This document shows positions 1 to 64,000 of a stretch of DNA of 64,000 nucleotides, one piece after another. Location: assembly GCF_964188315.1 (NCBI RefSeq), contig NC_135656.1, forward strand, positions 123,628,001 to 123,692,000, read 5' to 3'. A model generated the notes under the pieces. The model was given only the letters and a program-made list of their open reading frames with translations, had not been told where the DNA came from and did no database searches. Position 1 is the stretch's first letter. Each line of letters opens with the position of its first letter. Made by a program: the position numbers and the translations under genes. This DNA comes from Podarcis muralis. Its lineage: Eukaryota.

Positions 1-299
1 TGTGTTAATTAAGCTGTGTCAGCATTTGAGCATAGTATATAAGGAGCAGCAACTAGCTCCCTCATTACCCTGGGGGATGGGTTGGTGGTTGGGTCTGGTT
101 TGTTGTTATCTTTAGTGTAAAAGGAGTTTTTGTTTTTGTTATTAAAACCTTGTTAAAGTTATTTTTGAGTTCCTTGTCATGCGTGGTCTCCCCAGCAAGT
201 TCTCTGCAGAGCTACTAACCTGCAAATAGCCAACAGCAATCCCCTCGTAGTTTGTTTGTTTTTGCAAAACTTTATTTTACCCTAAAGGCTTTGTCAATC

Positions 300-1260
300 A
301 ATTGACCCAATCCTTCTCCTTCTACCCCCAACCAGCTAGCCAATCCTGCTATAATTTTCTCTTATGTTTTCCTCTGCCTCCTCAGGGATCCTCCTGAGGT
401 GTAGAGTTAGTTCCTCCTGCTGCATTTCCAGAATTGCAATTGAGTCCCATGTTGCTCCCTGTGTCACTAATTCCATCGTTTCCTCTCTTATTTTTTCTGT
501 TCTCTTTTCTGTTCTTTCTTCTGATTGAGTCTTTTTTGTTGTTTCCTCTAAACCCTGTGCTTTTTTACTCAACTCTTGCATGGATTTTTCCCAGTCTGAT
601 GTTTTTGTTGTAAATTATTTAATCTATCCCATTAAGCCCTCCACAGTTTTGATGTTTTGTTCTATTTTCCCAGACATTTTCTCCAATATATCTATTCTCT
701 CTTAAGTCTTTTTTCCCAATCCATTAAGATATCTGCAATAACTACCTTAGGTTCTGTCTCTAGGGTGGATACACTACTTGTCTGTGTGGTAGTTGTAGCT
801 CCAGCCTCCAACTGTGGCTTCTTTGATGCCCTATTTCCAAAATTGTAAAATTTATTCATATGTCCTACTTTCATTTCTCCCAAAACTACTATATTTCCCA
901 CCCTCAAATATTACTTCCACTCTCCCTTAAAAGGTATGGTGAGAGAAAGAACAAAAAAACGAAGAAAAAAATTTCCCCTCCTGTAATTGCCTCTTTTTGC
1001 CACTAGGTATCCTTTCTTTTCCTCTCTCCTCCTCACCCCTTCCTACCTTCCACTTCCAACTCCTCTTTGTTTTCCCTTTGGATTCCATTTCAACTTGTTT
1101 AGTCTGCTTGATGTTTCCTGCTGATAAGGTGAGCTCTCAAAGCAAAGTCATCTTTTTAAAATAAATCTCTGCTTCTCTACCACTCCTTGCGCCATTGCAT
1201 TTTATAATCCACAAAAGGCAGTGGGGGGGGGGGATTGATGAAAAAAGGGGAAAGACCAGT
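300..1260 (-). mobile_element. L1-clade LINE 5' fragment (degenerate ORF1 and 5' region)
   Basis: Minus-strand ORF pieces 692-907 and 336-581 give a charged coiled-coil followed by LHLRRIPEEAEENI, resembling the start of the L1 ORF1 RRM. Boundaries approximate. Confidence 0.6.
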
Positions 1261-1378
1261 TCCAGGAATGAGAATAACCATCCATGTCCCCCCTCCCTAG
1301 CAAGATAATCGGTAAAAGAATTACTTAATTTTTAAAAAATTGTTTTATTTCCAAAATCTCTTTCCATTTCCTCAATAG

Positions 1379-4300
1379 CTCAGTTATGGGTTCGTTCTTT
1401 TGGATAAATTCCAGTCCCCTTTTGTCTACCAAATGCTGCCAAACCAAGAAACGCAGTACCAGGGGATGGTCCAACTCCTCCTGCATTTCAGGTGGACGTG
1501 GGTGGGCCTCTTTGCTCCAGACAATGAAAGTGGTGAAAGGTTCGTGAGTACCTTAACACATCTGCTGAACAAAAGGGAAATTTGTGTTGCCTTCACACAA
1601 AGAGTACTACGAAAAACTTGGCTATGGATACCCCATGAAGCACCTGCCATGTGGAGACAAGTCAATGTATTTGTTTACTTTGCAGACTCTCAAAGTGGAC
1701 TTTACACAATCATAGAGGTACAGTCCTTACTTGAAAGGATACAGACTGAGGGGAAAGTCTGGATAACCACAGTTCTTCAGAACAAAATGTTGTTACGTGA
1801 TATTGATTGCCTCCAGTATGCCCATGGCTCTTTGTCCTTTGTAATGAAAACCAAAAAAAGGATGAAGAAGGACTACTATGGGCCAATGTCCTTGACTAGT
1901 CAACGGTATTCGGGAGAAGCATTTGACTGTTCCTATTCAAAGCATCCCCTGTCTGTGAGGGGTATGACCAAATGCAGAGAGAAGGATAATGTGAAGATGC
2001 TGCCCCAGGAAGAGATTGAAAGAATCCTGTCTCAAGACAGCTATGTGAACTACTTGAGTATCCAAGCTGTGGCTCAGGCCTTAAATGCCGCATATTCATC
2101 CAGGTCAAAGAGGATGTTGATTGTGGGTGGAGGCAGCTTGGATCTTCAAAAGCAACAGCCATGGCAGGTATGTCGTTTTCCTTTTACAAACTGGAATTCA
2201 TTGTCCTTGCTCTGGAATCATCATGATAGGATCATCTGAATCTGTCTTGCACTGTGTCAGAACACAGGTTGGTATTGTCTACATTGACTGACTGGCCGTT
2301 GACATTGTTTTCACCTGCAGGCAGAAATCCATCAGAGTTTCTCCCATCCAGGTTCCCAGGGGAAAGGAATTCTACATGAGTTACAAATGGAGCACAACAG
2401 AATTGGCCCATCACTGTACGGCAGGTCAAGTCCACAGATTCAGTGCTATATTCCTGCTGAGAGAAGTATTATCCAATAATTTGCAGGCAAAGACAGCAAA
2501 ACACAGAGAGATGTGGAGCTCATTGGACCAATGCTCTGATTCAACAGTTACCTACTTCTTAGCAGCCTCCTACACTGCAAAGTTTGGGAATCCACAAAGA
2601 ATCTAGATCTAACATGAATATTGAGGAGGACTTTTTACAAAATGTAATAGACACACTAGGACTAGACACTGCCATATTAGACTATCATTAGACAGCAATA
2701 CACTTGTAAGCTTTTTGAAGTCCCAGGGGAGTCATGTTGCTCACTGGGACAACAGAGGGCTTAAACTCAAGACCCTCAAATTAAGAGTCTCACGGAGTAC
2801 CTACCCAGACCCTGATAGCATAGTTTGAGACCCATTTTTGTGTGCTGCCTCCTCAAGAGCTCCAGAGGGTGGTAAGACAAGAGCGGGCCTTCTCTGCAGT
2901 GACTTCCAATTTGTGGAATGTTCTCTTCAGGGAAGTTCGGTTGGCACTTTCACTATACAGCTTACAGTGTAATGATTCGGATTTTGGCCATCCCAAAAAT
3001 GATGAAGCAGATTGAGGGTGTCTAATAATCTAGTACAGTCAGATTATTCCAGGTGAGAGATACTTTAGTTCTTATTCAGAGAAGATTAGGATGCAGAGGG
3101 TCTTGAGTTTAAGCCATGTTGCATAATTCAGCCCTGCTTACTCACTGCTGGATTTTCCTCTGTCATTCTAGCTTCATCGTTTCTTGAAAGAAGTCCATTC
3201 ATGGAATGTTCTCCTTATGGAAGCTTGGCTGGCACCTTCACCATACAGCTTTTGGTGCCGTGCAAAACTATTCCTCTTCAACATGGCACTTATCTGATTA
3301 ACATCCTATACCCCTTTTAAATGTGTTTGTGTAAGGGGTTGGGGGAATGTTGTTATTTGTGTGTGGGGTGTGTGTGTGTTTTATCGTGTATTTGTGATAT
3401 TATATTCTTATATTCCCTATATATTCGTATATTATTTGATTCCCAGTGTGCCACTCAATATCCTTCTTTACACTGTTTCATCCTGCTGCAGAAAGATGGC
3501 TTCATCCTTCATCGAACTTAGTGTTTTTCCTTTAATAAAGCCATGTTCATCATGTTTTACATATTTTCCCAAACACCTTAGAATCATAGAATTGTAGAGT
3601 TGGGAGGGCCATGAGGGTCACCTAGTCCAACCCCCTGCAATAAAGGAATATTTTGCCCAACATAGGGCTCAAATTCATGACCCTCAGACTAAGAGTCTTA
3701 TGGTCTACTGACTGATCTACCCCTTCATATCAACCATTCTAATTCAGCCCTGCATACTCATTTCTGGATTTTCCTCTGTCATTCTAGTTTCATCGTTTCT
3801 TGAAAGAAGTCCAGTTCTACTCTAATACTTCAGCTGATGGACAGTACCTGGATGAGAATGGGGCACTGGCCATTGACTTCGATATCGTGAACTGGGTGCT
3901 GTTTCCTAATAACTCTCATGATAGAGTTAAAATTGGGAGAATAGAGGGACAAAAGTCCTCAAATCTGAAGTTCACCATTAACCCGGAAGCAATTGTATGG
4001 CCCAAGCTATTTAAGAAGGTAGGGGGAAATGGATCTGTCATTTTATTAACTATGACGTCTGCTATACTCTAATAACATTTAGAATAGTACATACAAGGCT
4101 TTGACTGCAATCTTGTTGGCGCTTCTCTGAAGCTAGGTCGATTGAGTACAATGAAACCTTCTCTTGAGTAAACATGTATAAAATTTCAAGGTAAATAGGA
4201 GACATTTCAAACACATTTCCCCAACTTGGTGCCCTCCAAATATTGTGGACTACAACGCCCATGCACCCCAGCCAGCATTGTGGTAAGATATCTGAGGGGC

Positions 4301-7300
4301 ACCAGATTGGGTATGGCTGGAGTGTAGTAAGGTATTCCACATCTGTTTGGGCATAGAGACATGATACACAAGCAAACTGGGCACCAATTTCTGCAATAGG
4401 TGCAGATTTTGAAAGCAACACCAATGTCACTATTGGCAGATGTCATGGCAACTGTGATGGCCTGGGAATCTGATTCAGACCAGCTGCCGCCTCATTGGTC
4501 TTTCGACTGTGGCATAGACCTCCAGCCCGGGGTGCCCCTGCCTGTGAGTCGTCTGTACTCTCTTACGGAGCTGGAGCGCAAAGCTTTGCAGGACTTCCTG
4601 CGCAAGAACCTGAAGCGTGGGTTCATTCGGCCTTCCACCTCACCCACTGCTGCTCTAGTGCTCTTTGTTAAGAAGAAGTGTGAGGAGCTTCGTCTTTGCC
4701 ACGATTACCGGGCCCTGAACAAGATTACTACCACTTGCCCCTTATCTCGGAGTTGCTGGAGCGGTTGCAAGGGGCGCAGGTGTTCACCAAGCTAGACCTC
4801 CGGGGGGGCCTACAATTTGATTTGGATCCGAGCGAGGGATGAGTGGAAGACCGCATTCGGGACCCGGTATGGGCAGTTCAAATACCTGGTAATGCCTTTC
4901 GTATTGTGCAATGCGCCCGCCGTGTTCCAACAGTACATCAACCACGTGTTCCAGGACTTGCTAGACAAGTTCGTGGTGGTGTACCTAGATGACATTCTGA
5001 TTTTCTCCCATGACCCGGCTCACCACAAGGGGCATGTCCGGACCGTGCTGCAGTGCTTGCAGGAGCACCACCTGTATGCTAAGCTCAGCAATTGCGAGTT
5101 CCATCGGTAGACTTCCTAGGTCACCGACTCTCTCCAGATGGGGTGCAGATGGATCCTGGGAAGGTGGTTGCGGTTCGGGAGTGGGCAGCACCCCAGAACT
5201 GCAAGGACCTACAGCGGTTCCTGGGGTTCGCCAACTATTACCGGACCTTCATTGCAGGCTATGCTCATCGCACCACCCCGTTGACCTGACTGCTGCACCC
5301 CAAGGTGCCATTTTCCTGTGACAAGGAGGCAGAGGAGGCGTTTCAGAGGTTGAAAGCCTGTTTCCAGAGGGCGCCGATTCTGCAGCATCCCGACCCCTCG
5401 CCCCATCGTGGTGGAGACCGATGCCTCCAGCACGGCACTCGGCGCCGTCTTGTCCCAGCAGCACGGACCAGATGCGCCACTGTTACCTTGCACCTACTAT
5501 TCCCGCCAGCTCCTTCCAGCGGAGCATAACTATACTGTGTGGGAACGGGAACTACTGGCCATCAAGGTGGCCTTTGAGGTCTGGTGCCATCATCTTGAGG
5601 GGGCACGACACCCAGTGGAAGTGAGAACTGACCACCAGAACCTGGAGTACCTCCAAACCACCCGCAAGTTGAATCAAAGTCAGATCCGGTGGGCGCTGTT
5701 CCTCTCTCGGTTCCAGTTCTGGATCCTCTACATCCCTAGCTCCCAAAAGCAGAAGGCGGATGCCCTGTCCCGGAAACCTGAAGATGTCGCAGACACGGTA
5801 CAGCAAGCAGTACCAACCACGATTCTACCACCGGCCGAGTTCCTGGCCGCTCGGGAGGCTGAGCCACTGTGGGCTCGGGTGCGGGAACAGCAACGGGTCG
5901 ACGCTTGGGCTCGAGAACGACTCCGGGAACTGGCCGAAGGGTCATGCCCTCAGTATCCGGGACTGGTCGTGCACCAGGGCCTACTGCTACACCACGGTCG
6001 CCTGTACATCCCACCAGGACCACTGCGGGCTGAGGTTCTCCGGATGACTCATTACGCCCTAGCAGCGGGGCACTTCGGGCAGTATCGGACCACCCATCTG
6101 GTAAGCCGGGAGTTTTGGTGGCCCCGCCAGAAGGCTAACGTAGGCCAGGGGAGGCGAGTCGCCTGTGGGCCGGGACCGCCCCAGGCCTCAGAGGAGATAA
6201 AGGCCAGTCAGCCCAGTCCCAGGTTGCAGGAGCAACATCGTTGGAAACCTGTTCCTGCCAGCACCCTGACCTGCTCTTCTGGAGTTCCTGACCAGGCCAG
6301 GCTCCTTGCCTTGGACCCCGCTTTGCCCTTGACAGACAGCCTCCAGACTCTTGACCCAGGACCAGACTCAGACCATGCCGCACAGTAACCCCCCCCCCCG
6401 GGACCAGCACAGCAACAGATGACTTGTTTTATTGCTGATGTTCGTATGATGGTTTATGCCATGCTCCTGTTTGTTGTTAACTGTAATCTTAGTATTGCAG
6501 TTTGCAATACTATTGTAGCATAGAAATGTGAGATATCAATGTTAAGGGGGGTGGGGATGGGGGAAGCAGAAACATCCAAAAAAAATATCTTCCATGCAAC
6601 TCGGCAAAATATAAAGAGAAATGTAACTGTCCCAAAATAGGGCCTGGGGTCAACTTAGGACTGTGTCCAAAGGCAAAAATTCACCTATCACTTTCTCCTT
6701 AGTGCTCAATTTTCTCTTCATGCCTAGATGGTGCCTCGTTCAAGATGCACAGAAAGCTGTCTCCCTGGATATTCCAGAAAAGTTCAGGAAGGGAAGCCGC
6801 CCTGCTGCTATGATTGCGCTCCCTGCTCAGAAGGGACAATCTCCACTGTGGAAGGTAGGAGAGGATCTCAGAGGAAAGGGCCTTTGATGAGAAGATGGGG
6901 CAAATATTTGAGCCATTCCAAATAAGATGTTAATAACCATAATTAATGAGCAGTTTATATTTTATAGTCTCGCTGCATTATTTGTTCTCTAATACAAATG
7001 GACCTTCTAGTTTGTGGGGAGGGAGGGCCCCCTACACTATTCTATTCTATTCTATTCTATTCTATTCTATTCTATTCTATTCTATTCTATTCTATTCTAT
7101 TCTATTCTATATTCTATTGCTGGCTGTTCCCTCCCTTCTGTTTCTCTTTCCATTATCTCGTAGCTAGGTAACTCTGGCTTAATGTGCTCGGTGTCTGTGT
7201 CTCTCCCTCTTCAGAGAGGAGCCGATCTGCCTGAGAACGCATTCCCCAATCCTCTGATTCAGACCGTTCCCTGACAGGCACCTCTTTTTGTAGAAAATAG

Positions 7301-10300
7301 CACTGAAAATGTCACCCCATCGTTCACCTATTGCCAGCCTGTAATGGTCAGGGGTCCCTTTACCTTTTTAATGTCCCCACAGCACCAGGAAACTTAATTT
7401 GCCCATCTGCTGAGACTTGTAGAATTTTTCAGGTTTTAATTATGGTAGCTCCTCTACAGAATTTTGTCTTATGGTTTCGACTTCTACTACATCAGCTGTA
7501 CAGTTTTACTGATGGATAGGTGAAACATCTTCCAAATCTATCCATAAGAAAAACCGAGGATATAAGGAAGGCCTTGCTGCATAGAAAAAACAGCCCTCCC
7601 CCCCCCATGTGATCTCCAGCAACTAGTATTCAAAGGACACCTCCAATGTTGCAGGGAGTACATGTCAGTGAATCAGGTACTGGGAACTTTCATGTTGAGT
7701 GAGGGGAAAGTGAGCAAGAGCACCAGGGTGTACTGGGTTGACCAAACCTGTGGCCTCTGGAGGGTTGTTGTCCTGCCATGGAGTCAGTCAGCACTAGGGC
7801 CAGAGAGACCACCTGACAATTTCTGAGAGGTCCCAGCAGTTCAGGAATGGAGGCAGTGCCACACAATAATACTCCTCCGAGTTCCTTGGAGGAATCATAT
7901 AATTCTAAAGCAATACATGATTTTAGAAACAACAACAATATAATTTATTATTTCTACCCCGCTTACAAGAGAAGGTTAAATATACATTAAAACCAGTCGT
8001 TAAAAGCTTCCCTAAAGAGGGAATAATTGTAGCTTCAATATATTATAAAATAAGTTGGGTCTTAACACATCTGCTTCTCAATATTTTTTTAAAAATGCTT
8101 TTTATTGAATTTTTCCACAAACAAAATAAAACAATCTTTACAGTCATTCTTAGTGTCATCTTATTTACATTGCGTAGAATCACGCCTCGACTTCCTTCCT
8201 TCCCAGTTACGGTTTTCTTAATATAAATCTTCTCTTACAGTTTCTTCTTCATTTCTATACACGTCACAAGAATTATATTAACCTTGCTGTAGTTTTTAAA
8301 CTTCTACAATTAATTCCTATATATGTTGCAAATTTACCCCATTCTTCTACAAACTTTGCCCCTTTTTGGTGTTGGATTTTATACGTCATTTTCGCTAATT
8401 CTGTATATTCAAAAAATTTAGCCTGCCATTCCATAACCGTTGGGATCTCTGGTGGCTTCCATTTTTGGGCTACAAAGATCCTAGCTGCTACCATGGCGTA
8501 TTGAAATAATTTATGATCCTCATTTTTTACTTCCTCTCCTATTATCCCTAGTAGGGAAAGCCTCTGTTTTTTTTGGGAATGTGTACCTAAAAAGTTTCTT
8601 AGAATCATAGAATCATAGAGTTGGAATAGACCACAAAGGCCATCGAGTCCAACCCCCTGCCAAGCAGGAAACACCATCAGAGCACTCCTGACATATGGTT
8701 GTCAAGCCTCTGCTTCTTGAGTTCATTATATATTAAGTCCCAGAATTTTTTCATCTTTTCACATTCCCACCACATGTGGTAGAGATCCCCATCCTTAAGT
8801 TTACATTTCCAACAGGCTTTGTTACCCAGTTTGTACATTTTCGCCAATTTGACCGGGGTAATATACCACCGGTACATCATTTTTTCTAAGTTTTCCATTA
8901 AAGTGGAACACGCAGTAAATTTCATCCCTTCGTTCCATAGTTTTACCCATTTATCATGTTCTATGTTGTAACCAAAATCAAAATTTCTTTATTTCCTTCG
9001 GAAATAGGTGTTCTCCTACTTTTATTTTATTTATCACATTCTGTTTTTGTCTTTTTCTTAATTGCCATGCAAGAAGTTTCCCTGTTTTATTAGCCGATTC
9101 AAAGAATTTCTGTCTCATTAATTTGATTTACCATTCAACTTCTTGGTTTACCAATATCGAAAACTGAGTTTGTAACATTTTAATTACTTGCTTGATCTGT
9201 TCATCTTTGGGTTTTATCGTTAATTTCTTCTTTTTTCTTTTCTCTCAACTTTCTCCTATAATTATTTTGCTGAATCAGGAAACCTCTCATGACGGCTTTA
9301 CTCACATCCCAAACAATGTCCAGACTTGTTTCTTTATTTAAATTCCATTTAAAATATTCTTTCAAAGTCTCCTTAGCTTTTTCAATCACTCTAAATTCTC
9401 AAAAAGGTTTTCATTCATCCTCCATCTGAATGAATTTTGTTCATTACTTTTAACCTCTAAAATTATACGGTTATGATCTGATAATGTTCGAGGCAATATT
9501 TCACATTTCAATGTTCTTGGAGTTAGATCCCTTGAAACCCATATTAGAACTATCCTTCCCCAACTTTTGTGTGGCTCAGAAAAAAAAGTAAATTGCTTTG
9601 TGGTCGGATGTTTGAGGCTCCAAACATCTATTAAATCAAAATTTTCAACAAGATCGAAGAATGTCCTTGGTAATTTACCTTGTTTAACTTTTTTCTTTTT
9701 TGTTAGTCTGTCCATTTCTAGCATCACCGCACCATTGCAATCTTCTATTAATATTATGCTTCTCAATATTCAAACATAACAAGAAGCTGCCATTATACTG
9801 AGTCAACCTATTGATCCATTTAACCCAAGGTTGTATAATCCAGCGATCCAGAATTTTTTCTGGCCTTTGCACTAGATCTCAATTTCCCAGGTGAAAATAG
9901 CAGCTGGGTGCTGCTGCCAACCTGTCGATCACCAAATGCAATAGTGATGTTAGCTGATTTCATGCTTTAAAGCCTTGATTGCCAGCACTTCAAAGAACAG
10001 TGTGGGTCTTTTTGAAAATCCTGTATGAGCAGCTCAACAGCATGCACACCATTGCAGTTTTGTGAATGATGTTAGGAGACTGAACTGTGTTTTCCTCTCT
10101 GCAGATGCTGATGACTGCACCAAATGTCCAGAGGATCAGCATCCAAATGAGGATAGACATCAATGTGTCCCCAAAATATTTACCTTCCTGTCCTATGAAG
10201 AATGTTTGGGGAGCCTCCTGGCTTCCCTTGCCCTCCTCTTATCCTTAACCACAGGTTTTGTGTTAGGAATCTTCACTAAATACAAAGAAACTCCCATAGT

Positions 10301-11003
10301 CAAAGCCAACAACAGGGACCTCTCCTACATCCTCCTCATCTCTCTACTGCTCTCCTTTTTGTCCTCCTTCCTCTTCATTGGAAAGCCAAGGAACGTGACC
10401 TGTCTTCTCCGTCAAACAGCCTTCTGCATCATCTTCTCAGTTGCTGTCTCTTCTGTCTTGGCAAAAACCATCACTGTAGTCCTGGCTTTCCTGGCCACTA
10501 AGCCAGGGAACAGGGTGAGGAGATGGCTGGGGAAGAGTTTGGCCCACTCCATTGTCATTTCCTGCTCCAGTATCCAAGTTCTCATCTGCACCATCTGGCT
10601 GGGGATCTCGCCTCCATTTCCAGACTTTGACTTCAGCTCCCAACTTGGAGAGATCATTGTCCAATGCAATGAAGGCTCTGTTGCCATGCTTTACAGTTCC
10701 CTCAGCTACATGGGCTTCCTGGCTGCCATCTGCTTCACAGTGGCTTTCTTAGCACGGAATCTACCAGGGGCCTTCAATGAAGCCAAGCTGATCACCTTCA
10801 GCATGCTGGTCTTCTGCAGTGTTTGGGTGTCCTTTGTGCCCACCTACCTGAGCACCAAGGGGAAATTCATGGTAGCCGTTCAGATCTTCTCTATCTTGGC
10901 CTCCAGTGCTGGGCTCCTGGGCTGCATCTTCATTCCCAAGTGCTACATTATTATATTGAGGCCTGATCTGAACACGAAGGAGCACCTGACAACAAAAAAC
11001 TAA
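1379..11003 (+). CDS. Vomeronasal type-2 receptor (V2R) copy 1, 5'-partial; exons 3-6
   Basis: Exons 1379-2167, 3788-4018, 6728-6854, 10105-11003, all with AG/GT boundaries and consistent phases. Encode Venus-flytrap part, Cys-rich NCD3G domain (CTESCLPGY...CCYDCAPC) and class C 7TM ([12 protein letters not shown]). Exons 1-2 are not in the window. Confidence 0.93.
3580..3720 (-). mobile_element. Short SINE-like element with CR1-type tail
   Basis: agaatcatagaattgtagagttgggaggg...ctagtccaaccccctgc is the reverse complement of a CR1-type 3' end, followed by a degenerate tRNA-like head. Confidence 0.45.
4453..6411 (+). mobile_element. pol: Ty3/Gypsy LTR retrotransposon, internally deleted, frameshifted pol (RT-RNaseH-partial IN)
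   Basis: TG...CA termini and 5-bp TSD GCAAC (4448-4452, 6412-6416); paralog copy 2 shows the empty site. Motifs: [61 protein letters not shown], and the IN Zn-binding GHFG...FWWP. Confidence 0.93.
7037..7116 (+). repeat. (ATTCT)n microsatellite
   Basis: Direct pentamer tandem run. Confidence 0.95.
8086..9756 (-). mobile_element. L1-clade LINE, 5'-truncated, RT deleted
   Basis: 14-bp TSD tgcttctcaatatt (8072-8085, 9757-9770) and poly-T at left end. APE endonuclease end (DVW...H...FTFFS...LSDHN), linker, then C-terminal CWKC...HMWWEC domain. Confidence 0.88.
8600..8717 (-). mobile_element. CR1 3' end nested in the L1
   Basis: agaatcatagaatcatagagttggaatagacc...gagtccaaccccctgcc is a typical reverse-complemented CR1 tail. 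Confidence 0.7.
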
Positions 11004-13242
11004 GCATGGCATTTGATCCTTAGTTCTAGGGATATCATAAAATTGTACAGGTAGAAGTCCCAGCCACAATCTCAACTGGAGTTAAATTGATCACGACCCA
11101 TAGCAGGATTTCATAAGCTGCTTAAGAAGTTGCAAACGGAATTACTAAAGTACAAAATGAAATTAGCTAAATTATAAAGAAATGACATTAAACTAGCCAC
11201 ATAAGAGATATCAGTAAAAGGTCTTTTGGGAATATAAGAATAAGAATAATTTATTATTTATTTCTCCAGCCACTATGGGCAGATTACAGCACATAACGAA
11301 ACATTCTAAAACACCAACCATTAAAAAATTCCTGATACAGGCTTGACTTCAGGTGTCTTCTATAATTTATGTCATTCTTTATTTCCTTGACATCTGAGGG
11401 GACATGTTCAAAAGGGCGGGTGCCGCTACCGAGAAGGCCCTCTACATTGTTCCCTGTAATTTGCTTCTCATAGTGAGGGAATTGGCAAAAGGCCCTCGAA
11501 GGGGGACCTCAGTGTCCAGGCGGAACGACTGGGGTGGAGGCATTCCTTCCAGTATACAGGGCCGAGGCAGTTTAGGGCTCTAAAGGTCAGTACCAACACT
11601 GAATTGTGCTCAGAAACATGCTGGGAGCCAGTGGAGAACCTTTAGGACCAGCATTATACAAAAGGTTTATGAGAAGAGAGATTTTTTGGCAGATGATTCT
11701 TGATGAGGATCGAAAATGCAAGGCTAGGAGAAAACGTAGAACATGGAGGGATATGACTGAAGTTTTGGTTTTGGACTGGACATGGACATTGATTTTAGAT
11801 AGTCAGAAAGGAGATGAGTAGTCTCAGGAAAATTAAAATTGCCAGACTTGGATATAAAGAGAACCTGGCTAAAGTTTTTTGCCATCTACAGAGTATCGTA
11901 ATGCATGTGATAATGGCCTCATGTAGGCATTTTCTCGTTTCTATGCCAGCAATTTCAAAGTATAGAACCAAGTGTTTTTAGGTCAGGCGATCGTCTGCTC
12001 TTCAGAAATAGCTGCACCTGGGCAGAATCCGTCTCTCTTTGCTGCTTTGCATGTGTCAGTTTATATTAATCTGTCATGCTGTTTCCTTCCGATTTCTTCC
12101 CTGTATTACAGACTCTAATTCTTGAAGTAAAATCTCCTTTTATGACATTATTTCTGGTGTCTCCCTGTATGTCCTTAATAACTGACACACCATTCACCAG
12201 TCTAGCATCTGTACGATTGCACCTGCGGTCAGACATCTCAGTTTGATTAATCTCACACCAACAGAGGGCTGACCCTAAATTAAAATCCTGCACAACAAAC
12301 AACAAAAAGTCCTTCTCCACCGTACCCCTCAATGAGGCTGCTTCAGTAAAGAGAAACTGATGGGGATTAGGAGTGTAACATTGTGTTACAACCATATAAA
12401 CCCAAATTCTGGTGCTAAAAATGAATTCCTGATGTGAGCATGTGGTCAGAGGTATCCTGGGCCTTAGTTCTGAATTACGCATTGGGAGATTGCTGCAGAA
12501 GTCAGCTCCAGTGTGCTTACAGGCTTCCTTGGGGTATCTGTTTGGCTGATGTGAAAACAGGATGCTGGACTACATTAGCCTCATTCATCCCAACACAGGT
12601 GCAGGACTCATCTGGTGTTCTTTTGATGCCCCTCCCCATAGTCGTCATTATTTTGCTCCAGGCTCTGATTGAACTAGAAGCTTGGGTAAAACAAAGTAGG
12701 CCCTGAGAGTCTAATAGTGATAGAAGCGGCAGAGTTGAGAATTTCATCTTAACTGAGAGCTCCCATTTTTGCTTGCTTGGCCCACCTGCCATATCCAGCA
12801 GCACAGGTGATAATGGATGGGGTCCAAAAGGGACACAAAATGCACAAAATGAAGAAATGGCACCTAGTGGTCAGCAGCAGAAGAAGCAGCTTAATGCAGA
12901 GCCAAACAGCAATAGGAGAAGGGGAGAGAAAATGGCTCTCTCCTCCCTTTAAAGGACCAGGGTGGTAAAGGTATGGATATTTACAATAGGTGGCCATGTG
13001 TCCAAGTAAAATACATCCAAGACCAAGTTACTGGGTCAGATACACAAAAACAAGACACGACATGTTCACACCTGATGAAAACCCATTACCTCAGCACAAA
13101 GGAGGAAGAATGGTGGGCAGATTAGGATGGTCCAATATTAGAGATGTCAGATCATCTTCATGCGTCAGCGATGTGTGATGTCTTTTATTGAAAGATTTAA
13201 TACTCTTGTTGGTTTTTGAAATTCATTGTGTAAGCCTATTTC

Positions 13243-13740
13243 ATAGAATCATAGAATGTTAAGAGTTGGAAGGGACCCAAAGGTCATCTAGTCCAAATCC
13301 CCTAAGGCAGTCAGAACATGTGGCCCTCCGACCTCTGCTTAAAAACCTTCAGTGAAGGAGAGTCCACAACCTCCTGAGGGAGACCTTTCCACTGTCTAAC
13401 AGCTCTTAACAAAAACCGAAATGACCTCGTTAATGTTCCCAGACAGACTGCTCTCAGGAGAGAGCTCAGCCTCCACAAAGCACAGATCAAAGGAACAAGC
13501 ATGGATCATGTGGGCAGTGCACCCAGTTGATAAGAACGCTCCTGGAGTGTTGACTTCTGACATTCCAGAACCACAACATTGCTCCATCCTCCATGTGACA
13601 GCCCTTCAGATATTTAATGATAGCTATCATATCTCCTCTCAGACTCCTCTTTCCCAGGCTAGACACCTCCTTCAACCGTTCCTCATAAGGCTTGACTTCT
13701 AGACCCTTGATCACCCTGGTGGACCTCCTCTTGCAATTAA
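13243..13740 (-). mobile_element. CR1 3' fragment; homologous copies at ~29270-29660 and ~35500-35600
   Basis: agaatcatagaat...gttggaagggacc...ctagtccaa start plus CR1 RT C-terminal peptide ([28 protein letters not shown]). Shared by three V2R upstream regions, so it predates the duplications. Confidence 0.7.
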
Positions 13741-14563
13741 GTGAATTGATATGCTATCACTCCTCTGTTGGAGGTAGGAAAATAGCATGTAGGAAAAGTT
13801 CTGCTCTCATCTCCAGCTTGTGGGCTTTTCTTTGTGTCACCTGGTTGACCATTGTGAGAACAGGTTGCTGGACTTTGTGGGCCTTTGGCCTGATCCAACA
13901 TCAAGGCTCTTCTGATGTCAATCAGGTTCTGCCAACATCACCTTTACCCTTGGAGATTTGGGACAGCCTATTGAGTAAACATGTTTTCTCCTGCTCTGCA
14001 CCTGCTCCTATCAAGTTTCAAGGGAGATCTTTCTTCCCTTAACAATAATCACAATCACAGTGATCTATTTTTATTCTTTCCTTAGAATGAGTAGCCCCCA
14101 TACCAGCCGTTGAATATTGCCTTTGGGACCAATGAGGTAAATATCATAATTAAGAGCAGCAGGAAGTTTTTTATTCAACTGTGCCTGAAAGGTTAGATGT
14201 ATAAAATATATATTGTGCCAAAAAATCCTGGGGGCCAGATATAGAGCAGGTGAAGTCAGAAGGTACATCTGTGTGATGCTGCCTTCTAGATCAGAAATTT
14301 TGACTGACCGGCTTTCCAGGAAGGGGACATCCTCAGCTTTGCCTGGAACAGGGAGCAGAGATTGCACCCTCTCACCTTCTTGGTGCAAAATAGATGCTCC
14401 ACCACTGTACCATCACCCTATAGCTCTGAGACCAGAACTGGACACCTCCCTCTATTTGTCAATTCACTGCAATCTCTGATTTGCAAGAATTTGGGGCTTA
14501 TTAAGACGAGCAGCTAATGTTTGGTGGAACAGCTATAAGGAAAGTGTAGCAGATAGACCCAGA

Positions 14564-17500
14564 ATGATAACACTCCTCCTGTTGCTGCCTCTAGCAACCA
14601 ACGGGGGGCAGCTGAGGGGAAAATGCCCACTGAATCCAATCAAGGAGCAAATTTTGGCTTCAAATTTTTACCAGCTAGCAGACTACCTCATTAGTGGAGT
14701 CACAGCTCCAAGATACTTTAATATACAATATCCTTTCACCTTTTCCAGCACCCCTGTCAGCAGACTTGACTCGTAAGTTTGATTTATTTCTGCTTCCTAC
14801 CTACTCTCCATTTCCCATGATACACTTGTTTTCTGTCACTCTTTCGCATTTTCATTTTATTTCATTAATTTTTTCAAATAATTCTTTGTGTCTGTTCAGT
14901 TGGAAGGAAGCCATGTTTCAAAGCAATTTATAATGAATTTTAAGTAATTAGTAGTAGTTTTGACATGTACTGCTCTCCAAAGCATGACTTGTTTTCTAAA
15001 GGGTTGGAAGTGTTGTGGGTTGTTTTTGAGTTGCAGGTTTTCTGTAGTAACTGAAATGTAAGCACAATTCTTTTCTCCATGCACAACAAATTCTGTGCTA
15101 CTGCAAATTGTAAATGTCTGCTGTGCTTAGTCACTTGCAATGCAGCCTGGGGGTCAATTTGGCTCAAGGGAGTTTTGGTAAGTCATCAGAAATGAGGCTG
15201 ATTTGTGTTCTGGTCTTTCCTCCACCCTCCTCCCTTGCAAAAAAATACCCCGACAGGCCAACCGTAGAAGTAAAACGATTAAAAACTTCTAACAGGGGTA
15301 AAATAATTTAAAAGTCTAATAAAAACAGCTATAAAAACGGCTGTAAAAGGCCATAAAAGGCTATAAAAGGTTTATAATCCGGAGGGTTCACAAAGGAGAA
15401 GTTGTTACAGCCACCATCTTGGATCTTCCAACACCTGACCAGCCTGCAAAAAAAAAATAAAATAAAATAAAATAAAATACTGCTGACACAGGTGCAGGTA
15501 GACCTCTGTCTCACTTTGCTCTACTTCCTCGACTCTTTTCCTAGTTGCTTTGATTAATACAAAATAATAATAATGTGACTTTCATTTCACTGATTAACTT
15601 TGCGGCACACTTATTTCACAGCTTTGTGGATCGGAAGAACTCACACATTATTTCCTTCTCCCTTGCTGTTCGGGATATTAATCATAACCCTAGTCTCTTA
15701 CCCAACATCTCCCTGGGCTACAGCATCTATGATACCTATTCTAAGGGAAGACTGACTTCTGACTCCATGACAGACCTGCTTGCTGGTGGGAAAATCAATA
15801 TTCCAAACTACAGCTGTGGGAAACAGAAAAGGCTGCTAGCTGTTCTTGAAAAGAGTGAATTTGACATCTCCACACACATTGCAAGCATATTGGGCATCTA
15901 CAAGATCCCACAGGTAATCAATGGGTCCAAGTGAAACACACCTGGCAATATTAGCCACCTGGTTGTTGTTGTTGGCATCTGTCTGTCTTGAAAGACGATG
16001 GCGTGAGCCTCTGGGACGAAGTCAAACCACTGTGTTAGCACTATCAAAGTGATGTCCACAGTGCACAAGCCTAGGCAGTCGGTACGGAGGTCCTGGGCTG
16101 CCCAGATGACAAGACCTCCCTCTCAGCCTCACTGCTGTGGTCCAAAGGAAAGCAGAGCAATACATTTGGCATAAGCTTGGCTGCAGGAGTTGCTGGAAGG
16201 AGGCCAACAAAGCACCACTCAGCTGACTTAGGATTTGTGCAGGGTTTACTCTTTAGCCTTTTCTTATCCCAGATGTTGGAGGGTATGAAGGGTGATGGAA
16301 CTCCCTTGCAGTTGAGGACAGGCCCCTTTCCTCCTTTCTTTCTAGGGCCTACTCAACATTTTTCTTTCAGCAGACATTTTAATTAAATTTAGGTACAGTG
16401 CTTTACCTTCTTGATTTTTTTTTAAAAAAACTTTCTTAACTGTATAGAGAATTTTGCCATAAATCGGTATAAGAATTGCTTAATATTTTTAAAAACAATA
16501 TTGTCCCGTCCCCCCAGTTCATTTTATTGGTTTCTGGTTTCTTTAGACATACATTCATCATATCACATTGTAGCAACTTGATTTTGCGGTAATTAAACAT
16601 ATATTTTAAAAATCTAATAAAAGAAAAAAAATCACTAAAATACATACTTGTTTATTTGATTCATTTGTAATCCATTTGTATTTGACTTCCTTCCCCTTCT
16701 TCCTTGGGTCCTCAGTTTTACTTAATTGACTGCCCCTCCTAATACAGCCATTTATCCAGTCAACTAGTTCCTTTTTTGTTTTGTTTTTATTATTATTTTG
16801 TTTTTGTTTTTCCTTACAGGAGTTATTCTAAACCGGTCAAAAATTTTAATTCTCCATAATAGTCTTTCAAATATTGTTTGAATATATTCCAATCATTTTT
16901 AAATTTTTGTATTGTTTGATCTCTTATCTGACCTGTCAGCCTGTCCAATTCCGCATCTTCTAGATTAAAAGTTTCTATTAACTGGGGGGAAAGATTGAGG
17001 TAGTCTTCCTGTTTTGTTATCTACACTTCTCTGTGTTCTATCATGTTTGAGAGAAACAACTCAATTCAAATCTCTTTTTCTTTTTATTTCAGTTTCTTCT
17101 GAATTGCATTCTGTTGAATGAAAAACCCTCTCATAAATGCTTTCCCTGTCTCCAAAACAATCTTAATATCAGTTCCCTTGTTAAATTATATTTGAAAAAT
17201 TCTTCTAAAGCTTTATTGGCTTTTTGAATTGTTCCTTCATCATTGAAAAATGCTTCATTTATCCTCCATCTTCTCTGCCCTCTTTCTTTCCCCTTCATTA
17301 ATAGGGACACTGAATTGTGATCTGATAGGGACTTTGGAGCAATTCAATTTTTTTCATGCAAAATGTTAATTCATTTGAGGTCCACATTCCATCTGGCCTG
17401 CTGGCAGTACTGGTTTGGCTTGGAGTGGTACATGAATTCCGTTACCCTTGGGTGTTTGAACTTCCAAGCGTCCTCTTCCTCCTCCCCTGTTCTCTTTTGA

Positions 17501-20500
17501 TTCCCAAATGCTTCCTGTAACTTCTAGCAAATCTTTCCGCTTTCTCCACCACCTTAAGCCTTTGGTCAGAAATTTATAATTCTGCCTTTTTTAAAGCAAC
17601 CTCTCTGGGACTTGTCTCAGAATAATTATATTTTTCTTGTCTATGCGGAGCCTTTTTTGTAGTTTGTTTGGAGGACCCAATCTCTTAGAGCTACAGAATT
17701 TAGACATACCAAACAATCATCTGGCCACTTGTTTGCCTTTGCTATGTTGGAGGTGACTCTGATAGCTTTATCAATCATACTATGCTATGTCCTCTTCCTG
17801 AAGCTCCAACCACTGTGCAATTTCTTTTATCAGACTCTCAGTAATGTTCTCATTCTGCTCTTCCTCTATCCCTCTAAAATGTAGAGTCATCTGCCTTTGT
17901 TGGAGTTTCAGAATAGCTTTTGAATCTAGGGTTGCTTCCTGAACCTCTCTCAATTCTCCATCTTCTTCTTTAAATTTATCTTGAAACTTCTTCCTCCCAA
18001 ATTAGTAACTGGAATGCAAGCCCCTCCACATTACCTCCACAGAAATAAAGTACAACATACACTCTCAGAGTCCTTTTAAGTCCACCTTAGGTTGCTCATG
18101 TCAACCTTTAGTCCTCTTCAACCTCTTGGATGGTCTAATCCAAATAGCCATCATCTTATTTTCCCCCTTTCGCCACTCCTCTCTCAGTCACTACTTTTCC
18201 ACTCAGTTCTTTGCCCTTCACTTCAAACCTCTCTTACAGTTTGTTGTCTTCTTGCCAAACTGTTTTCCTCTTCGTTTTCCTCTCCCACACTTTTGCTCTC
18301 ACAGTCCTCCCTTTGGCATCTTGTCTTCTGTTGTCTGCTTTTTCCTTGCCAATTGTTTCCAGCCCTTCTGGCTCTCCCTGTTTTCCCTAATGTGGGTCAA
18401 GCTGAGCCTGCTTTGATATGTTGAATCACTTTCTTGCTTCACCTTTTCTTTCCTCCCCCTGTGGACATTGTTTCGGTTGTATTCTGTTGTATTGTCTCTA
18501 GTACGGCCGCTGTCTTATACACTTTCACTTTAACTGTTCCTCCAGGGTTTTTTTTCCCCCCTGTCTTTCACTTTTGACATGTTCTTTAACCTCAGCTTTC
18601 ATTTCCTTTCATTTATCCTCTATCTATAGTCCAGGCAGAGTACGTTTTACCAAGTAATAGAGGGCTTCCTTTTTACCCCCTTTCTTGATGCCAAATATAT
18701 TTGTTCAGTTGTAGTTTCTTTTGTAAGGTTCCCTTTTTCGCTCTATTACAGTATGGGGATATGGAAATTTACCGCTTAAAATAATATTGTTTTATTTCCA
18801 AGAAAACATTGAGGTTTCCACTGAATCTATCATATTTCACATAGAAGTATCCAGTCTTAATCCTGAAACAAAAGCCATCAATCTCTTTCTCTTTTTTTAC
18901 CAGCTCAGTTATGGCTTTGTTCTTTCTGATAAATTCCAGTCCCCTTTTGTCTACCAAATGGCCCCAAACCAAGAAACTCAGTACCAGGGGATGGTCCAAC
19001 TACTCCTGCATTTCAGGTGGACATGGGTGGGCCTCTTTGCTCCCAACAATGACAATGGAGAAAGGTTCCTGAGTACCTTGACACCTCTAATGAATAAAAG
19101 GGAAATTTGTTTTGCCTTCACACAAAGAGTACAACGAGAAACTTGGCTATGGATACCCCATGAACCACCTGCCCTGTGGAGACAAGTCAATGTATTTGTT
19201 TACTTTGCAGACTCTCAAAATGGACTTTACATAATCATAGAGGTACAGTCCTTACTTGAAAGGATACAAACTGGGGGGAAAGTCTGGATAACCACAGTTC
19301 TTCAGAACAAAATTTTGTTACGTGATATTGACTGCCTTAAGTATACCCATGGCTCTTTGTCCTTTGTAATGAAGACCAAAAAAAGTATGAAAAAGGACTA
19401 CTATGAGCCAATGTCCTTGACTAGTCAACGGTATTCAGAAGAAGCATTTGATTGTTCTTATTCCAAGCATGCCTTGTCTGTGAGGGGTATGACCAAATGC
19501 AGAGAGAAGGATAATGTGAAGATGCTGCCCCAGGAAGAAATTGAAAGAATCCTGTCCCAAGACAGCTATGTGAATTACTTGAGTATCCAAACTGTGGCTC
19601 AAGCTTTAAATGTTGCATATTCATCCAGGTCAAAGAGGATGTTGATTGTGGGTGGAGGCAGCTTGGATCTTCAAAAGCTACAGCCATGGCAGGTAAGTCC
19701 TTTTCCTCTTGCAAACTGAAATTTGTTGTCGTCCCACCCCACCTCTGGGATCACCAAGATATGGTCATCGGAAATAGTCTTGCACCAAGTCAGACCACTG
19801 ACTGGCCATTGACATTGTTTTCACCTGCTGGTAGAAATCTATCAGAGTTTCTCCTATCTAGGTTCACAAGGGAAGGGAATTCTACATGAGTTAGAGGTGG
19901 AGCACAACAGAATTGGCCCATCACTATACGGGAGGTCAAGCTCACAGATTCAGTGCTATATTTCTGCAGACAGCAGTATCATCCAGTAATTTGCAGGAAA
20001 CAATTCACAGACTGACTTCAAAGTCAGCAAAATATAGAGAAAGATGTGGAGCTCATCGGATCAATGCTCTGATTCAACACTTCTTAGCACCCACCTACAC
20101 TGTATCATTTGGGAATCCACAAAAGGTCTAAACATGTAGAATCTAAATCTAATATAAATATTGGGGATGACTTTTTACAAAATGTAATAAACACACTAGG
20201 ACTAGACATTGCCACATTAGACTATCATTAGTCAGGAATACTCTTGCAAGCATTTATCTTCCAATTAAAACCCCAAAATGCTGAAGAAGATTGAGGGTGT
20301 CTAATAATCTAGCATGGTTAGATGATTTCAGGTGAGAGATACAGTGGTTCTTATTTAGAGAAGATTAGGATGCAGAGGGAACATGAAACCATGTTTATAA
20401 TTCAGCCTGCTTACTCATTGCTGGATTTTCCTCTGTCATTCTAGCTTCATCATTTCTTGAAAGAAGTCCAGTTCTACTCTAATACCTCAGCTGATGGACA

Positions 20501-23500
20501 GTACTTGGATGAGAATGGGGCACTGGCCGTTGACTTCGATATTGAGAATTGGGTGCTGTTTCCTAATAACTCTCATGATAGAATGAAAATTGGGAGAATA
20601 GAGAGACTAAAGTCCTCAAATCTGAAGTTCACCATTAACCCAGAAGCAATTGTATGGCCCAAGTTATTCAAGAATGTAGGAAAGCTTGGATCTGTCATTT
20701 TATTAACTATGATATCTGCTATGCTCTAATAACATTTTGAATAGTACATATGAGGCTTTGTCTGCAATCTTGTGGATACTTTCTTGAAGCTAAGTTCCAC
20801 TTTTAATGGACCCTGCTCTTGAGTAAACATGTATAAAATTTCAAAGTAAATAAGAGAAATTCCAAACCAGAGCAGAACACATTTCCCCAACTTGGTGACC
20901 TCCAAATATTGTGGACTACATCTCCCATGCACGCCAGCCAGCATTGTGCAAAGATATCTGGGGGACACCAGGTTGGGTAAGGCTAGAGTATAGTAAGGTA
21001 TTCCACATTTGTTTCAGCATAGAGACATGGCACACAAGCAAACTGGGCACTAAATTCTGCACTGGGTGCAGACTTTGGAAGCAACACCAGTGTCTCCATT
21101 GGCAGATGTGATGACAACAGAGGGAGGATTTTTATTGCTGTTCATATGATGGTTTATGCCATGCTCCAGTTTGTTGTTAACTGTCAGATATCAATGTCAA
21201 GGCGGTGGGGGTGGGGAAGTAGAAGCACCGAAAATGTTTCCCTGCCTCGCACCTCTGCGAAAAACAAACAAAAATGTAACTGCCCCAAAATAGGGCCTGG
21301 GGTTGCTTGAGGTTATCGGAAGCAAATATCTCCTCTCCGGGATCCTTCCAAAATTCTATTATCTGTGTCCAAAGGCATAAATGCGCCTATCACTTTCTCC
21401 TTAATGCTCAGTTTTCTCTTCATGCCTAGATGGTGCCTCGTTCAAGATGCACAGAAAGCTGTCTCCCTGGATATTCCAGAAAAGTTCAGGAAGGGAAGCC
21501 GCCCTGCTGCTATGATTGTTCTCCCTGCTCAGAAGGGACCATCTCCACTCAGGAAGGTAGGAGAGGAACTCAGAGAAAATGGCCTTTGATGGGAGGATGG
21601 GGCAAATATTTGAGTCGGTCCAACCAAGATGTTAGTAATGGCCAGCTCTTTTTTTCAGCTGGAACTCGTCAGTACTCTGTTCCGTCATCTGTCAGTTGGG
21701 CACCATTGCCATTCTAAGAGAACACTGGAGGCATTCATTTATGTTTTTAAAAATTTTAAATTCATTTTCCATAAAGTTGTACACAATAAACATAGCCATT
21801 TAAAAAACAAAAAAAACAAAAAGAGGTTCTTCCGAATCTTCAGACCTGCTTGCCTACCTCCATGGATTCCATTTCTAAAGGTTTTATTCCTGCATCTTTT
21901 ACCGTTATCCATCTTTTATATAACCACGGTAACTAAAGTTCATTTTCCTTTTAAGTGCCAAGTGAGGATTCCCAGGTAAGATCCTCCCTCTATTGTGTGG
22001 GCAGGTAATCCCTCCCCTACCTGGCCTGGTCTCCTTGGCAACACTTCCCCCAGGTGGGATTGGACAACTGACTGAGGTAGGCGGAGACCTCCAGGTATCC
22101 CACCTGAGGGAAGGCAAAGCCAAGCCTATGCTGTTGGAGCCGCTCCAGATCTAGGGGCTGCACGCGTCCACGCAAAGGGCGCCCCCCGTTTTACGCAGGG
22201 AGCGGTCATTCCTGCCAATGATTTTAACTGTCTACAGTTATCTTTCAGCTGTATTAAAAGGTTATTCCAGTCTTTTAAAAATACTTGGTCTTCCTGGTTT
22301 CTGATCTTTTCCGTCAGTCTTGCCATTTCTGCATATTCCATCAGCTTGGGCTGCCATCTTCTCTGGTTGGTCCTTCTTCTCCTTTCCATATCTGGGCAAG
22401 TAGCATCCTTGCTGCTATCGTTGCATACATAAATGATATTTTATTTTCCTTTGGTAGTTCCTAACCTGTTATAACTTCCAAAAAAAGCCTCTGGTTTTTT
22501 AACAAAAGTTTTCTTAAACATTTTCTTTAACTCATTGCATTTCATTTCCCATAAAGCTTTTACCACCCCACAGGACAAACCACATACGATAAAAAGTACC
22601 CTCTTTCCTTTTACATTTCTAGCACAGATTCGAGCTGGTTCTATACATTTTTGCAGGTTTAATGGGTGTCAAATACCAATGGTACATCATTTTCATGTAA
22701 TTTTCTTTCAACAAACAGCAAGCTGTAAACTTTGAATCCTCTTTCCATAACTTTTCTTAGGATGAAAACTGTATGTTATAACCAAAATCCCTTGCCCAGT
22801 GAATCATTACTGGTTTAACTTCTTCATCTTTAGTAAACCATTCTAAGAGTAATTTGTACATTTTTGAAAGTAATTTCACATTATTTTCCAACAGATATTT
22901 TTCAAACCTTGACATCTCTGTATCAAAACCCCTTTTTGAAGACATCATTTAATTGATGATACTGTAACCAATCTGTTAATAGCTCTCTAATGTCTTCAAA
23001 CTTTTACAGTTTTAATTGATCTGCTACTTAGCAATTCTTTATAAATTGCCCAATCACCTCTCATATTAATTTTTTAACCAATATGGCTTCTAGCGGGGAG
23101 AGCCACCAGGGTATCCTCCACTCTAGTAAATTTTTATATCTCTCCCAAACCTTGCAGATTGATTTTCTTATCAAGTAGTTCAGGAATCCCATATGTACTT
23201 TGGTTTTAAATATGCATGTCACCCGTACCTGTTATAATGACCTTCTAAGTCTAATATATCAGTATTTTTAACAGTATCCATTCCCGAAACCAGCATAGGA
23301 AGGACGCTTCATAGCATAACTTTGAGTCTGGCAAGGAGAAACTACCTCTTTCTTTGGAGTCTACCAACAGTTTATATTTTATCCTTGGTTTTGCCCCCTG
23401 CCAGATAAATTTAGATATCACTTTTTGTCATTCCTTAAAGTGCCTTGCACCACCGATCATGGGTAATGATTGAAGCAAAAATAACATTCTTGGTCCTGCC

Positions 23501-24802
23501 ATGGGGTCAGTCAGCACTAGGGCTAGAGAGACCACCTGACTATTTCTGAGAGGTCCCAGAAGTTCAGGAATGGAGGCAGTGCCACACAATAATACTCCTC
23601 CGAGTTCCTCGGAGGAATCATAGAATTTTAATGCAATACGTGATTTTACAAATTATAATTCTAGCTTAACACATTTGCTTCTCAATATTTCAATATTACA
23701 AGAAGGGCCTTTATAGTGAGTCAAACTATTGATCCATTTAAACCATGGTTGTTTAATCCAGGGGTCCAGACTTTTTTCTGGTCTTTGCACTAGATCTTAA
23801 TCTCCCAGGTGAAAAAAGCAGGTGGGTGCTGCAACAGTGGTGTCAACAAATTTGAGGTGTGTGTCTGATGTTAGGATACTGAAGGGTGTTTTCCTCTCTG
23901 CAGATGCTGATGATTGCACCAAATGTCCAGAAGATCAGCATCCAAATGAGGACCAAGATCAATGTATCCCCAAAATATTTACCTTCCTGTCCTATGAAGA
24001 ATGTTTGGGTAGCCTCCTGGCTTCCCTTGCCCTCCTCTTATCCTTAACCACAGGCTTTGTCTTAGGAATCTTCATCAAATACAAGGAAACACCAATAGTC
24101 AAAGCCAACAACAGGGACCTCTCCTACATCCTCCTCATGTCTCTACTGCTCTCCTTTTTGTCCTCCTTCCTCTTCATTGGGAGGCCAAGGAAAGTGACCT
24201 GCCTTCTCCGACAAACAGCCTTCTGCATCATCTTTTCCGTTGCTGTCTCTTCTGTCTTGGCAAAAACCATCACTGTGGTCCTGGCCTTCCTGGCCACTAA
24301 GCCAGGGAACAAGGTGAGGAGATGGCTGGGGAAGAGTTTGGCCCACTCCATTGTCTTTTCCTGCTCCAGTGTCCAACTTCTCATCTGCACCATCTGGCTG
24401 GAGATCTCTCCTCCATTCCCAGACTTTGACCTCAGCTCTCAGCTTGGAGAGATCATTGTCCAATGCAACGAAGGTTCTACTGCCATGTTTTACAGTTCTC
24501 TTGGCTACATGGGCTTCCTGGCTGCCATCTGCTTCACAGTGGCTTTCTTAGCAAGGAATCTGCCTGGGGCCTTCAATGAGGCCAAGCTGATCACCTTCAG
24601 CATGCTGGTCTTCTGCAGTGTTTGGGTGTCCTTTGTGCCCACTTACCTGAGCACAAAGGGAAAATTCATGGTAGCTGTGCAGATCTTCTCTATCTTGGCC
24701 TCAAGTGCTGGGCTTCTGGGCTGCATCTTTGTTCCCAAATGCCACATTATTATACTGAGGCCTGATTTGAACACAAAGGAGCACCTGACAACAAAAAACT
24801 AA
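14564..24802 (+). CDS. V2R copy 2, intact 6-exon gene, 848 aa
   Basis: Exons 14564-14772, 15622-15913, 18904-19692, 20445-20675, 21430-21556, 23904-24802 (209+292+789+231+127+899 = 2547 nt). Signal peptide [11 protein letters not shown], canonical splice sites, no stops. Confidence 0.95.
16505..18775 (-). mobile_element. Degenerate L1-clade element(s): ORF1 remnants, end of endonuclease, 3' end; no RT
   Basis: Minus strand shows coiled-coil/RRM-like ORF1 remnants ([14 protein letters not shown]), then SDHN...RWRINEAFF, then C-terminal/3'UTR sequence. Ends approximate. Confidence 0.65.
21740..23470 (-). mobile_element. 5'-truncated L1-clade LINE 3' portion (with a small unrelated insert ~21960-22210)
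   Basis: Post-RT and C-terminal ORF2 remnants ([31 protein letters not shown]) and T-rich 3' end. Confidence 0.75.
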
Positions 24803-25046
24803 ACAAAACAAAAAACTAAACATGACATTTGATCCTTAGCTCTATGATAAAATTGTACAGCTAGAAGTCCCAGCCAGAATTTCAACTAGATTTCAACTAC
24901 TCCTTACCCATAGCAGGAGTTCAAAATATGCTTAAGAAGTTGCAAACTGAATTGCTAAAGTACAAAATGAACTTAGCTATATTAGAAGAAAAATGATAAT
25001 AAACTGGCTACATAAGGGATATCAGTAAAGATCTTAAAGGAATCTG

Positions 25047-25050
25047 ATAC

Positions 25051-25086
<36 letters not shown>

Positions 25087-25105
25087 CACCACCACCACCA
25101 CTACA
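25047..25105 (+). repeat. Compound (TAC)n(CAC)n microsatellite
   Basis: Direct tandem runs. Confidence 0.9.
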
Positions 25106-26192
25106 ATTACAACTATTTTATTTATTTCTCCAGCGACTCTGGGCATCTTACAGCACATATTGAGACTTAATAAAGATCAAACATTAAACTTCCTGATAGA
25201 GTTGCTTCTGGTGTCTTCTAAAAGTTAATTAGTTCTTTATCTCCTTGACATCTGAGGGGGGAGGGTGTTCCACAGGGAGGGTGCAACAACCAAGAAAGCC
25301 ATCTACCTTCTTCTCTGTAACTCTTGCTTCTTGCAATGAGGGACCCAGCAGAAGGCTCTCCAAGGAGGACTTCAGTGTCCAGGTGTTGTGTTGGGGGGGG
25401 GGAGACACTCCTTCAGGTATACAGGGCTAAGGCTGTCAAAGGCTTTCAAGGTCAGCACCAAAACTTTGAATCGTGCTCAGAAATGTACTGGGAGCCAGTG
25501 AAGACCCTTTGGGACCAATGGTACATTGTCTTGGTGGCCACTCCCAGGCACCAGTCTAGCTGCCGCATTGTGGATTAGTTGTAGTCACTGAATCTCCTTC
25601 AAGGGTAACTCCATGTAAAGCACATTGTAGTAGTCCAAGCGGGAAATCACCAGGGCCTGCACCACTCTGGGGAAATAGTCTGCAGGAAGGTAGGATCTCA
25701 GCCAGTATCTAAAAAAAATTATACACATTTACAAAAAGTTTATGAGAAGAGAGATGGTTTGGGCAAATGACTCTTGATGAGAATCAAAAATGCAAGGCTA
25801 GAAGAAACTAAGAACATGGAAGGATATGACTGAAGTTTTGGTTTTGGACTGGACATGGACATTGTTTTTAGATGGTCAGAAAGGAGATGAGTGGTCTCAG
25901 GAAAATTAAAGTTGTCAGACTCAGACATAAAGAGAACTTGGGTAAAGTTTTGTGTCAGCTACAGAATATCGGTATGCATGTGATAATGGCCTCATGTAGG
26001 CATTTTCTCGTTTCTATGCCAAATATTTAATATCACATATGATGCTTTATAAAGGCAATTTGAAAGTATAGAAACTGTTTTGAAGAAGAAGAAGAAGAAG
26101 AGTAGAGAAATCAGTGTAGAGAAATCGAAGGGGGTTAGGAGTGTAATTTTATGTGACTACAATATAAATACATATTCTGGTGCTAAAAATTA

Positions 26193-28579
26193 CTTCCGGG
26201 TTAGCGCCATCGGCAATGGCGGAGTTCCTCTGACCCAGAGGAACCCGCTCCGTGAAAATCGGGTCTTGCCGCCGCGGCGAAGGCGGAGACCCTTTAAAAA
26301 TCCCAGGCGGAGGAAGCCTGGGAACGTGGGATTCAGCTGACACCAGGAGCACCTCCTCTACTCACAGGGAAACCCTTTTTCAGGGATCCGAAGCGACGTG
26401 GGGTGAGCGGCGCGGTGTTTTGAATCGACCGCTACTTTTATGGAGTGAAGCCGCACAGCCGTTGCCGGAGAGCGCTGACTTTTTCCTGTGGACAATTGGA
26501 CTCTAAACAAGTACCCGTGAGTAGAACGAAAAATTTGAAGCGGGAAGGTTCTAAACAGGAAGTCCGCCTTCCGCTTTTGTAAATAGACTGAAGCAAAAAT
26601 TTTGCAAGCTAAAGTCTGGAAAGTCGTATATAAAGGTCTAACTTTCCTTCAGTTATAACCACCAAAACCCCCCTTGGAAGCAGGAGAAAAGGGGGGGAAT
26701 TTTGACTGTTCAAGCCTGCAGGAGAGAGAGTAAAGAAAGATAAATTTCCACCGTCTCAAACCTGGGAACGGGGTGTCAGAGACAGAAATTTTGGGGGAAG
26801 TTCATTGACTGTGAATGGAACGTCTTTGACAGATAGCTAAAAAAGAGAAACAAATTGATTCCAATGTTGCCTTTTGCATTCAAAAGAAACAAAATATTTG
26901 AAAAATGAAAGTAATTTTCCTTTGTTGGATCTGCTTTTAAAAGATGGATACAAATAGAAATTGTCTCCTCTAGAGGGAGCTTGTTAAATTGTTGCTGGAG
27001 TCGATCTGGGGATTTCACAGCTGTGGAAGATTAGGATCGTGGGACCAGACTCTGACCCTGAATAAAAATGTGTTTAGAAGAAGTTTTGGTGCTTGCTTTT
27101 TGCAAGACAAGCGCTTTGCTGGAGCAGATGCATGAGAAGATGGATTTGATGACTGTTGCAGTCAAAAACGTTGGACAAACGGTGAATACTCATATAGAAA
27201 TCATCCAGGAACCAACCCAGGAACTTGTTTTGACAGGGCAAGTGCAAGTGCAGAAGATAATGGAGGAGGTTGCTGTCGAACCTCAAGTAACACAAATGGA
27301 GAGACCTGAGGCCCTGCAGGAGCATAAGCCGCTGTTCTTGAAGATTGAATCTGGAGCGGGCCAGGGGGGGTCTGGAGTTGTGGCGGCTCTTAATTTTGGA
27401 GGGACTTTGAAACATGCCTTTAAATACTTTCTGGACTACACTGCTGACTGTGGGGAATGGGACTGTGGGGAATGGGCTGATCTGCTGAGGGGAGATGGAG
27501 ATATTTTTGGGCTGGAGTCTCCCCGAGACCTACTCCTCAATGAGAAAGGAAAGAAATTAAGAAAGAGATCAACAAAAGACAAGGTAAAGTGCAGGTATAA
27601 ACAAGAAGAAGATCTGCAGAAGGGACATGGAAAAGACTTAAGAGCCTCGGACACAAGATTACCAGGTTGATGGACTAGATGGAATGGACAGTAAGGACTG
27701 ACATAACCCGAGACCAGGAAGAAGAGACGTTGGATGAAGATTGGAAGAAAGTTTTTAAAAATTTATTTTGGGAATTAGTGTAAAATTAATGAGTATTAGG
27801 AAAAATGTTGGAATGAAACTATTTGGCTTTAGTAGAAATGATATAAGGAGTTATGTATAAATAAGTATTAAGTTTTAAGTTTTAAGGTACTTTATGGTAA
27901 GATTAGATTAAAACAAATTAAGGTAAATTGAACGACAGAATATAGTGAAAGATGGAAAGGATTTGCTGAGTTAATTAATAGGATAGATTGTTAAGATAAA
28001 TTACCCAACAAAAAGTGAGAAAGATGGAAAGAATTTGCTGAAACAATTAACTAAACTAGAACACAAAAAGGGAGGTGTGAGGAGGTCGATGAAACAAGCA
28101 AATGAAAGATAAAGATATGGAATATTGGGTGTGTGGTGGGGTTTTTTGCTGTATTGTTGTATTGGTTTTTTTATGTTCTTTTTTCTTTTTTTATGTATTG
28201 TAATGTATGTCTTGTTAATTTTTTTGTTGTTTTCTTTTCTTCTTTTTTCTGTAATTTTTAAACTTCTAATAAATATCATTTAAAAAAAACAAAAAAGGCC
28301 AATTGTTTAAAGCATATTTTTAAAGCTTTGTGTATAGATTTTGACATTAGTATAACTTTTAAAAGTCACTTGTAATAAGATGAAGAAGGTTTTAAAATTG
28401 GATTGTTAAGTATATACGGTTTTATGGACGTGCATAAACAAGTATATTATAATGGAACCAAGAGGGGGAGTGGAGGGAAGTTGACCAAAATTCATGGTTT
28501 AATTTGGCTATGATTTAATTTTTTGTACTGTATTGTTATTTTTGGAAAATCAATAAATTGTTATAAAAAGGGGGGGGGG
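26193..28579 (+). mobile_element. Non-autonomous L1-related element (CpG-rich 5' end, single coiled-coil ORF 27068-27670, A-rich tails)
   Basis: Interrupts a sequence that is continuous in the other two V2R upstream regions (short ATTA duplication). Its 5' 1 kb is homologous to 62660-63570. L1-like 3'UTR ends with aataaa plus poly-A. Confidence 0.7.
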
Positions 28580-30439
28580 ATTACATTCCTGGTGTGAGCA
28601 TGTTCTTAGAGAAATCCTGGGCATTAGTTGTGAATTGGGAGATTGCTGCAGAAGTCAGCTCCAGTGTGTTTACAGGCTTCCTTGGGGTATCTGTTTGGCT
28701 GATGTGAGAACAGGATGGTGGACTACATTAGCCTCATTCATCCCAACACAGGTGCAGGGCTCATCTGATGTTCTTATGATGCCCCTCCCCATAGTCATCA
28801 TTATTTTGCTCCAGGCTCTGGTTGAGCTAGAAGCTTGGGTAAAACAAAGTAGGCCCTGAGAATTTAATAAGTGATAGAAGGGGCAGAGTTGAGAATTTCA
28901 TCTTAACTGAGAGCTCCCATTATTGCTGGCTTGGCCCATCTGCCACATCCAGAGAGAAAATGGCTCTCTTCTCCCCTTAAAGAACCAGGATGGTAAGGGT
29001 ATGAATATTTACAATAGGTGGTCATTTTTCCAAGGAATGTGAAATGGATCCAATTCCAAGTTACTGGGTCAGATATACAAAAATACATGGCATGTTCACA
29101 CCTGATGAAAACCCTTTCAGCAAAAGGAGGAAGAATGGTGGACAGATTAGGATGGTCAAACATTGGAGATGTTGGATGCTCCTACTGCGGCAGTGATGTG
29201 TGACGCCTTTTATTGAGAGATTTAGTATTTTTGTTGGTTTTTGAAATTCATTCAAAATTCAGTCTATTTCATAGAATCTTAGAGTTGGAAGGGACCCTTA
29301 GTCCAACTCCTTGCAATGCAGGAATATCAGCTAAGGCAGTCAGAACATGTGGCCCTCAGACCTCTGTTGAAAACCTTCAGCAAAGGAGAGCCCACAACCT
29401 CCTGAGGGAGACCTTTCCACTGTCAAACAGTTCTTACTGTCAGAAAGTTTTTCCGTCTGTCTAGTGGGAATCTCCTTTCCTGCAACGTGAAGCCATTGGT
29501 TCAACTCCTACCTTTCAGGAGAAAACAAGCTTGCTTCCTCTTCCATGTGACAGCCCTTCAGATATTTGAAGATGGCTATCATATCTCCCCTCAGTCTCCT
29601 CTTTCCCAGGCTAGACATACGCAGCTCCGTCAACCGTTCCTCATAAGGCTTGACTTATCATATTGATCATCATATTGGACCTCCTCTTGCAATTAAGTTG
29701 ATATACTATTGCTCCTCTGTTGGAAGTAGGAAAATAGCATGTAGGAGAAGTTCTGCTCTTATCTCTGGTTTGTGGGCTTCCCTTAGGGTCACCTGGTTGG
29801 CCATTGTGAGAACAGGATGCTGGACTTTGGCCTGATTCAACCTCAGGGCTCTTCTGATGTCAGTCATGTTCTGCCCAACTCACCTTTACCCTTGATGATC
29901 CGTGGCACCCCATTGAGTAAACATGTTTTCTCCTGCTCTGCACCTGCTCCTATCAAGTTTCAGGGGAGATCTTTCTTCCCTTTACAATCATCAGAATCAC
30001 AGTGATCTATTTTTATTCTTTCCTGAGTCCAAGTAGCCCCTCCCCTTGAATATTGTATTTGGGACTAATAAGGTAAATATCATAATTTTGTGGCACAAAA
30101 TCCTGGGGGCCAAGTCACAGACCAGGTGAAGTGGGAAGGTACAGTTGTGTGATGCTGCCTTTTAGATCAGTAATTTTGACTGACTGGCTTTCCAGGAAGG
30201 GTACATCCTCAGCCCTGCCTGGAACAGGGAGCAGAGATTGCACCCTCTCACCTTCTTGGTGCTAAATAGATGCTCCACCTCTGAACCATCACCCTTCAGC
30301 TCTGAGCCCAGAGCTGGACACCTCCCTGTTTTTGTCAATTCATTGCAATCTCTGATTTGCAAGAATTTAGGGCTTATTATGAACAGCAGCTAGTGTTTGG
30401 TGGAACAGCTACAAGGAAAGCGTAGCAGGTAGATCCAGA

Positions 30440-32968
30440 ATGATAACACTTCTTCTGTTCCTGCCTCTTGCAACCAATGGGATGCAGCAGAGGACAAAAT
30501 GCCCACTGAATCCAATCAAGGAACAAGTTTTGGCTGCAAATTTTTACCAGCTAGCAGATCACCTCATTAGTGGAGTCGCATCTCCAAGGTACTTTAATAT
30601 TCAATATCCTTTCACCTTTTCCAGCACCCCTGTCAGCAGACTTGAGACGTAAGTAATGATGCATTGATATATTTCTGCTTCCTACCCAATCTCCATTACC
30701 CATGATACACTTGTTTTATGATACTTCTGAAATTTTTCATTTCTAGAGTCCTATATGTCTGTTCAGTTGGGGAACAGGCATGTTTCAAAGCGTTTTATAA
30801 TGTATTTTATAATGTCGCACTTTGCTCTACCTCTTAGCCTCTTTTCTTAGTTACTTTGATTAATACAAAAAATAATGTGACATTCATTTTCACCAAATTG
30901 AAGATGACTGTATGACACGCTTTGTTTTGCAGCTGGGTGGATAAGAGAAACTCACACATTATTTCCTTCTCCCTTGCTGTTCGGGATATTAATCATAACC
31001 CCAGCATCTTACCCAACATCACCCTCGGCTACAGCATCTATGATACCTATTCTAAGGGAAGACTGACATCTGACTCCATGACAGACCTGCTTGCTGGTGG
31101 GAAAATCAACATTCCAAACTACCACTGTGGGAAACAGAAAAGGCTGCTAGCTGTTCTTGAAAAGAGTGAACTTGACATCTCCACACACATTGCAAGCATG
31201 TTGGGCATCTACAAGATCCCACAGGTAATCTATTGGCCCAAGTGAAACACACCTGGCAACATTTGCCACATGGTTGTTGTTTTTGTTGTTGTTGGCATCT
31301 GTCTGTCTTGAAAGACAATGGAGTGTGTCTCTGGGATGAAGTCAAACCACTGTGTTAGCAGTATGAATGTGACCTCCACGGTGCACAAGCTTAGGCAGTG
31401 AGTACGGAGGTCCAGGGCTGCCCAGATGACAAGACCTCCCTCTCAGCCTCACTGCTGTGGTCCAAAGGAAAGCAGAGCAATACAGTTGGCACAAGCTTGG
31501 CTGCAGGTGTTGCTGGAAGGAGGCAAACAAAGCACCAGTCAGCTGACTTAGGATTTGTGTTGGGTTTACTCTTTAGCCTTTTCTTATCCCAGATGTTGGA
31601 GGGTATGAAGGGAACTGCCTTGCAGTTGAGGACAGACAGGACCCTTTCCTACTGTCTTTCTATGGCCTACTCAAAACTTGAATTTTCTTTCAGCAGACAT
31701 TTTAATTTAAGTTTGATTATTGTGCTTGAAATATACTCGGAGTCCTGTAGTGATTTCATGCTCTTTATTGCAGCTTGTAGAACAGTGATTGAATTGCCCC
31801 CCAAACCTCAGGCTTCTATATACATTATTTACACAATGAGTCCGGTCTGATTGGCTGATTCTGCTTCCCTCCTGGAGCCTGATTGGTCTTTTCCTGCAAT
31901 ACAATAAGTTATTGCATTCTAGGATCCTACCTGCCTATTGTTCTAGGATCCAAGCTTAGTACATAACAGTGCTTTACCTTCTTGATTGTTTTTTATTGAA
32001 TGTTTCTTAATTTCATAGACAATTTTGCCATTAATCGGTATTAAAAAATGCTTAACTTTTTTTTTTTACCTCCAAAGAAATTTGAGGTTTACACTAAATC
32101 TGTCAACATCTGGCACATAGAAGTATCCAGGCTTAATCCTGAAACACAAGCGATCATTCTTTTCACCTTTTTTCACCAGCTCAGTAATGGCTTTGTTCTT
32201 ACTGATAAATTCCAGTCCCCTTTTGTCTACCAAATGGTGCCAAACCAAGAAACGCAGTACCAAGGGATGGTCCAACTCCTCCTGCATTTCAGGTGGACAT
32301 GGGTCGGCCTCTTTGCTCCAGACAATGACAGTGGTTAAAGGATCTTGAGTACCTTGACACCTCTGATGAACAAAAGGGAAATATGTGTTGCCTTAACACA
32401 AAGAGTACTACGAGAAACGTGGCTATGGATACCCCATGAAGCACCTGCCCTGTGGAGACAAGTCAATGTATTTGTTTACTTTGCAGACTCTCAAAGTGGA
32501 CTCTACATAATCATAGAGGTTGAGTCCTTACTTGAAAGGATACAAACTGGGGGGAAAGTCTGGATAATCACAGTTCTTCAGAACAAAATTTTCTTATGTG
32601 ATATTGACTGCTTCCGGTATGCCCATGGCTCTTTGTCCTTTGTAATGAAGACCAAAAAAAGGTTGAACAAGGACTATTATGGGCCAATGTCCTTGGCTAG
32701 TCAACAGTATTCAGAAGAAGCATTTGATTGTTCCTATTCAAAGCATGCCTTGTCTGTGAGGGGTATGACCAAATGCAGAGAGAAGGATAATGTGAAGATG
32801 CTGCCCCAGGAAGAGATTGAAAGAATCCAGTCCCAAGACAGCTATGTGAATTACCTGAGTATCCAAACTGTGGCTCAGGCCTTAAATGTTGCCTATTCAT
32901 CCTGGTCAAAGAGGATGTCGATTGTGGGTGGAGGCAGTTGGGAACTTCAAATGCTACAGCCATGGCAG
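30440..32968 (+). pseudogene. V2R copy 3, pseudogene (exons 1-3 only)
   Basis: Exons 30440-30648, 30933-31224, 32180-32968. In-frame TAA at 32336-32338 where paralogs have GAA. No exons 4-6 before the next paralog's upstream region. Confidence 0.9.
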
Positions 32969-33216
32969 GTATGTCCATTTCTTTTTGCAAAGTGGAATTT
33001 GTTGTCCCAACTCTGAAATCACCATGATAGGGTCATCGGGAACTGTCTTGCACTGTGACAGAACACTGGTTAGTATTGTCTACATTTTCATCTGCTGGCA
33101 GAAGTCCATCAGAGTTTCTCCCATCCAGGACCACAAAACCTCAAGGACTACCTCTCTCCATATAACTCTTCAACTTGGCCCTTGTCTGAATAACATCTTA
33201 TACCCATTTTAAATGT

Positions 33217-33595
33217 GTTTGCGTGGACAGGCGGAGTCCCCAGATCCCAAGCGGTCCCCCCCCCGTCATGTGGAATAACGACTAAAGACAACGTCCTATG
33301 GGATTAAATTGGCCACAACTTTATTAAATTTCAAATGTGGGTAGACCTTGGCTCAGGCATTGGGCGTTCTCCCTCCCCAGTCCCCAGCCGGGGACCTAGG
33401 GAGCTTCAGGGTTATCCGGGGGGGGGGGGCGGCTCTGGAGAACATATGTTCAAGGAGAGATAGTCGCCCCCGTTATGCCGCCACCACAGGGGAGAGCAAT
33501 GGTGACCTTTCGGTGTATGGTCAAAGCCTCCCTTCAGAAACCCCTTTAATGGGGAACCCTGGTATCGCCGCCGCAAAGAGGAAGATGGACTAAAG
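33217..33595 (-). mobile_element. Probable LTR/DIRS-type terminal fragment
   Basis: GC-rich segment with no homolog in paralog introns; minus-strand aataaagttgtggcc poly(A)-signal context. Family uncertain. Confidence 0.35.
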
Positions 33596-34126
33596 CAGGG
33601 GTGTCAAACTCAAATTCATCGGGGGCCGCATCAGCAGTTTGGTCACCCTCAAAGGGCTGGTTGTATCTGTAGGACTATGTGTCCACTCTTTATTATCATA
33701 AATTATTGTCACTGCATTCAATTATTACTGTTTTTTGTAATAATGTAAGTAATAACTAGCTCTGAAAGCAGAAACATAGTCTAGTCAGAATAATGGCAAG
33801 TAGATATTCAAATGTACAATGCGCTCAATATAAAAACAAGTGCATGCGCTCAATAAAAACAATGCGCTCAATATAAAAACAAGTGGAGGTTTCCTGAATG
33901 CATGTAAAGTGGAGGTTTCCTGTGTAGAATGGCCGGCGCCGCTAGAGGGCAGACGTTCTCTGGCTTGTAGGCTGCCGCGCATGCGCTGAAGAGGCGGCTT
34001 TCTTGTGTCAAAAAAAAAAAGCGAGAATAAAAGGTGAAGGCTGGCGGCTGGCGGCGGCTACACGGGCCACATGACGAGGTCTGGCGGGCCGGATTCGGCC
34101 CGCGGGCCTTGTGTTTGACACCTGTG
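33596..34126. mobile_element. hAT-type MITE
   Basis: TIRs CAGGGGTGTCAAAC ... GTTTGACACCTGTG with ggcccgcgggcc subterminal motifs. The 8-bp flanks do not match. Confidence 0.8.
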
Positions 34127-36237
34127 GGCTACAATATAAATCCATATTCTGGTGCTAAAAATACATTCCTGGTGTGAGCATGTGCTCAGAGGTATCCTGG
34201 GCCTTAGTTCTGAATTACGCATTGGGAGAGTGCTGCAGAAATCAGCTCCAGTGTGTTTACAGGCTTCCTTGGGGTATCTGTTTGGCTGATGTGAGAACAG
34301 GATGCTGGACTTCATTAGCGTCATTCATCCCAACAAAGGTTCTTATGATGCCCCTCCCCATAGTCATCATTATTTTGCTCCAGGCTCTGATTGAACTAGA
34401 AGCTTGGGTAAAGCAAAGTAGGCCCTGAGAGTCTAATAGTGATAGAAGCGGCAGAGTTGAGAATTTCATCTTAACTGAGAGCTCCCATTATTGCTTGCTT
34501 GGCCCACCTGCCATATCCAGCAGCACAGGTGATAATGGATGGGGTCCAAAAGGGACACAAAATGCACAGAATGAAGAAATGGCACCTAGTGGTCAGCAGC
34601 AGAAGAAGCAGCTTAATGCAGAGCCAAACAGCAATAGGAGAAGGGGAGAGAAAATGGCTCTCTCCTCCCTTTAAAGGACCAGGGTGGTAAAGGTATGGAT
34701 ATTTACAACAGGTGGTCATGTGTCCAATGAATGTGAAATGGATCCAATTCCAAGTTACTGGGTCAGATAAACAAAAACAAGACATGGCATGTTCACACCT
34801 GATAAAAATCCATTCAGCACAAGGGAGGAAGAATTATGGGAAGTTTAGGGTGGTCCAAAATTGGAGATGTCAGACCCGCCTTTTGTGGTGAAGATGTGAC
34901 AGCACAAACACACGTGACGTCACAAGTACACACTGGGCACTCATAATATTGGGTAGAACTCAGCACGCTTGATTTTGAACTCCCGTTTTGGATTTTTATG
35001 TTTTGAACATCCCTGGGATCTTTGGATGAAATATGATATACAAATGTAACAACAACAACAACACCGATGATGATCTGTAAACTGGGTGGGCCTCATCGAA
35101 CTCATCTGCATACTGGATAAAAGGTTGAATGGGGTTCATAGGCCTGAATGTTGATGCAATGGTCCATAGAAGCATTATTTCCTTTCCAACAATATCTCTA
35201 GCTCTTGGAATGTATTGGTTAGGCTGAAGGGACAGCTAGGGAATGTCAATGGTGTATGAACCATGCTATTGCCCAATGGCACCACTGACTGAGCTAGCAC
35301 AGGTGGTCTCTGGCATGGATTTAGAGGACCATAGCCATGCAGAACATGCCATTGGGCCCAGTTAGGACTTAAGGGCTTCCATAACAATAATTGGACTTAC
35401 TCAAATGGGCACACACTTGAATTCAAGATTGGGATGCTGCAATGCACTCTCTCTGGCTCTTTTGTTGGTTTTTTGAATTCATTGTGTAGGTCCAACATCT
35501 GCTTAAAAACCTCTCCTGAGGGAGACGTTTCCACTGTCAAACAGTTTTTACTGTCAGAAAGTTTATCCGTATGTCTAGTTGGAATCTTGTTTCCTGCAAC
35601 TTGAAGCCATTGGTTATCACTCCTCCTTTGGAGGTAGGAAAATGGCATGTAGGGAAAGTTCTGCTCTCATCCCCAGCTTGTGGCCTTCCCTTTGTGTCAA
35701 GTGGTTGGCCATTGTGAGAACAGGATGCTGGACTTTGTGGGCCTTTGGCCTGATGCAACCGCAGGGCTCTTTTCATGTCAGTCAAGTTCTGCCAACGTCA
35801 CCTTTACCCTTGATGATCTGTGGCAGCCTATTGAGTAAACATGTTTTCTCCTGCCCTGCACCTGCTCCTATCAAGTTCCAGGGGAGATCTTTCTTCCCTT
35901 TACAATCATCACAATCACAGTGAGCTATTTTTAATCTTTCCTGAGTCCAAGTAGCCCCCACCCCACCTCTTGAATATTGCCTTTGGGACAAATAAGGTAA
36001 ATGTCGCAATTAAGGGCAGCAGGGAATTTTTTATTCCACTGTGCCAGAAACGTTGGGTCTATAAGATATATATTGTGTCACAAAATCTAGGGGGGCAAGA
36101 TATAGAGCAGGGGAAGTGGGAAGCTACATTTGTCAATTTACTGCAATCTCTGATTTGCATGAATTTGGGGCTTATTAAGACCAGCAGCTAATGTTCGGTG
36201 GAACAGCTACAAAGAAAGCGTAGCAGGTAGACCCAGA

Positions 36238-39200
36238 ATGATAACACTGCTTGTGTTGCTGCCTCTAGCAACCAAAGGGGTGCAGCTGAGGGGAAAATGC
36301 CCACTGAATCCAATCAAGGAGCGAAAATTAGCTGCAAATTTTTACCGGCTAGCAGACCACCTCATTAGTGGGGTCACATTTTCAGGATTCTTTAATGCTC
36401 AATTTCCTTTCACCTTTTCCAGCACCCCTGTCAGCGGACTTGACTCGTAAGTAATGAGGCATTGATATATTTCTGCTTCCTATCTAGTCTCCATTTCCCG
36501 TGATACACTTAGTAAACTCTATCCACCATCTTTATATTCAAGGCCACAACATGGTACATCTAGAGATTGTATGTAACGTGAAGGAGAAATGTTTTAGTTG
36601 ATATTTTAGAATGTAAGATGCTATTTTATTTATTGATTGGTTTTACCTTGTGGGCTTATAGCCGAATAAAGTGTTATCTATCTATCTATCTATCTATCTA
36701 TCATCTATCTATCTATCTATCCCGTGATACACTTGTTTTCTGATACCCTTGAAATTTTTCATTTAGTTAAAGAGTTCTATGCTTCTGTTCAGATGGTGGC
36801 TAGGAAAACCCAACCAAATATTATTATTACTCTTATTGGTGAAAAGCCATGTTGCAACACATCTTATAATGTGTTTTAAGTAATGAGTAGGAGTTTTGGC
36901 ATGTACTGTTCTCCAAAGCATAACTTGTTTTCTAAAGGGTTGGAAGTGCTTTGGGATGTGTTTCAGTTGCAAGTTTTCTATAGTAAATAAAATGTGAACA
37001 CATTTCTTTCCCCCATGCACAACAAAATCTATGCAACTGCAAATGATAATTGTCGACTGTGTCATTTGCAATGCAGCCTGGGGGTCATTTTGGCTCAAGG
37101 GACTTTTGGTAGGTCACCAGAAATGAGGCTGATTTGTGTTCTAGTCTTCCATCCACACTCCTCCCTTGCAAAAATACTGCAGACACAGATACTGGTAGAT
37201 CTCTGTCTCTTTTTGCTCTACTTCCTCACCTATTTTCCTAGCTGCTTTTATACGAAAAAGAATGTGACTTTCATATTCACTGAATTGAGGCTGACTGTGT
37301 GACACACTTTTTTCGCAGCTGGGTGGATAAGAAAAACTCACATGTTATTTCCTTCTCCTTTGCTGTTCGGGATATTAATCACAACCCCAGTCTCTTACCC
37401 AACATCACCCTCGGCTACAGCATCTATGATAACTATTCTGAGGGAAGACTGACTTCTGACTCCATGACAGACCTGCTTGCTGGTGGGAAAATCAATATTC
37501 CAAACTACCACTGTGGGAAACAGAAAAGGCTGCTAGCTGTTCTTGAAAAGAGTGAATTTGACATCTCCACACACATTGCAAGCATGTTGGGCATCTACAA
37601 GATCCCACAGGTAATCTATTGGTCCAAGTGAAACACACCTGGCAACATTAGCCACCTGGTTGTTGTTGTTGTTGTTGTTGCTGTTGGCATCTGTCTATCT
37701 TGAAAGACAATGGAGTGAGCCTCTGGGATGAAGTCAAACCACTCTGTTAGCAGTATCTAAGTGACCTCCACAGTGCGCAAGCCTGGGCAGTGGGTACGGA
37801 GGTCCTGGCCTGCCCAGATGACAAGACCTCCCTCTCAGCCTCACTGCTGTGGTCCAAAGGAAAGCAGAGCAATACATATGGCACAAGCTTGGCTGCAGGA
37901 GTTGCTGGAAGGAGGCAAACAAAGCACCACTCAGCTGACTTAGGATTTGTACAGGGTTTACTCCTTAGCCTTTTCTTCTCCCAGATGTTGGAGGGTATCC
38001 AGGGTTATGGAACTCCCTTGCAGTTGAGGACAGACAGGCCCCTTTGCTACTGTCTTTCTTTCTTTATTTTGTTCTTTCTTTCGTTCATTCGTTCTTTCTT
38101 CAAATGCTTTTTTGAATTCCTAAGGAAAGCGTACATTCAGAAAAAGGAAAATACATATCCCCACATGATTAGCTTCTTTCATTATAAATAACTTTTATAA
38201 CGACTTCCCATCAGCCCATTGCGGATCCTAAATGATTTTAACGTGTCACACTTTTTTTTTTAATCATTCCAAATGAATCTCCATTATTTTGTTTTCCTAT
38301 GATTTTCTACATTTCTGCAGCAGTCACTGCAGACCTACCAGTGAATTCATATTTTTATGGTGCTCACTGAGATATGTTTGTTCCATGTGGTCTCTTAGTT
38401 TCGCCGTCATTCGTGCCAACTCTGCATGCTCCAGCCATTTCTCTTGCCACTCCAGTTTGGTCGGGATTGAGTCTCCCTTCCAGTTTCTGGCTAATAACAG
38501 TTTAATACCAGCGATAGAGCATTTTCATAAAATTTTCTTTCAAGGTACAACATGCAGTAAACCTCAGATCTGTCATGGCTTAAAATTAGCCACTGTTTCT
38601 TTAATACAAAAGTCAGCATGAGTCAGCAGCCTACAATGAATCGGCAAAGCCTGCATGACTCATGAACCTTTCACCTACAAATGTCTGTATATATAGAGTG
38701 GTCATTGATTGTGTGTGGTGGAGGGTTGGTTGAATGGTAGAAAGTTGGCTGAGTTTGGTGTATATATAAAGCTGTTAGTCATGGTTGGAGGAGACTTTTT
38801 TTAAGAATAAAAGCAGCATTCTGCAAAGTACTCTTTCTCAAGGACTCTTTCTGCTGACTAGGGTCTGAGGACCAGGCAAAGAAGGTCAGAACTCGTACTT
38901 TTTCAAACACTGACAAGATCTTCCTTCCACAATCCTTCTCATGCTTCCATAGGGATATTAGATCCAAATTCTTGGGCCCATTTGACCATCCTACTGACTT
39001 TCTAAAGCCTACAGAAAACTTTTCTTTTCTTTGCTTGCAGCAGGCATTTTAATTGAAGTTTGATTATTGAGTTTTACCTTCTTGATCATTTTTTTATTGA
39101 CTCTTTCTTAACTGCATAGAGAATTTTCCCATTAATCGGTATAAGAATTGCTTGAACTTTTAAAAAATGTTGTTTAAATTCAAAAAAACAACAATGATGT

Positions 39201-42200
39201 TTGAATAAATCTATCAGCATCTTTCACATAGAAGTATTCCATCTTAATCCTGAAATACAAGCCATCTCTTTCGCTTTCCTCACCAGCTCAGTTATGGCTT
39301 TGCTCTTACTGATAAATTCCAGTCCCCTTTTGTCTACCAAATGGCCCCAAACCAAGAAACGCAGTACCAAGGGATGGTGCAACTCCTCCTGCATTTCAGG
39401 TGGACATGGGTTGGCCTCTTTGCTCCAGACAATGACAATGGGGAAAGCTTCCTGAGTACCTTGACACCTCTAATGAACAAAAGGGAAATTTGTGTTGCCT
39501 TCACACAAAGAGTACAACGAGAAACGTGGCTATGGATACCCCATGAAGCACCTGCCCTGTGGAGACAAGTCAATGTATTTGTTTACTTTGCAGACTCTCA
39601 AAGTGGACTTTACATAATCATAGAGGTACAGTCCTTACTTGAAAGGATACAGACTGGGGGGAAAGTCTGGATAACCACACTTCTTCAGAACAAAATGTTG
39701 TTACGTGGTATTGACTGCTTCCAGTATGCCCATGGCTCTTTGTCCTTTGTAATGAAGACCAAAAAAAGGATGAAGAAGGACTACTATGGGCCAATGTCCT
39801 TGGCTAGTCAACAGTATTCAGAAGAAGCATTTGATTGTTCATATTTAAAGCATGCCTTGTCTGTGAGGGGTATGACCAAATGCAGAGAGAAGGATAATGT
39901 GAAGATGCTGCCCCAGGAAGAGATTGAAAGAATCCAGTCCCAAGACAGCTATGTGAATTACTTGAGTATCCAAACTGTGGCTCAAGCTTTAAATGCCGCA
40001 TATTCATCCAGGTCAAAGAGGATGTCGATTGTGGGTGGAGGCAGTTTGGATCTTCAAAAGCTACAGCCATGGCAGGTAATAATCTAGCATGGTCAGATGA
40101 ATCCAGGCGAGAGATACAGAGAAGATTAGCATGCAGAGGGAACATGAAACCATGTTACATAATTCAGCCCTGCTTACTCATTCCTGGATTTCCCCCCGTC
40201 ATTCTAGTTTCATCGTTTCTTGAAAGAAGTCCAGTTCTACTCTAATACTTCAGCTGATGGACAGTACCTGGATGAGAATGGAGCACTGGCCGTTGACTTT
40301 GATATCGTGAATTGGGTGCTGTTTCCTAATAACTCTCATGATAGAGTGAAAATTGGGAGAATAGAGAGACTAAAGTCCTCAAATCTGAAGTTCACCATTA
40401 ACCCAGAAGCAATTGTGTGGCCCAAGCGATTTAAGAAGGTAGGAAAAATCGGATCTGTCATTTTATTATCTATGACATCTGCTATGCTCTAATAACATTT
40501 TGAATAGTACATATGAGGCTTTGACTGCAATCTTGTGGATGCTTTCTTGAAGCATTCAAAGCCTGCCAAGGAGTCCAGTTCGCTTTGTTGCTTCTTTAAA
40601 TACTTTGTAAAAGCTTCCCATTCATCTTTAAAGTCGCAGTTATCCTTGTCCTGTAGTTTATGTGCCAATTTTGCCAGTTCTGCATAGTCCATCAGTTTCT
40701 CTTGCCATAGTTCTTTAGTCGGGGTTTCCTCGTTCTTCCATCCTTGTGCTATTAAGACTCTCGCTACTGTTGTCGCAGACATGAAGATATTTTTCAACTT
40801 CTTTTCCTACAATCCCTAACAGAAATGCTTCAGGTTTCTTAACAAATGTTAGATAGAACATTTTCTTCAATTCATTGTATATCATTTCAATTTTTTAAAA
40901 TTTCATTACAATCCCACCACATATGGTAAAATGTCCCCTCCTTTTCCTTACACTTCCAACACATATTTGAGCTAGTTTTATACATTTTTCCTAACTGCAC
41001 TGTAGTCATATACCATCTATACATTATCTTCATATAATTTTCTTTCAGCAAAGAACAATCTGTAAATTTGAAATCAATTTTCCATTTGTTGTTTAGTCGT
41101 TTAGTCGTGTCCGACTCTTCGTGACCCCATGGACCAGAGCACGCCAGGCACGCCTGTCTTCCACTGCCTCCTGCAGTTTGGTCAAACTCATGTTTGTAGC
41201 TTCGAGAACACTGTCCAACCATCTCATCCTCTGTCGTCCCCTTCTCCTTGTGCCCTCAATCTTTCCCAACATCAGGGTCTTTTCCAGGGAGTCTTTTCTT
41301 CTCATGAGGTGGCCAAAGTCTTGGAGCCTCAGCTTCATGATCTGTCCTTCCAGTGAGCACTCAGGGCTGATTTCCTTAAGAATGGATGCAATTGATCTTC
41401 TTGCGGTCCATGGGACTCTCAAGAGTCTTCTCCAGCACCATAATTCAAAAGCATCAATTCTTCGGTGATCAGCCTTCTTGATGGTCCAGCTCTCACTTCC
41501 ATACATCACTACTGGGAAAACCATGGCTTTAACTATACGGACCTTTGTTGGCAAGGTGATGTCTCTCCTTTTTAATATGCTGTCTAGGTTTGCCATCGCC
41601 TTTCTCCCAAGGAGCAGGCGTCTTTTAATTTCGTGGCTGCTGTCACCATCTGCAGTGATCACGGAGCCCAAGAAAGTAAAATCTCTCACTGCCTCCATTT
41701 CTTCCCCTTCTATTTGCCAGGATGTGAAGGGACCAGTGGCCATGATCTTTGTTTTTTTGATGTTGAGCTTCAAACCATATTTTGCGCTCTCCTCTTTCAC
41801 CCTCATTAAAAGGTTCTTTAATTCCTCCTCACTTTCTGCCATCAAGGTTGTGTCATCTGCATAACTGAGGTTGTTGATATTTCTTCCGGCGATCTTAATT
41901 CCGGCTTGGGATTCATCCAGCCCAGCCTTTCGCATGATGAATTCTGCATATAAATTAAATAAGCAGGGAGACAATATACAGCCTTGCCGTACTCCTTTCC
42001 CAATTTTGAACCAGTCAGTTGTTCCTTATCCAGTTCTAACTGTAGCTTCTTGTCCCACGTAGAGATTTCTCAGGAGACAGATGAGGTGATCAGGCACTCC
42101 CATTTCTTTAAGAACTTGCCATAGTTTGCTGTGGTCAACACAAAGGCTTTTGCATAGTCAATGAAGCAGAAGTAGATGTCTTTCTGGAACTCTCTAGCTT

Positions 42201-45200
42201 TCTCCATAATCCAGCGCATGTTTGCAATTTGGTCTCTGGTTCTTCTGCCCCTTCGAAATCCAGCTTGCACTTCTGGGAGTTCTCGGTCCACATACTGCTT
42301 AAGCCTGCCTTGTAAAATTTTAAACATAACTTTGCTAGTGTGTGAAATGAGTGCAATTGTGCGGTAGCTGGAGCATTCTTTGGCACTGCCCTTCTTTGGG
42401 ACTGGGATGTAGACTGATCTTCTCCAATCCTCTGGCCACTGCTGAGTTTTCCAAATTTGCTGGCATATTGAGTGTAGCACCTTAACAGCATCATCGTTTA
42501 AAATTTTAAATAGTTCAGCTGGAATATAATCACTTCCACTGGTCTCGTTATTAGCAGTGCTTTCTAAGGCCCATTTGACTTCACTCTCCAGGATGTCTGG
42601 CTCAAGGTCAGCAGCCACACTACCTGGGGTATAAGAGACGTCCATATCTTTCCGGTATAATTCCTCTGTGTATTCTTGCCACCTCTTCTTGATGTCTTCT
42701 GCTTCTGTTAGGTCCTTTCCACTTTTGCCTTTTATTATCATAATCTTTGTACAAAATGTTCCTTTCATATCTCCAATTTTCTTGAAGAGATCTCTGGTTT
42801 TTCCCATTCTATTGTTTTCCTCTATTTCTTTGCATTGCTCGTTTAAGAAGGCCTTCTTGTCTCTCCTTGCTATTTTTTGGAAATCTCATCCAGTCCCTGA
42901 TCCATACCAAACAAGCAGATTCATAATACAATTTAAGGTCTGGGAGGGCAAACCCACCTCTATCTTTTACATCTGTAAGTTTTATGGACTTCAATCTCAA
43001 TGTTTTGTTCTAATTCGGTTCTTTCTTCTTCCTTCATGTTTTTAACTAATAATTTAGTTTTATTCCTATTTAACTTAAATCCTGCAACTTCCTCAAATTT
43101 CTGAATCTTTTCTATTACTTTAGGGAGTGACATTTTGGGTTCTTCCACTGTTATCACTAAATCATCTGCATATGCTTTTAACTTGAACTCACTTTTCCCA
43201 GTTTTTGCACCTATAATCTCTTTGTCTGCTCTTATATTTCTGGCAAGTACTTCCAGTACCAGGATGAATAGTAATGGTGATAATGGGCATCCTTGTCTTG
43301 TTCCTTTTTGAATCTTACAATCGTCCGTTATCACCTGATTTATAATTAATTCTGCTTTTTGTTCTGAATAAATTGCTGCTATTCCTTTTAAAAATTTAGA
43401 ACCACATCTAATTTGTTCTAAAAACTTTGTCAGGAATTTCCAAGAAATATTATGAAGGCTTTTTCAGCATTTATAAACATCATTGCTGCTTTCCTTTCAC
43501 TTTTAGCCTCCAGGTATTCTATTATATTCAAAATATTTCTTATATTCTCCTTCATTTGCCTACCTGGTAAAAACCCTGCCTGATCTTGATGTATATATTC
43601 ATTTAGTATTTTTTTTTTTTTTAGTCTATTGGCTAATATATTTGCAAACAATTCCATTTCAGTGTTAAAGGCGGGGGGATCAGAAGAACCTAAAAGGTTT
43701 CTCTGCCATGCAGCTCTGCAAAAAATCAAAGAAAAAAGTAACTGTCCAAAATATGGTCTGGGGTCACCTGAGGTTATTGGAAGCAAATATCTCCTCTCCG
43801 GGATCCTTCCAAAATTCTATTATCTGTGTCCAAAGGCATAAATGCACCTTTCACTTTCTCCTTAATGCTCAATTTTCTCTTCATGCCTAGATGGTGCCTC
43901 GTTCAAGATGCACAGAAAGCTGTTTCCCTGGATATTCCAGAAAAGTTCAGGAAGGGAAGCCGCCCTGCTGCTATGATTGTTCTCCCTGCTCAGAAGGGAC
44001 CATCTCCACTCAGGAAGGTAGGAGAGGAACTCAGAGAAAATGGCCTTTGTTGGGAGGATGGGGCAAATATTTGAGCCACTGCAATGGCTAGTTCCATCAT
44101 CTGTCAGGTGGGGACCATTGGCATTCTCAGAGAACAATGGAGGCATTCATGATGAGTTCAAACACTGTCAGGTGTGGACAGTCCTCGCCTCCCTTTGGTA
44201 ACTGCACAGATAATAATTAATGAACCATTTATAATTTATACTCTTTTTATTCCGTCATCTGGCTGCAAGCAAAGATCCACATCCCTCCACAAGGAGAGCA
44301 GTTGGCTACTCTAAATCCTCCCCCTTCTACCCCGCTCAACATCCTGGCGCCAACAAGAAGTTCCTCCTGCTCGCTGCATCCTTTGTTCTCTAATACGTAT
44401 GGACTTCTTAGTTTGTGGGGAGGGAGGGTCCCCCAGACTCTCCTATGACATCCTTGCTCGCTGTTGCCTCCCTTCTGTTCTCTTTCCATTATCTCGTAGC
44501 TAGGTAATGCTGGTCTAATCTGCTCGGTGTCTGTGTCTCTCCCTCTTCAGAGAGGAGCTGATCTGCCTGAGAATGCATTTCCCAATCCTCTGATTCAGAC
44601 CATTCACTGACAGGCACCTCTTTTTCTAGAAAATAGCACTGGAAATAATAAAGTAAAGTAAAGTAAAGTAAAGTAAAGTAAAAAGTAGCACCTTAGAGAC
44701 CAACTAAGTTTGTTCTAGGTCTGAGCTTTCATGTGCATGCACACTTCTTCAGATACTCTGAAACAGAAGTCACCAGACCCTTATATATAGTGGTAGGGTG
44801 GGGTGGGGTATTTCTCATAAGGGTACTAGGGCATGGCTGATTAGCTCAATGGGTAAACCTGCTGAAGACTGATAACAACTGCAATTAGTCATACAGGAAA
44901 AAAGCAGGGGACAATATGCAGGTGACTAAAAATAGCTTTTGCATGTGTAATGAGATATGAATCCATTGTCTCTGTTCAGACCAGGTTTCTCCATAGTTTT
45001 CCCTTCTGAGAAATATCCCAACCCACCCTCCCACTATATATAAGGGTCTGGTGACTTCTCTTTTTCAGAGTATCTGAAGAAGTGTACATGCACACGAAAG
45101 CTCAGACTTAGAACAAACTTAGTCGTTCTCTAATGTGCTACTAGACTATTTTTGTATTTTACTTTTTTATTTCGATGGCATCCAACCAACATGGCTACCT

Positions 45201-47662
45201 ACCTGAATCTAGAGCGCTGGAAATGCACTCTTCAAGGAGGGTTCACCTCTTGCCACCCTGTAATGTCCCCATAGCTCCAGGAAATCTTACTGTCCATGTA
45301 AAAAATTTCAGGATTTTATTATGGTAGCTCCTCTACAGAATTTTGTGTTATGGTTTTTATATTGCTGTTTTCCCATTCATCATTTCGGTTTCTAGTACAG
45401 CTTTACTGATGGATAGGTAGAACATCTTCCAAATCCATCCATCCATCAATAAAAAGTAACTCCTAAGAAAACTTAAGGACATAAGAAAGGCCTTGTTGCA
45501 GAGAAAGAACAGCCCTCCCACCCCCCACCCCATGTGATCTCCAGCAAATAGTATTCAAAGGCATTCAAAGGACACCTCCAATGTTGCAGGGAGTACATGT
45601 CAGGTAATCTCGTCCTGGGGACTCTCTTGATGAGTGAGGGGAAAGTGGGCAAGAGAGCCAGGGTGTGTTGGGTTCACCAAATTTCAGGTGTGTGACTGAT
45701 GTTAGTACAGTGGTGCCCCGCAAGACGAACGCCTCGCAAGACGGAAAACCCGCTAGACGAAAGGGTTTTCCGTTTTGGAGGCGCTTCGCAAAACGAATTT
45801 CCCTATGGGCTTGCTTCGCAAGACGAAAGCCCATAGGGAAATCTCCGGGACAGCGGGGAAGCGCAGCGCGTCTTCCCCGCTGTCCTCGGACCTCCTCCGA
45901 AGGCTGGCGGCGGGGCGGGGACAGCTCCTCCCGCCGCCGCCGGGCTTCGGAACGATGCCTCGATGCCAGGGGCAGGCGGGAACGCCTCCCCCCGCCGCCC
46001 GCCATCGGGACCATGCCCCGATGCCGGCCGGCGGGGACGGGGCGGGGCATGGTCACCGCCGCCGGCGTTTAAAAGCACTCTGGGGAAAGCAGCGAAGCGC
46101 GCTGCTTTCCCCGAGCATCGGGAAGTCCGGCGGGGGTCCTTGGGATTCCCTCCCAGCCCCCGCCTTTAAAAGCACTCCGGGGAAAGCAGCAAAGCGCAGC
46201 GCGCTTTGTTGCTTTCCCCGGAGTGCTTTTAAACGCGGGCGGCTGGGAGGGAATCCCTTGGACCCTCGCCGGACTTCAAAAGAGCTGCGGGAAGTCCGGA
46301 GGGGTCCAAGGGATTCCCTCACCGCCGCCCACCTTTAGAAGCGCTCGGGGAAAGCAGCGCGCTTCGCTGCTTTCCCCAGAGTCCTTTTAAACGCAGGCGG
46401 CAGTGAGGGAATCCCTTGGACCCCCTCCGGACTTCCCGCAGCTCTTTTGAAGTCCGGTGGGGGGAGAAGGGCTTTTCTTCCTACCGCCAGCCTTCAGAAC
46501 AGCCTTCTGAAGGCTGGCGGTGGGAAGAAAAGCCCTTGTGTCCCCCCCCCCCCAGCCTTCAGAAGAGGTCAGGGAACAGACTGTCCCCGGACCTGGTCTG
46601 AAGGCGGTTTCCCTAGGAACGCATTAATTGATTTTCAATGCATTCCTATGGGAAACCGTGCTTCGCAAGACGAAAAACTCGCAAGAAGAAAAAACTCGTG
46701 GAACGAATTAATTTCGTCTTGCGAGGCACCACTGTATACAGAAGTGTGTTTTCCTCTCTGCAGATGCTGATGACTGCACCAAATGTCCAGAAGATCAGCA
46801 TCCAAATGAGGATAGACATCAATGTGTCCCCAAAATATCTACCTTCCTTTCCTATGAAGAAAGTTTGGGGAGCCTCCTGGCTTCCCTTGCCCTCCTCTTA
46901 TCCTTAACCACAGGCTTTGTGTTAGGAATCTTCACTAAATACAAAGAAACTCCCATAGTCAAAGCCAACAACAGGGACCTCTCCTACATCCTCCTCATCT
47001 CTCTGCTGCTCTCCTTTTTGTCCTCCTTCCTCTTCATTGGAAAGCCAAGGAATGTGACCTGTCTTCTCCGTCAAACAGCCTTCTGCATCATCTTCTCAGC
47101 TGCTGTTTCTTCTGTCTTGGCAAAAACCATCACTGTGGTTCTGGCCTTCCTGGCTACTAAGCCAGGGAACAAGGTGAGGAGATGGCTGGGGAAGAGTTTG
47201 GCCCACTCCATTGTCATTTCCTGCTCCAGTGTCCAACTTCTCATCTGCACCATCTGGCTGGGGATCTCTCCTCCATTCCCAGACTTTGACCTCAGCTCCC
47301 AGCTTGGAGAGATCATTGTCCAATGCAACGAAGGGTCTGTTGCCATGTTTTATGGTTCTCTTGGCTACATGGGCTTCCTGGCTGCCATCTGCTTCACAGT
47401 GGCTTTCTTAGCAAGGAATCTGCCTGGGGCATTCAATGAGGCCAAGCTGATCACCTTCAGCATGCTGGTCTTCTGCAGTGTTTGGGTGTCCTTTGTGCCC
47501 ACCTACCTGAGCACCAAGGGGAAATTCATGGTGGCCGTTCAGATCTTCTCTATCTTGGCCTCCAGTGCTGGGCTCCTGGGCTGCATCTTCATTCCCAAAT
47601 GTTACATTATTATATTGAGGCCTGATCTGAACATGAGGGAGCACCTGACAAGAAAAAACTAA
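36238..47662 (+). CDS. V2R copy 4, intact 6-exon gene, 848 aa
   Basis: Exons 36238-36446, 37319-37610, 39287-40075, 40208-40438, 43891-44017, 46764-47662. Same lengths and phases as copy 2; no stops. Confidence 0.94.
36511..36719 (+). mobile_element. 5'-truncated LINE 3' end with (TATC)n tail
   Basis: 15-bp TSD tcccgtgatacactt (36496-36510, 36720-36734); aataaa then tetranucleotide tail; absent from paralog intron 1. Confidence 0.8.
38050..38560 (-). mobile_element. L1-clade 3' fragment
   Basis: Minus strand reads LLLARNWKG...[16 protein letters not shown], the ORF2 C-terminus, followed by a T-rich tail. Confidence 0.65.
40550..43650 (-). mobile_element. L1-clade LINE (RT and C-terminal remnants) interrupted by BovB
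   Basis: [21 protein letters not shown] and AYADDL at 42960-43630; [18 protein letters not shown] at ~40900-41080. Confidence 0.85.
41086..42884 (-). mobile_element. BovB (RTE) LINE, 5'-truncated, frameshifted RT
   Basis: ORFs 42070-42807 and 41093-41974 ([44 protein letters not shown]) and the characteristic tail gttgtttagtcgtttagtcgtgtccgactc. Confidence 0.95.
44685..45210. mobile_element. Penelope-like element terminal fragment with ~140-bp inverted repeats
   Basis: 44685-44823 is the reverse complement of 45001-45141. Starts gtagcaccttagagaccaac; each arm has a CTGAAGA...GAAAGCTC hammerhead-like core. Confidence 0.72.
45708..46734. mobile_element. Tc1/mariner-pogo (Tigger-like) MITE
   Basis: TIRs CAGTGGTGCCCCGCAAGACGAA ... 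TTCGTCTTGCGAGGCACCACTG, TA duplication, empty site in copies 1 and 2. Confidence 0.9.
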
Positions 47663-47924
47663 ACATGGCATTTGATCCTTAGCTCTACGGATATCATAAA
47701 ATTGTACAGTTGGAAGTCCCAGCCACAATCTCAACTGGAGTTAAACTGTTCATGACCCATAGCAGGATTTCATAAGCTGTTTAAGAAGTTGCAAACTGAA
47801 TTACTAAAGTACAAAATGTACTTAGCTAAATTAGAAGAAAATGATATTAAACTGGGTACATAGGGATATCTTTAAAAGTCGTATGGGATTCTGATAATAC
47901 AACTAATACCACTACTACGTCTAT

Positions 47925-47959
<35 letters not shown>

Positions 47960-47999
47960 TTTCTCCAGCCACTCTGGGCGGCTTACAGTACATATTCAA

Positions 48000-48660
48000 T
48001 CAATCAATCTTTATTACGGTTCAGAGACCCAACAAATCATTACAAATCATTACACAATTCATACAGCCTAAAAAGGTAAAGGTAAAGGTACCCCTGCCCG
48101 TACGGGCCAGTCTTGCCAGACTCTAGGGTTGTGCGCCCATCTCACTCAAGAGGCCGGGGGCCAGCGCTGTCCGGAGACACTTCCGGGTCACATGGCCAGC
48201 GTGACATCGCTTCTCTGGCGAGCCAGAGCCGCACACGGAAACGCCGTTTACCTTCCCGCTAGAAAGCGGTCCCTATTTATCTACTTGCACCCGGGGGTGT
48301 TTTCGAACTGCTAGGTTGGCAGGCGCTGGGACCGAGCAGTGGGAGCGCACCCCACCGCGGGGATTCGAACCGCCGACCTTTCGATCGGCAAGCCCTAGGC
48401 GCTGAGGCTTTTACCCACAGCGCCACCCGCGTCCCAAGTCATACAGCCTACCTCCAGGTTAATCAAGCATTGTTTAGAATATAGGGCTCATTTGAATATA
48501 GCAGCCTCATTTTAAAAGCAGCCCATGGATCAAAATCATACAGGGAGGGGAAACATAAGGGTCAGACTGAGTCCAAACCAAAGGCCAGGTGGAACAGCTC
48601 TGTCTTGCAGGCCCTGTGGAAAGATGTCAAGTCCTGCAGGGCCCTAGTCTCTTGTAGTCT
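48000..48660 (-). mobile_element. L2/CR1-like LINE 3' fragment hosting the Sauria SINE
   Basis: (caat)n tail followed by caaaggccaggtggaacagctctgtcttgcaggccctg, typical of reptile L2-type 3' ends. Confidence 0.5.
48071..48435 (-). mobile_element. Sauria SINE, full length
   Basis: tRNA-derived head (gggacgcgggtggcgctgtgg...ggttcgaatccc), (acctt)n tail, and 15-bp TSD aa(t/g)tcatacagccta (48056-48070, 48436-48450). Confidence 0.92.
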
Positions 48661-48960
48661 CGGGTCTCTCTATGGCATTTAAATGTCCCCCAGTTTCTCC
48701 ATTTGCAGCCACATCAGACAGGTCCGACAGGGTCTTTTGATCTCTTTAATTCCTCTGTCGCCCTTCCATAATCAAGGGATAATATATCCCACAAAGCAAG
48801 ACCCAGACATGTGGGGGCTAGTCCAGGTATATGCTCAGTGCCCAGAAGCAAAGGCTTGGAGGAGCGTGGCTTTGGGGTAATCTGGCTGCCAGTTGGCAAG
48901 GGTAAGGTCTGGGTAAGTCCTAGACTGAGTGAAGTCAGCGACAGTCACTTGCCCTGTGCT
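48660..48960 (-). pseudogene. env: 3' half of an old retroviral env SU remnant
   Basis: Reads STGQVTVADF...GH*AYTWTSPHMSGSCFVGYIIP, resembling the gamma-type CG..AY..LP..WSG.C..G.I.P motif; in frame with the 55881 side. Confidence 0.6.
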
Positions 48961-49214
48961 CAGTCTGTTTCCCCGAAAATAAGACAGTGTCTTATATTTA
49001 TTTTAGCTCCCAAAGATGCAATAGGTCTTATTTTCAGGGGGTGTCTTATTTTCCCATGAAGAAGAATACGGTACACATTTATTGTTGAACAAAAAAAAAG
49101 GAAATTTATTACCTGTATACGGTACAATGTGCACGACTCCTGCCCCGCACGACTCACTCACTGTCTAAATGTGAGTCAGCCAGACTCCGTCAGGGCAGAG
49201 CGAGCAGCAGGCGC

Positions 49215-50372
49215 TGTAGCACCCTGCTTGTGGTTAACGCTTAGCTGGAATGAAATATTCAACGCAGCAACAGAGAAATTAAAATAATAATTTATTTGTC
49301 AGACAAATAAATGTGAGGCACAGTGGTATATGATTACCAAGCTCTGGCCTGCCTCCTGCCATTATGGCCAGCACTTATATTTCCTTAATCCAGCCCCCTT
49401 TGCTCCTCTTGTGGCTGCATCTGCCCAACCAGCCTGGTTGGATTTCCTATTGGCTGATTGCTATGACCAATCACAAAAATACACTCATTTCCTATTGCCT
49501 TTTATGGGAGACAAAGAGCTATATTTCCTTCCATTTATAATTGACAAACAAGTATTAATATATCTTTACATGTGTCTCAACAAGGAATCTTAATTACCAG
49601 CTCACCTCCTGCCCTCCTTGCCCTACTGCCTTCTAAAACAAACGGTTAATCTTAAATTTTTATCTTGAACAGATGTCAGAGACCTTGGGTTCATATTCTC
49701 ATGCATCATCAATGAAATATCTCCTTTTGGAGGTCTTTAAACAAAGGCCCGACAGCCATCTGTCATAAGTGCCCGCTGGCGTCTTTCTGTCTTGCAGGGG
49801 AGCTGACTTAAATACAACTCTTACAACTATATGAAATAAGAATCTAGCATTTCTTAAATCCTTTGCATAATTACATTTAAGCCAGCATATTTCATACATA
49901 ACATATATAGCTTTTTAGAAGGATAAATCTCCTCAAAGTAAAAGGAAGGAACAGTTTACAGCCTCAAAATAAAAGTGAAGGAAAAAGTCTATTCCCCTGT
50001 TTACACTCCCCTCCTTCTCCAGCCAGTTGTTTAGTTTTCCGTGTGCTCTTGGCCTTTTGTCCTGTGGCTCAAGTTTAAGAGAGGCCCAGGGTATCATTTT
50101 ACTGTTTACCCACTCTTAATTATGTAGGGTCTGTGTAACCTTGGTCTTCAGCCTGTAATTCCAGCTTTTACGACTTTGAGAATTGTTTTCTGCTATAAAT
50201 CAAGGGGGCCCCTTGTCTAGGAGGAAAACATTGCCAGTGTTTTCTTAAGCAGCTGGTCTGCCTGGCATGAAACTTTTATGAATTCAAGCCCTTTTTAGAC
50301 TTTTTGAACCTGATCAAAATATAAGTCAATATAGACCTTGATTAAAAATGCAGTCTATATTCAGATGCCACA
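49215..50372 (-). repeat. ERV 3' LTR
   Basis: Direct repeat of 54438-55595; adjoins the PPT. Confidence 0.96.
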
Positions 50373-51800
50373 TTCCCCCCTTTCAAGCTCAAGGACCTTG
50401 CTTCACACCAAGGTCCTTGATAGCTTGATCTTATGCCACATTCCTGAGGTAAGGCTCTGTATAGGGCCATGATATGAGGTAAAGTTTCATTTGAAACCAT
50501 CTTGCTAATTGTACTTCTAAAACATGAAATGATACATGGCATCATACATAAAACCATTACCACTACTGTCAAGAAAAACAAGCAAGACAATAGTATCCCT
50601 TTGAGTCCTGTGACATTAGGTAACCAATTGGTGAGCCATCCCATATCCCATCCTTCCTTGTGGCCAACACACGGATTGCCTCACCATTATCAGAAATGTT
50701 AAAGCAACAGGCATTCCCTGTCAAGTTCAAGACTCCACATAGACCTCCCTGCTTGGCAAGTACATAATCCATTCCCATTTTCAGCTGCAAAATGGGGCTC
50801 TACTTTCATCCAACTGTTGTGCAATAAGTCTCAAACTCTGGGCCGTTGCATTGGTTACAAGTTCCTCTACTGCTTGTAATTGAATTATTCTGTTTAGATT
50901 ATAAATAGGATCCCGTGCCCCTTGTATGAGCTCACCAGGATTCCAGGAGGCAGGATCATAATAGGCTATAATGCGCTCTGGCGGCCAATCATCAGTACCG
51001 CTCCAACTTTGGGTACTTCCTCCTGCTATACGAGAAATATCAGCATTCCTTCGTGTTCGCTTAGCTGAACTAGTGGGCAAATCCACATTGGTGGTAATAC
51101 CCATCCCAGGAAACAAGTCCCACTCCATTTGGAAGGGAGTTTCTTGTATGCCCATTCTCCACATATCCACCACAACCATCGGGTCTGAGGTTTTTGGTAC
51201 GTGGAGTACAGAAGGCGAAAATATCAAAAGAGGCAGAGAGTTCACAGCGCAGTATGTTAGATTGCCTTTTTCTGTCACAGTTGTGTTCCATACCACTTTC
51301 CATGCATGAATAAAAGGAGGTGCACAGGGCAAGGTATTCCAAGTTCGATAGGTAGTACCGTGTGCCCAGGTATGACTATTCTTAATATAATCCCAAGTAT
51401 AGTGACAATGAGAAGAGCCTATCATAGTAGAATCAGCTGCATCTGATGATTTATGTACACAGAATTCCCCTTGTACAGGTATAACTCGTAATGGTTTAGT
51501 TGAGTTCCATCCGGGGAAATTCTGTATTTCTGTTTGGTGTGGCATTTCGCTTACCATACCAATGGCATCTAATGGTATCGGTAATAAGGGCATACCTCCC
51601 TCTGAATCATCTGGCCCAAGAGAGCAAACAAGGCAATTGGTCCTATTTGCAACATTGGCTACCATTTCAGCTAAACCTACCCACATATTGTGGTCATGGC
51701 TGAATCCATATTTAGCAAATTTGGTCAGATTCAAGGACCCTTCCCCTTCCCAAGGGATCAGGATTAATAATAAAATCATGTTGATGTCTAGCATATGCAT
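50342..51800 (-). pseudogene. env: ERV env (frameshifted; longest ORF 51800-50781, 339 aa)
   Basis: Signal peptide, NCLVC, furin-like KRTRR, and WPPERIIAYY...IYNLNRIIQLQAV (ERV3-like). ISD-like LQLKMGMDYVLAKQGGLC and the TM anchor lie in two other frames. Confidence 0.9.
50373..50384 (-). promoter_or_regulatory. Polypurine tract
   Basis: GAAAGGGGGGAA immediately before the 3' LTR. Confidence 0.9.
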
Positions 51801-52111
51801 TCCTTCCACAAAAGATTACCTTATTGTGATAGCATAAAACTATTAGTCCCAATATAATTCCCCCAGTGACAGAAATGGGGAACCACCAAGACCAAAACAT
51901 ATATCCCAAGGATCCCCAATGTGTAATATCTCTGATAATTGTTCCACAAGGGGGCAGTCAATCAATTGTATAAGAGAATCTTCCCTTTCACAATCGCTGG
52001 TTCAGATGCTCCTCAAGCTTCAGGCGTGCGCAGGTCAGCCAGCTTCCAGATTGTGGCTGCAGCAGGCCGGTCGTCTAATGTTGCCCGTGACCTAGCCCGT
52101 TCCCCGTAGGG

Positions 52112-52610
52112 CTAGATACAGGGGTTTTTGGAGAGAGTCAGTTTTAAAGGATTAGAGGGGTCACCTTTGCACGTCCAACTGCCTTCGGACTTCTTCAAAC
52201 GGGAGTGATGAATCCAGGGGGTCACCTCAGCTACCTTCACCGCTGTTGGAGTAGAGAGCAAGACGGTGTAAGGTCCACGCCACTTAGGTGCAAGTGGATC
52301 ACGTCTCCACTCTTTCACCCATATGCTATGCCAGCCTGGAGCTGATGAATCTGCTCAGCAATGCTGCACGGCGTGTGCTTGAGGGCCCACCTGTTAAGAT
52401 AAAAAAACAAACAAACACGGGAGAGAGACAAAAACACGGGAGAGAGATTGCACTTGTCCCTGTGTCACATGGTCTCCTATTTGTTTGAGGTCAGTTGGAA
52501 TATCCTGAACAAAGGAGGGCGGCCTCCCATACAGGAGCTCAAAAGGTGACAACTTAAGTCTTTTGTGGGTGCACACCGAACACGAAACAGTGTTATGGGT
52601 AACACATCTA
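52112..52610 (-). pseudogene. pol: Integrase C-terminal remnant of pol
   Basis: VLPITLFRVRCAP, LSPFELLYGRPP, KWRGPYTVLLSTPTAVKV...WIHHSRLK. Confidence 0.88.
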
Positions 52611-52614
52611 CCCT

Positions 52615-53937
52615 CCTGAGACTTTAGACATATTAGTGGGCTTCTGGCATGCCCTGCAGATACCTTGCACAAGCGTCTGGCGGTAGGTGGTAAGCCTGGC
52701 CAGGTGAATTGCATTGTTTGGATCCCAATTAGGATCTTCCAAGGGAAAGTTGTCTTGGAGATGACGGTCAATATTATAAATATTTCCCACTCTGGCCTGC
52801 TCACGCAAATATATCTGTGCCTTTTCAATTATGTCTCTCCTTTCCTCAGTGGTGAAGAGAGTATTCAGGAGCTGGCGACAATCTGTCCAAGTAGGACTAT
52901 GAGTATTTACTATTGAGGTCACGAAGTCCATCATAGTCTGAGGTTTTTCTGCGAAAGATGGGGCGTTTTCCAATTCATCAGACTGTAGTTGTGAATGGAA
53001 TACATTGCAGGGTCGAAGTTCGAGGTGGCCGTGGTCCAGGTTGCCCATTAACCAGCACAGGCTCCTCAAGTGCATCAAATACTCTTCTGAGAGGGGCTAC
53101 TACGTGACCTTTTTCTTCACTTTGCTCTAGGGGCCTCAAATCATAGGGGATGGTATTTGTCCCAAGGCGTTCTTTTAACAGCTTAATACGCCTGGCTGTA
53201 TTGCTTGCTGACCGATTAAGGTCTCCCTGTAACTTCTGTAATAATTCTCTAGGACTTGGATGTACAGGGGTTTGGGGTAGGCAATCAGTTGTTCCACTAA
53301 AAGAGACTGTAGATGGAGTTCTACTGGGACTCACAGATGGAATAACCACTTCTGCTTGGGCTTCATTATAGGACTCCAATGCCTCCTGAAGATATTTATC
53401 ATAATCTATCAAGGAGTCAAGTTCTGTGTCTCTACCCCCATTATTCGTTCCACTTTCTTGCCTTGGGGTTACAACTGGTGGAGGGTTTGAATTAGGCTCC
53501 CTTCGATGTGGAGCATAGAGTGGAGGTGGAAACACCTCTTCCTCTGGTCCCTCAAAAATGGGTTTGAGTTTATTTGGCAAGATTCCTTTCCTAGCTTCGG
53601 CTTTTACAGCCAATAATTTGCATCGTTGGACTTTGCATTCCCTTATCCATGGAGGATTTTTATTTAATGTGCTCAGCCAGGAATCTATATATGAAAATTG
53701 TTCTGGGCACCCTCCAGTTTCTTTGGTGATGTTAGACCAAAGTTTGCTTACTAAATTTATATCAAAGGTTCCCTGAGATGGCCATTCAGTATTTTGTTTT
53801 GGCCATTCTAGTTCACATAACGTTCTCAAGCGCCCTGGCGTCATTTTGACTCCATATGCCCCTGAGAAGGCTTTCTTAAAATTATTTAACATACATTCAA
53901 GAGGTGTATTTCCCCCCTTTGAACCCCCAACTCCCAT
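52615..53937 (-). pseudogene. gag: ERV gag (MA-p12-partial CA), frameshifted and truncated
   Basis: MGVGGSK myristoylation motif, LRTLCELEWP, PPLY late domain, and CA motifs THSPTWTDCRQLL.TLFTTEERR, PNWDPN, KPTNMSKV. Confidence 0.9.
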
Positions 53938-54413
53938 TGTATGGCCCTGTGAAGTATCCACTCAGTCACTCACACACACACCTTACTGGGAAACGAAGTA
54001 GTACTCACTCCACACTTAGGTCAGTTACACATTGTACTTTCTCACACATGCAATGCGCTAGATACTTCAACCACACTCTACCTCCCAATCTTCCCTTTTG
54101 CCCTACACCAGATCACCATCTGATGTACCCAGCCACCTAGCGTACTCAGTTCCCCTTTACTGAGACGCAGAAGTTTGATCAGGACTTCTCTTCCTCCCAA
54201 TTAATTGGAGGGCCAAAACCCTTTAGTGCACTTACCCTTAGCTGGTTCCGTTTCCCCCCGGTCCGTCGCCGTCGGTGGGCAGGGTATCAGACAGACGAGA
54301 CTGCTGCGTTCCCCTGGAAAAAATTTTTCCATTGCGCGCTGGGTAGGCAGTGTGGTCCTCTGTCTTGTACCCCGTCCAGTAAGGCGAAGGGGCTGCGTTC
54401 CAGCAGACCACTG

Positions 54414-54432
54414 ATCCGAGTCGCAGGCACCA
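54414..54432 (-). promoter_or_regulatory. Primer-binding site, tRNA-His-like
   Basis: TGGTGCCTGCGACTCGGAT versus TGGTGCCGTGACTCGGAT (complement of the vertebrate tRNA-His 3' end), 5 nt inside the LTR. Confidence 0.7.
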
Positions 54433-54437
54433 TAAAA

Positions 54438-55595
54438 TGTAGCACCCTGCTTGTGGTTAACGCTTAGCTGGAATGAAATATTCAACGCAGCAACAGAGAA
54501 ATTAAAATAATAATTTATTTGTCAGACAAATAAATGTGAGGCACAGTGGTATATGATTACCAAGCTCTGGCCTGCCTCCTGCCATTATGGCCAGCACTTA
54601 TATTTCCTTAATCCAGCCCCCTTTGCTCCTCTTGTGGCTGCATCTGCCCAACCAGCCTGGTTGGATTTCCTATTGGCTGATTGCTATGACCAATCACAAA
54701 AATACACTCATTTCCTATTGCCTTTTATGGGAGACAAAGAGCTATATTTCCTTCCATTTATAATTGACAAACAAGTATTAATATATCTTTACATGTGTCT
54801 CAACAAGGAATCTTAATTACCAGCTCACCTCCTGCCCTCCTTGCCCTACTGCCTTCTAAAACAAACGGTTAATCTTAAATTTTTATCTTGAACAGATGTC
54901 AGAGACCTTGGGTTCATATTCTCATGCATCATCAATGAAATATCTCCTTTTGGAGGTCTTTAAACAAAGGCCCGACAGCCATCTGTCATAAGTGCCCGCT
55001 GGCGTCTTTCTGTCTTGCAGGGGAGCTGACTTAAATACAACTCTTACAACTATATGAAATAAGAATCTAGCATTTCTTAAATCCTTTGCATAATTACATT
55101 TAAGCCAGCATATTTCATACATAACATATATAGCTTTTTAGAAGGATAAATCTCCTCAAAGTAAAAGGAAGGAACAGTTTACAGCCTCAAAATAAAAGTG
55201 AAGGAAAAAGTCTATTCCCCTGTTTACACTCCCCTCCTTCTCCAGCCAGTTGTTTAGTTTTCCGTGTGCTCTTGGCCTTTTGTCCTGTGGCTCAAGTTTA
55301 AGAGAGGCCCAGGGTATCATTTTACTGTTTACCCACTCTTAATTATGTAGGGTCTGTGTAACCTTGGTCTTCAGCCTGTAATTCCAGCTTTTACGACTTT
55401 GAGAATTGTTTTCTGCTATAAATCAAGGGGGCCCCTTGTCTAGGAGGAAAACATTGCCAGTGTTTTCTTAAGCAGCTGGTCTGCCTGGCATGAAACTTTT
55501 ATGAATTCAAGCCCTTTTTAGACTTTTTGAACCTGATCAAAATATAAGTCAATATAGACCTTGATTAAAAATGCAGTCTATATTCAGATGCCACA
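54438..55595 (-). repeat. ERV 5' LTR
   Basis: Direct repeat of 49215-50372, with CCAAT-like, ATATAA and AATAAA signals in order on the minus strand. Confidence 0.96.
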
Positions 55596-55880
55596 GCGCC
55601 AGCTTGTCCTGGTGTCGGCGTGGGCTCTCTGATTTAAAGAGACTTCACACTGTCTGAACAGCTCCGGCTCTGCTGCGGCTAATCAGTGAGTTGCGCAGCG
55701 GCGCCCGCCACTACAGTCCAGAGGAGACACCTTATGGTAGCTTCGGGGGCCTTATATTCTGGGGTGGCCTTATTATCAGGGAGGCCTTATATTTGGGGAG
55801 GGCCTTATATTACAGCGGGAGGCAAAACTGGAAGTAGGTCTTATTTTCAGGGGATGTCTTACTTTCGGGGAAACAGGTTA

Positions 55881-56900
55881 GGTCAAGGTTGACGTCACAG
55901 GTGCTTTTCCCAACAGGGGTTCCCTCCCCTGTGAAGAGGTGGCAAAGGGGTCCTTTAGTGGGTCCCTTCAAATACAGGTATTGATGGGTGAGGTTCAGGG
56001 CTGTCAGGTTCCAGGAAGTGATGTCTCCCCTGTAGTATTGGCCCCAGGTCACAGCCACTGCTACCAGAGGCAGGCCTTGCTTTGGGTGACTTGGTGCATG
56101 TGCACAGATCCAGCAGTTGGGGTAGGGAGCTTCCCTGGCCACCTTGTTCAACGGTCGGATATGAGTTTTGGTCCCAGGAGGAAAGAAGATCTTGCTCTGT
56201 CTACAAAGGGGTTGGGCCAACGTGCCTCGGACAGGAGTGCCCAAACGTCTTTCAAAGAGGGCCAGATTTGATGAAGTGAACATGTGGAATGGCCGACCAA
56301 AGTTGTTGACCTTTTTTAGGACTGAAGTTGTTGATTAGACCCCCAAAATGGACTTTGGTGATGCGTGGCCTAGGGGATGCAGAGGGTCATTGGTTTTCAG
56401 AAGTCTCACGTCCTTGGTGACACACACACACACCCCCCCGGCACCTCTGAGGCCTGGTGTGATCCCAACTTGGGGTTTTGTGCAGCCCTGCAGTGTGAAA
56501 CCAGTGTGAAACTGGCCCTTCCCAGTCGTTGGTTACTCCAATGTCCCAGAGGCAACAAAATCACCATAGGCAAAGTCCTTGCAGTTCGGTTTTCTGGGGC
56601 TGAGAGTCCATTCGAAGGCATTGGCTCCCAAAGATCAAGTTCTCTGTGGGGAACACAGACTAGAATCTGTGTAGATATAAACAGCTCCCCCATTGTCCAC
56701 CTCTATCTAGTTCGGGTGCTTGGGAACTTCCCCTTGGCTGTAAAGGAGGGAGCTACTGTTTGCACATCACAGGCAATTTTGTTGATGTCAAGGAGATAAA
56801 AAATTACACAACTTTTTGAAGGTAAGCCCTGTTCGGGGAAGTTTCTAGTTTTGATGTTGTAATGTGTTTTTACTATTTTTTGTTGGGAGGCGCTCAGAGT
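55881..56900 (-). pseudogene. env: 5' half of the old retroviral env SU remnant
   Basis: NCWICAHAPSHPKQGLPLVAV (CxxC SU motif)...KGPLC...PVGKSTC. The upstream limit is uncertain. Confidence 0.68.
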
Positions 56901-56954
56901 GGCTGGGGAAACCAAGTGAGGTGGGCGGCCTACAAACAATAAAATTATTACTAT

Positions 56955-56960
56955 TGTTGC

Positions 56961-57003
<43 letters not shown>

Positions 57004-57030
57004 ATTATTATTATTATTACTACTACTACC
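56955..57030 (+). repeat. (GTT)n(ATT)n(ACT)n compound microsatellite
   Basis: Direct tandem runs. Confidence 0.92.
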
Positions 57031-57049
57031 ATCCCTCCAATCTCGCCAG

Positions 57050-57500
57050 CCAAGCGATGCTTAGCTGCCCTGCACCCCTTGGGCACCTTTGTGGGAATGG
57101 AAATGAGAAGTCCACCAAGGGCGTCCCTATGAGAGCCCCCATCCCCAAACAGGACTCTCGGGACGCGTCCCCGTTTCCCCCGGCAGGAATCCCTCGGGGC
57201 GCTGGTGGCTGCGCGCGTGTGGCGAGGCGCGCCTCTTTCGGCTGGAGAGAAAGAGAGTCCATGGAAGGGGTTACGGAAGCGAGAGAGCCGCGATGCCTAG
57301 AGAGGCCTGGGAAGAGACCCCTCCCTCACCCACTGCCGTCTCTTACCTCCTCCTCCCCCCTCCCTGCTCGTCTTGGGAGGCTCCTCCGGATGGAGAGGTC
57401 GGTGCGCTCGAGAGGGATTCTGCGCGCAGGCGAGGGGTGAGCCGTGCCAAGGGGGTCTCTGGGCGCAGGACAGACTAGGGAGGGAGGGGGCAGAGGAACA
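57050..57500. promoter_or_regulatory. CpG island, candidate promoter/first exon (possibly of the ZNF gene)
   Basis: Locally high GC and CpG not attributable to a recognised TE; donor-like GGG|GTGAGC near 57435. Confidence 0.5.
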
Positions 57501-57805
57501 TGGGGAGGAAGGAGGGAAGCATCCCTGGGGGAGGAAAGCCCCGTCCAGCATTGGCAAAGGGGTGCAGAGGGAGAAAGAGACGCTGCCCTTTGGAAGGGAG
57601 GTCTCCCACTTGGGCGCTGGCGGGGGAATCTCCGGAGACGCTGCCTTGGCTTTTCCTTCCTGCCCAGAAACCTGTCTTGGGGAGAGGGGTCTCTGAAATT
57701 GGGAGGGGGTCCAATTCCCCACCCTCCCCTCCTTCCCGGAAGCTGGACTCTCCTTCCCCCACCCCCAGGCCAGCCAGCTGCTGCTGGGGGCTCCAGAAGC
57801 GGGAC

Positions 57806-57806
<1 letters not shown>

Positions 57807-57838
<32 letters not shown>
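57807..57838 (+). repeat. (CTG/CAG)n trinucleotide repeat, ~10 units
   Basis: Direct tandem run. Confidence 0.9.
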
Positions 57839-57840
<2 letters not shown>

Positions 57841-58099
57841 GTTACACCAAGCCAGGCCTTTGGTCCAGCTGGAGAGGAGAGGAAAGGGCAGGAAGCTCTT
57901 GAGAGGAAGGAGAGAGGGCTGTCCAGAGGGGGTCTTTGCATCTGGAATCCTCTTCCACGAAAGGACAGAAACTCGTTTGCCTCTCCCTGGATTTCAGTTT
58001 TAAGTGTCAATTCCACTGCATGGTTAATTGACAGTGATAATGTAGTGCACTATTAAAAAAAAAATGACTGGAGGTACTATGGAAATTCTTTCAGGATTT

Positions 58100-58635
58100 G
58101 TATATACCTTGGGTTACAGACGCTTCAGGTTACAGACTCTGCTAACCCAGAAATAGCACCTCGGGTTAAGAACTTTGCTTCAGGATGAGAACAGAAATCG
58201 TGCGGTGGCAGTGGGAGGCCCCATTAGCTAAAGTGGTACTGAAGGAAGGTGAGGACAGGTGACCCCACCTAGGACCGAAGTCACACACCCCTCAGTAATC
58301 ACCCCAGGCCTCAAAACTGTCCAAAATTCCTTTTGTCTTCTAAAAATCCACAGCTACAGCTTTTCTGTGGATTCTCACAAGATGCTGGTACATAGGCAAA
58401 ATGTTATTCTTTTATCAGCACGAGAAGGCTTCAAAAGGCTAATGAATAGGCTCTGTCAGAGCAGGCCTGAGAACTGACTTTTATCTCATTCAGTTGCAAC
58501 ATCTTTGGACATGCTGAACCGTTCTCATTCCCCTTTTCCTGGGAAGGGTGCCAAGAGTCCACAGGTTAAGAACAGTTTCAGGTTAAGAACAGACCTCCAG
58601 AAAGAATTAAGTTCCTAACATGAGGTACCACTGTA
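58100..58635. mobile_element. Tigger-like MITE, left end eroded
   Basis: Right end gaggtaccactg+TA, with repeated ggttaagaac/ggttacag subterminal motifs. Confidence 0.6.
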
Positions 58636-59342
58636 ATTTACAAATGGACAGCCTTTCTATAACTTTTTTCTTGTTTAGGCAATGTCAGAGCTGAGACACA
58701 ATCCATCGGCACCCAAAGACAGTAAATGCATGCACCTTCCCAGTTTGGGGTGCTTCAAGGGCAAAAGGCGCATTATCATGATAGACAATGCCTGTGACCG
58801 GAGGCTTTCCACACAGACATGTGCAGATGCAAACCAGTTATTGCCATTATTACTGGCGAGGTGTTTGAGATTCCCATATCTACAAACACTGTGTGTGAGA
58901 GAAAGGGAGTGGGTGGGATCATTTTTTTATAGCAATGCTGTAATTTTGTCCGTAACATTTGATGAACTGATATTGTGTTGGGAATTCCAAAACAACTAAG
59001 CAAAACCCACCAAGAAATTCACAGGTTAATGGTGGCGTGAGCTTTCCTGGCCCGCAATTCGCAGCATTCTCCTGTTGTCCACAAAGTTTTAGGCCATTAT
59101 AGGCTTATTAGCCTCCAATGGGCCACCAGGAACTTTGTTGTTTTTGATTCAAAAGCTAAATGTTCCTGAAGACTTTGACAGTCACGTATGACATAAACGG
59201 CACGTCTCTTTTATTTGTTCCACACAGGAGAGACTCTGATTCACAAGTCTAAACACATCTTGCTAGAAAAAGAAAAACACAGAAATGTGAAGGGGAAATT
59301 GAGAGGTAAGCCCTTTGAGTATGCAGTGAGACATTTCACTAC

Positions 59343-59455
59343 GTTTGTTGTTGTTGTTTAGTCGTTTAGTCGTGTACGACTCTTTGTGACCCCCCTGGAC
59401 CAGAGCACGCCAGGCACTCCTGTCTTCCACTGCCTCCTGCACTTTGGTCAGACTC
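59343..59455 (-). mobile_element. BovB 3' terminal fragment
   Basis: Near-identical to 41086-41200. Confidence 0.88.
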
Positions 59456-60337
59456 ACTACGTTAAAACATATCAAAAGCCCTGCTGGATCGAGAAGATGA
59501 CCCACTTTTGGCTTGTCTTCTGCAATTTCACCCATTTACCCATGTTTCTGTGGAGAGACATTGCCTCCAGTCCGCCCTTCCCTGCCCATTGCTAGGCAGG
59601 TTGTAGGCAGAGATACCTTTTTCTTTTCTTTTTTACCTTTACGCAGAGATAACTACATCCCACTCCTCCTCTCCATTCCTCCAGAGTCCCAGTATTAACC
59701 ACTATATTTATTCTCATGTCTTTGGGATTTAAGGGAACAGGAAGATTGCTACTGAAATTCAGGGGTTCCTGTAGTCCATTATTACAATTGATTGAATTTG
59801 TTAGTCCCTTTAGTTTACCAGGTCAACCCAAAGAAACTTGCAACCAAACATTTTAGTGATTAGGACAAAATTGTCATTGGGAATTCTGAACCGGAGAAAT
59901 AAATAGCAGGATTAGGGAGAGAGAGAAGCTCCCTTTCCGGTGAGGAACCTCTGTATTTAAATTGGCAATTCAAGAGAACCAGTGTATCTAGGATCATGCT
60001 GCATTATTAACGATACTTGATCATGATTAAAAGTTGATGATGCATTACTATTCTCTGACATTATTTCATTTCCTAAAAAATAGGAACATAGAAAAAGGAA
60101 GAGTGTAGGAGATGTTAAATTAAGAGAAGGTACCAAAGGCACTTGATGTGTGTTATATTCCTTTGTTCTCTTCTTTACAGGATTTCCTTTCCCCCTACTC
60201 GGAAGCAAGCGATAGAAAGGACAGTCAGAGCAATCTGTACTTTCATTAGGAATCACAAATAAACCATTTCAATATATGGAATAAACAACGTGATTCAGTC
60301 AATGAACACACTTAGTTCACATCAATGAACTGAAACA

Positions 60338-62032
60338 ATGGAGATACCGCTTAAAGGTATGGATTGTGGCAAGGACATCTGTGGGAGTGGAACTCCTACA
60401 AAACATCAAGGAACTCACACAGGGGAAAAACCATTTAAATGCATGGAGTGTGGAACATGCTTCCGTCATGGACAATCGCTAAGAAGGCATCAATATACTC
60501 ATACAGGGGAGAAACCATATAAATGTTTTGAGTGTGGAAAATGCTTCACACAGAGTGGAAACCTCTATATACATATGCGAACTCACACGGGAGAGAAACC
60601 ATTTAAATGTATGGAGTGTGGGAAGAGCTTCCTTTTGAGTAATCAACTTAATGCACATCATCAAACTCACACGGGAGAGAAACGATTCAGATGTATGGAG
60701 TGCGGAAAGAGCTTCTCTCAGAGTGGACAGCTTAAAAGACATCAGCGAAGTCACACAGGGGGAAAACCATTTAAATGCATAGAGTGTGGGAAGTGCTTCA
60801 TCGATAGTGGAACACTTAGAAAACATCAACGAACTCACACAGGGGGGAAACCATTTAAATGCATAGAGTGTGGGAAGTGCTTCAGTCAGAGTGGAATCCT
60901 TAAATACCATCAACGAACTCACACAGGGGAAAAGCCATTTAAATGCACAGAGTGTGGAAAGAGCTTCTCTCGGAGTGGACACCTTAAAAACCATCAACGA
61001 ACTCACACAGGGCAGAAACCATTTGAATGCATGGAGTGTGGAACAAGCTTCCGTCATAGAGAATCACTAATAATGCATCAATGTACTCATACAGGGGGAA
61101 AACCATATAAATGTTTTGAGCGTGGAAAGAGCTTCCTTTTGAGTAATCACCTTAATGCCCATCATCAAACTCACACTGGAGAGAAACCATTCAGATGTAT
61201 GGAGTGCGGAAAGAGCTTCTCTCGGAGAGGACAGCTTAAAAAACATCAGCGAACTCACACAGGGGGAAAACCATTTAAATGCATAGAGTGTGGAAAGAGC
61301 TTCAGTCGGAGTGGAAACCTTAGAAAACATCAATGGACTCACACAGGGGAGGAACCATTTAAATGCATAGAGTGTGGAAAGAGCTTCACAGAGAGTGGAA
61401 TCCTTAAAAAGCATCAACAAACTCACACAGGGGAAAAGCCATTTAAATGCATGGAGTGTGGAAAGAGCTTCAGTCAGCGTGGAAACCTTAAATACCATCA
61501 ACGAACTCACACAGGGGAAAAACCATTTAAATGCATAGAGTGTGGAAAGAGCTTCAGTCAGAGTGGATACCTTAAATACCATCAACGAACTCACACAGGG
61601 GAAAAACCATTTAAATGCATAGAGTGTGGAAAGAGCTTCTCTTTGAGTGGACACCTGAAAAACCATCAACAAACTCACACAGGGCAGAAACCATTTAAAT
61701 GCATGGATTGTGGGAGAAGCTTCACTAGAAGTGGAACGCTTAGAAGACATCAACGAATTCACACAGGGCAGAAACCGTTTGAATGCATGGAGTGTGGAAA
61801 ATACTTCCGTCATACACATTCGCTAAGAATGCATCAATTTTCTCATACAGGAGAGAAACCATATAAATGCATGGAGTGTGGAAAATGCTTCGGTCAGAGT
61901 TCGAGCCTTAATGCACATCTACAAATTCACACAAGGGAGAAACCTTTTAAATGCATGGATTGTGGGGGAAGCTTCACTAGAAGTGGAACGCTTAGAAGAC
62001 ATCAGCAAACTCACAGGGGAAAAACAATTTAA
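60338..62032 (+). CDS. C2H2 zinc-finger protein, 564 aa, 19 tandem fingers (finger 9 degenerate)
   Basis: 28-aa CxxC-x12-HxxxH repeats with TGEKP linkers; ATG in a strong context (aacaATGG); AATAAA at 62051. No KRAB exon recognised in the window. Confidence 0.9.
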   Translation: MEIPLKGMDCGKDICGSGTPTKHQGTHTGEKPFKCMECGTCFRHGQSLRRHQYTHTGEKPYKCFECGKCFTQSGNLYIHMRTHTGEKPFKCMECGKSFLLSNQLNAHHQTHTGEKRFRCMECGKSFSQSGQLKRHQRSHTGGKPFKCIECGKCFIDSGTLRKHQRTHTGGKPFKCIECGKCFSQSGILKYHQRTHTGEKPFKCTECGKSFSRSGHLKNHQRTHTGQKPFECMECGTSFRHRESLIMHQCTHTGGKPYKCFERGKSFLLSNHLNAHHQTHTGEKPFRCMECGKSFSRRGQLKKHQRTHTGGKPFKCIECGKSFSRSGNLRKHQWTHTGEEPFKCIECGKSFTESGILKKHQQTHTGEKPFKCMECGKSFSQRGNLKYHQRTHTGEKPFKCIECGKSFSQSGYLKYHQRTHTGEKPFKCIECGKSFSLSGHLKNHQQTHTGQKPFKCMDCGRSFTRSGTLRRHQRIHTGQKPFECMECGKYFRHTHSLRMHQFSHTGEKPYKCMECGKCFGQSSSLNAHLQIHTREKPFKCMDCGGSFTRSGTLRRHQQTHRGKTI

Positions 62033-62059
62033 ATGTATGTTTGGTTGCAGAATAAATCC

Positions 62060-62265
62060 AGGCATATCTGGAGGATATGGACCATTTGGACTGCATTTCT
62101 TCCAGTTGAGTGTCAGGCCCTGCCATCAGACTGAGACCGCCTTGTTGGCACTGGTTGATTATCTCTGGCAGGTGAGGGACAAAGGTAAAAGCTGTTTCCT
62201 GGTTCTGCTGGATCTCTCAGTTTCTTTTAATGCCATTGACCACGGTATCCGGTTACCGATTTGTG
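62060..62265 (+). mobile_element. L2/CR1-clade RT fragment
   Basis: RPCHQTETALLALVD...LVLLDLSVSFNAIDHGI. Confidence 0.8.
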
Positions 62266-62659
62266 TTAAAAATATATACCTTACCCAATTCGTTGAGAGT
62301 AAAGCTTTACTGGTCAGGTTGGCAATCGTTGAACCACGAGTATTATTTACAAACTCCTCCAGTCATCGTGTGCACAAAGTCCCCACACCTCTCACCTCTC
62401 GGCTTGACCTCTCAGAAGTCAAGATAGAGTGATCTGAATTAACCCAGAAAGCGCCACCTCATTTTCCCAATGCCACCTCTGCTTTGTGAAATACATTCCC
62501 AATAAAATGACACTGTAAATATTAACATATCCTCATGGACGGTCTAGGAGGGTTGGGAGTTAGGGGCAGGGTAATGCAGTGGTTCCACTCCTTTCTCCTA
62601 GGCCGTGCGCAGAAAGTGGTGTTGGGGGTTGAGCATTTCAGAGCTTTGTAAAAAAAACT

Positions 62660-64000
62660 TCCGGGTTGGCACTTCCGGCAATGGTGGAGCTCCTCCGATC
62701 GGGAGGAACTTGCTCCGTGAAAAGCAGGGTCTGACCGCCATGGCGAAGGCGGAGACCCTTTGAAATCACAAGCGGGAGAAGCTTGTGAAGCTGGGATTCA
62801 GCTGGCACCTTTTGCACCTCCCCTACTCGCAGGGAAACCCTGTTTTGGGGATCCGGAGCGACGTGGGGTGAGTGGCGCGGTGCTTCGAATTGACTGCTTC
62901 TTTCACGGAGTGAAGCCGCATTGCTGTTGCCGGAGAGCGCTGACTTTTTCCTGTGGACAATTGGACTTTAAACAACTACCCGTGAGTAGAACGGAAAATT
63001 GGATCCTTAAATACCTTAATTTGGCACCGAAACAGGAAGGTCTTAAACAGGAAGTCCGCCTTCCTCTTTTGTAAATAGATTGAAGCAAAGACGTTACAAG
63101 CTAAAGTCTTGGAAAGCCTTTGGCAAAGGATTAAATTTCCATCGGTTAAAATTACAAAACCCCCCTTGGAAGCAGGAGAAGAGGGGGGAAATTTTGGACC
63201 TAGCGAGCCTGCAGGAGAGAGTGAAAAATCAAATTACCACTGCTCTGAACCTGGAACCTGGAAATGGGCTGCCAGAAAGAGTAATGTTTTGGGAGAGTGC
63301 ATTGACTGCGAACAGAACATATTTGACAGCTAGTTAAATAAGAGAAAGATACTGTTTCCATTGTCCTCTTCTGCGTTTAAAAAGGAGGAAAAGTAACTGA
63401 AAATTGAAACTATCTTTATGGCTTGAGTTGTGTTTGAAAGGATTGATACAAGTGGAGATTGTTTCCCTCTAGACGGAGCTTTTGAAACTGTTACAGGAGT
63501 GTAACTGGGGAATCTCCAGCTGCAAGATAAGAAATTGTGAGAACCAGAGATTGACCTTGGACCATTTAAAAATGTTGACAGGAGAAGCCATAGTGACTGT
63601 ATTATGCAAGATAAGCTATTCGCTGGAACAGCTTCATAAGAAGACGGATGACATGGCTTTTAAAATTGACAACTTGGGACAAAAAGCTACTAATTTGAGA
63701 CAAAAAGTGAGCACCAATACAGAAAGTGTTCAGGAATTGGTTCAGGAATCTACTTTGGCAGGACAAATTGTGGAGGAGAAGGAGAAAGCTGTTGTTGTTG
63801 AGCCTAAAGTAATACAAGTGGGATCTTCAGTCTTACAGAAGAAAATTGAGGACTACAAGTTGAGGCCTTCTATGATCGAATCTAGAAAAAGTCAGATTCT
63901 GAGGATCGGATCCCGGCCTGGACTGAATAAGGAAAGTTGGAAAGATCCCTCTATGCAGGGATTAACTGACTTCTGGGACATGGACTTGGGTCTGGAGGAG
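62660..64000 (+). mobile_element. L1-related element, second copy of the 26193 family (runs off the window)
   Basis: 5' region homologous to 26193-27060; ORF from ATG 63572 open to the window end and homologous to ORF 27068. Confidence 0.72.

Follow-up and report, generated by a model that had tools for sequence, protein, structure and literature searches.

The 64,000-nt stretch of the Podarcis muralis genome analyzed here (the window) carries on its minus strand, at 49215-55595, an endogenous retrovirus (ERV) which belongs to a set of 138 copies with one 3.7-kb deletion in common, a count that slightly overstates the number of independent insertions given the presence of tandem arrays. This provirus was very probably packaged, reverse-transcribed and integrated by proteins from the 137 family members that lack the deletion. 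The combination of a disabling lesion, independent insertions, a competent relative and recombination between the two classes is that expected of a non-autonomous ERV moved in trans. Such a lineage had been suggested in a preliminary description of the locus, and the copy number, the shared lesions and the helper class now lend it support; the mobilization itself is what we infer from them.

The structural features of the window copy are collected in the table. Its LTRs, previously judged identical by eye, show 0 differences when aligned over their 1158 bp. The target duplication, GCGC, is 4 bp long and not 5, and a 4-bp duplication is typical of the MLV group. Whereas the target duplication and polypurine tract are present as originally described, the primer binding site (PBS), also described as intact, proves to be an imperfect complement of the tRNA.

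Table. Features of the provirus in the window (positions within the 64,000-nt stretch)
Feature	Positions	Strand	Remarks
5' LTR	54438..55595	-	1158 bp, TG...CA; same as 3' LTR
3' LTR	49215..50372	-	1158 bp; AATAAA at 49296-49291
TSD GCGC, left copy	49211..49214	.	
TSD GCGC, right copy	55596..55599	.	
PBS, tRNA-His type	54414..54432	-	one mismatch, one extra base; separated from LTR by 5 nt
Leader, predicted packaging region	53938..54413	-	splice donor after 54236 (motif); putative packaging role
gag remnant, MA to first half of capsid	52615..53937	-	PF01140, PF02093; 319 codons open
gag-IN deletion junction	52607..52621	-	common to 138 copies; stop codon directly behind
Integrase tail remnant	52109..52613	-	PF18697; breaks near 52564, 52428, 52329
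Pyrimidine tract	52390..52450	-	ends in acceptor-like CAG; longer in deleted copies; candidate acceptor
env remnant, EnvR supergroup group 1 type	50395..51800	-	lower end approximate
Polypurine tract	50373..50383	-	

The gag sequence runs from mid-capsid into the integrase tail at about 52613-52615, in agreement with the earlier placement at ~52615. The missing stretch of ~3.7 kb, reaching to late integrase, includes the C-terminal half of the capsid, the Gag_p30 match covering only profile positions 8-123 of 201. Compared with the pol-bearing copies, the net loss amounts to 3712 nt (3727 minus 15) and, with the stop behind the junction, leaves no open gag-pol fusion. Pfam matches in the window comprise Gag_MA, Gag_p30 and MLVIN_C, those to env being weak; none to PR, RT or RNase H was found in the 10 frames scanned, which bears out the reported loss of the pol core, and the deleted form has no RT or IN coding capacity. 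A splice origin of the junction was rejected, as the joined letters, inspected by eye, misfit a donor-acceptor cut. The surviving frames are further broken by 1-nt and 4-nt losses in gag (near 52982 and 52966, respectively), a 25-nt gain in the IN tail, and a 37-nt loss and 1-nt changes in env (breaks near 51221, 51079, 50795, 50657 and 50436-50403). Thus, the 1-nt frameshifts noted earlier are real, but they are accompanied by these longer indels.

A search with the undeleted continuation of gag recovered the 137 matches that define the putative helper class. In 20 of these, sampled by list position, gag and pol form one frame split by a single TAG, which is the first stop in 20/20; the frame beyond it is uninterrupted to the end of pol in 16. 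An env of 481 aa is found in 18/20 pol-bearing copies. LTR pairs of the pol-bearing class (10 substitutions in 23,479 bases) match those of the deleted copies (25 substitutions in 66,032 bases, with 33 of 55 pairs identical) in their young age, the mean divergence of LTR pairs being 0.04%. A relative with an intact pol, as the preliminary description anticipated, is therefore present, and it shares the cis signals, with <1% difference at the R-U5 end. The same class was picked up using the gag-pol model P0002 of Podarcis raffonei as genome query, which is 93% identical to the window Gag and 96-99% to the pol-bearing copies; among solved structures the model is matched best by p80 RT/RNase H chains of the MLV/XMRV group, at E 1e-233 compared with 1e-47 for the Pr125Pol chains. 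A genome search with PF16721 gave 0 matches, its controls being equally silent.

By its gamma-type MA, p30 and IN C-terminal domains, an RT closest to the MLV group, the single TAG between gag and pol, and its 4-bp duplication, TG...CA LTRs, PBS and polypurine tract, the family is assigned to the class I (gamma-like) ERVs. It is filed as gamma-like only, since the TM carries CX9CC and not the CX6CC of the genus Gammaretrovirus. The pol-bearing Env displays a CXXC at 56, a furin site ending at 251 and the CX9CC motif (18/19 copies), which, along with a short SU, would place it in group 1 of the EnvR supergroup, described as having CX9CC, a CXXC ~40 residues from the mature start and a short SU (bioRxiv 10.1101/2024.03.17.585361). 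The spacing from CXXC to the cleavage site is about 190 residues here versus about 175 in the group as described there. Section 6 of that preprint treats Env structure and not copy number, age or a deleted form. Leaving this env group aside, we found no published account of this reptile gamma-like family among the titles and opening lines of abstracts listed in a search that was thin on subscription journals and supplements.

The deleted and pol-bearing copies appear to have recombined in both directions. At 122 nt beyond the junction SNPs are fully associated with class (r2 = 1.0), a link that weakens to <=0.49 over most of env, and many SNPs segregate in both classes (88/148 and 75/131). Incompatibility of neighboring sites lies below that of shuffled data (0.24 vs 0.58 and 0.34 vs 0.52), at a level that none of 1000 shuffles reached. 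On the LTR tree, class must change 10 times, and strong branches force at least seven of these changes; one deleted copy (L051) has an LTR identical to those of two pol-bearing copies, while one pol-bearing copy has the IN-tail indels of the deleted lineage. Such two-way exchange is the footprint expected of co-packaging, which may be deduced from it, and gene conversion between proviruses could supply part of the signal. The preliminary description mentions neither this recombination in both directions nor the LTR diversity or the pattern of the PBS.

The helper proteins might alternatively have come from an exogenous virus, with the deleted genomes entering the germline alongside the complete virus and the endogenous pol-bearing copies being fellow passengers. 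We regard this as unlikely, but as the most credible of the alternatives. It would fit the env being open, with its CXXC, furin site and CX9CC, in 18/20 pol-bearing copies, and also the LTRs: U3 is highly diverse (up to 34% mean difference), and a sample of 19 of about 137 pol-bearing copies offers no close counterpart for many of the deleted LTR types. A pol-bearing LTR at >=98% was found for only 4/36 deleted copies; the LTR of this provirus resembles the nearest deleted one at 97% but the nearest of the 19 at only 85%, which counts against the preferred reading. The defective KoRV-D/E have been suggested to spread in this way (PMC5696478). Nevertheless, this would still be complementation in trans, differing only in the source of the protein, and the genome contains many endogenous open-frame copies of a family that is transcribed.

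A second alternative, that the deleted form was kept for its own product, be it a truncated cis-acting Gag, as in the mouse IAP 1Δ1, an Env or a host-co-opted restriction factor, is very improbable. A 444-codon gag open to the junction does occur in 3/40 deleted copies, and an env of 477-481 codons in 9/32 of those measured and 4/20 of a second sample. However, gag is broken within 16-347 codons in most deleted copies and reaches the junction in 0/20 of a position-based sample. Variants of gag found only in the deleted class have a pN/pS of 0.87, against 0.15 for those common to both classes (Fisher p = 4e-6), and are compatible with neutrality (p = 0.60), a near-neutral decay that we propose arises because the helper protein substitutes. 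For env, the pN/pS of 0.60 in deleted copies departs from full neutrality (p = 0.015) and does not differ from that of the pol-bearing copies (p = 0.17). In LTR and leader, those deleted copies whose frames are open look like helper backgrounds, which suggests that recent recombination supplied these frames. The deleted-only variants give no APOBEC-like signature of editing, as G>A changes (19 in gag, 16 in env) do not outnumber C>T changes (25 in each).

Multiplication of the deleted copies as DNA, by segmental or tandem duplication and gene conversion with no helper virus, is less probable still and already largely refuted by the comparison of copies. Some junctions do lie in tandem arrays, e.g. 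five that are 5247 bp apart on C5, and gene conversion can make LTR pairs appear young and haplotypes mosaic. Against this, 52 of the 55 deleted copies measured have their own 4-bp target duplication at different sites, and the LTRs, near-identical within each copy, differ by a median of 12% between copies; together these features would require reverse transcription. The PBS also argues against it: a perfect tRNA-His site is seen in 13/77 copies, only as scattered tips and never as a clade, so that 13 separate changes are needed on the tree of PBS flanks; the PBS variants have 1-3 extra bases. This scatter is as expected if the tRNA-His primer were copied back in each round. The tRNA-His(GUG) genes of this genome were located by pattern and ARAGORN; a variant gene fitting the bulged PBS was rejected, since all six matches to the one exact pattern used are ordinary tRNA-His ends.

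A local origin of the deletion and frameshifts after integration, or their being errors of the assembly, has a negligible probability, and the data refute both for the junction and for those indels that are common: although several lesions are single-base indels, a common class of long-read error, and the loss at 52564 recurs in just 1/39 deleted siblings, the exact junction has 138 matches in the genome against 0 in the control, each coding indel of the window copy is found in 1-36 of 37-39 deleted siblings but in 0-1 of 18-19 pol-bearing copies, 16/20 pol-bearing copies of the same assembly are clean through pol, and 43-nt and 77-nt deletions of the deleted lineage are seen in short RNA reads of other animals. 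Since each of these gag, IN-tail and env indels recurs among deleted siblings, the damage was inherited and, as had been surmised, predates the integration.

The trans-mobilized lineage may thus be pictured as follows. The deletion would have arisen once, by a template jump of the reverse transcriptase, in an RNA that retained only the cis-acting parts, namely the LTRs, PBS, leader and polypurine tract. Helper Gag would have packaged this RNA, often together with helper RNA, and the template switching which such co-packaging allows would have carried the junction between LTR and env backgrounds. As for transcripts, eight RNA reads of run X24 depart from the provirus sequence at 54236, and RNA depth drops between 52305 and 52352. 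The idea that the longer pyrimidine tract provides a stronger env acceptor found no support, there being no sharp end or donor-acceptor joint among the rows listed. A run search listed 20 runs, from 8 studies, that contain 0.60-0.79 of the words of the stretch, with no RNA run among those listed as sharing them; because the stretch contains sequence common to both classes, this sharing is not evidence for the junction.

The mechanism itself is already known from IAP 1Δ1, the cattle ERVK D-type, ETn/MusD and VL30. Like the lizard form, IAP 1Δ1 is non-autonomous, with one shared internal gag-pol deletion and gag and pol needed in trans (PMC6466679), the helper being the full-length IAP. However, its in-frame loss of 1.9 kb yields a cis-acting gag-pol fusion, whereas here the loss ends in a stop and gag decays, being open to the junction in 3/60 deleted copies; further, IAPs are class II and without env, while the present helper is gamma-like with an open env. 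The cattle ERVK[2-1-LTR] C-type and D-type likewise combine competent and defective forms in one genome, with four-gamete evidence of recombination between them, a linkage peak at the boundary and a mismatched PBS; the D-type is beta-like, has swapped in a segment of an old retroelement and makes up 85% of copies (PMC10924933), as opposed to a plain deletion at about 1:1 with a gamma-like helper in a reptile host. Mouse ETn/MusD similarly pairs a non-coding passenger with a coding helper, and the dispersal of its perfect and imperfect PBS across the tree is read as tRNA-templated reversion (PMC7472051), but the ETn interior is foreign and its common PBS has two mismatches. Gamma-type helpers also move non-coding genomes in the case of VL30 with MLV, and of recKoRV and KoRV-D/E with KoRV, KoRV being a young invasion of similar size with 133 sites in one koala (PMC6466679, PMC5696478). 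Whereas the interiors of VL30 and recKoRV are of other origin, the lizard deleted form derives wholly from its helper.

Young helper/passenger pairs of ERVs are known from a few mammals (mouse, cattle and koala), to which a reptile case is now added, with both partners in one assembly at about 1:1 and a legible record of recombination and primer-site reversion. The family suggests that the germline was invaded recently, perhaps with the invasion still under way, and that a parasite is carried along with the invader. It is quite possible, if short of probable, that a gamma-like retrovirus with about a hundred coding-competent proviruses per genome is invading the lizard germline now, that its deletion mutant has become equal in number by hitchhiking and LTR swapping, and that copies with a perfect tRNA-His PBS are almost never parents. 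If the last holds, reptiles would silence retroviruses at the primer site, like mice. The lizard system could show whether such silencing extends outside mammals. It would also permit a test in wild populations of whether an invading retrovirus is throttled by its defective passengers, the idea of a 'parasite of a parasite' (PMC10924933), and its young insertions are usable as population markers.

The window provirus belongs to a real, young, helper-dependent ERV lineage. Its LTRs, preliminarily described as 1158 bp long and identical, align without any difference over 1158 bp each, with the identity stopping exactly at both edges, and the element is flanked by a 4-bp GCGC target duplication. 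Pfam identifies a matrix domain, p30 (up to position 123 of 201) and an MLV-type integrase (IN) C-terminal domain, with only weak matches in the env frames and none to PR, RT or RNase H in the 10 frames scanned. Comparison with undeleted copies places the joint at ~52613-52615, in line with the earlier claim of a gag running straight into the integrase tail at ~52615, and gives a net loss of 3712 nt with a stop codon directly behind the junction. The letters GTAGA are present close to each breakpoint, and the joint shows an irregularity of two bases, consistent with a reverse-transcriptase template jump. The provirus is enclosed by a small element, which may resemble a non-autonomous DNA transposon, in the setting tabulated here.

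Features of the provirus and its surroundings (window coordinates)
Feature	Position	Strand	Remarks
Provirus	49215-55595	-	LTR pair, target duplication, PBS, PPT
PPT	50373-50383	-	
PBS	54414-54432	-	
Pyrimidine tract	52390-52450		followed by acceptor-like CAG
Ends of enclosing element	48965-48986, 55855-55876		22-nt inverted ends
Class C GPCR exon cluster	1379-47662		left of provirus; ANF_receptor, 7tm_3; likely V2R type
C2H2 zinc-finger exon	60329-62032		right of provirus; 567 codons
Other retroelement remnants	5354-6388, 41093-42885		RNase H/integrase frame and RT frames

The suggested sibling loci with the same deletion are plentiful: the exact junction pattern has 138 genome matches and the undeleted gag continuation 137 (controls 0 in both cases), and in a junction-spanning DNA search (422 candidates) all 40 scored matches are full length at 98-100%. 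Deleted copies were sampled as the 39 best siblings plus the window copy, and, against bias, as 20 more chosen by list position among the 100 matches listed. LTR pairs were measurable in 36/40 (window included; the other four had an incomplete or doubled 5' LTR) and 19/20. Of these 55 copies, 33 have identical LTRs (25 substitutions per 66,032 bases) and 52 a 4-bp target duplication. At 1.25e-8 per generation, a rate borrowed from snakes (PMC12758475), the mean age is ~15,000 generations and the 95% ceiling for the window copy ~100,000; such ages would come out too young under gene conversion or smoothing in the assembly, and too old with RT or sequencing errors. LTR ends have 739 exact matches in the assembly, against ~550 expected from 275 proviruses, so that solo LTRs or other forms make up only a small fraction, as fits a young family. 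Deleted proviruses also occur as tandem arrays with common LTRs (C5:3291475-3312490, with five units 5247 bp apart, and C1:26734926-26740058), and the copy L038 has a doubled 5' LTR.

The damage to gag, the IN tail and env in the window copy is inherited, and the earlier view that it predates integration stands. With one natural pol-bearing copy as coordinate reference, the 1-nt and 4-nt losses in gag recur in 19/37 and 27/37 siblings and in 0/19 pol-bearing copies; the three IN-tail indels recur in 1, 11 and 36 of 39 siblings (0, 1 and 1 of 18 pol-bearing), and the env changes near 51221, 51079, 50795, 50657 and 50436-50403 in 8-20 of 39 (0/18 pol-bearing). Gag is open as far as the junction in only 3/60 deleted copies, and its pN/pS is 0.87 for deleted-only variants (neutrality not rejected, p = 0.60) and 0.15 for those in both classes; the corresponding env values are 0.60 and 0.35, with no significant difference between the classes. 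The tabulated pyrimidine tract is longer, at many lengths, in 39/40 and 19/20 deleted copies and in 1/19 pol-bearing ones.

An intact-pol helper had also been proposed, and candidates abound. The window Gag retrieves a Podarcis raffonei gag-pol model (P0002) at 93%, making a lacertid host likely. P0002 in turn matches 35/35 scored loci at 96-99%; in 20 of these, the length of gag is always 638-642 codons, and 18 have an env of 481 codons. Of 20 undeleted copies picked by list position, pol is kept in 19; in 16 of the 20 a single TAG is followed by a frame that stays open to the end of pol, the other four comprising one ambiguous at the very end, two with early stops and one with another deletion. 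The copy L144 has a different deletion of ~2 kb in pol, possibly a second deletion lineage. The pol-bearing LTR pairs are as young as the deleted ones (8/19 identical; 10 substitutions per 23,479 bases). The nearest structures to the RT are of the MLV group, and Env has a CXXC at 56, a furin site ending at 251 and a CX9CC in 18/19 copies, matching the group 1 Podarcis Env of the EnvR supergroup (bioRxiv 10.1101/2024.03.17.585361); the family is gamma-like, short of placement in the genus Gammaretrovirus.

Association between SNPs and class decays past the junction, from r2 = 1.0 at 122 nt and 0.85 at 86 and 182 nt, through 0.65-0.72 at 224-285 nt, to <=0.49 over most of env, and holds at 0.56-0.60 in a leader block. 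SNPs segregate in both classes at 88/148 and 75/131 sites, and four gametes occur in 41-81% of site pairs among deleted copies, neighbouring sites being less often incompatible than shuffled ones (0/1000 shuffles as low). A tree of 55 LTRs has 10 class-label changes, at least seven forced by strong branches (shuffles 16): the deleted LTRs are clustered, yet form more than one clade. The LTR of the deleted copy L051 is identical to those of two pol-bearing copies, L051 having none of the other lineage indels, and one pol-bearing copy carries IN-tail indels of the deleted lineage. This mosaicism may represent footprints of co-packaging. Against a simple picture, the likeness of the window LTR to its closest sampled pol-bearing counterpart is just 85%, and a pol-bearing LTR at >=98% likeness is found for just 4/36 deleted copies; either LTR types of its own are widespread in the deleted lineage, or the helpers lie outside the sample. 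The LTRs of the 55 copies have a hypervariable U3 (pairwise differences averaging up to 34%; LTR lengths 1040-1353 bp), and the R-U5 end differs by <1%.

The PBS was compared with the tRNA-His genes of this genome, identified by pattern and ARAGORN. It is perfect in only 13/77 copies (L031-L135), far below one half (p = 3e-9), the rest having 1-3 extra bases. On a flank tree built with the PBS left out, and approximate because of recombination, perfect sites arise by 13 separate changes (shuffled mean 12.2); every such copy has a bulged one among its nearest neighbours, four at distance 0. Copying of tRNA-His back into the provirus would produce this scatter, which points, independently of the LTRs, to reverse transcription of deleted genomes. 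Their low share and failure to found clades suggest that perfect-PBS copies seldom give rise to further copies, or else that the bulged strand is preferred in repair. The same scattered pattern, there with mismatches, is described for ETn/MusD (PMC7472051).

Four RNA runs labelled as the same species were mapped to 50380-54430, using 6-12% of each. First mates in the two bulk runs lie mostly on the plus strand, which in most stranded libraries indicates RNA of proviral sense. Gaps of 43 nt (2 and 8 reads) and 77 nt (4 and 10 reads) correspond to gag deletions each found in 8/37 deleted siblings and 0/19 pol-bearing copies, and a variant at 52620, seen in 11/38 deleted junctions and in none of the 100 undeleted matches listed, occurs in 8/16 and 13/14 reads. 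Other reads depart from the window sequence at 52613 and run on into integrase, which shows transcription of pol-bearing copies as well. Since the window copy's rarer alleles are mostly absent from the reads, family RNA is not assignable to the window locus. Reads of the runs X23 and X24 at 51080-51600 diverge from the window within SU, with 6-nt and 130-nt gaps, which suggests that env variants from a different subfamily are expressed.

The deleted lineage works like IAP 1Δ1, cattle D-type ERVK, ETn and VL30/recKoRV (PMC6466679, PMC10924933, PMC7472051, PMC5696478), but differs from the 1Δ1 fusion type and has no foreign interior. Among the titles and abstract openings of the partial literature searched, no paper deals with this family. 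Its main interest lies in the scale and youth of a whole ERV family in a reptile, together with the primer-site pattern.
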